Shown here piece after piece: positions 1 to 64,000 of a stretch of DNA of 64,000 bases. How positions within the stretch are numbered: position 1 is the first letter of the stretch; every line of letters starts with the position of its first letter. The position numbers and the translations under genes were made by a program. Source of the DNA: Octopus vulgaris (lineage: Eukaryota). Location of the stretch: assembly GCA_951406725.2 (NCBI GenBank), contig OX597832.1:7688001-7752000 (forward strand), read 5' to 3'. Under the pieces are notes generated by a model that saw nothing but the letters and a program-made list of their open reading frames with translations, searched no databases and was not told the origin of the DNA.

Positions 1-1237
1 AATGTATATGCAGGTATGAGAGTAGCATTAAAAAGAAACAAATTTGCATTAGTCGTCGTATGTTCAGATATACATTTCAACCTTAATAATATGCCCGAAA
101 AATATAAGAGGTACGACAATATATGGACAGAGAGCAACAAATACAAAATTGAATATATTTATGCGAGGAATAAATGAAATGAAGATAGTATGTAGATGCA
201 TCCCATAAGACAAAGTGTCTTGAAAACACAAGTCGGGGAGATTTTGAATAAATAATTAAACAACTCAGGTCATGCATAAACCATTGGAAGAAGTGGATTT
301 CCAATGGATTACATTAAATATTATAGGTACAGTGAGCAGCAAAAGAAAAATGACCCTTGGATATCGGATAATCTAAAACTAGTGTCTCTTTATAGATGTA
401 ATAGATTTGTGAATATGAAGAATATACCTATACCAATAGTTCTGAAATCTAGCTTCGTTATTATCTTCATAAATTATATGCAGAAGCTGGTCAGTGTCTG
501 TATTAACAGGTAAAAGCACTTGTTTCGCATGAACTTGTCATTTCTGATACTGTCGCGAGAAAGAGCGAAGCCGAGGAGCGAGTATCTTAAACCTGAAGGT
601 TAAAGTTAATTAAGGATTCTCAGCTAGATATAGGAACAAGGACTGCATCAACAGCAAACACAATCCAAACAATCTTCACAGAAAAAATCGAAAGGAAAAC
701 ACTGAACAAAATCCACGAAGACAGAATTTAAAAACTGACTGTTACTGCGCCATCCTTTAATGAAACTGTGCATCGGTGAAACTTTAAAACAGTTGTGGTC
801 AGTATTTGAACACGAACTCTTTCAGCATAGAAATAAGACATATAATAGATACAATAGTCCTAAGCTGAAACGCCGGACCGAGGCTATCAACTCTTGACCT
901 GTATGATGCCGAAGCATAGATTATCATATGACGGCGTGAAAAATATGGATCTTGATGACCAAGAAACGTAAAACGACTCATCCTGAATTTCAGCTTTTCG
1001 ATAAAGCAGTAGTATATCAGATTAATAAACTGGTGAAAGAAGATAAATTATAACATCGTGTGGCCGTGTTAGGGAGTACTTTACAAAAAATAAGTATAGA
1101 ATGCTAGCTAAAGTTAAGTTTATTTGCTTTAGAAGAATAAAATATCTTTTCTCTTCGGACATTTGGGCATTTCGTCTAGCAGAATATTTTGGGATCCGAA
1201 AGAAACAAATTTTCTTTCTTTTAAATCCAACCATAAC

Positions 1238-1285
<48 letters not shown>

Positions 1286-2387
1286 TCCCCTCTCTCTCAA
1301 ACTGTCAGTCTGTCTCTTTTTCTATATAACCAGGTGATTACTTTACAGGCATTTAAAGAGATACAGAGATTGATAGAATGCATTGATAGAATTATATAAT
1401 AGTAAAGATTCATCTTCTCATATCATGTTAATAAAATATCATTTATTATATAATTTCTTGAGTTATAGCCCATTTGATCCAACTGCTAGAGAATTCTTTC
1501 TCCTTCTCTCTAATACCCGTCGGTTCTCGCCCAAACTAAGATCTCACATAAAACATCTTACTCTGAGACAGAAATCTCTTCTATCTGTAGATTATCTTTG
1601 CTGTCTGGGCTATATTCCACACTAAAACTTCCTTCAGAAAGATAGCAACTTTGCATTTAATAGATTCCACACTTTTCACCACTTATCCCTCTCCCCTCAA
1701 CATCAGCAATAAAGACTCATAGTCTCCACCCCCTCTTCTAAATAAATCTCGTTTAATTACTTAAAAAAAAAAACTATAAACACCTACAAATCGATATGTC
1801 TTCCACCACCAAGGATATCTTACTTTTCCTGAATCCAACGTCTTCAGTTGCTTCAACATTCACAACTCTTTTTGTTTCTCACATTCTTTCGTAAAATCAG
1901 TTATGTTTATTCCTTAAGTAGATTTTTGACCGATATTCTGGCGCTAGTTGACTGGTCAGAGCTCTGCTAGTTCGATATTACGATATTAACAACAGTGAGC
2001 AGCAACTGTGACTAACACCTAACTCATCAAAAACAGCTAAGTAAGTGACTAGGACCATCTTCTTAAACATGACTCTCATATCCAACGGGCAACGTAAAAT
2101 CGTAGCCTTAAACCAACCAAATGCTTCTCACAATGATACACAACTGCTGGTAAGGTAATACACACAGTTTACAGTGCTTTCTTCAGTAATAAAGTTCTAT
2201 TAAGATCCTTATTCAGACGCAAAATAAGTATCAGTATGTCATACAGCTCTCAAATCTTCTCGCTACACAATCTGTAGCCAATCCAATAAAGCCCTTATGA
2301 AATGGCTCCCTATCAATTTTAATAATTTTTCCTTATTTCCATAACGCGCTCATGATGGTTGTGTTAGCAGTTCTACAGAAAAAAACC

Positions 2388-2803
2388 CGCAGGAGTGGCT
2401 GCGTGGTAAGTAGCTTGCTTACCAACCACATGGTTCCGGGTTCAATCTCACTGCATGGCACCTTGGGCAAGTGTTTTCTGCTATAGCCTCGGGCCGACCA
2501 AATCCTTGTGAGTGGATATGGTAGACGGAAACTGAAAGAAGCCCATCGTATATATGTATGTATATATGTATGTATGTATATATGTTGTGTATCTGTGTTT
2601 GCCCTACCCAATCATCGCTTGACAACCGATGCTGGTGTGTTTATGTCCCCGTCACTTAGCGGTTCGGCAATATAGACCGATAAATTAAGTACTAGGCTTA
2701 CAAAGAATAAGTCCTGGAGTCGATTTGATTCGACTAAAGGCGGTGCTCCAGCATGGCCGCTGTCAAATAACTGAAACAAGTAAATGAGTAAAGAGTAAAG
2801 AGT
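2388..2803 (+). mobile_element. tRNA-derived SINE, family A (full length, internal TA/TG microsatellite)
   Basis: Head caggagtggctgcgtggtaag...ggttccgggttcaatctc has Pol III A/B-box-like motifs; 3' tail (agagta)n; about 10 related copies in this window. Confidence 0.85.
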
Positions 2804-3789
2804 ATTACATTTGCAGCTCGCTATGCAGCTTTTTCAACATTGCCCACCGTTGGAAAATCTTCTCCGTAACTATTTCCTGCATCTCCAAGCGGTTCTCCAC
2901 TAACCACTAGCTTATTTCTCCCTGGAGCGTCGATAACCTGGAAAACTCCTTTTATCCATTTTCCTGCAATCATTGACTTGTAACTATTCAAGAAAAACAT
3001 CACCTGGATCTCACCAGTCTAAGAAGGCTTGTGAAAACCGTGGCTTCGAACCTGCTCCAAGACCAATACAGTAAAACGATACACATTAATAAGAGCAATT
3101 TGCTATAATTCTGGAAGGAGCGATATCAGTGTGAATTTGAACACGTCGAAGGTAATTAAAAGTTGTCAAGCTTCCTCTGTCTAACACGTTGCTCTGTGTG
3201 CGCTGTCGCTCTGCTAGAAGTTCTTGATAAATGACAACATGCTGTAAATAAGACGGAAAAAGGTATAGTGGAAAAACAAACAAACAAATTTAATAAGTTT
3301 CATCATAGAATCATGCATTCTGCATCACATCCACAAAACAGTCACATTAGACGTATGGCAATTTATTTTGTTATATTTTAGAATAAAAAAGCGCATCTTA
3401 TACATTCGCATATACGATTGACAAGAGAATCTGCCAAAATTTTTATTTTGGAAACTGAGTGAACAAGGAATTCGTTCTTTAAGGTTTTGTTCATTATCTG
3501 CGAATCGCTGGCTTGTGAAATTATATTGAACGACGATATTTCATGTAAGTAAGATCCTAAGAGTACGAACCTGCAAGACTATTGAGAAAAGTACCCTTCC
3601 ATTTTCCTTCAGCAAGCAAAAGACGAAAGTTTTTCACACTCTTTTAAGATTTAGTCGTTATTTATAGCAGCTCAAATGAGCATATTTAGTTATTTTCTTT
3701 GATAGTCATTAAAAGAAAATATTCGTATTGCCGTCGTTGAAGTACAGGTCAACATTTGTTCAGTATACCAATGATAAAAAGTGGTTTAG

Positions 3790-4170
3790 CCGTGCCTTTT
3801 CCGTCATGTTTCCAGCCGAGGTCCTGTTAGGTTTATCTTTCAGAATCCCGTGTGTAAGATTACATCTTACAGTGCAACACAATATACCTGGAACTTAAGA
3901 TAGTAGGGTTTGATACGAAAAAGATTTAGTAGCTATTATCAACAGGTTGTGTGGTCACGTCCTGCTTAACTAAAGTATCATTATGATAAAAAGTACAGCC
4001 ATGTCTATTTTGTCTTATTTCCAGACGCTCCCATTCTGTTTCATTTTCCCAGAATCGCGAGTATAGAATCAGATATTCCTTTATTTTAAGATGATGAAGT
4101 TTGATACGAGGGAGATGTAGCGGCTATTAGCAGCAGATTGAGTGATCACATGTAGAACTCTTGCTTGGTA
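3790..4170 (+). repeat. two degenerate tandem copies of an interspersed repeat (third copy near 34310-34510)
   Basis: Shared block aagatagtagggtttgatacga...gctattatcaacagg / aagatgatgaagtttgatacga...gctattagcagcag / aagacggtagggtgcgatatga...gttatttctagc. Confidence 0.45.
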
Positions 4171-4779
4171 TACTAAATGTTATAACTATTGTATTCAAGT
4201 AAGAATGTATGATAATAATTGAAATAATACCTCCATAATTATAACGTTGTGTACGTTTTCAAAATTCAAAGGAAAAGAGAGGGAGAGAGAGAAAGATAGA
4301 AAGACAGGCGTAGAAAAGGAGGGAGAGATAGAGAGAAAGACAGATCCACCCAGATAATCAAGGGTACCCTATCGATGAGATAGCATTACTTTCAAACTCA
4401 GTGTTAAATGCTTTTAATGTTAAGTAATAGAATGTCAGTGAAGCATGTCCAATATTAGACAACAATTTCTCAACTGATGAATAATAATTTCATGAAATTC
4501 CATAAGGAGTGTGCCATTGTTATCCCTGTGAAGAATCCTGGCGCCATTGGATGTTCCCCAGTTTATATCTTGTAGCAGGGAAGAAACCGATACTACGACA
4601 GGTAGTCGTATTTAGATGTTGTGGTCGTTGCCGTCATCGTGTCATTGTCATCCTTATTATCTTCCTCGTCAATATTAACTTCATTATCGCCAGCAATCAT
4701 CAATCATCATGACTGACGTCTGCATATTCATCTCCAAGATCACCATGAGCGCATGTATTCATCGCCTACGCCGACCACA

Positions 4780-5670
4780 ACAACAGCACCACGAGTGACA
4801 CCATCACCAATTTGGGCCGCCGTCGCCAGCATCACCACCACCACCACCACCACCACTACTGCAGCCACCACGAAGACCACAACCATCATCACCACCACCA
4901 CCACCACCACCACCACTACCACCACCACCGCCGCCGCCACAACCGCCACCATCACCAGCACCAGCACCACCAGCACCACCAGCACCAGCACTACCACCAC
5001 CGCCGCCGCTTCCGCCGCCGTCACTGTACTATCTATTTCTTTACTACCCACAAAGGGGCTAAACACAGATAGAACAAACAAGGACAGACAAACAGATTAA
5101 GTCGATTATATCGACCCCAGTGCGTAACTGGTACTCATTTAATCGAGCCCGAAAGGATGAAAGGCAAAGTCGACCTCGGCGGAATTCGAACTCAGAACGT
5201 AACGGCAGACGAAATACCGCTAAACATTTCGCCCGGCGTGCTAACGATCTTGCTAGCTCACCGCCGTCACTGTACTATCTTCACTTCTATCAGCTTCACT
5301 AACTGTAACCCAAATGACCCTCACCTCATAAGCAGCAGTCTTCAGCACATTCCCAGCCACAACAACCACCTCCATCATCACTACATTCATCTTCACTTTC
5401 ACCATCCATTATCTTCAACACTCAACCACCACCACCACCACCACCACCACCACCACCACCACCACCACCACCACCACCACCACCACCACCACCACCGCCA
5501 CCACCACCACCACCAACACCGCCACCACCACCACCACTAACCACCACCGCCACCGCCACCGCCACCACCACCACCACTAACCACCACCACCACCACCACC
5601 ACCACCACCACCACCACCACCACCACCACCACCACCACCACCACCAACGCTACCACCAACGCTACCACCT
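4780..5670. repeat. (CAC/ACC)n trinucleotide region interrupted by a SINE
   Basis: Long pure CAC runs at about 5425-5645 and degenerate runs at 4830-5020. Confidence 0.95.
5035..5265 (-). mobile_element. SINE family B, full length, with 15-bp TSD
   Basis: Matches copies at 10500, 21890, 32724 and 45669; flanked by gtcactgtactatct at 5020-5034 and 5266-5280. Confidence 0.9.
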
Positions 5671-6029
5671 CGCCCCCAAAAGAAACTATGAGTGATTCAC
5701 TAACTCTAGAACGAAAGCAGGTGACGATCACGGCTGGAATGCTTGTAATGTGTTAAATGAGAACCGTCATGGGAACTAAACAACAAGACTATTGCTATTA
5801 CGTTATCCGTCTTCCTTATGATCATCGTCGCCATCGCCATAAACATCACTATCATCATTTTCATTATAACTGTCATCGTGATCGTTATTACTATAATTAG
5901 CACCAACGCCAGCTCCACACCAGCACCAGCAACACGATGACAAAGATGACCACCACCACCCCCCACCGCCACCGCCGCCATTATTATTATCAACTGTATA
6001 GTGACAATCAGCCCAGTAACCATTATTTT

Positions 6030-6545
6030 ACTTCTACTCCTCCTCAACCTCCTCCTCTTCCTCCTCCTCTTCCTCCTCCTCTTCCTCCTCCTCTTCCTCC
6101 TCCTCTTCCTCCTCCTCTTCCTCCTCCTCTTCCTCCTCCTCTTCCTCCTCCTCTTCCTCCTCCTCAATCTCCTCCCCCTTAACCTCCCTCCTCCTCTAAC
6201 TCCTCTTCCTCAGCCTCCTCTTCCTCCTCCCCTTCCACCTCCTCTTCTACCTCCACCTCCTCTTCTACCTCCACCTCCTCTTCTACCTCCACCTCCTCTT
6301 CTACCTCCACCTCCTCCTCCACCTCCTCCACCTCCTCTTCCTCCTCCTCTTCCTCCCTCCTCCTCCTCCTCCTCCTCCTCCACCTCCTCCTCCTCCTCCT
6401 CCTCCTCCTCCTCTTCCCCTCCTCCTCCTCCACCTCCTCCTCCTCCTCCTCCTCCTCCTCCTCCACCTCCTCCTCCTCATCTCCTCCTCCTCCTCCCCCC
6501 TCCTCCTCCCTATTCTCCTTATCACTCTCGTCCATTTCCCTCCTC
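6030..6545. repeat. polypyrimidine (CCT)n tract with 9-mer (CCTCCTCTT) and 18-mer higher-order units
   Basis: 9-mer array at about 6049-6165; cctcttctacctccacct x4 at about 6241-6312. Confidence 0.95.
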
Positions 6546-7292
6546 ACCATTATCATTGCAGTTCTCGTCATCGTCATCTCTTCCTAAAAAAAAAAGAAAG
6601 AAAAGAAATCAATAGTATAAAACGCAGTCTAAAAACGAGCAGGTGCCATCGAGAAATAGCAGACAAATCTCCCTCCACTCCAATGCTACCGATTCAATAC
6701 AGGAAAAGCTATATTGAATAACCAAGGCTAAATTGGAATTAAACAACAACAGCAGCAGCAGCAACAACAATAACAACAACAACAACAACGATAACGACGA
6801 CAATGTTAATAGTAACAACTCACGTGTACTAAACATGTTTTACGGATATAGTGACGAACAAATATATGTACACCCTCTCAGCTGAAGTGGTCACGATGTA
6901 TATATTTTTGATTATATAAAATTTCTTCTCATTCATTCCTGTAAAATATGCCGCTGTGTAATAATGTATTTCATGTACTGCGAAGGGACAAAACTCTAAT
7001 ATTTCTTCCTTCCTTCCTTCCTCGGTGTGTTTTATATGAAACTAGCTGTAACACCCGCCGTAATGATCGGGTAATTACATTTTAATCTTCTTGGGAATCA
7101 CAGTCAAAGTCTTATTACATATGTAGTTTTACTCTTCCTGTATCTATGTGTTTTATTAGAAATGCATGAAATAATTGAAGTAGAAAAAAAGATAAATTTC
7201 ATACACGAACTACTGCTTGATTGTTATATGACAATAATAAGTGAGTTGTATGTGTTATTTTATACATCAATACAGTAATGGCAATTATATAA

Positions 7293-7415
7293 TACACAAG
7301 GCTTTGGTCGGCACGGAGCTATAATGAAACAGAATTGCCCAACGTACCGCATAGCGGGACTGAACCCAAGGCAACATGGTTGGAAAGCAAGCTTCTCACC
7401 ACACGAGTACACCTA
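7293..7415 (-). mobile_element. SINE family A 5' fragment
   Basis: cacaaggctttggtcggc...gggactgaaccc...catggttggaaagcaagcttctcaccacac matches the family A head. Confidence 0.7.
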
Positions 7416-7549
7416 TAAAAGAGAGATGCATTTTGGATAATACACTCCTTGATACAATATGCTTAACAAAAAGGTGGGATGTTTACGGCAAGAAGACCTT
7501 TGATTTTAATATTTACTCAAGCAACGCAACAACTAACAGCGCTACACCA

Positions 7550-7808
7550 TACAGGGTGTTTCAGAATTAACCGTTTCAATGAAATGGAGCTAATTAAAAA
7601 AATCTGACAGAATTTTATGTTTATTACGAAAACAAATAAGATTTATAAATCTTACGTCAAACTTTTATTGAAATTTTTCAACCTGTCTGTATCCCTGCAT
7701 ACTTCAAATCTCTTCTTAGCGTTGTGAAACACATTTTAAAGCATTTCAGGAGTTAGCTCATGCACTGCTAACTGAATGTGTTCTTTAAGCTCAGCTAAAC
7801 GATTGCTT
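7550..7808 (-). mobile_element. Tc1/mariner-type transposon 3' end fragment
   Basis: End ta-cagggtgtttcag; minus strand reads LAELKEHIQLAVHELTPEML*NVFHNAKKRFEVC, resembling a mariner-like transposase C-terminus. Confidence 0.65.
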
Positions 7809-9334
7809 CATCTTGGGGGTGGAGGTAAAGACAATTATTGCTGCCAAATTGAAAACAAAGCTATCATAAACAAATAAGAGGGGTCCAACAGGAATGAAAA
7901 TAAAATTATAAACAAAATTTAAAATTTTTACACTTTTAACACATATTAAACATGATAAACATAAATATAACAGTGAGTTTTAAAACAATGCATCCGATTT
8001 CACTCAAATTATCATTAATTCTCGGACACCCTCTCATCCGACTAAACGGGGGTGGGAACGGGGACGGGGGGGGGGGACTAATTGCTGGTGGTGAGCGTAG
8101 CTTTCGGAAGTGGTCACGCCGTGAAATTCAAATGGTTGTGCGTCACAACAGCAGTTTGTTTTTTGTTGTGAACATTTTGCATTATATAGTTCAGACATGC
8201 GTGACATAGAAAGCAGACATGGTGCCGGACCATACTGCGCTGCGTAGGATTGGAAACGTGAAGCATCAACAGGGCACATCTGGAAAATGGATGAATGGGG
8301 TTTGTTGTGCCTTTACCCAGCCGCACACACACACACATGATCCTGTGGTGCGCGGGATGGTAACATGAAGCATCAACAGGGCGCCGACAAAAATTTTAAT
8401 GTTCTCATTTCCTCTGCCAAATTGGACAAAAAGGTTTTCATGAAATATTATACGTTAGTTATAATGCATAACTAGTGTCAATATTCTATCATCGGAAAAT
8501 GGCTTACAACAAAAATAAAACCCAGTGCAGTATACTCACATCTGATTAATCTGCATTTTTTGTGGGGAAGGGGATGTATAGCTGGCGTCGGAAAGTTTTT
8601 TAGTCAACAACAATTCGAGGAGACTGATTAATGTTTCTTGTAAATTTGGAGGAAAGCGACTGAATAGTCTTCAAGTTATGGGCCCTAACGCTGTAGAAAT
8701 GATTTAAAAATGCAGCTTATCTGATCCTGGGCCCGCATTAAGTAAGAAGTTGAAAACTTGTTTGGCCCATGATACTCTATGGACCCTATGCAATGCATGT
8801 CTAAAATTTCATTAAAATCGGTTCGGTGGATTTCGAGTTTTAACAACATGATAAATACAGACAGACACACATCCTGTGTTATATATATATATAGATTGAT
8901 AACAGTTTCGAACAGTGTAATATGAAAGCAAACATTTAATGGTAAAAATATTTGTTTTGTATTTCAAAATAGTTCGTTGCAATGTGTATTAGAATATGTA
9001 AAAATATGTATTTAATTTATCTTTTTTTTTTCATATACTAACTTCTTCTATTGTCATGTTTCAATAATTTTAACTAAATTATGTATATTTCCTGCCATTA
9101 TTGATGGCTCGGGTAAATAAGTTCATATATAATCGGCTGAAAATATAGAAAGAATCTTCTCATATTCTTTGTTATTTAAGGCTGCAAAAAAAAAAAACCA
9201 AAAAAAAAAAATAGACTTGGAGACGTGAAGAAAGTTAAAACTAAACAATGGCAAAATGTCAAAATATTTCAAATTGTTGTTCATCTTTCAAACTGTCCAC
9301 TTCTCTCTTGGTTCAATGCATATATTCAGAGATA

Positions 9335-9388
<54 letters not shown>

Positions 9389-9393
<5 letters not shown>

Positions 9394-9436
9394 GTACCTC
9401 GGTTTTCGAAGTCCTCTGATCACGAATAAATCGTGC

Positions 9437-9475
<39 letters not shown>

Positions 9476-9524
9476 AGCACGATTCATTCGTGATCAAAGG
9501 CGGTCGTAAACCGATGTACTGCTG
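9389..9524. mobile_element. pogo/Tigger-like MITE with a central (TA)n
   Basis: Imperfect inverted repeats of about 46 bp (agtagtacctcggttttcga...cacgaataaatcgtgc / gcacgattcattcgtg...tcgtaaaccgatgtactgctg), flanked by TA. Confidence 0.7.
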
Positions 9525-9879
9525 TATACATAAACACACACACACATATAAATATAACCACACACATATATACATACATACATATATATATATATTTATA
9601 TACATACATGCATATATGCGTGCGCACTTGAATATGTGTGTGTATATATGTATGTATGTATATATATATACATTTATACTTGATATATGACAAACATACT
9701 TACACGCGGTCATACTTGATATAAACACATTCACAGGCATGTACTCTTAAATACTTACAAATGTATATATATTTACATATATGTGTGTATGCATGTATAT
9801 ATACATATATGTTTGTGTGTATGTATATATCTATATATAACACTCACACACAAACATATGCACACACATACACATATAC

Positions 9880-9924
<45 letters not shown>

Positions 9925-9925
<1 letters not shown>

Positions 9926-10135
9926 CGGGAAGCTTTATGAAAATAAACAAAAGACGAAGGCAGGTGGAATACAAACAAGCAATTGTATTAGTATGGCGCT
10001 CAGGAATATAAATAAAACAAGTATTTTACGTTTCGAGCCTACGCTCTTCAACAGAAAGAAACACAGAAAGGAAACACGGAGAGAAACAAGGAGAGAAAAA
10101 AAAATGCGTGCAGAAGCTAGCGAATCAACATGGCG

Positions 10136-10138
<3 letters not shown>
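9925..10138 (-). mobile_element. Penelope-like LTR remnant in (TA)n with a minimal hammerhead-like motif
   Basis: Minus strand CTGTTGA-A-gagc-gtag-gctc-GAAA-cg-TA at 10054-10027; relatives at about 54447 and 58714. Confidence 0.6.
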
Positions 10139-10176
<38 letters not shown>

Positions 10177-10499
10177 CCACGTGTGTCTGTCTGTATGACT
10201 GAGCCTTTTTGTTTACGTCAATTTGTCCTTCACATTCTTTGCATGTAGCTATCGGTAAACACTTGGCTGTTACCAAAATACCGATTCCCTCTGTCATCTT
10301 TTTGCTTCTCATCGCTCATCACTAAAACACTTGACACTCCAAGTCTATTTCCACTCACTATTTTTCTTCTCTGCATTTACTCCAACCAGATTACCATTGT
10401 TTTCTACTCTCCTCCTCGCTGTTTTTGTCCCATCCTTTTCAATTCTGATATCTTTCTTCAATTACTTTTTTGTACTCATAATCTCTGCCATGGTAATAC

Positions 10500-10685
10500 C
10501 TATTTCTTTACTGCCCACAAGGGGCTAAACACAGAGGGGACAAACAAGGACAGACATAGGTATTAAGTCGATTACATCGACCCCAGTGTGTAACAAGCGT
10601 AATTTATCGACCTCGAAAGGATGAAAGGCAAATCGACCTCGGCGGAATTTGAACTCAGAACGTAACGGCAGACGAAATACCGCTA
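10500..10685 (-). mobile_element. SINE family B, 5'-truncated
   Basis: tatttctttactgcccacaagggg...gacgaaataccgcta, as in the other B copies. Confidence 0.85.
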
Positions 10686-11049
10686 ATGCCATCAACAGCC
10701 TTTTCTCCTTATTGCTTTTTTTATCTCATGGTTTGTTTAATTTCTCTTTCTTTTTTCTTTATCACTGTTACTTTAGTCTCTTTCGTTTCTTTTAATGCTA
10801 CTCTCTTTCTAATTACTGTTACCAGTTCTGACTTCCTGTCTACTACTTTTGTCTCTATCCCATTCTCTCTCGTCCATTCTCTCTCTTCCATATTTTAATT
10901 CAGAAGAATTAATTTAAGCGTGAAGCCAAATTTTGTGGGTATCTATTTTCGTTTCATTTGACATATGCTGCACGTAAATTAAAACAAAAACAAAATCTAA
11001 TATTAAAGGGAAATTGAAAAAAAAAGCGATTTGAAACGAAAAGAGGGAT

Positions 11050-13275
11050 CTACTGAATGTGCAGTCAAACTGATTGCATCCTATCAGTAGTGTAGTTTCA
11101 ATACTGCGCCAGGAACAAAACAATCTTCAGAATTGTTAAAACTCAGGTGGTTCGTAGTACTTATATTTTCTTAACAAGAATTCAAGCAACTTGGAAGACA
11201 TGAAATGCAGCAGTCGGTTTCCCAGACCGTATCAAGAAAAGGATACAAGAAAGGGCGATGAGATTTCTGAACATTGTTTAGACAGCAGATGGGATGATAT
11301 AGACAACAGATGGGATAATGCCCCTGTGCACTCTTTATTCAGATATATAATACAAACATCAGTGCTAAGTTCTGCAATTCAACAGAGTCCATCACACAAA
11401 AGAGTTGACGGTGTAATATTTGCATTGACGTATCAAAATAGATGCTGTTTAGTTATTACTTTGCTTTGTCATGATGCTTCTCTACATTTTCCCCTTTCTT
11501 ATTGCAAGACATCCCGGTATTTAACAACATGCTGTCCTTTGGAAAATGGTCAATTGGACTACTTCATTTCAGCAAACTTACACTCTGCAAGCTGAACACC
11601 CAAGTAACACAACACTTACACAATATTTTTACTGTAATCCAATGTCGTACTGTTATAAAGTCCACTTCGATATAGCAGTGTAGTTAGACAAGTAAGATAT
11701 GACTATCTATCGTCAACTACCCCGACCTCTCACGTCACAGTATTTGTAACGACCAACACATACCACTCCTCACGTGGAAGAGATGTTGCATTATTACTAT
11801 TATTATTCCCATAACATCTAACCTTTTAAGTTTTTCGTTTTTCTAAGGGAGTGTAATTTTATTTCTTTTTATTAGCAATAATGTTTACATCATCCCACTC
11901 CCTTTTTTCAAGTTTTTTTTTAGATAGCTACAAATTCACTACCATGAACTCTGTACATTTCCTTTTTCTTTCGCTTCTGCGTTTGGGTTCACTTATTTGC
12001 AGTGGCGTTGGTACTTCCATTTTGTTTTTCAGTTTATTCATGTATTTCTTGTATACCCCTTTTCTTCCTTTTATCAACTATAGTATTTTTCCTATGCGTT
12101 TGGTGATCACGCCATCTTTTCAACTTCGTTTTCCTTTCTTATATGTCCTAACAAATACCTTTTCCCCAAGTTTGAAATATCTTGCTGTATTATCCTTGGC
12201 AATTTTTCTTACCAGGTAGTAATTTGTCGAAGAATGATTTTATTTTCCTCACCAACATCAGCTCCACTGGTGACATACCTGCTGGTGTGTTTAGATTTGG
12301 TGTCACCCGGTATACTCTTAGGAGTTGTCGTAGAGCTACTTCATCCTCGTCGCCTCTGTTGTAATCCAACGTCGGACCGTTATGATGTTCACTGCGGTAT
12401 AGCAGTATAATTAGCTAGTCAAGTAAGCCACGACTATACATTACTGACTATCCCGACTTCCCACAACACATTATTACTCTTATTATCCTCATAACTTTTC
12501 AAAGCACTACCAGAATATTTTCATTGAAAAGAAAACAAACATTTTTGTATCATTAGGTTTTGTCCTATTATACATAAAACAATATTAGATGCTGATAAAG
12601 AAAAGAAAATACACCGGCTAAAGAACAACCTGGCATTAATTTGGATAGTTCCATGATAAGAGTGTATACTGTAAATGGCAATCAACATGAATAACTTTTT
12701 TCTACTGTAACTTCTCCATGATCTGCAAGGTCCAAGTTTATTTCAGGATCTTTGTAGAGTTTAATGGCAAAATATGTTAATAATGCCTTGAGTTTATTTT
12801 AGCTTTGCTGTTAAAATATTGTGAACTATACAATCCGCTCCTACTTTGACACAATGTGTCGATATAATATTGCCAAAGATTTCAGGTATCAAGCGGAACA
12901 GATTTAGTCGGGCAGAGAAATACAGTAAAACTTCAATGCAGCTTCAATGCATCAATGCTTCAAGCTACATTGAAAACGAGCTCAAAGAATATAAATGGTC
13001 AAGAACTTCAAACATATGACCTTCTGTAACTTAACCACATTGACTCCATAAAACTATCTACAGAAGTTGCGAAACATTCATTCAATGTTGTCACATTAAG
13101 ATCATATATCAATGTCAACACTCACTGTAGACAAGTTGGCAGTATCTCGTTTGTCAACGAGAAACTAGAATATGCTTCTCTGAGATTCGTGGTGAAAGAG
13201 AAAAAAAAAACATTTCCGATTAGCCGAATGCTTGCCAAAAACCGCCAACATGAAGTTGTAGTCATCACATTGATG
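11050..13275 (+). pseudogene. highly degenerate hAT (Charlie/GTF2IRD2-like) transposase remnant, split by a Gypsy insertion
   Basis: Scattered motifs KDTRKGDEISE (like KDTTKGEDIF), TTDG, QQHA (like HQQAL) and a C-terminal S-H-stop; many stops and frameshifts. Confidence 0.4.
11633..12496 (-). mobile_element. internally deleted Gypsy LTR retrotransposon (TRIM-like)
   Basis: Diverged direct repeats 11633-11816 and 12360-12496 (tgtaatcc...cataaca); PBS-like aggcgacgagg; internal LRQLLRVYRVTPNLNTPAGMSPVELMLVRKIKSFFDKLLPG resembles an integrase C-terminal region. Confidence 0.8.
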
Positions 13276-13399
13276 TTTTAGCTATTACTGTTGAACGTCT
13301 ACATCGATGCCGAACAGTATGTTCAGCTTTATAGGTCTTACATTTGAGCAGAAAAGTTATACCTTGCGGCAACATTGATATGATTAGGCTAAAGGATAA

Positions 13400-13642
13400 A
13401 GGTCCTGCTGAGTCGTACAGACTTATAGGACTGGTTTCCAGGTTTACATGGCGTACATATTTCCCCCGGGATGGGCGCCGGTCTGTTGCAGGATTACTCA
13501 TGTTTGTCAGCTGGGTGGACTGTAGCAACTTGAAATGAAGGGTTTTGATCAAAAACACAACGCGTTGCCGGGTCAGGGAATTGAAATCACAAACTTACGA
13601 TCACGAGTCTAACACCCTAACCACTAAGCCACACGCCCCCAC
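13400..13642 (-). mobile_element. tRNA-derived SINE (family D, 3' part related to family C)
   Basis: Minus-strand head gtgggggcgtgtggcttagtggttagggtgtt...gatttcaattccc; tail cctgcaacagaccggcgcccatccggggg...acgccatg...ggaaaccagtcctat parallels family C. Confidence 0.75.
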
Positions 13643-13877
13643 GTGTTAAATGATTGCTGGGTTGAATTTATATTGGCACAAAAGGGATCTCTAGAGATCC
13701 TAGACAGGATCTTACAGGACATACATTACAAAAGCAAAAACAAGCCAATGCCTGAAGGCAATAGTACAAGTGAGGATGATAGGTACATTCTGGCCCTTTA
13801 GGACAAGTTATCCACAAAAGAAGGCGATGAATTCGTACTTGCCTTAAATCCTCATCACTTTGTATTGCATGTATTGT

Positions 13878-14169
13878 TACGATCACCATGGTTCCAGTTG
13901 ATCCGCTCAATGGAACAGCATGCTTGTGAAATTAACATGCAAGTGACTGAACACTCCACAGACACGTGTACCCTTAACATAGTTCTCAGGGACATTCAGT
14001 GTGGCCCAGAGTGTGACAAAGCTGGCCCTTTGAAATAAATACAGGTACAACTCTTTTTTGCCAACTGAGTAGACTGAAGCAACAAGGACACAACTTGTTA
14101 GCGGGAATTGAACTCACGATCTTACGATCGTAAGCCGAAAACCCCTACCCACTAAGCCAAGCGTTTCAC
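13878..14169 (-). mobile_element. tRNA-derived SINE (family E; head like D, different body)
   Basis: Minus-strand head gtgaaacgcttggcttagtgggtagggg...gatcgtgagttcaattccc. Confidence 0.7.
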
Positions 14170-14174
14170 AAATA

Positions 14175-14575
14175 CTCTTTCTCTCTCTTTTACTCTTTTA
14201 CTTGTTTCAGTCATTTGACTGCGGCCATGCTGGAACACCACCTTTAGTCGAGTAAATCAACCCCGGGACTTATTCTTTGTAAGCCCAGTACTTATTCTAT
14301 CGGTCTCTTTTGCTGAACCGCTAAGTAACGGGAACGTAAACACACCAGCAATGCTAGGGGGACAAACACAGACACACAAACATATACACACATACATATA
14401 TATATATACATATATACGACAGGCTTCTTTCAGTTTCCGTCTACCAAATCCACTCACAAGGCATTGGTCGGCCCGGGGCCATAGTAGAAGACACTTGCCC
14501 AAGATGCCACGCAGTGGGACTGAACCCGGAACCATGTGGTTGGTTACCAAGCTACTTACCACACAGCCACTCCTG
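14175..14575 (-). mobile_element. SINE family A, near full length
   Basis: Reverse complement of the 2388-2803 copy, with a short internal deletion. Confidence 0.9.
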
Positions 14576-14583
14576 TATTGTAA

Positions 14584-14978
14584 TCTTTATGTATAAAAGT
14601 GAAGTTGTGTGTCTGTCTCTTACGATTTAGATTCCTAACTACTCCCACATTTTGCGGTGCAGTTTAACCAAAAGCGGGTATCTTATAGTCGTGATTCATA
14701 TCGAGCCCTTCTGGGTATTAGCGCGCGTCTACGATGAGTCTACGATTTAAAAAAAAATTACCATCATTTTTTCCATTTTAATGCATTTTTTTCGCTATTA
14801 TATAAGGGAAGTAACTCTCTAAAATGTTTACGATGAGTCAACGATTTAAAAAAAAATTACCATCATTTTTTTTCCATTTTTAATGCATTTTTTTGCTATT
14901 TTTTGGCTATAACTCTCTAAAAATGCTTATATAGTTATTTCCCTTACAAACCCGAGCAACGCCGGGCGATACTGCTAG
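14584..14978 (+). mobile_element. non-autonomous Helitron (395 bp)
   Basis: A|TCTTTATGTATAAAAG start; hairpin cccgagcaacgccggg at 14951-14966; CTAG|T end; internal duplication of about 100 bp (14730 and 14829). Confidence 0.9.
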
Positions 14979-15436
14979 TAACTGAATAAATTTGTTTCCT
15001 ATGAGTATTTCAGGTTCCATATGCTATCATAATGATTTAATTTCCATAAGTAACTTACTTCCCATCATCCTATTTTCTACAGATTTTTCATATTATTTGT
15101 AGAATGAAGTAATATCAAGAATAAAATATCAACTATGTTCTATAACAGCTTAACAGGAAATACAACCGTTTCCTCTTTCTGCTGAACACGTGTCGTTATG
15201 TAATATTATGTAACATTTACATTAATTACGAAACATATGATTAATACTAAGCTGCAGTCTCTGGAACAGTGCATTATACAAAACACTGCTTTAAACGTTG
15301 AGGACAATAGTTTGATTTCTTGTACTGATAATATTTCATTCGAACGCCTTTATTACGAGTAATTCTTGGCCATTTACAACTACCCTACATCTTGACCTTC
15401 GTCAGGTATTTTGCCAATATACCAACCTACCTACCT

Positions 15437-15800
15437 ATGTATGTATGTATGTATGTATGTATGTATGTATGTATGTATGTATGTATGTATGTATGTATGT
15501 ATGTATGTGTGTGTGTGTGTATGTATGTATGCATGTATGTATGTGTGTGTGTATGTATGTATGTATGTATGTATGTATGTATGTATGTATGTATGTATGT
15601 ATGTATGTATGTGTGTATGTATGTATGTATTTATGTATGTATGTATGTATGTGTGTGTGTGTATGTATGTATGTATGTATGTTTGTATGTATGTCTGTCT
15701 GTATGTGTGTATGTATGTATGTATGAATGCATGTATGTATATATGTATGTACGTATGTCCTATGAATATATGTATCTGTGCATACATGTATGTATGTATG
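15437..15800. repeat. (TATG)n microsatellite
   Basis: Read directly; similar arrays at 16535, 19387, 40680, 43760 and 47465. Confidence 0.95.
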
Positions 15801-15810
15801 TAAATATTTG

Positions 15811-16207
15811 TTTTCTTTTACTTGTTTCAGTTATTTGACTGCGTCCATGCTGGGGTACTGCGTCGAAGGAGTTTTAAGTCGAGCGAATCAATCCCAGTAG
15901 TCTTTTGAAGGCTGGTACTACCATATCGGTCTGTTTTACCGGACCGCTAAGTTACGGGGATGTAAATAAGCCAAGACGGGTCGTCAAGCGGTGGTGGCGT
16001 ATAAACACAGACACGAACAAACACACACATACACACACAAACACGCACATACGACGAACTTCTTGCAGTTTTCTCTACCAAACCCACTCATACGGCTTTG
16101 TTAGACCCGATACTTTAGAAGATGACTCTTGTCCAAGATGCCACAGTGCGACTGGACTCAGACCTATATGGTCGGCAAGCAAACCTCTTACTACACAGCT
16201 ACGCCTG
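15811..16207 (-). mobile_element. SINE family A, diverged subfamily
   Basis: cttgtttcagttatttgactgcgtccatgctgg...ccgctaagttacgggga...ctacacagctacgcctg. Confidence 0.8.
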
Positions 16208-17532
16208 TGGCGTAAGTATGTATGTATGCATGTATGTATGTATCTATGTATGCATTTATATATGTACATCATTATGCAGTTTTATTTCAAGATCTCTTAC
16301 TAATAGAGAAAGAGCCGGTTTGTAACCTATATAGTTTTTCTATGTATGTATGTATATATGAATGTATATATGTATGTATGTATGCGTGTATGTATGCATA
16401 TGTACAGATTTGTATGTTTTGGTTTATGTATATATTCTCATGCCTATAGTTGAATGTCTAGTCATGCTCATATATACTTAAATGATAAACTTCTAGGACG
16501 TTTTAAAGATTTTTACAGTTCCAGGGAAGGTTTGTATGTATGTATGTATGTATGTATGTATGTATGTATGTATGTATGTATGTATGTATGTATGTATGTA
16601 TGTATGTTTGTATGTATGTATGTATGTACGTATGTACGTATGTATGTATGTACGTATGTATGTATGTATGTAATGCTCAAATCTTTAGAAATGAAATAAA
16701 TTTAAAATTACAATTTTAAAATTATAAAACCACACAGAAGATGTAATATAAATGGAAACCGATACTTTCTATGTTATCGACATACGGAGAGAAGAAAGGG
16801 GGAAGTCTCCTGACAGACAGTTTATTGCAGCTTTAAATAGCATCTAATCTATGGTATTCATTAAGAAACGAATCAATAACATCTTCTCTAATGGGCAGTC
16901 AACAAACCATACAACGACTGATCAGCTGGCTCCAGCTTTCTTTTTCCCCGCACGCTAATATCAGAGAAAGAATATGTTTATATTGTTATTGAAGGCATTG
17001 TGTAGTTATGATATGTTTAAATTTATTTCACTTTCGATTTATGCTGATAATGCATATGTTAAATATTGTAAAATTAATGACAAGGCGTCTAAATCACAGA
17101 TATGTAAACAAGACCTTCCATCACGGTTCTAGCCTAATTTATGACTGCCATATAGAAGCTGATCTGGTATTGATTCGAAAGATAGTACGTCTCTTTAGAG
17201 GAGCAGTCTACGAAACAGGAAAACAATGCGTCAGGGTGCTACCCCCCTCTCTCTCCCTCTATTTCTCTCTCTCTCTTTGTTACATATTATTAGTTTAGAA
17301 ATAATTTGTTTTAATGTTTAAATTTATATATTTATAAAATATGTGTGTGTGTGTGTATGAATTCACTCAAAAATACACATGCACATCACACACATATATG
17401 TGTATATTTATGTATAACGCAAACACAACTACATCTAACAGCGAAGCTGCGCCATATACGCATATATAAGGATAGATATATATGTATTCATGTGCATACA
17501 TATACATAAATGACTTAGTATGTGGCTGCACA

Positions 17533-17715
<183 letters not shown>

Positions 17716-19114
17716 GTGTATATTTATGTTTGTTTATAATCACATACATACGCATATATATTGTTTGGTCTTGTCATAACGGTTGACATATTTCATTTCG
17801 AAATGTTATGTCGTTGTTTCCTGAGACATTTCACTATTTTTCCATAACCATGTTACGGCTGTGTTATATTTATTGATGCATTTTTAACCGTCTATTTGTT
17901 TATTTGCTTTTCAACCTTTGGAACATTGTTCATTTTAGATTTTGCAGCAGTAAAACCAATATTTCTGGCGAGATGAGCATCTATATTTCATTAAAAGTAA
18001 ACTTGTAGTCAAGTACCGGGGTTGATACAAGTGTTTACTACTCTTCCGCAAATTTGAAATGTTGTTCCTTTGCTTGAAATTAATATTCCAAGGGAAAGAC
18101 CGGGAAACAGAATATTTCGAATCATTTATATGTGCTCCGGTTTTTGATGCTTAAAAACGATCTAAATCATTATTTTTTTTAGTATTTATGGTATATTGTA
18201 ATGAATCATACAATTTGTAGGAGGGCGTATGTATTTTGATTTGGTACGTTCTGACTTCAAAATGTCTCGTAGTTAATTCTATAGTTGGCAGGAAATTAGC
18301 TTATGTGCTACATATGCGGTGCCACCAATAGACTAAAGGTCTATCTGCTCACAGATGACAAGAGAAAGAATTTTAACACTGCTGTAAATGTTACTAACGC
18401 AAGAGTCAAAATCATCAGTATCAGCATTATCCACCACTCCTACCAAAAAACTCCCCCAAAAACAAACAAACAAACCCACTATATAACGAAAGAATTGTAG
18501 CAAAGCTGCATGCAGACCATCATATAACTTGTTTGATATTGCGTTTTTATTCTTCTCTTCCGGTTTATGAACTCAGAGTCCACATGAGCATTGCGTGTTC
18601 ATTCTTCTTTTCCCGGTTTCTATTCAAAACTGTTTACAGACCACAACTATTTCACGAACTGCGTTCCGATGGTTGTGAAGGAAATAACAATAGGAACACC
18701 AGTGTATTGTTACAAATAATAGTAATAATTATAGTGAGAGAAATTCCTAAAACAACACCAACATGCTATAACATCTGCACAAACGCAAATGGTGCCGACT
18801 TATTTCTCCATTCTCCATATCCTAAAACTCTGAATAGAGGCAGAAAACACCGCTAAGCTGTCTTTGTTCGAAGTTGAGTAAAAATTTGAACTATCGAACA
18901 GATTATGTATTCAAATATTAAGTTATTTAAATTTAATTTAAATATGAATTGTTGGGATGAAATCCGTGTTAGTAAATATTTGTTTCAGTTATTCAGGTTT
19001 GTTGATGCTTTGCTAAGTTTGTGTATGTTGGGAGAAGAAAGTATTTGGGCAAAGATAGTGTTAGTAAGAGTAACATACACACACACATATATATCTACAT
19101 ACACATACGTATAC

Positions 19115-19383
19115 TACATACAAAATTTAGAGGAATGACCACCAAAGTGGACTCCTAATATGCTAAATTTCAGCTAAATGCGTTATGCTGAAATTTTTCT
19201 AGAGAACACACTCTTCGTGGTAATGGCAATTTGACGTCTATATTTAGCATATTAGGAGTCTACATTGGTGGTCATCCCTCTTAATTTTGTATGTAATATA
19301 ATTTTTAATCTTCGGATTTTCTTAAATATGCTAAACCACTGGTTTTAATAGATTAATATCAATTTCTACCCTCATTATTTAAT
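19115..19383. mobile_element. microsatellite-embedded hairpin element (PLE-like terminal fragment)
   Basis: 54-bp inverted arms 19115-19168 and 19242-19295; the adjacent end resembles 35590-35690 in reverse. Confidence 0.55.
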
Positions 19384-19452
19384 TATACATACATACATAC
19401 ATACATACATACATACATACATACATACATACATACATACATACATACATAA

Positions 19453-19525
<73 letters not shown>

Positions 19526-19690
19526 AGAAATTAAAAAAGGAAAATACGCACTCTTACATAGTTTTAATATAATTCTTAATATATCGACTGGTTTTGCTAT
19601 CGCTATTCATGATATTATATTTTACTTATTTTAATATGTAATTTTTCTTAAGAAGAAATTTTGTCCATGATGTGTTATGAAAGTTACGAG

Positions 19691-19727
<37 letters not shown>

Positions 19728-20837
19728 TCATGTCTGTCATAGACTTGTGTATTTGTGGAGTTGGAATCACTTACTGGACATTGTCCTTCTACATGTTAGT
19801 TATGAGATATTTCAGCTACTTATTCTGTAGCTTCTGTCAATATTTTGGCCGTTCAAAAGAAATAGTAACTATGCAAGACAAAGAGAGTGATTCTCGAAAT
19901 ACCCACTAGAAATAGTCAAATTCCTCATTCTCCTAGAAGTAAGCAAATCCTTCATGCCCGAAGAAAAGTGGACGGATAGAGGGTGTCAGTTAAAATAAGA
20001 TAAACTGAGCACAAGAGAAATGACTGAATAATATGAGGTATTGCATTGCCAGCTCAAGGAACATCATTTCAGAATTCGGTTGCCTTGAGTCATAACATTT
20101 ATTTTACAAACGTTGGTTTACCAAACGTTGAAAATATATCCCTGATAAATCAAAGAGGAAGGCTCTACACGGTTTCTAGAAATGTTAGAAATAATCGCTA
20201 TATCTCTCAGAAACAAACTGGTGAAATTACTGTTCTAAAACGTTTGCATGATGTATTGGATAATCTATTTTAAGGTAAGCTTCACTGGAAAAACAGAAAA
20301 TTCCTCTTCAACGATTTTAAATACGAAGTATACTCGACCTCGACTGATCTACTACACAATAACAGCACACCACCATGAACAACAACAACAACAACAAAAC
20401 TAACAACAACAGGTTCTTTATAACCCAGAACGTATATCGTAAAATCATCATATACATGGTACAAATGTAACCTTTCACATTTTATAACATTATATATTCT
20501 TGAGTAAAGCAAGGCTTTATGAGTTACTGAGATTTCTACGAAACTTTCACTTCTACCACAATGCAGTCAAAGTAATCCAATATACAGATATGTGTACGCA
20601 GTTATTTTGTATGGATTGCATGTTAAAGAAATAACATTGAATTACAATTGAATAAAGGATGACAGGTTTATGAAATACATAAAATATTCGATGAATATTT
20701 AACATTATATTTCACTGGTACTGATATATATAAAATGATATTTGTCGAATATATAATATTTATATCTGCATACAACAACGATATCATACATCAAAAATCC
20801 TCGGGTACGCTATAGAGCACAATCTGTACTTTCTTTC

Positions 20838-20910
<73 letters not shown>

Positions 20911-20947
20911 TTTCTTTCTCTCTGCATATATTCTTTTATTGCTTTAT

Positions 20948-21103
20948 TCTTTTACTTGTTTCAGTCATTTGACTGCGTTCTTGTGGGAGCACCACCTTTA
21001 GTCGAACAAATCGACTCCACTACTTATTCTTTGTAAGAATAGTACTTATTCTATCGTATCGTTTGCCGAACCGCTAAGTTACGGGGACATAAACACACCA
21101 ACA
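20948..21103 (-). mobile_element. SINE family A 3' part
   Basis: cttgtttcagtcatttgactgcg...ccgctaagttacggggacataaacacacc. Confidence 0.8.
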
Positions 21104-21280
21104 TGTTATATATATAAATAATATATATATATATATACACGATATAGTGTATATTTCAACACATAAGGAATCCACTTATAGGGATTCTACACGCTAGAAA
21201 GAACAGCTAGGTTCTATAACCACAAAAATTGCGGATAAAATTCGACAGGAATAAATTTGGAAAGGAAAAACATTTACCAT

Positions 21281-21371
21281 CTAGTTTCCTGGACCAATTG
21301 GTTTCTAATCTTCCTTTAGCGAGTCAAGGAGAACCCACAAAGTCTGATTATCTTCAGCAGGTCCAATCTAG
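21281..21371 (-). ncRNA. type I hammerhead ribozyme motif (in a PLE-like element at about 21140-21443)
   Basis: ctag-attgga-cctg | CTGAAGA | taatc...gatta | GAAA | ccaattgg | TC | cagg-aaa-ctag: core, three stems and GUC site all present. Confidence 0.8.
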
Positions 21372-21508
21372 GGTTAAACACATCAACACGAGACAAACAA
21401 GACTACATGTCTCGTGTTTATACGAACTAACTTTTCAAATTTTATATATATATATATATATATATATGTACATACATACATACATACATACATACATACA
21501 CACACGCA

Positions 21509-21597
<89 letters not shown>

Positions 21598-21599
<2 letters not shown>

Positions 21600-22890
21600 C
21601 ATGTTGAGTCACAAGTTTTTTCGTCTTTCAATCTGTAATTTATAGTACATACAAATTACTTAGAAAAGGCTTTTGTTCATCAAAATATATCTGATCATAT
21701 TCTCTTGTCTTTGATTAGAAGTAAAAATCTCACTGCACCCGTTTTGAGCCTCACCCACGTTGTTGAAGCTCCGTCCGTACAGGAAATGAGCTACTGCTCG
21801 GAAAAGATGGTGATCGGGCGATTTAAGGTCTGGACTCTAGGTAGGGTGAGACAGCGCTTTCAGGTCTCAAGTTCCTTAAATCTGCACTTATTTCTTTATT
21901 GCCAACAAGGGGCTAAATATAAAGGGGACAAACAAGGACAGACAATGGGATTAAGTCGATTACATCGACCCCGGTGCGTAACTGGTACTTAATTTATCGC
22001 CCCCCGAAAAGATAAAAGGCAAAGTCGACCTCGGTGGAATTTGAACTCTGAACGTAACGGCAGACGAAACACCGCTAAGCATTTCGCCCGGCGTGCTAAC
22101 GTTTCTGCCAGCTCGCCGCCTTTACAAATTTGCGCTTGATCACGTTGGCAGTGTGTGTGTGGTGAGGTTTGTCATACTTTAAGAGTTGGCGTTTTTCATT
22201 GACGAATGATCGGTAACAGACTTCCAATGTATTGTATACTCGCTGATGTTTTTGAGTATAAAGATTAGGTTTCACTGCATGATCATCTGGGACAACGTTC
22301 ATCGAAAATCCACCAAACATACAACATGACCTTCTGTTCAAACTGTCCTTGTTTGACAACAGTTTCTGAAGCCTGAGAGGAACGAAGCCACCAATTTCTC
22401 TTTTAGAATTACGAAAATAGAGTCATTATTCATCCTCAGTCACAATTCGACGCCAAGAAATGTCATCTCGAGGATTTGTCTGCAGTTTTTTGCAAATATT
22501 CACACATCGTTGAGCCTGGTCATCGGGCGGTATATCAGAAACTTCGAGACAGCGTCTGTTCAAAAGGCCGAGCTTATGGATGTGTAGAATGATGGTGCTT
22601 GGGGTGATAACAATGTACGAGCGCCTGTGCATGGTTGTTGTTCCACCATATCAACCAAGGCTTCGTCTTCGATATCCAAAGGTCTTCCTGACGTTGTTTT
22701 GTTTTAGAGGCTGGTGCAACCGTCCTTGAAACGTCGGAACCAGTTTATATCACACATTAGAGATCCTGTGCTTTCCACTTCATTCATTTCTTTTGCCGCT
22801 GCCATTTCACTGAGACTTTTTTCTCCTTAATTTTTGTAAAAAGGCTCAAATTACAATATTTTCACCACTCCTTATCACATCTGTGATATA
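21598..22890 (-). mobile_element. mariner (DD34D) transposon, pseudogenised, split by a SINE
   Basis: Minus-strand WFRRFKDG (HTH), WRRIVTEDE, LLKYDKPHHTHTA and SHPT*SPDLKSPDHHLFRAVAHFL (like HPPYSPDLAPSDYHLF). Confidence 0.85.
21890..22120 (-). mobile_element. SINE family B, full length, inside the mariner transposase
   Basis: Full match to family B; possible diverged TSD aaatctgcactt (21878-21889) / aaatttgcgctt (22126-22137). Confidence 0.9.
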
Positions 22891-22977
22891 AAGAATAAAC
22901 AATTCATCAATGATGACCAACAGATTGTAACAAACTAGCGATATAGCTGTCAAAAAACATTACTAAAAATATTTTTA

Positions 22978-23144
22978 GGCACAGGAGTGGCTATGTGGTA
23001 AGTAGATTGCTTACCAGCCACATGGTCCTGGGTTCATTCCCACTGCGTGGCACCGTGGGCAGGTTTCTTCTTCTGTAGCTTCGGGCCGACCAAATCCACT
23101 TATGAGTGGATTTGGTAGACGGAAACTAAAAGAAGCCCATCGTA

Positions 23145-23202
<58 letters not shown>

Positions 23203-23492
23203 GAAAATAGTAAAAAGTGAAAAAACTACAGAAGGCTTGTTTTATAAGGTTAAAAAATATATATTTGAGTCAATATGTCTGAAGAATGTTATAAATTTTT
23301 TTCATACAATGACATAGTATAGAAGAAATGACCGGTTTCGTGTTCAGCTTTTCAAATTTCTTAAAACGTTATGTTTACGTTGAGCGGTGATCTAGATAAT
23401 AAGTGATTTCTTCCGGTGTAAGGGAAATAATCGCTTAAAATTATTTGCCTTTCTTTTGGATTGAGTTTCTCTGTATAAGTATGTTGGAATGG

Positions 23493-23548
<56 letters not shown>

Positions 23549-23770
23549 GTCTGTGTGTGTGTGTTTGTGTGTTTGTTCCCTCAACATCGCTTGACAACCG
23601 ATGCTGGTGTGTTAACGTCCTCGTAACATAGCGGTTCGGCCAAAGAGAATGATAGAATAAATACTAAGCTTACAAAGAATAGTCCTGGGGTAGATTTGCT
23701 CGACTTAAAAGGCGGTGCTCCAGCATGGCCGCAGTCACATGACTGAAACAAGTAAAAGAGAGTTAAGAGT
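22978..23770 (+). mobile_element. SINE family A split in its internal (TA)n by a PLE-like insert of about 290 bp
   Basis: 5' half 22978-23142, insert about 23202-23493, 3' half about 23545-23770. Confidence 0.85.
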
Positions 23771-23944
23771 GTATACACACACACAGACACATATATGTCT
23801 ATATATACACATATATACATACACACACACACACTCCTCACACACACTACACACACACGTGCATGAGAGTTAGGTGCTATGGATTGATGAATAGCGAATG
23901 ATGTGTTTACTGTTATATCACACACAGTTTATTTTTAGCCACGT

Positions 23945-24150
23945 TTCAGAGAGCTAAGCCAGGCAAGATGCTTAGCATTTCTACATTTTATCCGTCATTA
24001 CATTCTGAGTTCAAATTCCACCGAAATCGACTTTGGCATTCATACTTTCTGAGTCGATAAAATATGTACCTGTTGAGCTCTGGGGTCAATGCAATCTCCT
24101 ATCGCCCTTTCCTTAAATTTCAAGTTTTCTGCCTAAAGAAGAAAGCAATA
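23945..24150 (+). mobile_element. diverged family B-related SINE
   Basis: ttctgagttcaaattccaccgaaatcgacttt...ggggtcaatgcaatc; relatives at 31937-32157, 32175-32385, 32610-32722, 45505-45665, 48970-49130 and 51190-51355. Confidence 0.7.
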
Positions 24151-24550
24151 TTATGAGTGTCAAAAAAAATCTCTTCCATTTGACTGATGAGTGGTGAATT
24201 AACTGTTTACTGCTATATTATGCACACACATTACTTTTAGCAATGGTTCAAACTGTCAAAAAACCTTTTCTATTTAAGGAGCGGATCTTCATTTTCCCTT
24301 CTTTTGCACTCTCTTTCCCTCCTTCCTCTCTTTTCCTGTTTTTCACTACTTCACACCATTCTTTATACCCTCCTTTTTCTCTCTCTCTCTCTCCATCTCT
24401 ATCTCTCTTTCTCTGTCACGTATCACCTTCTTATGCTTCTTGATATGGTTGTTGTTGTTGTTGTTACTGCTGCTGTTGTTCTTTCCTTGAGTTTGTTCTC
24501 CCTCCTTTGATACTCCTCTCCTCTCTCTGCATCCCATATCTTTCACGCCC

Positions 24551-24582
<32 letters not shown>

Positions 24583-25124
24583 CTTCTTCTTCTTCTTCTT
24601 CTTCTTCTTCTTCTCCTATTCCCTCTGGCTTTCCCTCCTGTCTTCTGCATTTGCCTGTGCCTCCTCGCCTTCCACTTTCTTATTTCCTCCGCTTTCTCTG
24701 TTTACCAAATTCCTAGACACGTGGTTGCTACAGTAAAATGGCGGTGCGATGGTAATAGTGATGCTGAGTGCTTCAGGTCAATATTTTCATTAAACACCGT
24801 TAATTAAAACAAAAGGTAAAGTGATGAGACAAAGAACAAAAAAGCATAAAAAAAGGGGGGAAAAAGAACACAAACAAATAAACTAACAAGATGTAGTCCA
24901 GAAAAGATGGGAAAATAGAAGAACTAAATAAATACTGAAAGAGATGAACGAAAAAGAGTAAGGTGGGAAGAACGGGGGGATGGGTTGAAAGTATAAAGTC
25001 AATATAAGAATGTGTGAAGAAAGACATACATAAATAAATGGATAAATAAAACAAGAAACAAAGAACAACATAAATAATTGCAAAATCAGATGAAAGAAAT
25101 TTAAAAGAAAAAATAATGTCTTGG

Positions 25125-25140
25125 GATAATGATGATGGTG

Positions 25141-25171
<31 letters not shown>

Positions 25172-25231
25172 TAATAATGATGATGATGATGTTGATTATA
25201 ATAATAATAAAAATAAATAATGATGATGATG

Positions 25232-25280
<49 letters not shown>

Positions 25281-25288
25281 TGATGGTG

Positions 25289-25325
<37 letters not shown>

Positions 25326-25594
25326 TAATAATGATGATGATGATAATGATTATAATAATAAAAATAATAATGATGATGATGATGATTATAATAATAATAA
25401 AAATAATAATAAGGATGATGATGATGATGATGATTATAATAATAATAGTAATAATAATGATGATGATGACGATGATAACAATAAGGAAGGAAAAAAGAAT
25501 AAAATATCCGGAGAGGATGTGTTTAAAAGTGAGTAAAAAAAAATGATTAATGATGGCGATGGTGAGGACGGCAACGATGATGATGATGGTAACA

Positions 25595-25683
<89 letters not shown>

Positions 25684-25742
25684 GATGGTGGGGGTGGTAA
25701 CGATGATGATGATGATGATTATGATGATGATGATGATGATGT

Positions 25743-25810
<68 letters not shown>

Positions 25811-26182
25811 TTGATGATGATGATGATGATGGTGCGGAAGGGGATGAGTATGAGGATGCTGGTTATAACGGTGGTGGTACTGAGGATATTGATGTTAGTG
25901 ATGCTATCGGTGAGGTGAGGCGATGGGGGATAACTATGAAGGCGGCGAAAGTGATGATGAAGACGACGAAGAGAACTACGAAGACGATGATGATAACGAT
26001 GATAGTGATGTGAGCCATGATGGTGATATGGAGGGTAATGGCGACAACGAAACAGACATTATAAAGATATTAATGATGGCGGTGATGATGAAGTTGGTAA
26101 TGAATGTCACGAGGATCATGATGACAAAGATGATCATAATGGTCAATAAACTGGCAGTGATGATGGCGATGTTGATGTATTC

Positions 26183-26216
<34 letters not shown>

Positions 26217-26330
26217 ATGACAACGATGATGATGAAAATGCTGAAAATGAGAATGTTGATTACGATGATGAGAATGTTGATTACGATGATGATGATGTTG
26301 ATGATGATGAAGATGATGAATATGATGAAT

Positions 26331-26377
<47 letters not shown>

Positions 26378-26515
26378 GATGATGATGATGGTGATGATGA
26401 TGATTATGATGATGAAGATGATGATGATGGTGATTATGATGATGATGATGACGATGATGTTTATGATGATGATGACGATGATGATGTTGATGATGATGAT
26501 GATGACGATGATGAT

Positions 26516-26546
<31 letters not shown>

Positions 26547-26710
26547 ATGATGATAACGATGATGATGATGATGATGATGACGGTGACGATGGTGATGATA
26601 ATGATGATGACGATGATGACTATGATGTTGATTATGGTGATGATGATGATGATGAGGACGACGATTGTGATGATGATGATGACGATGATGATGATGATGA
26701 TGATGATGAA
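25125..26710. repeat. 1.6 kb (AAT)n/(GAT)n trinucleotide region
   Basis: Read directly; produces spurious poly-D/M/I/N/H ORFs. Confidence 0.95.
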
Positions 26711-27861
26711 GTATGACAAACTCCAAAAATACAGGAAAAAAAGTAACTGCGAATTTGAACACACGAGCAATGACAAAGTAGCTAAAACGCCTTTCTAAGT
26801 ATGATCGTTGGCTCTCGTATCGGAAAGGAAATACTAACTAAAACTGTCACTATTTTCGGTAATTAATATGATTAATGAACCAGGTGTCACTTCTAGTTGA
26901 GCAATTAGTGAATCACATGACATTCATTGTAGAATAAATAGTGAATGCGGTGACGCACTAACCTTTGTCGTCTCTACGAAGAAATGGATTTGAAACGAGC
27001 TACACAAGGCAAATTCTCATTTTGTTAATAGGTAATCTCTCAGGAAATGGCTTTTAGCTGTGACACTTATTTTTATTTCGGTTGATTGCGGTGTCTGAAT
27101 ATTAGATATGCACAATATTAAAACCTTTTAAAATTCGTATGATTATCTGTTATTATATCGACCCATTGTAACTGCATTTATATTTAACAATTACATAAAG
27201 AGGATCGGTGCTACAAGAGAGCATCTCGCTGGTGGTTTAAGGTGCCAGAAATAACAATCTCTCTCTCTAATAACGGCTTATCATCTTTGAACGCCCTTGG
27301 TTTCGACTAGGATTCTGTTCGACCAGAATGCATTTGTGCCTTGCAACACAGCCACGCTGCATTACAGCAACTAAATCACAAAACACTACAGCTACATCGA
27401 CAATATGAAGAAGAGAGAGACCCACCCGACTTTACAAGAAATAGCATACAAATCTTCCTCAGATATTGCAGTATTATCGGAATAGTTAGGGTTGAAATGT
27501 ACATAAAGCATGAGCAACATTCTGTTCCATCACATGTGATCTATACCTAACAGATATATTCTACCGCCTTCTTCTCATCATCATCATCATCATCATCCTC
27601 ATCCTCCTCCTCCTCCTCCTCCTCATCATCATCATCATCATCATCCTCCTCCTCATCATCATCATCATCACTATCACACGCACACGACGAGCTTCTGTGC
27701 ATTTTCCACCGATCGGATTTACTTACTATACAAAGGATGGCTCATGGATATAGTGGAAGTCACTTGCCCAACATGCCACAAAGTGGGACTGAACCCGAAA
27801 CCATGCGGTTGAATGCAAATTCTTTAATCTTGTGTCCTGTGTGAATAGTTTCATTGAAATA

Positions 27862-28726
27862 CGTATCTTATCAATAAGCATCTGGACTGTTGCTACAGTA
27901 ACGAAGCTAAAACACAGAGAGTAAAGCCGCTTGGCAGAGCTTGACCTTGAACTCAGCTGTGTATGCGCATTATGTTTCAACGTTCTAGCTCACTTCTGTT
28001 GTTTACAGCAGGGTTTCGAAGGAAGGTGTGTAGCGTGTGATCGTCGCATTGACAAAGACAAAGTTGAGTAGAGAACCTTCATCAAATTTTGCCAAAAGCT
28101 TGGTGATACCTACTCAGAGGTTTTCGCAAACTTTTCAAAAGCTTTTTATCGTTCTCAACACAGTCAAGGAAATCTTGTGCAACTGAAATCCAAGTGTCGA
28201 TTTGGTCGTCTGAAGGCAGTTTTGACACAAACTTGGCAGACACACGTTTCATATGCAAGCCTCTTGTGATAATGGACTGAACTGAACCATAACTAATTTA
28301 CACATCCTCTGATATCTCATGGATGGTGATTCGACGATTTCCGCATACAGCTGCACGCACATCTGCCGGTTGCGGGTCTTCAAAAACACTCGTCAATATC
28401 GGCATTTTTTCGGCCATCTTGGAAACGTCTGAACCATTAGTACACCTCTTTGCGGCTTATACACTCCTCTTCATACACTTTCTGCAACCTTGCGTAGTTT
28501 TCTGAGCAGGTATCACCATGGCAACTTTCTCTGTTATAATCAATGCGACGATGACACGCTACACACCTTCCTTCTAAGCACTGCTGTAAACAACGGAAGT
28601 GAGCTAGAACATTAAATTTTAGTGCACAGCAGAGTTCAAGGTCAATTTGCACCAAGCAGCTTTACTCTGCGTGCTTCAGCTTCGTTAGTATGGCAACATT
28701 TTGAGATACTTATTGATCAGACCTCG
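27862..28726. mobile_element. mariner-derived element built from two inverted 5' ends
   Basis: TA-flanked termini cgtatcttatcaataagcatc / gatacttattgatcagacctcg; diverged inverted arms of about 270 bp; minus-strand HTH remnant LQKVYEEECISRKEVY*WFRRFQDGR. Confidence 0.8.
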
Positions 28727-29066
28727 TATGTCCAAAGTTTTCAACATAGCTCAGATTCATTTTCCTTCAGTGTATATGTATTTATCTTTTACGTAAATAT
28801 ACTCCCAGAGTTCTGCTTCTTGTCCACCGTGTGACAAATGTCCTTGAACACTAATGTTAGCTCTCCTTATGATATACTATAAGTGTCGTATATATTACGA
28901 TACTTATAATTTCAATCGTATGTGTACGTAGAGAGAATGTTATGTTTAGGAGCTTAACTGGATACATACTTAAATTAACTCTATATAAAGATATCGAACA
29001 ACTCTTTGACATTGATGTTCATACATAAAAATATATATCAATAAATCAATATCAATATGTATATAT

Positions 29067-31786
29067 TCGGGTTATGACTTCTTCATTGTTTTCAAAGTAA
29101 ACATTTTCCTCTATCAAAAGTCGATGGAGAATTTCATGTAAGTAGGGGAAATAACCTTTATGTTATTTAAAAAAAAAACGTTATTGAAGAAATCTAACAC
29201 CAAATCATGCAGAATTCTAGTGGGGTCCATAATGCCTATTCAAGTTTTTATTAAACTTGGTGTGCTGACTTAATGCTATGCAGAAGCAGTATATCTCAAA
29301 TTTCAACTTACAAGTTTAAGTAGCTTAGGAGTTATATAGTTTTTAATTTGTTGCCACTTACGCCCTACTTTAGGAAATATCCTCTCCTTCTCCTATTTAT
29401 TTCTGTGACGCTAAAATCTCTGACTATATTAACTGTTTTTCAGAATAGTAGGTTTATCCAACTAGAGTATCTAAAATAATGCCTCATAAGAGAAGTGCTT
29501 GTGTCACTCAAAGAACAAAAAAAATCTGGACGAAGAATATCGTGCAATTTCAAGACTCACATTGGAAAAGAAGACCTGTTCCTCTAGAAGAGCATTCTTT
29601 GAAAAACATCTGTAGGACGCCAATGAAACTTCAAATTGTCGGTCGATGGCTTGGAGGTACCATCAAAGGAAGGAAAGAAAGAGCAAAGGAAATTTAGAAA
29701 GAAGTAACTTTTTTATGTCAAAAGAAATTAAATTTCCCATATTTATCAATTCAAAATTTAGAAGCAAAAGTAGAATTAGTGCTGAATACCTACGATAAAT
29801 GTGTAAAACGAGGAAAATATAATTCCCTGAAAGGATTTTTTGACATCACAAAAGAAAACGGTGAATGGCTGTGCAGTGAGGATAGAAGGTTATATTACCT
29901 TCAAATTGAAAGGAAGGGAGAGGTTGGGTATGGAGCCAGTTCCAAAAATGTCCATCCATCCAAAAGAAAAAGTGTTCTTAATGCCGCCTTCAACCAGAGC
30001 AACTCCAGTGTCATCGTCAAAGTCTTAAGCAGAGACTGAAAGCAAATATCAAAAGTTCGAAAAATCAGATGAAGAATCCACACAAACAAGGAGGAAGTAT
30101 AGCAGAACTGAAACTACAACCAAGTTAGTAAGATATCTTCCAAGCTATCGACCCAAAAAGCAACAACAGTTTGTCAATTATCTCAAGATGGAATCAACGT
30201 CGAGACTCCTTCCCAATCTGGTATTTACAGATCGATTATCAAAGAAGCTGTTAAACTAAAAAAGAAAATGAAGAAAACATTACATTTGGAAGGTTGATCA
30301 TTGCATTTTGATGGTAAACGTATTGAGGACCAAGAATACCAAGTGCTAGTTTTAAAGAATGAACAAGAAGAAGCACTCCAATTACAAAACGGAAAACCGA
30401 TACTGTTGTGAAAGGTATAACAGCTGTTTTAGATAAATACAATTTATGGAACTGTGTAAAGGTGATTGTTACTGATACAATGAGTGTGAACACTGGGAAA
30501 AGAAATGGCATTGTCATTCAGTTGCAAAGACTGTTTGCTTGAAAGGATTTGAAACAACCGCAGTCTATTGGTCGTTAGCATCATATCCTTGATAGAGTTC
30601 TTCGTGTTGTAATGGATAACGAACTTGGAGAAAAAAAAAGTCATCTCCCAATATTGAATATGCATTCATCCCAAAGCTTCTAAGTAATTACGAGAAACTC
30701 CAAGCTAATTTCAACTATGGCGCAGAAAAGATTACTGAATCAGCAGGATGGCGAAATGACACAAAATGTCTATTTCATTTGACCAGAGTTTTTCATTTCT
30801 TTCAAGAAACCGACAAATTTCCTACTGTAATGTTTCAAAAAAGTAATTCAAGATGGAATTTTCTAACAATTCTGGCTCTTTTGGCATTTATTCTTCTACC
30901 AGAGAAAAGAGATCTGCTTCTCAATATTTGTTGATTCATTTCTTACAGCTGGGCAGATTTTTGGTTCAGTTACCAAATGTTCAATGCACATGATTATCAA
31001 AAGTTATGTGGTAGCCTGCAAGTTCATAAAAAAGCATTGAACTCTGTAAAAAACTTTTCGAGTCGAAAACCATCAAAACTGGAAATTCTCAGAACAAATC
31101 AGAGTGCAGAACGGGCAATCAAGTGCCTTCAAGATCTTTATGATGTTTGTAAAAAGAAGGAGAAACTTCAGCTTCGATTTATTTTATCTAACAAAACATA
31201 TTAATTCTTTCTCATGTTCAAAAGTTTGCAAACATTCAGCACACTTTTTCTTATACAGTTATTTAAACTTGTAATTAAACCTATAAAGTTAAAATATGTC
31301 TTGTTTTTAATTTTGTATGTTAGTGAATGCTTGTAGTGGCTTCTGTCCTAAAACAGCCTAGTTTTGAACCTTCAGATTATGAAATTTCAATTCAGTAATC
31401 TTAAAAATGCATAAATACACTTTTATTCCACATCACTCTTGTTTTTACAAGGATTTAGGCAGCGAAAATACTGAAGTATGAACCTAGTGCCACTTAGTGA
31501 TTATAGTTTTAAAAGCCCATAACTCCGAACCTACTTTAACTAGAAAGCTGAAATTTTAGATATACTATTTCTTCATTGCATTGAGTCAGCACACCACGAT
31601 TCGTAAAAACTTGAGCAGGCTTTATGAACCCCACTTCACACCACCAGAATTTTGCATGATTTGCTTCGAAAGTGGTGACCGATTTCTTAAGTTGGGGTGA
31701 AGATTTCTTTTCAAATAAGGCAAAATAAATGTTAGTTTCCTGGCTTTTATGAAATTATTCATCGAGGTTGTGAAAAATTCATAACC

Positions 31787-31789
<3 letters not shown>
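29067..31789 (+). mobile_element. hATm-like DNA transposon, near full length, transposase pseudogenised
   Basis: Termini tcgggttatga...tcataacccta; imperfect inverted repeats of about 300 bp; possible 8-bp TSD gtatatat/atatatat; motifs LHFDGK, TDTMSVNTG, HHILD, SRWN and TNQSAERAIK across frameshifts. Confidence 0.75.
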
Positions 31790-31831
<42 letters not shown>

Positions 31832-31936
31832 GTATATATGCATATATGTGTGTACGTGCGTGCGTGTGTATGAGTATGTGTGTGTGTGTTTGTGTGTGTG
31901 TGTTGCTAGATTTAATTTAATATTTTGCAGTTTCTT

Positions 31937-32385
31937 AAGGTGTCGAGGTGGCAAAATAGTTACTACGCCGGGGAAATTACTTAATAGCATTTCGTCAGTC
32001 TTTATTCTCTGAGTTCAAATTCTACCGAAATCGACTTTGCTTTCCATCGTTTCGGGGTTCCATTAAATAAGTACCAGTTGAGCACTGGGGTCGATGTAAT
32101 CGACTGGCACCCTCCTTTAAAATCGCTGGTTTTGCGCCAAAATTTGAAGCCAATATCTTGCGGTTTCTCAAATCTGCGCTAGGTAGAATTGTTACTGCGC
32201 AGGAAAAAATACTTAGCAACAGTTCTTCCTACTTTACGTTCTGAGTTCGAATTCCACCGGAGTCAGCTTTGCCTTTCATCTATTCGGAGTCGAGGAAACA
32301 AATAGCAGTTGAGCACTGGATCGATGTACTCGACTTATCCCCACCCTCGAATTGCTGGCTCGTGCCAGAATTTGAAACCAGTATT
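31937..32385 (+). mobile_element. tandem pair of diverged B-related SINEs
   Basis: Two consecutive units, each with ctgagttcraattcyaccg...agttgagcactgg...aatttgaarcca. Confidence 0.75.
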
Positions 32386-32723
32386 AGAAGGTTATTTACC
32401 GAAATGCAGTACATTATAATATTAATTTAATTTAGATTAATTTTCTTGAAAGTTAATGCAAATATACAAATAAACGTGGTATAATTGATCGCTTATTTTT
32501 GTTTTATTGCATTCTCATTGTTTTGAGAAAATATAAAAAAAAATACCCTGTACAGCTATATACTTTGAATCTATGATAATAAATCTCATTTTCTCAGCTT
32601 CGAATTTATTCTTTCTAATTTTGGCACAAAAGCCAGTAGTTTTGAGGGAGAAAGGGAAATCGATCGACCCCCAGAACTTGACTGGTACTTATATTATCAA
32701 TTACTGAAAGCTGAAAGGCGAAG

Positions 32724-32935
32724 TATTTACTACCCACAAGGGGCTAAGCACAGAGAGGACAAACAAGGACAGACAAACGGATTAAGTCGATTATATCGAC
32801 TACAGTGCGTAACTGGTACTTATTTAATCTACCCCGAAGGGATGAAAGGCAAAGTCGACCTCGGCGGAATTTGAACTCAGAACGTAGCGTACGAGAAGAA
32901 ATACTGTTAGGAATCTTCGTCTAACTCGCTATTAA
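32724..32935 (-). mobile_element. SINE family B
   Basis: tactacccacaaggggctaag...gtcgacctcggcggaatttgaactcagaacgt. Confidence 0.85.
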
Positions 32936-33335
32936 TTCTTCCCAACATTTAATTTATGCGTTATACAAATGCTTACGACATAAATGACTCGGTTTTCAGC
33001 TGCTGTATAGCAGTTGTTTACATCACAAATGCTTGATACTCATTTCATATATCAACGAAATACAATGTCTGAGAAATGTAGAGAACATTTATTACAGAGT
33101 ATCCTACGAGAAGATTATAGATATGGCTACTTATATACAAACATACCATGCAATTAATCAATGTAACTAGGTGCATATGAACTTAGGTAGTACAGTTTTA
33201 GTTAATCTAAATGAGATATTGAATTTCAGACAATGTATACAAAGGCTCAGTGAGTGAGCGGTGCTATGATTTCATGTCTATATGAATTAAACGAAAAGGA
33301 AGAAAGTCCTGTAATATAACACATAAAGAAAATCT

Positions 33336-33407
<72 letters not shown>

Positions 33408-33415
33408 TATATAAG

Positions 33416-33474
<59 letters not shown>

Positions 33475-34854
33475 GTATATATATATGTATGTACATATAT
33501 ATGTATATATTTGCATATATATTTATATACACGTATACACACATATCGCAATATACCTCGCACCGCTCACCGACACACATGTATGTGTATGTGTTTACTC
33601 ATGTATTCCTGTATAAACGTATATATTTATGTATGCATGCATGTATTATACGTACGTACGTATATGTGATACGCCACCATGTCATTTCAGAAATGCATTA
33701 ATAGAAGTCGCTTAAAATAAACACAGATGATGTATTTCAACGTTGAATTACTCATTGAAATCAATAATTTGCACTTGGCTCTTGATTCAGTTTCGAGCAT
33801 CACAATAAATTATTGATAACTTTTCCGTATTGTTTAGTTTTCCTAATTTCAAACACTAACTTGCTAGCAATCATTCATGTACACAGTTATTGGATACATA
33901 TTTGTTTGCTGGTTTCTTTTCTTCTTATTACGATTTTTCTTGTCTTTTAGACATGTATAATTTATAATGCTTCGTTCGTAAGCTTGAATTTTAATATTTA
34001 CAGGAAGCAGCTCGAAACCGTTGTTGTTGGTAATAGCATTTCACGTTGAAATTGATATTAAAATATTAAATCTTGCTGAGTAAAACTGTTATTGTTTCAT
34101 ACAATACTGAGCAAATGTTTAGGAAGGAAAGTTAGTAATGATTCTAATGGTGTATGTGGGTAACATTTATTTCAGTAGTTAAGATAATAGAAACAGTACT
34201 GCACTAGACCAAACTGACGTATATACAGATATTGTATTTATCATTGTCATACGACTTGTGATTTCAAAGTAATCCTTACTCCTTGGATATCTTTGCCTTA
34301 CCTCCTGGAGTAACGATATGTATCACATGTTGATCTTTCACTCCTAGATGGGCCCGCAATAGGAAGTGCTGCCAACATTTTGCCTTCTCATTTCTTTTTA
34401 TTGGAGCAGAGTAAACGATACATCCTAAAATGTACTTTCTCTTTTGTTCAAGACGGTAGGGTGCGATATGAGTGGATATTCAACTGTTATTTCTAGCATA
34501 TCACTGAACAACTTAAAGGTCAGGCATTTAAGAGGTCAACTGAATAAACGTGACATAGCAAATTTAGATTTTTGTGCGAATGTAAGATATTAAATGGAAG
34601 TATAGGGACAAGAATAGCTGAGTGGTGAAAGGACTTGTTACCAGTTCGGTTATACGACGCGGCATCTTGGACATGCGTCTTCTACAATAGTAATGATTTG
34701 ACCAATACTAAGTAAATGAAACTTAGAAGGGGGAAAATTATGCGTAAAACTCTCATGTGTATGTGTGTGTGTGTGTGTTTGAATGTATGTATGTATGTAT
34801 GTATGTATGTATGTATGTATGTACGTATATATAAATTTAAATATATATTATACT

Positions 34855-35258
34855 CTTACTATTTACTCTTTTGTTTGTTTCAGTCATTTGACTGTAGCCA
34901 TGCTGGAGCACCGCCTTTAGTCGAGCAAATCGACCCCAGGACTTATTCTTTGTAAGCCTAGTACTTATTCTATCGGTGTCTTTTGCCGAACCACTATGTT
35001 ACGGGGACGTAAACACACCAGCATCTGTTTTCAAGCGATGTTGGGGGGATAAAGACACACAAACATACACACACAAACACGTACATATATATATACATAT
35101 ATATGACAGGCTTCTTTCAGTTTCCGTCTACCAAATCCACTCACTTAGCTTTGGTCGGCCCGAGGCTATAGTAGAAGAGACTTGCCCACAGTGCCATGCG
35201 GTGTTACTGAACTCGGAAATATGTGGTTCGTAAGCAAGCTACTTACCACACAGCCACT
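34855..35258 (-). mobile_element. SINE family A, full length
   Basis: Reverse complement of the 2388-2803 copy. Confidence 0.9.
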
Positions 35259-35297
35259 ATATATATATATATACATAATAATAATAATATATATAAT

Positions 35298-35496
35298 ATA
35301 TGTTTCTTATTTTTATAAAAGAATGTCGTTGACCGTGATTTCGAAGTTTCGGTCGGCTAAGCTACCGCCGGACTGTCGATTATGGCTTAGCTGACCGAAA
35401 CTTTGCAGACACTGTCAACAACATTCTTGTATAAGAATAAATTTGTATTCTACAGATTAAATTCAGATTATTTTATTACAAATGAACATAAAAGAA

Positions 35497-35500
<4 letters not shown>
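35298..35500. mobile_element. small palindromic element between microsatellites (inverted relative at 46432-46630)
   Basis: Internal arms aagaatgtcgttgac...aagtttcggtcggctaagc / gcttagctgaccgaaactt...gtcaacaacattctt. Confidence 0.65.
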
Positions 35501-35587
<87 letters not shown>

Positions 35588-35593
<6 letters not shown>

Positions 35594-35843
35594 GTCAAAA
35601 TTAGGGTGAAAAAATTGGATATTAATTTAATAACACCAGTTTAAACACCGAGTGGCCTAGCGTATAAAAGACTGCGATTCAGTAAATATTATTAATATAC
35701 AACTATAAGAGAGAATCCACTATGTGGACACTCTTACGCTATATATAGATCCGCAAAGGGAATCCACCACAATCCAGAACAATTCTCAGTTGTGGATTCC
35801 CTTTGCGGATCTATATCTAACGTAAGAGCGTCCTCATATGGAT

Positions 35844-35850
<7 letters not shown>
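35588..35850. mobile_element. (TA)n-embedded hairpin element (PLE-like terminal fragment)
   Basis: Inverted arms about 35709-35767 and 35792-35849; end similar to 19313-19383. Confidence 0.55.
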
Positions 35851-35927
<77 letters not shown>

Positions 35928-37831
35928 CACATATATGAGAGTGTATCTGTGAGTGTGTGCGTCTGTGTTGATATATAAACGCATAGACACATACACACCT
36001 ATATATTTATGTGTGTGTATGTATTTGTATATATCAGTGCATATCTATGTGCCATGTTAAGTACTTTTAACCGTAAAAGTAAACATGTCATTCGAAATCA
36101 TAAAATGAATACGAATCTCAACTAAAAATACAGAGTGTGGCGATATGGTCGATTATGCACCTGATGGCAGTGCTCTTTCTTGGCCACACTCCAATGAACA
36201 CACAAGCAAAGTAATACAAGAACATATATATATATATATATATACGTTTTTTCTAAACATTTATTTTGTTCGAAAAAGCAGAAAAGTTGTATGTTGATAA
36301 GGTCGGCGATTGACCTTCATGCCGTTAAGTTTTCTGCCTCTGTTTATTGAGATCAGATACATATGTGGATGACTATGTTGTCGGGTAATAGAGTTTGATC
36401 TTCTACCCATTTACACAACCTGAACGTTATTCTATGTTTATTGTGCAAAATTTTCTTGTTCAAAATTTCTCTTGACTACATTCCAATTTTTGTATTCGAA
36501 AAACATTGTTGATCAATGAAACCATTTTATTTTGTCCTGAGAACACATCTGCACTTTTAATAGTGTCTTTTACCAGCACCTGCACTACCACCACCACCAC
36601 GACCACCACCACCACGACCACCACCACCACGACCATTACCACCATCGAACACCAACACCATCGAACATCACCACCACCACAACCACCATCGTCACCACCA
36701 CTAAAACATACCGACACAACCGTCACCGGTATCAGCACTTAGTAATAGCGCAACTGCCATCACCAATCCGACCATGACCACCACCATCTCCACCACCACC
36801 ATCACCATCACCATCACCACTATCTTCATGATCACCACAAACACAACCAGCGCCACCAGTTCCACCGCCGCCGCCAAATCACCAAAGCACAAATCCACCA
36901 CCACTACCATCTCCACCAACGCAACCACGCCATCACTACCTCTACCACCACCGCTACCACACCACCGCTATAATTACCACCATCAAGTCCTCCACCACTA
37001 ACACAACATCACTATAACACCCTCACGCTGCCACGCCATCACTATCTCACTTTCCTAGCTCGAAATCCCTTCACCACGACCACCACACTTATCGGAACGT
37101 CCACCTGTATTCTTAAGGATTCCTAAGATCTTAACGTGATACGAGATTTGCTGGATGTCCTCTCGCAAGTGATGACAGTTGCTATCCAGTCTCAGCATCT
37201 GCAATCTGAAGTCTGCAAGGATGACGTGTTGAATGGTGAAGGGTGGTGGAAGGAGACACCGGGAAGATAACGGTTTAAATAAGGATTGCAGCAAAAAAAG
37301 GATATACATAAAAAAAGCAACCATCTCCATATCAGAACTGTCAAGGGTTGGTGTGGGGCATAGGAACCTGATGGATACCCTCCACCCGTGCTCTTTCTTT
37401 TCTGACAATTTTATTAAAATACATGGGTGATAATATTAATTATTATAATGATGATGGCGATGATGGTGGTAGTAGAGACGATGATGTTCATGATGATGGT
37501 GATGATTATGGCGATGATGATAATGGGGGCGGTGATGATGATGGTGGTGCTGATGAAACTGATAATGAGGATGATATGTTGACGACGACGACGACAACGA
37601 CGATGATGATGGTGATGATAATGGTGATTATGCAATTGATGATAAGGATGATAACAGTGAAAATACTTCAGCTGATAGTGGTGATAATGATGATGAGGGC
37701 GATGACAATGAAATAGTCGAAGACGACGACGAGGACGACGACAGTAATGATGATGCTGATGATATATATATATATATATATATATAGTGAATTGAAGAAA
37801 TGGAGTTGAACGAAGATTGAACAGAAATCGT

Positions 37832-37926
37832 TTTATTGCATTCTACACGTGTTTCGAAAGGCACAATTTACCAAATTCCGATTGAATAAGGAGACCATAT
37901 TGTGTCTTTCTCTTCAGGAAGAAATA
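37832..37926 (-). ncRNA. type I hammerhead ribozyme motif (left arm)
   Basis: Reverse complement of the 38496-38590 motif. Confidence 0.8.
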
Positions 37927-38495
37927 GGAAATCCGTTGGAAAAAACAAAAACAGAACAGAGGCGGAGCAAAACAAATCGAACGAGGCTCCTAAGAGCCCA
38001 TGGCCAAACTGTTTATCAATGTATGTTGAAAACGGGTGGTGGGTGCGTTGAAGATTTTAACGGGTCAGGCAGCGGTCATTCCGGTGGGTGTGAGCACGGG
38101 GTGCGTAGATGTTCTTTGTGACCGAGACTAAAGTTCTGACTATTTAAAGAATATTAGGTGTACTGTTCTATATATGCGCGGCCGCAAGTTGCGGCCGCGC
38201 ATATATAGAACAGTACACACAGACATGTTTCTAAGTAGATTTTTTCTCGCCCCATATAATACACCTAATATTCTTTAAATAGTCAGAACTTTAGTCTCGG
38301 TCACAAAGAACATCTACGCACCCCGTGCTCTCACCCACCGGAATGACCGCTGCCTGACCCGTTAAAATCTTCAACGCACCCACCACCCGTTTTCAACATA
38401 CATTGATAAACAGTTTGGCCATGGGCTCTTAGGAGCCTCGTTCGATTTGTTTTGCTCCGCCTCTGTTCTGTTTTTGTTTTTTCCAACGGATTTCC

Positions 38496-38590
38496 TATTT
38501 CTTCCTGAAGAGAAAGACACAATATGGTCTCCTTATTCAATCGGAATTTGGTAAATTGTGCCTTTCGAAACACGTGTAGAATGCAATAAA
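38496..38590 (+). ncRNA. type I hammerhead ribozyme motif (right arm)
   Basis: ttc | CTGAAGA (38505-38511) | gaaagacacaat...attgtgcctttc | GAAA (38567-38570) | cacgtg | TA | gaa, then AATAAA at 38585. Confidence 0.8.
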
Positions 38591-38792
38591 ACGATTTCTG
38601 TTCAATATTCGTTCAACTCCATTTCTTCAATTCACTAATAATATTAAAATTCAATTATCCGCACCAACGCACGGTTGCAACACCATATGGTTGTACCTCC
38701 AACCGTGCTGTCTTCTGCTGTGATTTTTGCTACCAAGGTATCGGTTAAACTTTTGATTAATCTGCAACAAGATTATTCATCTTTCTATTTCA

Positions 38793-38831
<39 letters not shown>

Positions 38832-39568
38832 CATATATTTCTATGTATATATATGTATATATATATATTCTTGTATTACTTTGCTTGTGTGTTCATTGGA
38901 CTGTGGCCAAGCCAAAGCACTGCCATCAGGTGCATAATCGATCATATCGCCACTCTGTATTTTTAGTTGAGATTCGCATTCGTTTTATGATTTCCAAGGT
39001 AATGTTGAGGATGTTTGTGACAATGATGATTATGAGGACGGCGACGAGGAAGGCGATAATGATAACGATCATTATCGTCATAACATGAGCGTAGTGTTGA
39101 AGATGAAGATGACATTAATAGACAAGCGTGTTGAACATCTATCCTTCCTTTAAGATGATTATGTTATCATTTTATTAATATCTTGTTGGTTGTACAACCG
39201 AATAGATTTCACATCTGAATGTAGCGTGAACTCTATGTAGTATTTCAAGGATTACCATCAAGAAAAGGGAACCGTTAACACTGCAAGGTAGAAGCAAAGA
39301 GTCGTTCTCTGGCTGCATAAACATGATGTTGTTGTTTAAGCTCTGTTCACCAATAATTGACAAACGCAAACATCAAAAATGTTTCAGTGGTCACCCTTGG
39401 CTTTTCTCTATATCAGAGACAAGTGTCTCTGTACATTTTATTTTTCATGACAACAGTGCTGAATCAGAGAAATTTAACAGCAATTTTTTGTTATTCGAGT
39501 AACTATGTCTCGATATTATCTCAAGCTCTCTTATAACTTACTAACATATTCAGATCAGAAGTGACCAT

Positions 39569-39636
<68 letters not shown>

Positions 39637-41039
39637 CAAAAACAGCGCTGTCTAGGGTGTCATCGTCATCATCATCATTACCATAATCAAATGAAGGATT
39701 TTTAACCATTATCATCCGCTTCCTCCCCCTACTCCTCTTCTTTATCATCATCGTCATCACCACCACTACTACGTGATTTACTAATATAGTCGGACCAGAC
39801 CATTGGTTCGAATGTAAAGGGATTATCTACCAGATTAACGTTTGACTATGAAATTTTGTATTGCAGTGGACATGCCCTAAACAAATAACCTCGGTATATC
39901 TAAGGAAATCACTGAGCGTCATTCACCAATAGCTCCTTAACGAAATGTCTAATATACTATGGCCAGTATAATCCTTTGTTATAAACAATGAATATAAGGA
40001 GCCAGTGACTCTAAGGCGTATTTGATTGGGTTGCAGTGGTTTATTGAATTATTTTGTGCAGGGAAAGATAAACTGGCCTTGGCTATCATCTTCTCTCATC
40101 TTCCAAACAGCATAGCAACCAATAATAAACACTGGTCATATATTTGTACATCTCAGAAAACAAAAATAATTAGCTTGCTGTTTAGCTAACTAGAATCAGC
40201 ATTATCATTATGAGTTTCTCTATAACCAACGAGACACTTGTGCGTCATTGCAATAACTTAAACGCCATGATTGCCATAAATGGACAGAAAAAAGAACTGC
40301 TCTCAAAAACCGTGCAAAACGAAAACAACTAATTCTGTACATTATCACGACCATCAGTACATGTACGAGCTATTCCTCTATTAACGAACCGACATCAATG
40401 CAACAGATATAAAACTAAACGAAAGAAACTGTTTTACAATCCTATATTTGCGTCTCATATTTATATCTATCATCTCTGTCAAAAGTCACCGAACAGAACA
40501 ATGTATCATCGTTATCTTTCTCACACTATAAATGAAATGATGGTTTTACAGTGTAACAAAGTACTTCAGGCAAAAACAGCAGAACAATTAAGATACATAT
40601 AATAAACCAAATTTAAAGCCAGCTATATTTTCTTTTCCATCGCTCAGCTTCAAGATATATTTTCATAGTGTATATGTACATGTATGTATGTATGCATGTA
40701 TGTATGTATGTATGTATGTATGTATGTATGTATGTATGTATGTATGTATGTATGTATGTATGTATGTATGTATGCATGTATGTATGCATGTATGTATATG
40801 TATATATATACATATATATATTACATATATATATATACATACGTAAACACATACGTATATATATATATATGCTAATCAATATATATCTATATATATCTAT
40901 ATACATACATATATGCACATACACATATAAATGTGTATATATATATATACATATATATATACATATACACTCACATATGTCTATGTACATATATATACAT
41001 ACGTTTATGTTCCTATAAATATATGTACATATGGATAAA

Positions 41040-41088
<49 letters not shown>

Positions 41089-41429
41089 ATTAGTATTAAT
41101 TTCAGCTTGCTGAAATGCCATTCATGATTTTATGACAAAGACTTAAACATATAAGATATACATATTTTCTATAAATATATAGCATTTATAGAAAACATAC
41201 AGAGTACAGAATATGTTGCAGTATTTTCTGTCAGCCATTATGTTCTGGGTTCAAATCCGGGCCATGCCATCTTCGGCTTTCATGATTCTACTTCAAAAGA
41301 AATGAGATCGAAAAAAATCGATTATAGTATTTAAAGTCACCAATATAGCATTGCTTCAATCCAATGTATTCGTAAATGCAAAAATTTGTCCTTGCTTTTC
41401 GTTTTTTCGTTTGGTTTTTGTTCCTTATC

Positions 41430-42150
41430 GTTTGCTTATTTCAGTTAATGGACTGCGGTTCTCCTGAGGCACACCCTGGAAGGGTATGGTCAAACAAATC
41501 GACCCCAGTATTCGTATTTTAAAATCTGACACTTATTCTATCGGTCTCTTTTACCGAGCTGCCAAGTTCGAGAGGTGCCAAAACCCATTGTGTAGTGGTA
41601 TGGCAGGAACAAACACGAAAACGTAGATATACACAAATACGGAATGGCAGCGCTGAGAAGTGATGTGTATAAATACAAAGTTACTACCAGTTTAGATCGG
41701 CTTGTGACATATTCGAACACATAACGACGTCATTCACTGTATTTTCTCATGAAGAAAATATCTGGCAGCACATAAATGATGTAAATACACCTAAAATCAG
41801 CTCGCGGCGCCACCTACCAGGCGTGTGAGATGCAAGCGTTTCAAAGTAGTTATATTATCTTCGGTAACAAAAACCGGACAGGGTGCGCTGCGAGCTGAAA
41901 AGAGAGGTTGTCTCTCCTTTGATATTCCAGTCATCGTACGCTAATCGGCGGCTCACCGTAGACAAATTGCAGGCTGGCAGTGTAAATATCATAAGGCAGA
42001 ATAAAAGACCAGCTCGCAGCGCACCCACTCAATTTTCGTCTACCAAATTCACTCTCAGTTTCGTAGATCTGGAGTTATAATAAGCGACCTTTGTCCAAGG
42101 TGACCCGCAATGAGTCTGAACTCGAAACCACGAGCTTCTTACCCTCTCAA
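41430..42150 (-). mobile_element. diverged SINE family A split by a solo LTR
   Basis: 3' part 41430-41650 (caaatcgaccccag, ttattctatcggtctc); 5' part 42023-42150 (cgtctaccaaattcactc...gtctgaactcgaaacca). Confidence 0.65.
41654..42018 (+). mobile_element. probable solo LTR
   Basis: TG...CA termini, gcgc duplicated on both sides (41650-41653, 42019-42022), AATAAA at 42000; it interrupts a SINE. Confidence 0.55.
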
Positions 42151-42394
42151 CTGTACATCCGTTTCATACCAAGCTGCTCCGCAGCAACATTAGGTGCCGT
42201 AAGCGTGTATGAATGCATATATGTATGTATGTATGTTTGTATGTATGTATGTATGTATGCATGTAGGCATGTATGTATGTGTGTACGTATGCATATATGT
42301 ATGTTTGTATGTGTGTCTGTATGTGTGTACGTATGTGTGCACGTATCCATGCTTATATATCAGAGTGCACGTATCCATACTTACATAACAGAGA

Positions 42395-42553
42395 CAATTG
42401 GTGGCTATGTGGTAAGAAACTTGTTTCCTAACCACGTGGTTTTGGGTTCATTCACTTTGCGTGGCACCTTAGGCAGCTATCTTCAAATGAATCCTCGGGC
42501 GGACCAAAGCGTTGTGAGTAGTTTTGGCTGATAGAAACTGAACGAAGCCTGTC

Positions 42554-42638
<85 letters not shown>

Positions 42639-42850
42639 TGTGTGTCTGTGTTTATCTCCCACCATCGCTTGACAATTGGTGTTGGTGTGTTTACGTATCC
42701 GTAACCTAATGGTTCAGCAAAAGGAAACCGATATACTATGTACCAGACTTAGCAAAAAAGTTAAGCACTAGAGTCGATTCATTCCACTTAAATTCTTGAA
42801 GGTGATGTCCTAGTATGGCTGCAATCTAATAACTGAGACAAGGAAAAGGT
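42395..42850 (+). mobile_element. SINE family A, diverged
   Basis: gtggctatgtggtaagaa...gaaactgaacgaagcctgtcg(TA)n(TG)n...atcgcttgacaa...actgagacaag. Confidence 0.8.
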
Positions 42851-43549
42851 AGAACAACTGGTAGAAATATAAATGAATATATGAAGATCGACAAATCAAA
42901 ATAATGTTAGTGGAGCCAAGGGTTATAACCATAATCAAAATAAAATACAATCGATCTCGTATTAGCGATTGAGATTACAAAATATATATAAAAAAATATA
43001 TATATGTACACGATCATTCGTGGGATTCAGCCTCCCATTTCACATCAATGTGGCAAGAAGTATACAGGCGAAAGAAAATTGCTATGCATTTTTGATAACC
43101 CGGTGAGCATAGTTTCCGCGTGGGCTTGCGACAGAAACTTCCTGACCATTAGACGTGTCCATTGCATAGCTGCAGTTGATTTAATTTACGTAAGAGCTTT
43201 TCCCAAAATACCTATTTAGCTGGAGACTCTGTGACATTAAGACTTGCACGTTTCAAGGGATATAAAATATTTGCAGTAAACTGAATTCTCTGTTAATGTT
43301 GAAATGTTGCAATAAGTGAACAGTTTACGTCAAAGTCCCTGATGTGCCTGACTGTAGAATGTAGAATATGATGTATGACCCACCAAAAATGGGTGTGTTG
43401 ATATTACCTGATGAAACAACAGTCATAAACTATGTCTTTAGTTTGACGATCCTTGAAACAATAGAATGATGAGTGATGTCTTTGCTCGTTACAAATTGCT
43501 TGTTTTCCCATGTAAAATAAGATGGGATCTGATAATCCTTCATCGTTTT

Positions 43550-43760
43550 TCTGTTTCAATCATTAGATTGCCGCCATGCTGGGGCACCGCCTTAGCGAAC
43601 GTTTAGCCGATGATTCAAGCCCCATTATTATTTTTTTTCTGCTTTAACTCTGGTATTTATCATATCGTTTTTTGTCGAACCACTAGGTTACAGGGACGTA
43701 AACGTACCAACACCGGTTGTCAAGCAGCGGTAGGTGACAAAAACGGACACAAAGCCACAC
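43550..43760 (-). mobile_element. SINE family A 3' fragment
   Basis: gccatgctggggcaccgcctt...gttacagggacgtaaac...ggttgtcaagc. Confidence 0.65.
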
Positions 43761-43879
43761 ATACATACATACATACATACATACATACATACATACATAC
43801 ATACATACATAAATACATACATACATACATGCATATCTCGACATTTCTGTCTGTATACACCATTCCGTTTACAGCACCA

Positions 43880-44650
43880 CCATCAACTACAAACACACAG
43901 ACTCAACCCTACCTTAAATTCTCCTCCTCCTACTCTACCCACACCAATATCTCCATATGCTACTCCCAATCTCTCCGCCTACCCAGTCTCAACACTGGAT
44001 CGCGAATTCACCGGACATGGATATCCCCTCACCCTTCTCCATACTGCCTTTGCCTGTGGGCCGTGCCTCTGCTTTTTCTCCTCGCACCCCTTACCTGTCT
44101 CCCGTTTCACTTCGCTCCACCATGCCCCTCTAACGCACCGTTCTCCAAGCCTTCCGGTGACTCCAGTCCGACCCCTCCACCTCGCACATCTTCCCTAACC
44201 ACTCTTCCATCCTTCAAACAAGCCCATAACCTGCATATCCTCCTAGTCTACAGTTTCTTTCCCACCTCTGCCTCCCAGCCTGGTTCCTTCTCCCACTCTC
44301 ACCCATGCTGTCGTACCTGCCCCAACCTCTCTAACACCACTATCTTCACTGACACCCATCACTGTCCCTATCACATCACCGACTCCTTTACCTGCACTTC
44401 CAGTAGATATTATTTGCTGCATCTTCTACTCAGTTTGTCCTTCACTGTATATTGGTCAAACGGGTCGCCGCTTGGATGACCGGTTCGCGGAGTACCTCAG
44501 AGACACTAGACTTGGCAATAACACCCAGTCATTCGCTACAACATCTATGTTCGGAATGTCTCTGCACAGGGTCCAGCCGGACTCTCGCCTTCGCCGTGAA
44601 TCGGAATTAATCTTTACCCTTCGTTCCTTTGCGCCATAAGGGCTCAACTC
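43880..44650 (+). pseudogene. Penelope-like retroelement RT C-terminus plus GIY-YIG endonuclease remnant
   Basis: YLKFSSSY...ISICYSQSLRL, FTGHGYP, HITDSFTCTS / IICCIFYSVCPSLYIGQTGRRLDDRFAEYLRD and RRESELIFTLRSFAP*GLN across frameshifts. Confidence 0.9.
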
Positions 44651-45668
44651 AGTACGTCTCTTCATCTGACACCAGCCCGTATATTCTTCCCCACAAACAT
44701 TCAACTGCTCCTCGCTCCACCTGTATGCCACCCACCGCAGTACCTTCACCTCATGCCCATCGCTGTACAGACTCCCATACATATTGTTCAACTCATTACT
44801 CATTTCTCACACCATTGCACACCCACATCCACACACGTTACCCTCATACATACACATACTCATCCCATATATACACACGTCCATACGCACGATCACACAC
44901 ACACACAAAAAAAATCTACAAAACAACGTGGGTTCGTTACTCAGTATTCACTGTTTAACCAATACACGTCAGACTAACACGGTCAACCAACACGGTCAAC
45001 CAACACGGTCGAATCTAGCACCGTTAAGTGCCCCTGCTGACAGTTCACTTACTTCTTATTTATTGTCACTACTCCAGATTTAATCACGTGGGGTACTCAG
45101 GATTCTCCCATAACATTTCATGACATCCGTTTTACTGCGTCAGAGCAAAAATTGCAGTATTTGAGCTCTTAGTATAACTCTTCCTTTCATCATGTATGAA
45201 TCGAGGGCGAACATTAACATTGGGAGGAGGAATGCAAAAAGTGATCAAACTTCTCTTCTAGTTACATGGTTATTGATTACATCGTACACATGCTTATAAA
45301 TGTCAGCTCTTACCTATTTTTGTGAATTCTAATTTAGAACAATCTCCCAGCTTGCATTTTAGTAAACAGGATTTACTGTGAAGACAACGTGTTTGATTTC
45401 GATATAGATGAGCGATTGAACTGTTTCGAATCACGAAACGAAAAACTTAGAAGTTATATGCCTGAGTCAGACTTTGAAAAATATGACTTCAATCGTAATA
45501 TGGATTTCAAATTTTGGCACTAGGTTAGGAAATTCGGGGAAGATGGTAAACCGATTAAATCGACCTCAGTGTTTAAATGGAACTTATCTTATCGACCCCG
45601 CACGGATGAAAGGCAAAGCCAATCTCATCGGCATCCAAACACGGAACGTAACGTCTGAAAAAATACCC

Positions 45669-45898
45669 ATTTCTTTATTACCCGCAAGGGGCAAAACACA
45701 GAGGGGACAAACAAGGACAGACATAGGTATTAAATCGATTACATCGACCCCAGTGCGTAACTGGTACTTAATTTATCGACCCCGAAAGGATGAAAGGCAA
45801 AGTCGACCTCGGCGGAATTTGAACTCACAACGTAACGGTAGACGAAATACCGCTAAGCATTTCGCCCGGCGTGCTAACGTTTCTGCCATCTCGCCGCC
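45669..45898 (-). mobile_element. SINE family B, full length
   Basis: Full match to the other B copies. Confidence 0.9.
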
Positions 45899-45949
45899 TC
45901 CGTTCCGCCTGTCATATTACAAAGAGATATTCTTTACTACTGTCATCAA

Positions 45950-46180
45950 ATAGCTTATTGCTACGAAGTGTAGGATCGCTGTCACATCTGATTTTGAAAG
46001 TGTTGCCTTTGCACTTCACTTCGGATTGATGTCTATTTTACTATCTGACAACATTCGCATTGCAATCCCATCTATTGAAATGGCGCGCGCAGTTTCTAGT
46101 ACAACTGTTGATTTTAGAAACCATAGTTTGAAATTCCAAGGTGAGTGTTGACACCAGTACATTCTTGTTCTGACCGAAGT
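45950..46180 (-). pseudogene. possible Helitron PIF1-like helicase fragment
   Basis: Minus-strand TARAISIDGIAMRMLSD loosely resembles ALAVASSGIAATLL; very degenerate. Confidence 0.25.
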
Positions 46181-46272
46181 GTTATATTTATGGGTCAGTT
46201 TTATGAATCAAGCCAGAATTTGCTATGATGTTTGCCTCAAAAGAAATTATTTACAGTATCATAAGACAGAGA

Positions 46273-46303
<31 letters not shown>

Positions 46304-46352
46304 ATGTATGTATATATGTATCTCTGTCTCTGTCTCTGTCTCTGTCTCTCTG

Positions 46353-46441
<89 letters not shown>

Positions 46442-46646
46442 ATGCTTAGTTGTAATTAAAATAATTTCACGATGTGACTCGATACTCTTGTAGAATACAA
46501 CTTTATTCTTAAACAAGAATATCGTTGACAATGTTTTTGAAATTACGGCCAGTTAAACCATCATCCGGTGAAGGCTTAACTGACCGTAACTCCAAATCAC
46601 TGTCGAAAGTATTCTAGTTTAAGAATAAACACACACAGACACACCA

Positions 46647-46715
<69 letters not shown>

Positions 46716-46831
46716 CACACACACGCACATGTATCGATGTATCTTCCCTGCCGACTATTCCACGGAGGGTTGTGTCCTCAGTTCCCTCTCCCATGGAATT
46801 AGAGAAAGATATGTATACATATATAATATAA

Positions 46832-47530
46832 TTTATTATTATTTAAATGAACGCTACGCATCCATTTCCAAGTGTGTTTATCTTTATCTTTTTCATGCAA
46901 CCCTGTACTGTTTTCCTCCTCCACTCTTCTCTAATTCCCTATCTCTCCCCTTCCCTCTTTTGCTGTTTTTTATATGTGTCTCTCACTTTCCCCCTGTTTC
47001 TCTATTTCTCTCTCTTCTTGCTCGCACGTGACCATCGTCCATCTTCAAAGGACTGGATATCTTTTACTCTCTCTTCCATTTTTTTCTCTTTTCAAAGAGA
47101 ATATTTCACCCAGCATTCATTATTTCCCTCTAGTTCTGGTCTAACGACCCTTCAGATTTGTTTTCGTTCGGTTTCCCTGTATGTCTCCTCTGTCCTGACT
47201 TTGTTCACAACTTTCACCCTCCATAAATGCTAAATTTTATTTTAGAATGTATGGGAGCAACTGTCTTTGAAGACTCATACTGTCATTGAATGCTGGAAAT
47301 GAGGAGTAAATAAACAGCTGACAACTGGTGAAGGGTCGTCTCTCTCTGTGTTTAATCATCCTGTTTTCCATTGTTTTCTCTCGCTGGTTATGTATTTAAC
47401 CCGTTTGTCTACGTATTTCATGTTGGTTACACAAGTGGTGACGTCCTGTACACATATATGCATATACATACATACATACACACACATACATACATACATA
47501 CATACATACATACATACATACATACATACA

Positions 47531-47564
<34 letters not shown>

Positions 47565-47648
47565 CATATTTACATACATACATATATACATATATATTAT
47601 GTATTATTATTATTATTTAATTGAACGCCACTCATCCATTTCCAAGTA
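46832..47648 (+). mobile_element. repeat unit of about 620 bp followed by microsatellite and a repeated head (PLE/retrozyme-like)
   Basis: Homologous to 52655-53318 (-) and 53610-54125 (+); head ttattatttaa.tgaacgc...catccatttccaagt recurs at about 47608-47648. Confidence 0.7.
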
Positions 47649-47729
47649 TATATATATGAGGAGACGGAGATAGTTAGATAGGCAGTTAAACCGGCATTAT
47701 TAGTGAAGTATATTTCGGACTAGAAGATG

Positions 47730-49535
47730 TAGACACGAAGAACATGGACGGCTGACGGATCACCAAGGTGTGAGAATGTTCACAGCATCAGATAAACGCA
47801 GTGCACACCTGGGAAGAATTAACTGAAGCAATGTTCCAAATACTATAGAACATGAACAACTGTATAGAATCCAGAAATGTATCTCCAAACTTTTTCTGCA
47901 AACCACTGATAGTGCAACGCAAATATTCCATTGAATAACACAAGAATAGCTTACCAAAGATAGAAAAAAAACCCATTTTGGTTACAAATGACTTTGAAAA
48001 CCATTCGTCTTGTGACAACAAAACACAAATGATTAAGGTTCATATTATCACAAATTATAAGAGCTCGACTGGAAAACAACATCACTTTTGCAAAATAAAA
48101 TCGTGGATGTAATGACCAAAATCCCCGAATTATGAACAAATTTTATCCATAACGAGGAAAAATAACGAACATACCAGAGTGAAATGGAAATCGATTTTAC
48201 AAGTCAAAAAGAGATTTTAAAATCAAATTCCAAACTCAGTAGCCAAGTAATATTCCAAAGGGTTTCAACCTCGCCAAGGAAATTGAATTTGAATCCTATA
48301 AGTAGTTATCAAACTCACAATGTAACAGTGATATAGTATAGGTGAGACATTCTGTCTATATAAGAAACTTTAAACTGAACCTACGTCTAGATACCAACTG
48401 GGAAAGGAAAAAACGATTATGTAATTTGTAAGGTATCTCGACATGTTTGAGGCCAGCGTAGCACATGAATCAAAAAGCTTTCTACTGTATACCGGTCACA
48501 AAACAGGGAGAAGTAAGCTGTGTTATTTTAAAGTGGAAATATAACTAGTAAACATGGTGAAATGAATATGATAAAGAAAACGAACATGATTGAAATCTAT
48601 GCCAGGTTTGAAAACTTTGTACACACTCCCAGCGAACAGGTATAATGGACATTGTATACATTTTAATGAAATACATTTTCAATTTACCAACAGTGAATCT
48701 CGCAACATAAATTGTACACAGACATCTCCTGATACCATAAAAAGTTTTCACAACAAATCAGAACCACGCCAATATAACAGGAGAAGAAACAAGAAAACGA
48801 AATATCTGAACAGAAAAAAGAAAGAAAGTAAATGAATGGAGAAACCGAAAACATTTAAGTGCAATAAAAGACAATACTGCGAAGACATCTGAAAAGCAAT
48901 TGTTTATTTGGAGTCAAGATAAAGTGTAAAACTACTGACGATACAGTATCAATAATATTAATAATAATACTTCTCTCTAACATAAGCACAGAGCTAAGAA
49001 ATTTTGTGTGGAGATATGATCGATTTAATCGATCCTAGTAGTTGACTGGTATTTAATTTTACACAAACCCAACCCTCAAGGATAAAAGTCAGGAAAAGCG
49101 ATTTCAATAGGGTTTGAAATCAGAAAGTAAAGGGAGGCAAATATATACCACACACACACAGACACATAGATATCTTTCTTTTTTGTTATACGTACAACAG
49201 AAAATCGGGAACAAAAACTGAAACTTAATGTAAAGAAATAAATTAGATATTGTGTAGGTTGGAACTTCAAGAACGTCGCATTGCCTACAGGATGTTGGAA
49301 GCAGACCAGATCTAACTATAAAAAAAGTTTAATCATTCGAGAAGAGCTTAAACTATGAAAGCCACTAACATTTAGAATTGCTTCCAATACAAAGAGTAAA
49401 TACAGACGATAAACACGTTCGGAATGTTTGTGTTGATATATAAAGTTTCAATATTGTATATTTGGAAGGTTGAATGAGGTACTAAGATCGGATGATAAAA
49501 GAAAGAAGCTGTAAACTCAGTGAAAGGTATACCCG
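47730..49535 (+). pseudogene. very degenerate R4/Dong-like LINE reverse transcriptase fragments
   Basis: LRFILSQIIRARLENNITFAK*NRGC (like ...LE.NNILP.EQKGC), VIFQRVSTSP...LNPIS (like GIFQGDSLSP...LNPLS), LEADQI and INTF. Confidence 0.5.
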
Positions 49536-49727
49536 CCCCGAGGACTCCTGAGGAGAAACATCTTCATTCGACATTTCTTCACCTCACCGCTCCGCTCCTT
49601 TTATGTTTGTCTTTGTCTGTCTCTACCTCTCTCACTCTCTCTTTACACACATGCACACACACACATACACACGCACACACACACACACACAAATACCTAC
49701 ATCCATCAATACACACACACAAACGTG

Positions 49728-49818
<91 letters not shown>

Positions 49819-49913
49819 ATATATTACATGTATGCAGGAAAATACAAACACACACTTCGCTATCCTCTCCTTCATCCATCCATCCATCCATCCATCCATC
49901 CATCCATCCATCC

Positions 49914-49974
<61 letters not shown>

Positions 49975-49984
49975 CCTTTTTTTT

Positions 49985-50062
49985 TAAACCTTCAAAAGAA
50001 AAGCTCTACCTTGTAATTTGTTCTATCTGTGTGCAGCCCTGTGTGGCTAATAAAGAAACATA
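49985..50062 (+). mobile_element. LINE-like 3' tail fragment in (TATC)n (second copy about 51890-52012)
   Basis: aaagaaaagctctac.ttgtaat.tgt.ct.tctgtgtgcagccct.tgtggctaataaagaaacatat is present in both copies. Confidence 0.65.
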
Positions 50063-50123
50063 TCTACCTATCTACCTACCTACCTACCTACATACATACA
50101 TACATACATACCTACCTACCTCC

Positions 50124-50198
<75 letters not shown>

Positions 50199-50456
50199 AC
50201 TATCTATCTGTCTGTCTGTCTGCCTATCTTTGTATATATACTTGTGTGTGTCTGTGTATGTATAAAATATAAGTGAAACCATGTTGTAGACAAACAAGGA
50301 TATATAAACACCAATAAAAACAACACTGATAAAAACAACACTAAGTTCTCCTGGAAATGAGAATACTCACAGAAACGAAGAACGGATTATTAAAATTCCT
50401 TTGATCCAGACATTACCACACATTAGAAGCATTCACAATAAGAAAACAGTAAGATT

Positions 50457-50490
<34 letters not shown>

Positions 50491-50610
50491 ATTATTCCCC
50501 CCACACAAACACAGACACACAGAGACACACACACACACAGGCACACACACACACACACGCATATAAATCTACTTGTGAATTCGTTTATGTATGTGTGTGT
50601 GTGTGTGTGT

Positions 50611-51140
50611 GTTCGTCTGGTGCAAAATTAATGTCGGATTGTATTATCTTAAACTTTGATATTTTGAAATATACTGTTATTTAACAATGTTCATGTAATG
50701 CAGCATTTTGAAACGCAGAGTTTGGCTTATTGATTAACGATAACTGCTTTGATTTCACTGCTTATTCTAGTGTATTTGTCGCTGTCAAATTAAAGGTGAA
50801 AAGTAAGCAAATTCTAAAGACTTTAGTGTACGTGTTCAAGGTGGAGCGAAAATCAGCGAAAACTGTTTACATGGGAGCACGACGGCATCAGCGAACGTAC
50901 AGCTCAATACTTGTTTTAAGAAATTTCGTAGTTGTTACATCAGCTTTGAAGATGTGGAATATTATGGATGACCTTATTATTCATGACAACAACGGTTTCT
51001 TATATGTCATTAGTGAAGCGGAGCCCAGCAAAACAGCTCGAATATTTGTACATCGTGAATGTTCAACTGGTGTTTGACAATTTCAACATATTCCAACATG
51101 TCCTGAAAAGTTTTCAACAAATAAATGGCATACCTGCTAA
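50611..51140 (+). mobile_element. mariner 5' fragment (Hsmar1/cecropia-like TIR)
   Basis: ttcgtctggtgcaaaattaatgtcgg resembles TTAGGTTGGTGCAAAAGTAATTGCGG; KQILKTLVYVFKVERKSAKT and EAEPSKTAR resemble the HTH region. Confidence 0.65.
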
Positions 51141-51357
51141 ACGCCTTTGTCGTAAAACAAGGAAGAATTCATTTTTGGTGCAGGGGAAAAGCCTTGCAAT
51201 TTTATTTTCTCGCTCTTTCCATTCGGAATTCTAATCCTGCCAAGATCAACTGTACCCATCATCTCTCCGGGGATGTTGATACAAATTGCCAGTCTCGTGC
51301 TGGGGTCGGTATATTCAACTAAACTTATTTCGTTAAAACTGCTGGCCTTGTGTTTGC

Positions 51358-51440
<83 letters not shown>

Positions 51441-51713
51441 AACAAGTAAGTTGGGGGTTATGGATCCAATCCACTAAGGGATAATATTTATCCAATATAC
51501 TGTTGGTATAATACCCAAATTCTTAATACACAAATGTTTTTAACTGCCATGCAATTAACTTCTATTAAATGGGTGAAGGTAAAGAAATATTTTACCATTA
51601 ATTTATAATACAAATAAGAAAATGGAGAAACAAAATGAATAAGTCAACATTCTAATATCCGAAAGCTGATGAACCAACTAAATTGTTTCCCCATTTTCCC
51701 ATTTTCTTATTTG

Positions 51714-51814
<101 letters not shown>

Positions 51815-52007
51815 TTTTCCTTTTTTTCTTCTTTTTTCTTTTTCTTTTCTTTTGTTTCTTTTCCTTTTTTCTTTTTTCTTCTTTCCCTTTTACGATCCCT
51901 CTTGATCGAAAACCTACCCCACCTTTCTTTTCCTTTTTCCCCCAAAAAGAAAAGCTCTACTTTGTAATCTGTCCTGTCTGTGTGCAGCCCTATGTGGCTA
52001 ATAAAGA

Positions 52008-52081
<74 letters not shown>

Positions 52082-52084
52082 GTA

Positions 52085-52120
<36 letters not shown>

Positions 52121-52130
52121 TGTATGTATG

Positions 52131-52195
<65 letters not shown>

Positions 52196-52593
52196 AATGG
52201 ACTCTCCCGTCGAAGACAAAGTAGGTGTGTTAAGCTTTTGCCGAAAGACCTGCGCAAATGGTTTGTTTATAGTGATCAAATGTTCGTGCTGCACATTATC
52301 TCACTCACTCCATCAAATTGACGTTGTCTGAACAGGTGCACTATGTACCACGTGCCAGGTGTCGAAGTGATCGACATCTCTCTCTCTCTATCTGTTTGTG
52401 TGTATGTATATATCTTTATATAATATAGCACACAGACAGACAGACACACACACACATATGATGTATAATTCTATACATATTAGGTAAAACTGCAACATGG
52501 CTTCGTTTTTTTATTTCCTTTCTGATTTTGTAGTTTACTTTGTACATTGTGCTACTGATCTGGCCTTACATAACAAATCTCTTTAATATGTAT

Positions 52594-52654
<61 letters not shown>

Positions 52655-53459
52655 CTTACTTGGAAATGGATCAGTGGCGTTCAATTAAATAATAATGATA
52701 TATATATGCAAATATGAGTAAAGAACGAGAGAAAAATGGAAAATAGGTCAAGTAAACACAGAGAGACGACCTTTCATCAGTTGTCAGCTGTCTATCTACT
52801 CCTCATTTCGAACGACAGTACGAGTCTTCAAAGTCATTAGCTCCCATACGTTTTAAAATAAAATTTGAGGTTTATGGAGGGTCAAAGTTGGGAACCAAAA
52901 AATGACAGTGGTGATTTACAGGAAAACCGAACGAAAACAAACCTGGATAGTCGTTAGACCAGAGCGAGAGGGAAATAGTGAAAATTGGGAGAAATATTCT
53001 CTTTGAAAAGAGAAAAGATAGAAGAGAGAGAGAAAAAAAGTCCATTCCTTTGAACGCATTTGCAGGAAATGAAAGATGGTCACGTGAGGAAAGGAAAGTT
53101 GGACGATGGTCACGTGTTAGCAACGAGAGAGAGAAAAAGGGAAAGCAGGGAGGGTGACAGAGATAGCTAGGAAATGGTGAAAGAGGAAGGGAGAGAAAAA
53201 GGGAATTAGAGAAGGATGGAGGAAGAAAATAGTATTGAATAGAGTCACATGTAAAAGGTAAAGATAAACTAACAAATGGATGCGTGGTGTTCAGTTAAAT
53301 AGTAATAATAAATTATATATATATATATATATAATATTTTCTTTCGCCCTTACTTATAAATTGTTTATACATTTAACCTTTAAAGGTATTTTTTAATATG
53401 CTGGCCATTGATAGAATTTTTATCGAAAAATTCTATCCTATATAATATGTTTATATATA

Positions 53460-53519
<60 letters not shown>

Positions 53520-54125
53520 TATATGTGTACATCATATTACTAACTGTATAAACAACATGAAATACGTAGACAAACGAGTTAAATACATAAACAACGATAC
53601 TCTATACCGTTTGTTTCCTCCAACCTTCTCTAATTCTGTTTTTCAGCCTTACCCCTTTCAACGCCTTTTATCTGTCTTTTTTTCTCACCCTTCTTCTCTT
53701 TTTTCTCTCTCGTTACTCACACGTGACCATCTGTCCTTTCCTGCACAGACGTTCAAAGGACTGGACATTTTTCCTCTCTCTTCTATCTTTTCGCTTTTTA
53801 AAGAATATCTTTCTCCCAGCTTTTACTATTTTCCTCTCTTTCTGGTCTAACGACCCTACATGTTTATTTTCGTTCGGTTTCTTTGTATGTCGCCACAGAC
53901 CTATTTTTGTTCTCAAAATTTAACCCTCTATAAATGCTAAATTTTATTTTAGAATTTATGAGCAACTGTCTTTGAAGACTCAAACTGTTGTTGAATGCTC
54001 GATATGAGGAGTAGAAAGACAGCCTACAATTGATGAAGGGTCGTTCCTCTGTGTTTAACTGTCCTGTTTTTCATTTTATATGTACGTATTCATGTTGCTT
54101 ACACAGTTGGTGACGTCCTGTATCC
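52655..54125. mobile_element. divergently oriented pair of the 46832-family repeat around (TA)n
   Basis: Minus copy 52655-53318, inverted tail piece 53525-53597, plus copy 53610-54125. Confidence 0.75.
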
Positions 54126-54130
54126 ATATA

Positions 54131-54166
<36 letters not shown>

Positions 54167-54173
54167 TACACAC

Positions 54174-54232
<59 letters not shown>

Positions 54233-54364
54233 AATATAGATGTATACAGATACATATATACATACAGAAAGGGAGAGAGAGAGAGATTGGGGCAAATTTG
54301 GGGATAAACAATTATTATATATATTATATATAAAAGTTTTGGTTTGAAATACAATATATACATG

Positions 54365-54446
<82 letters not shown>

Positions 54447-54448
<2 letters not shown>

Positions 54449-54643
54449 TAATCCAAACATGAAAGCACAAAAAACACAAAAACGCGAGGACGTAGAACAA
54501 ATATAGTATTATTAGACGCCCAGGAAAGAAGGAAAGAAGGAGGGTTTAACACTTCGAGCGGAGCTCTTCGTTGGAAACATAGGAGAAGGAAAGATTCAGA
54601 GAAGGGAAGACAGAGGAAAAAAATCGCCAACGGTACACATCGG
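54447..54643 (-). mobile_element. PLE-like LTR remnant with degenerate hammerhead-like motif
   Basis: Minus strand CCAACGA-A-gagc-tcc-gctc-GAAG-tg-TT; similar to 9925-10138. Confidence 0.5.
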
Positions 54644-55425
54644 TATATATGTGTGTGTGTATGTGTGTGTGTGTGTATATACGTACAAAAGGGGAGAAAG
54701 CAAAGTGTTGAGATATTTAGACGAAATAGTTTTTGTATAAATGCATATATATTTATATGAATAGGTTCAACTTACACCGAGGACAAACATCAGAGAAGTT
54801 TAAGAAAATGTGGCCGTAAAGGAAGCAATCAAAGATTGAGTAAATCGAGTGTCCGTTTTCAGGGAAGAAAAGATCTTACATTTCACATCATAATGCAGAG
54901 AAGCTAAAAAATGGATCTCATTTGTTGGCTACATATGAATGTGTGTGTGTATGTTCTTTTCTCTGTGTGTGTGTGTGTATGTGTGCCGGTACGTGGGAGC
55001 TTGTGCGTGCGTGTGTATGTGTATATCTTGCGCGTACAGTCATATGTATAACTAATTCTGAATTCGCCAAAGCTCAAAAATCCAGTTGGTTTATTACTAT
55101 TCCGTCCGATTCCATTAAACAATTTAATAGACCACTGTCGGTAGTAACGTTACTCTTTATGATATACATAGTTTACTTAGCAAGAAAAGTAGATAAACAG
55201 TGGTAGAAATGCTTTGTTCCAACGTGGATTTCATCATTGCACCTATTTGGAATTCAACAGTGGATGCTGAATGTCTAAATTCCATGCATTTGTGTAGGTC
55301 TGCAATAACTTGAATGCATTCAATTGTGTAGGTCAATAACTTGAATGCATTTGGATGTCTAACTTCAATGGAACATCAAGGGAGCACTTCATTGCATTCT
55401 CTTATAGAGATCGACTGTTTATCTC

Positions 55426-56026
55426 GTGGAGGCACATGGCCTAGTGGTTAGAGCAGCGGACTTGCGGTCGAGGGATTGCATGTTCGAATCTCGGGCGATG
55501 TGTGTGTTTATGAGCGAAACACCTAAGCTCCACGCGGCTCCGGCAGAAGGTAATGGCGAACTTCTTCTGACTCTTCGCCACAACTTTCTCTCACTCTTTC
55601 CTCCTGCATCTTGCAACCCACTTGCGACGGACCGGCATCCCGTCCAGGTGGGGAACCTATACGTCAAGGAAACAGGGAAACCGACCCTTATGAGCTAGGC
55701 ATTGCTCGAGAAGGAACATTTATGGAGGTACATGGTCTAGTGGTTAGAGCAGCGGACTCGCGGTCGAGGGATAGCGCGTTTGAATCTCAGACCGGGCGAT
55801 GTGTGTGTTTATGAGCGAAACACCTAAGCTCCACGCGGCTCCGGCAGAAGGTAATAGCGAACTTTTGATGACTCTTTCGCCACAACTTTCTCTCACTCTT
55901 TCCTCTTGCATCTTGCAGCCCACCTGCGACGGACCGGCATTCCGTCCAGGTGGGGAACTTATACGCCAAGGAAAGAGGGAAGTCGGCCCTTACGAGCCAG
56001 GCATGGCTCGAGAAGAAACAAACAAA
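55426..56026 (+). mobile_element. head-to-tail dimer of tRNA-derived SINE family C with one 10-bp TSD
   Basis: Units about 55426-55718 and 55722-56026; head tggcctagtggttagagc...gttcgaatc; actgtttatc at 55414-55423 and 56027-56036. Confidence 0.9.
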
Positions 56027-56491
56027 ACTGTTTATCGTAATTTCTATGTTCCTCTGAATATCATAACTATCGACAGTATATGTATGTACGTGTGTGTGAG
56101 TATATGTATATCATATCAAAAGTTGGGAGTCTATTCAGAGTTTCGCTATGGGCTACACATATAAAACAATGTTGTGTATGTGTTGGGTGAACAGTGTCTT
56201 CGAAAACTAATTCAAACTTGTGGAAATTATAACAGGAATTTATTCGTATTGTGAGTGTATAATTGGAGATGTGTATTTTCAAACCTTAATTCGATTGAAT
56301 TGCAATCAATAAATTTAATTGAAACTATTAGAGGCTGGTTAATTTATTGAGGATAACCTTTACACTTGTTCGAAAGAGAGGTCTTGATTGATATTATTTG
56401 AGATGTTAAATTTTGGAAATGGATAATTATTCTAGTTCAGAGGTCAAATTTCTACAAAACTGAGGTTAATTATCAATGTGAATTGGTGGAA

Positions 56492-56522
<31 letters not shown>

Positions 56523-57158
56523 CTATTCATCTATCTATCTATCAATCTATTTCCCCCTCTCTCTTTCTCTCCCCTTCTTGCCTCTCCCCCTCTCTCTTTA
56601 TCTCTCTCTCATATATTTAATTATATGTTCATACAAATATTTACCCATACACAAAACTCACACAGCCATATGCATACATATACATATAAAAGACACACAT
56701 ATATACAATCATACATACACATACAGTAACAATATTTGTGCATATCCAAGTGTATGTGTGTGTATGCGTGTGTGTGTGTATGTGTGTGTGTGTGTGTGTT
56801 TGTGTGTGTGCGTCTGTGTTTGTCAGAGAGAAAATTATGACGAATAAAAATTTGCTCTTTCGTATATTACACTTTATTACTTTATGCTACAGAGAAATAA
56901 AAACATTCGTTCCCACAAACATAATGTAATATAGACGTCTTCAAGGTCCTTTGTAGTTAAGCATTCCTTTGCACTTGGAACATCCAAATACAGTTCCAAT
57001 CAAACGGAATGCTGAAACGTAGGGAGGAACGCAATTAATATAAAGTTGAGTTTATTGTAAAATTCTCCAAATTTTGCCGAAGAATGTAGTATGTACTAAA
57101 CTTAATTTGAATTAAATTTTCAAAATTGATTTATTTAGTCTGTACATTAAAGGCGAAA

Positions 57159-57847
57159 TGAAGATCTACCAGGCATGTGTACTCAGCACTCTACTGTATG
57201 TAAGTGAGATCTGGACGCTATACACACGCCAAGAGCGTCGCCTAAACATCTTTCACCTGCGCTGCCTCCGAAAAATCCTCCGCATCAAATGGCAGAATCA
57301 TATCCCCAACAAAGATGTCCTCAGGCAAGCAGGAATACCAAGCATGTTTGCACTCCTCACACAAAGACGTATGAGATGGCTTGGGTATGTTAGCCGTATG
57401 AAAGATGGCAGAATCCCCAAGGACATACTCTACGGAGAGCTTGCTAGGGGTACAAGGTCTGTGGGTAGACCGATCTTACGTTACAAGGATGTTTGCAAAA
57501 GGGACATGAAGGCCTGCAACATCAATATTAGCGGTTGGGAGGCAGTTGCCCGCAACCGTGGAGAATGGCAACGTACAGTAAAAGAGGGAATACAAAAGAG
57601 TGACAGAGAGAGAGAGAGGAGAAATGGAAAGAAAGGAAGAGACGTAAACAAGAGACTATGGCACTACAACCAGCCAGGAACAGCCTTCGCTACATTTGCG
57701 GTACCTGCCAGAGGGAGTGTTTGTCCAGGATAGGACTACACAGCCACAGCAGGAAATGTATCAGGACATGAAATATAAAAGCCGGACTAGACTACTTCAT
57801 GCGCAACTCCATTGTCTCCCGAGACAGAAAGGATGCCAATACAATAC
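57159..57847 (+). mobile_element. 5'-truncated RTE-clade LINE with 10-bp TSD
   Basis: ORF 57158-57733 IYQACVLSTLLY.SE.W...FHLRCLRKIL...RIPK.ILYGEL...GRP.LRYKD; (caata)n tail; aaaggcgaaa at 57149-57158 and 57848-57857. Confidence 0.92.
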
Positions 57848-58067
57848 AAAGGCGAAAGTAGTCCTGTATTAACCAGGCTAACCTTAAAATAGATTTCAAT
57901 CATCTCGTCCGCCTAACACCGTTTCGGATTGAGGAAAACTATCGATGTTTTATTTAAACAATGATCATTCAACATGCATGGAGGAAAGGCTTTTTAACTG
58001 CTCTTCTCCCTCTCTTTATGTCTCTCTCTCCCACCTCTCTCTCCCATCTCTCTCTCTATATATATAC

Positions 58068-58283
58068 CCCACCACCGCTTGACGACTAGTTTTGGCTTGT
58101 TTACATCCCCGTAACTTAGCAGACTACTGTGATTGATTCGTTCGACTAAAACCCCCTCGACGCAGTACTCCAGCATGGACGCAGTCAAATAACTGAAACA
58201 AGTAAAAGAAAACAGATATTTACATACATACATGTATGCACAGATACATACATACATAGGACATACGTACATACATACATATA
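58068..58283 (+). mobile_element. SINE family A 3' part plus flank shared with 15741-16000
   Basis: The inverted match includes about 75 nt beyond the SINE tail. Confidence 0.75.
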
Positions 58284-58285
58284 TT

Positions 58286-58580
58286 ATGGCTGCCCCCTCG
58301 TTATAGAGTATGGCCATTGCACGAAGCTTAACTGTTATTGGTGCTGTGATCGAATGTGACTTTTCAGCCCAGCTAAAGATCTACAATGTCTTGTACAAAA
58401 TTGGCAACTAAAACCTTTACCGGTAATAGCCGGCTGTAGTTGTAACTGGGCTTCACGTACCTTTGCATGTCGTTTAAGTCCTCCTGCCGAATTACACTCT
58501 TTTCCACATGCCCGACAAATATGATTTGCCGTTATCGGCCCTAAGGCAAGTTAGAAGTGTGTTGAACTGTGAACGAAGTA
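58286..58580 (-). mobile_element. RTE-like LINE 3' end fragment
   Basis: Minus-strand ICRACGK...AGGLKRHAK zinc-finger-like remnant and tail ctataacgagggggcagcca. Confidence 0.5.
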
Positions 58581-58713
58581 GCAAGACTTCTTTCCCTTTA
58601 ACTATTTTTGAAATATATGTATATAAATAAATAACTATATATATGTGTGTGTGTGTGTGTTTGTGTGTGTATGTGTGTATGTGTGTATGTATGTATGTAT
58701 ATATGTATATATA

Positions 58714-58848
58714 GTCAATTCCCCAAAACACAGAGATAAAGAAAAGACAAACAAACGTTTGGATGTGCAGGAGCAATGTATTAGTAAGACGCTCAGGGAA
58801 GGAAAAGAGTAGAAGTTTTACATTTCGAGCATAGCTCTTCTTCGAAAA
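58714..58848 (-). mobile_element. PLE-like LTR remnant with degenerate hammerhead-like motif
   Basis: Minus strand TCGAAGA-A-gagc-tat-gctc-GAAA-tg-TA; shares tgtattagt...cgctcagg with 9925-10138. Confidence 0.5.
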
Positions 58849-58853
58849 TATAT

Positions 58854-58909
<56 letters not shown>

Positions 58910-59598
58910 CTGCGCGTCTTATCTATTAGGTATGTTTGCTTGTCGTATATGTAAATGTGTGGACATATATATATACAGAGAGGTTTAGACAGAGAGAGAG
59001 AGAAGGAGAGAGAGATAGAGAGACATACACATACACACACACACACACATATATATACACTTATCTTCCTTGTAAGAAATAATGATGTTACCAGCGATTT
59101 CATATTGCAGGAATGTTCTCTGAGATGATGTCCTTCTGATACATCTTGCAATTATATGAAAACACTAAACTTACCATAATTCAATTAGGAATCAATTACA
59201 TGCATGCACACAGACGCACACACACAAATATACACGCAAGCACACAACTACATATATACTGAAGGAGAGGGAGAGTTGGGGGAGAAATAGGTGAAGATAA
59301 AGAAAGGGCTGTGTAGAAAAGATTATTTCAGAAACCAATTTGATGTTTTTCCAAAATCAATTTTAACATTATTGATATACGTTCATAATTTAAGACTTCA
59401 GTGTCCGCACACAAAAATGCACATACGTTTCCATAAACGCACATATGAATATATTCCGAGGAATGCATATATATTTATAAAATTATATATATAAATACAT
59501 ATATATATATATACATATATTCCTTATCTTGTATATATATATATATAATTATAATCATATATATGCATGTATATATATATATATTTATATACATATAA

Positions 59599-59645
<47 letters not shown>

Positions 59646-59683
59646 CATATAAATATAAATGCATGTATATATAATTATATGAT

Positions 59684-59729
<46 letters not shown>

Positions 59730-60371
59730 AATACATTTAAATATAAATGCATGTATATATATAATTATATATATATATATATATATAAATATATATACAT
59801 ATATATATATATATGTATGAATATATAAGAGTTAATGATCGCATATCTGAATATTATGTGTGCCTACGCATGTGTATGAGAGATGGATAGATAGAGAGAG
59901 AGAGAGGGGGAGAGAGAGAAAGCCAGAAGGAAAGTGAGATTGGGAGAGAGGGACGGGGGAGAATTAGGAAAACGTAGACAAATACATAGATCGAGAAAGA
60001 AATGAAATGAAATGAAACGAAGCGTCGTATTTGAGAATGTATGAAATGTTTGAAAATGCTAAAATATACATAGGAGTGGGTGTTGGTGTGCATGCTTATA
60101 CGCACGCTCGTACGTACAAGGAGAGACCTCACGCACAACAACACACGTATGCTTATATGGTCGTGACTGACACAAATGGAAAAGAAAAACGTGTTAGAAA
60201 AATAAATTCTATCATATATACATATACGTGTGTGTATGTGTATGTGTTTGTGTGTGTGTGTGTGTAGACACAAAAATAAATGTGGGGTAACATATATATA
60301 CAATATATAATACAGGCATAATTCATTGTGTATTATATATGCATATAAATATCTATTAAATTTTGAATATC

Positions 60372-60447
<76 letters not shown>

Positions 60448-60592
60448 GTATGTATATGTTGTATACCATGTTTGTGCATAAAGGTATCTATTTTTCTGTT
60501 TGTTTATCTATCTATATATCTATCTATCTATCTATCTATCTATATATATATATTTAACTACCTAACTATCCAATTAATTATATGTCTATTAT

Positions 60593-60635
<43 letters not shown>

Positions 60636-60771
60636 CGAACATACGTATACACCTATACATACACCGCAAATATAGGTGCATATGTATATAGATATGTATA
60701 TGCGTATATATTTATATAGACATATTAATATTCATGTGTACAAATATATATTTGTATATTATACTTTCAAC

Positions 60772-60817
<46 letters not shown>

Positions 60818-62008
60818 GTGTATATTTGGTGTACCTGTAACTGTGTGTATGTATGTGCTCTGGTAAGCTTGTCCAGTACGCACGTGTACGCCAGTCTCTG
60901 AATATCTGCGAGCGCATCGGTGTTTATTTCGCTTGTATATGAGTTAGTGTGTGTGTGAGTGTGTGTGTGTATGTGTATTTCCGTGTGTGTAGCTGCACGC
61001 GCTCGCCCGTGTGTTTATATGCCTCTATCTTTGTGTCCAAATTTGGAACCAGTGAAATCTTGAAAAACGGACAGCTGATAGAAAGCAATCCAGACAAAGA
61101 CATTTCGCGTTGAATATAATGATTATTGACAGTCCGAAAATTAATGCATGTGTTACTGACAATTTTAGCTTTCCTCCGTTAGATAAAACGTTTTATAGAA
61201 AATGTGCATCATTTTCTTGCCTCATAGCGCCACTATTCAAGCTATATCTGATTCGATTCTGTAGGATTCTTTTGTGATTTGGTTAACATTAGATTTCTTC
61301 ATTTGAATCGTAAATGCGATGGCTCTATTTTTTCTTCTTTTCGTGGTAAAGAAGACACTAATACATCACTTATTTCGTGTCCTAAACTTCAGACGAGATT
61401 GTTTTTTTTATTTCCTTTACTTACATTTTTTTCGTAATTATTTCTTCAATCTTGTCATTTCTTTTTAATAAATATATATTTTATATTTTACGTCTTACAT
61501 TTTTTTTCAATTTTCATCGTGTCTAATATATCCTTTCTATCTCTCACACTTTCTATTACACAATCCAAATACGTCTATATAGTTTCATCTCATTATTTCA
61601 CTCTCCTTTTTCTAACTTCTCTTCATTTATACTTTCTCTCCACTATTTACTCCTCTTGTTTCTCTCTCTCCGCTTCTATGTATGTATACATGTATGTATT
61701 TATCTACCTATCTATCTGCCTATCTACATAGACACACACACACATACATCCACACATACATGCATATGTGTACGCATATGCATCACGCACGTACATAAAT
61801 AATAACATAATAACACTTTTTCTCTATCTTCTCCCAAAGTTTTTGCCTTTTTCTTCAACTCTCTGTCTCTCCTATATTTTTTCCCATTAATATGATTCGG
61901 TGCCGTTTTTAAATAAAAATCACATCTTGGTATCCTCTCAATTTTTGCGTCTTCGTGTGCGCGGGCTCACGTACATACACACGCGCGCTCGCACATATAT
62001 GCACGTTA

Positions 62009-62092
<84 letters not shown>

Positions 62093-62547
62093 TCCAACAT
62101 TGTGTACATATTCACAAACATGCATACATACACGCACGCCTGCGCACAAACTCACAGACACACACAAACATACATTCAACTCCCTATAATGCCGTTTCAT
62201 TAAAATCCTTTCTCTATCATATATTGTATTACCGTTGCTTTACATTTATTGGTTCTCTTTCTTCGTTTCATTCTTTCCTCATATTTCTCTCACCTCACTC
62301 TCTTTCCCACTCTTTTTCTCTCTTTCTGTCTGTCTGTCTCTCCCTCTCTCTTCGGGTCAACTTGGTCCTACCTTCACTTGTTTATTTTGCTTATTATTGT
62401 TGGCCACAGTTTTGGTTCTACATTTTATTTCTAGAGTTGCAATTCACTCAATATGTGTGTGTGTGTATTTTTATATATACATTCGTTTGTATCTGCCTAA
62501 CAATCTACCTACCTAAATATGTATGCATGTGTGTGTGTGTGTGTGTG

Positions 62548-62657
<110 letters not shown>

Positions 62658-63059
62658 CATCTATGGGTTCAAGGTGAATTCGTCTACAAGAATTTGTCTA
62701 CAACAATTTATCTACGGATAAAACTAGAGTGTGAGAGATACAGAGAGAGCTGTTTGCATTACACGAAGACTTAGAAACTTCTTTTTCTTAATGACCAAAC
62801 TATCACTATATGACAGTTTTTTTTCCTAAAGAGAATAATATGTATCAATAACAGTACAATTTTTCCAAGAGAAAACTGACTAAATTTCGGCACTCTGAAG
62901 CCCATACAATGTTTCTTTAATATATAGCGAAAGAGAAACGACAGAAAAAATAGTTCATGGTGGTTACTTATTCCATGAAAATCGAGAGAATAGAGCCTAG
63001 ACTTACAGTAAGTGTAATAAATATCACAAATATAAGTGCTGTGCTCATAAAAGTACATT

Positions 63060-64000
63060 AGAGGAAGAAATAACTAATCTTGTAAATGAACACAATCATA
63101 TATTATAGATACTGCGGAAGTTGAAGCTACAGAAACTGTTATAAAAATACGGCAGATGGCAAGAACTTCTAATGATACACCACAATCTATAATATCTAAT
63201 GCTTTCGAAGGTTGTAGTGAGGCTGCTCTGTCTAGGCTGCCGTTGACACAAAGTCTTAAAAGGACAGTACCTTTTATAAGGCAACAAAATCATACAGTTC
63301 CAGCCTTACCAAGGACTTGCAATGAATTAATTTTTCCTGGTGAATATACAAAATCCCTCAAAGGTGAAACATTCTTAATATACGATTCCGGTCAAAATGA
63401 TAAACGCATGCTAATTTTTGCTGTCAAACGCAACCTTCATTTACTTTCACAAAGTAATCAATGGTTTGCCGATGGTACATTCAAGACAGTTCCATTGTTG
63501 TTTAACCAACTGTATACTTAGCATGGTTTAAGAGAAAAAGCTTTAGCGCCGTTGGGGCTTGTGTTACTGCCCAACAAATGTGAAGAAACCGATAGTTTTT
63601 ACAGAAAATATAAAAAAATTTAGACCATTCTGTGCACCTTCAGGTGTAACGTAGACTTTGAAAAGGCGATGCAGAATGCATTCCGTAAGGAATTTCCAAA
63701 TGTGAAAATCAAGATATTCGCAGATATTCAGAGACTGGCGTACACGTGCGTACTGGACAAGCTTACCAGAGCACATACATACACACAGTTACAGGTACAC
63801 CAAATACACACACACGCACACACATAGACACACACACACAAATCAAGGGGTTGTTGTGTATTCCGTTCAGTTCAGAGAAATTGTCTCCAGAGATTATACG
63901 AAACGAATTCTGAATTTGCTTTGAGGATACGGATATTGTTAACCATAGCATTTGTTCCAGTTGAAAAAGTGGCCGAGTCATTTAAAATATTATACGATAA
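63060..64000 (+). pseudogene. MULE (Mutator-like) transposase remnant
   Basis: ORF 63156-63521 FLIYDSG...RMLIFA...WFADGTFKTVP..FNQLYT*HG, then DFEKAMQNAFRKEFPNVKI/KG. Confidence 0.9.

Follow-up and report, generated by a model that had tools for sequence, protein, structure and literature searches.

A hammerhead-bearing palindrome in the Octopus vulgaris genome as a truncated, head-to-head copy of a Penelope-like element

Results

A palindromic unit inside a (TA)n array

The window studied here is a stretch of 64,000 nucleotides of Octopus vulgaris DNA, and all positions are counted from its first nucleotide. At 37762–38828 it contains a palindromic unit bordered on both flanks by (TA)n. The left part of this target lies at 37762–37784 (the TA array itself runs from 37762 to 37786) and the right part at 38798–38828; neither has a strand, and a target-site duplication is indistinguishable inside the microsatellite. 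The palindrome is centred on G38188, around which a left arm (37785–38187) and a right arm (38189–38637) pair as 25 bp plus 377–378 bp. This is far beyond chance expectation, and a separate repeat search detected the inverted pair again with 99% identity. The arms are mismatched at exactly two positions, 38091/38331 and 37815/38607. In addition, 46 nucleotides present only in the right arm (38214–38259, plus strand) and bounded by two TACAC direct repeats have been lost from the left arm at 38162/38163; the placement of this deletion slides by 5 nt, and its junction is found in none of the other fetched loci. An earlier note on this DNA had described the palindrome with both arms, the two substitutions and the 46-nt deletion, set in (TA)n. 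All of its coordinates were reproduced, and the array was seen on both flanks.

With U1 set at 38189, the right arm is a direct, 5'-truncated pseudo-LTR part (U1–449, plus strand) that continues into a 160-nt tail (U450–609, 38638–38797, plus strand). In full-length and tandem copies of the family this tail is the leader, and it ends ~45 nt before the first ATG of the open reading frame. The ~160 nt on the right had been regarded as extra sequence, but they belong to the element, and 30 of 30 loci share the same end point. The left arm is an inverted arm without a tail, running on the minus strand from U449 back to U−4 (37785–38191). It is family-native on that strand through the central G plus the next TTG, that is, through CAAGTTG, and it overlaps by 3 nt the right arm, which begins at U1. 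The inversion junction, CAA-G-TTG (38185–38191), is a 3-nt microhomology at a native 7-nt quasi-palindrome. The family sequence at this centre is ACCAAC/TTGCGG, with the G on the top strand. The single-G centre of the earlier note holds for the base at 38188, but this G is no spacer; it is the family's own next base on the strand of the left arm. The exact inversion junction occurs once in the assembly.

Other repeats were also seen in the window. Inverted copies (91%) of another, 120-nt repeat lie 2.6 kb apart at 36126–36245 and 38845–38964, flanking the region. A 302-nt unit is duplicated at 55427–56020, and we take it to be tRNA-derived (SINE-like); 57116–57733 is presumably a C-terminal fragment of a LINE-type RT, and we assume 63090–63521 to be a transposase-like fragment. 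The minus strand at 21284–21361 has an unrelated type I hammerhead-like motif with CUGAAGA, a 5-bp stem II, the self-complementary ACCAAUUGGU, a GUC site and a 4-bp stem I, with a (TA)n run ~90 nt away. This motif is possibly the end of another Penelope-like family.

The hammerhead motifs

The hammerhead motif of the direct arm (38502–38581, plus strand) has a CUGAAGA core at 38505–38511, a stem II at 38512–38523/38555–38566, GAAA and a GUA site. Stem II consists of 12 bp with one A-C mismatch and an inner hairpin, stem I is 3 bp long, and stem III is formed by ACACGUGU at 38570–38577, so that the cut is predicted after A38578. The motif of the inverted arm occupies 37841–37920 on the minus strand, with C3 at 37917 and the predicted cut base at 37844. 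The two motifs are on opposite strands, and no single transcript has both in sense. The geometry claimed before, from the core and the 12-bp stem II with its one mismatch to GAAA, GUA and the short stem I, was thus re-derived. Searches against Rfam, which had been suggested as a check, gave no hammerhead match either over the whole window at the gathering score or over 37700–38900 at E<=10. At the palindrome centre only sub-gathering miRNA matches were returned, such as any hairpin gives.

Covariation was analysed on eight copies from four sister families. The core is invariant. Of the 12 pairs in stem II, 7 are altered on both strands of the stem, and at the centre of stem III CG is replaced by UA among the sister families with self-complementarity kept. 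The covariation score was reached by none of 500 shuffles, and slid controls were 28–44% paired, against 93% for the motif; the set comprises few independent lineages and counts as support, not as a probability. Judged by sequence, the motif has the CUGANGA/GAAA/NUH core and the three stems of a type I hammerhead, with stems II and III backed by covariation. The proposal of a type I hammerhead with palindromic stem III is therefore borne out by sequence and covariation. The word intact, which the earlier note applied to both motifs, is apt at the level of sequence and covariation, and activity is putative.

In the predicted fold of the monomer, stem II has a pairing probability of 0.84–0.95, whereas stems I and III do not exceed 0.02. 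This lends no support to the claim that each divergent transcript would cleave itself. The stem III duplex in trans has a predicted energy of −10.3 kcal/mol. The fold predicted for a read-through RNA has every ribozyme base (80 of 80) paired to the opposite arm, in agreement with the idea that such a transcript would bury the ribozyme. The hammerhead would be carried along as a passenger in the pseudo-LTR and is predicted to need a second copy in trans; this insertion itself is likely inert. Copy ends in the genome are not concentrated at the predicted cut; 15 of the 28 sites that contain the ORF start read through it, and the other 13 start later, at scattered positions. This agrees with the hammerheads of other Penelope-like elements (PLEs) as described in the available text of two reports. 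Those of metazoan PLEs cleave weakly and mainly as dimers (PMC4209133), and that of PAc requires the PAc protein and is dispensable for insertion (PMC11167929).

The parent element and its protein

A search of the same genome with 38189–38797 (U1–609) gave 2175 candidates, and the 40 that were scored have 97–100% identity across almost the full 609 nt. Each of the 30 fetched loci ends at U606–609 in (TA)n, and most extend upstream of U1. Walking upstream led to full-length copies, L068 and L069, with 908 codons open from stop to stop, or 904 residues from the first Met. At L170 (G000:C1:119,514,414-119,525,314) at least four hammerheads occur at a spacing of 3624 bp, which is a head-to-tail tandem of full units, and one of these units holds an 899-codon frame.

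Neither an RT nor a GIY-YIG family was recognised in the ORF by Pfam, and searching the PDB by sequence found nothing. Among 107 homologs of the ORF the sole informative name was Argonauta. A structure model built with 101 sequences has a pLDDT of 80, and its seven best Foldseek/PDB matches are telomerase RTs; no GIY-YIG structure is among the listed fold matches. The RT motifs YRDD and FDIxxFY are present, placing a telomerase-like RT in a single ORF. The GIY-YIG domain was recognised by motif, as VYQ...YVG, R811, H815, E870 and N883 are nearly invariant in the alignment (A1). The assignment of the protein is based on motifs together with the predicted fold. The ORF also has two low-complexity inserts with low pLDDT, at 490–557 and 633–762.

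The family shows pseudo-LTRs, partial tandems, an inverted 5' copy, a tail at one end and a pseudo-LTR hammerhead on the sense strand, as do endonuclease-bearing (EN+) PLEs. The unit in the window is almost certainly a 5'-truncated copy of a Penelope-like element. The Penelope-like origin suggested earlier is well founded, because the right arm and tail are the 3' end of a high-copy PLE with a 904-residue RT and GIY-YIG ORF, and a genome search of the kind proposed, with right arm and tail, did lead upstream to this ORF and revealed tandem and inverted forms. The companion suggestion of a non-coding element or retrozyme has to be given up, since the unit is truncated and the family from which it derives is autonomous and codes for protein.

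Because of an in-frame stop, read by eye, a leader intron (GT at U551) would fail to connect a short upstream frame with the ORF. Upstream of U1, the 3' UTR is a diverged tandem of ~80–100-nt units (L004:1320–1520 and related loci), the number of which varies between subfamilies. A different RT and GIY-YIG frame of 787 codons adjoins a family copy at L031:2711–5071 (G000:C4:95.04 Mb), where Pfam finds RVT_1 above cut-off and GIY-YIG weakly. Another type of hammerhead with a palindromic stem III is located at L087:1878.

Clade and the cysteine linker

In the available text of PMC8557442, the Hydra clade is defined by features that include RW, DKT, the absence of CCHH, CxxC/CxH around the E and N residues, and (TA)n insertion. 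L068 contains RIRWL and SDKT, so that RW is present (with L as third residue, not the K of RWK) and DKT stands in place of DKG; DK[TS] is found in 94 of 107 homologs and DKG in 3. CCHH is absent. Most copies have CNLCVSE (CxxCxxE) and VN...CPH, with one Cys between VYQ and YVG. Insertion into (TA)n is seen at 30 of 30 3' ends and also at the ends of inverted arms. The motifs alone would place the family as Hydra-like. Assignment to the Neptune clade was tried and dropped against the clade definitions given in the same text (PMC8557442). For Neptune, Nematis and Penelope-Poseidon alike, the CCHH zinc finger with two Cys between GIY and YIG is lacking, and the family has DKT, not DKG.

The CxCX5C linker is not conserved in this family. 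All but one of 14 translated family frames read GCSSRNKY, with one Cys; the exception, L071, reads GCSSCNKY, with two. The linker occurs in 81 of the 83 homologs that reach CxxCxxE and is absent from the sister families L076 and L079. A role of the linker in (TA)n targeting has been put forward as a hypothesis (PMC8557442, available text), and if lineages without the linker keep inserting into (TA)n, as this one does, that would argue against it. The same genome encodes, at L093, an endonuclease with an intact CxCX5C-type linker, and mobilisation in trans by a linker-bearing element is a possible route to (TA)n insertion without a linker of one's own. L093 and L087 represent further PLE families in the genome.

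How common the mirrored architecture is

An inverted arm ending at U449–458 is present at 20 of the 30 best loci, window included, and is lacking at the other 10; this set favours loci with long direct arms. A gapped pattern for the hammerhead group gave 5438 exact matches (control, 0), and two exact subfamily patterns gave 900 and 893. Among the first 100 listed for each subfamily, 23 and 30 outward-facing pairs within 5 kb were counted by hand, with one pair at 5.3 kb omitted, and there were no inward-facing pairs. All 53 pairs were fetched; they come from contigs C1–C2 only, and each had to have a hammerhead on both of its arms. In 52 of the 53 a single arm bears the tail, and at L149 and L150 the tail-bearing arm continues into the full ORF. 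The inverted 5' LTR piece that the earlier note had invoked is a regular feature, with the pseudo-LTR present in inverted form at 53 sampled sites.

After removal of 6 complex junctions, 47 clean ones remained. The arm starts lie within 5 nt of each other in 8 of these, which are near-perfect palindromes (1.9 by shuffling), and within 30 nt in 22 (6.9 by shuffling), an excess that is inflated by the pooling of two subfamilies with different size ranges in the shuffle; 24 of the 47 differ by more than 31 nt. Extrapolation from C1–C2 gives about 450–500 outward pairs in the two subfamilies, and near-perfect palindromes of the order of 80. The mirrored architecture is not unusual in this genome.

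Palindromes of the same family with arms of 2–3 kb and 99.2–99.7% identity were seen at L070, L071 and L072. In 10 of 53 tail-less arms the 5' ends cluster 85–103 nt upstream of the hammerhead core (loci L115, L118, L127, L135, L137, L139, L140 and L164), at about U215–232, corresponding to 38403–38420 in the window. This cluster is a possible RNA 5' end or RT stop.

Age of the copy

At 38607, 34 of 34 other copies carry the base of the left arm, and at 38331, 28 of 34 carry the base of the right arm; by this comparison one substitution is derived on each arm. The arm divergence is 0.54%, against a family median of 0.5% and 3.0% between copies. At 25 of 28 loci no other copy is closer to either arm than the two arms are to one another, which indicates that both arms arise in one event. 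The description of the insertion as very young is right in that the family is young, but at 0.54% the copy is not unusually young within it. With a calibration of 0.09 for 25 My, as given in the available text of PMC13282606, two differences in 403 bp correspond roughly to 0.7 My, assuming an octopus-like host and with a wide error. In public contigs (24 runs listed), four DNA-like runs give very high summed depth on both arms. No listed public piece bridges the centre, four runs aligned to the 77-nt centre gave no match, and the contigs are uninformative on that point.

Discussion

Formation of the inverted arm

The insertions have two fixed outer ends, U449–458 and U606–609, each next to a target-like stretch similar to TTCAC-[TA]-AAT. 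Of the 32 junctions without inserted bases, 23 show microhomology of at least 2 nt (2–6 nt), where 16–19% would be expected, and other junctions have short templated inserts. Microhomology and templated inserts are typical of polymerase-theta joining. Of the 24 asymmetric junctions, 10 have an inverted arm that extends beyond the direct arm on the 5' side, with a difference of as much as 2.7 kb; such an inverted arm must have been reverse-transcribed separately and is no copy of the direct arm. At the 8 near-symmetric junctions, the arm without a tail exceeds the other in 7 cases, matches it in 1 and falls short in none (sign test about 0.016, on a small sample), and the centre polarity of the window agrees with this set, its tail-less arm being the longer. 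Taken as a whole, the unit is probably best explained as a truncated copy of a Hydra-like PLE in which two primings were joined by microhomology. The double-priming step itself we favour with less assurance, as the somewhat better bet.

In this scheme, the GIY-YIG domain would nick both strands of the (TA)n target. One target 3' end would then prime cDNA at the end of the tail, and the other at the AT-rich border between pseudo-LTR and tail. At this locus the tail-less cDNA would have run to U−4, and its TTG-3' would have paired with CAA on the partner cDNA and been extended; alternatively, the TTG-3' may have paired on its own cDNA and been transferred to the tail-bearing one afterwards. In the symmetric subset the end of the tail-less arm would fold or anneal first. 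The 46-nt deletion and the two substitutions would have arisen later or during repair. The available text of PMC11167929 describes a PLE protein (PAc) that nicks both strands, has two internal RT starts bounding the tail and probably acts as a dimer, according to a prediction; the two start sites and the double-strand nicking allow a double-priming model. Two independent cDNAs alone are insufficient, because they leave the near-symmetric excess unexplained, and this is the weak point of the model. The 7:0 polarity points to a true snap-back step in the near-symmetric subset, and plain double priming is to that extent incomplete.

Two other routes to a mirrored arm were weighed against double priming. 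A single target-primed, tail-bearing cDNA could have snapped back and been copied to U449, where it was joined to the left (TA)n. The excess of near-symmetric junctions, the variants shared by the arms, the tiny-loop centres and the repeated templated inserts (L116, L118, L121 and L123) would all suit this route, and cDNA snap-back is a documented class of 5' junction for R2 transgene insertions (PMC11371274, available text). It would, however, put the unpaired centre base on the other strand, in disagreement with the window and with 7 of 8 near-symmetric junctions, and the longer inverted arms at 10 of 24 junctions would be impossible. We therefore regard it as quite unlikely, and the simple fold-back of one target-primed cDNA, as proposed in the earlier note, does not fit the data. 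Priming of a hairpin on itself before integration, from antisense RNA or free cDNA, with trimming by the endonuclease at the AT-rich pseudo-LTR/tail border and insertion of the duplex, accounts for both the polarity and the fixed end at U449–458. Antisense-RNA self-priming was proposed by Arkhipova et al. from palindromes at inverted junctions (PMC3846280, available text). Yet at 24 of 47 junctions one arm, sometimes the direct and sometimes the inverted, is longer than the other by over 31 nt, and inversion-free copies share the same 3' end; neither is explained. This route is unlikely for the family at large, and self-priming before integration remains a rival for the near-symmetric subset.

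The remaining alternatives concern the nature of the unit itself. A retrozyme of the non-autonomous kind, or a pair of ribozymes that the host retains as regulatory RNA, would be in keeping with a non-coding unit that has two sequence-intact hammerheads and covarying stems. The unit is nevertheless head-to-head, its exact junction occurs once, and every part of it is the end of a coding element; the arm divergence is ordinary for the family, and reading the ORF list of the window by eye revealed no host gene. Both ideas are very improbable. Less probable still is a fold-back artefact of sequencing or assembly. The absence of an independent contig across the centre could be held in its favour, although the data are uninformative there, but a fold-back chimera would not produce arms that differ by two substitutions (one derived per arm), a 46-nt deletion and a tail. 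A one-sided architecture with family-specific ends recurs, moreover, at 53 sampled loci with differing junctions.

Returning to double priming, we tentatively suggest, with rather less than even confidence, that a highly successful Hydra-like lineage has lost the linker and yet inserts into (TA)n every time, that it primes cDNA on both target strands at look-alike RNA sites 160 nt apart, and that the tail-less cDNA, rather than its tail-bearing partner, is the first to fold or anneal. If so, its hundreds of head-to-head insertions would document the mechanism that has been missing for the inverted repeats of Penelope elements.

Relation to known elements

Taken alone, the locus is a truncated copy of a transposon and nothing out of the ordinary. 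Its architecture is known already, and the family was not found described in the open-access literature, where no paper was found on the family, the centre polarity or the linker loss. How the tandem and inverted ends of Penelope elements are built, and how microsatellites are found, are named as open questions in the available text of PMC8557442. A young family with hundreds of scorable junctions and intact ORFs is suited to a test of end formation. Palindromes of this kind are, in addition, a potential genome-wide source of long dsRNA.

The most similar known elements are PLEs of the Hydra clade such as Hydra-1_Obim and Penelope-13_HM (Craig et al. 2021, PMC8557442; this comparison and those below refer to the available text of each report). 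Shared features are a C-terminal GIY-YIG, RW, DKT, the lack of CCHH, CxxC/CxH around E and N, (TA)n and a sense hammerhead near the 3' end. Penelope-13_HM also has a 5'-truncated inverted copy, with a hammerhead on each strand. In contrast to that clade, the unit here measures 3.6 kb and not <3 kb, the tail ~160 nt and not 30–40, the ORF contains two low-complexity inserts, and the CxCX5C linker is down to one Cys. Unlike the hammerhead of Hydra-1_oBim, the present one has a 12-bp stem II with a conserved inner hairpin.

Penelope insertions with inverted pseudo-LTRs resemble the present ones in their head-to-head pseudo-LTRs and one-end tail (PMC3846280; Craig et al. 2021, legend to fig. 2), and in their junction palindromes and N/S-rich ORF inserts (PMC3846280). 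The 53 loci sampled here show, in addition, a one-sided polarity at the centre and sharply fixed ends, two in number, which are not part of the published descriptions. PAc (Poseidon of Anolis; Frangieh et al. 2024, PMC11167929) likewise has two RT starts bounding a tail, AT-rich targets and genomic copies that read through the hammerhead site. It is of another clade, and its tail is short and inside the ORF, whereas the tail here is in the leader and about 150–160 nt long. The minimal or atypical type I hammerheads that Cervera and de la Pena (2014, PMC4209133) reported for PLEs are similar in their long helix II, short helix I and small palindromic helix III, and dual hammerheads 100–700 bp apart on opposite strands are known from Schistosoma. 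In the present motif G10.1 directly follows the core, without the unpaired base common in theirs.

In R2 cDNA snap-back (PMC11371274), a 5'-side inversion is joined by microhomology, as here. Retrozymes are head-to-tail tandem repeats (10.64898/2026.07.22.740005). The octopus unit differs from a non-LTR retrozyme in being a single head-to-head unit with a coding parent. LINE-1 twin priming also yields a 5'-side inversion joined by microhomology, and it inverts without duplicating. At the octopus insertions, by contrast, there are two copies of the 3' end, and for this either a tandem RNA or a pair of templates is required.
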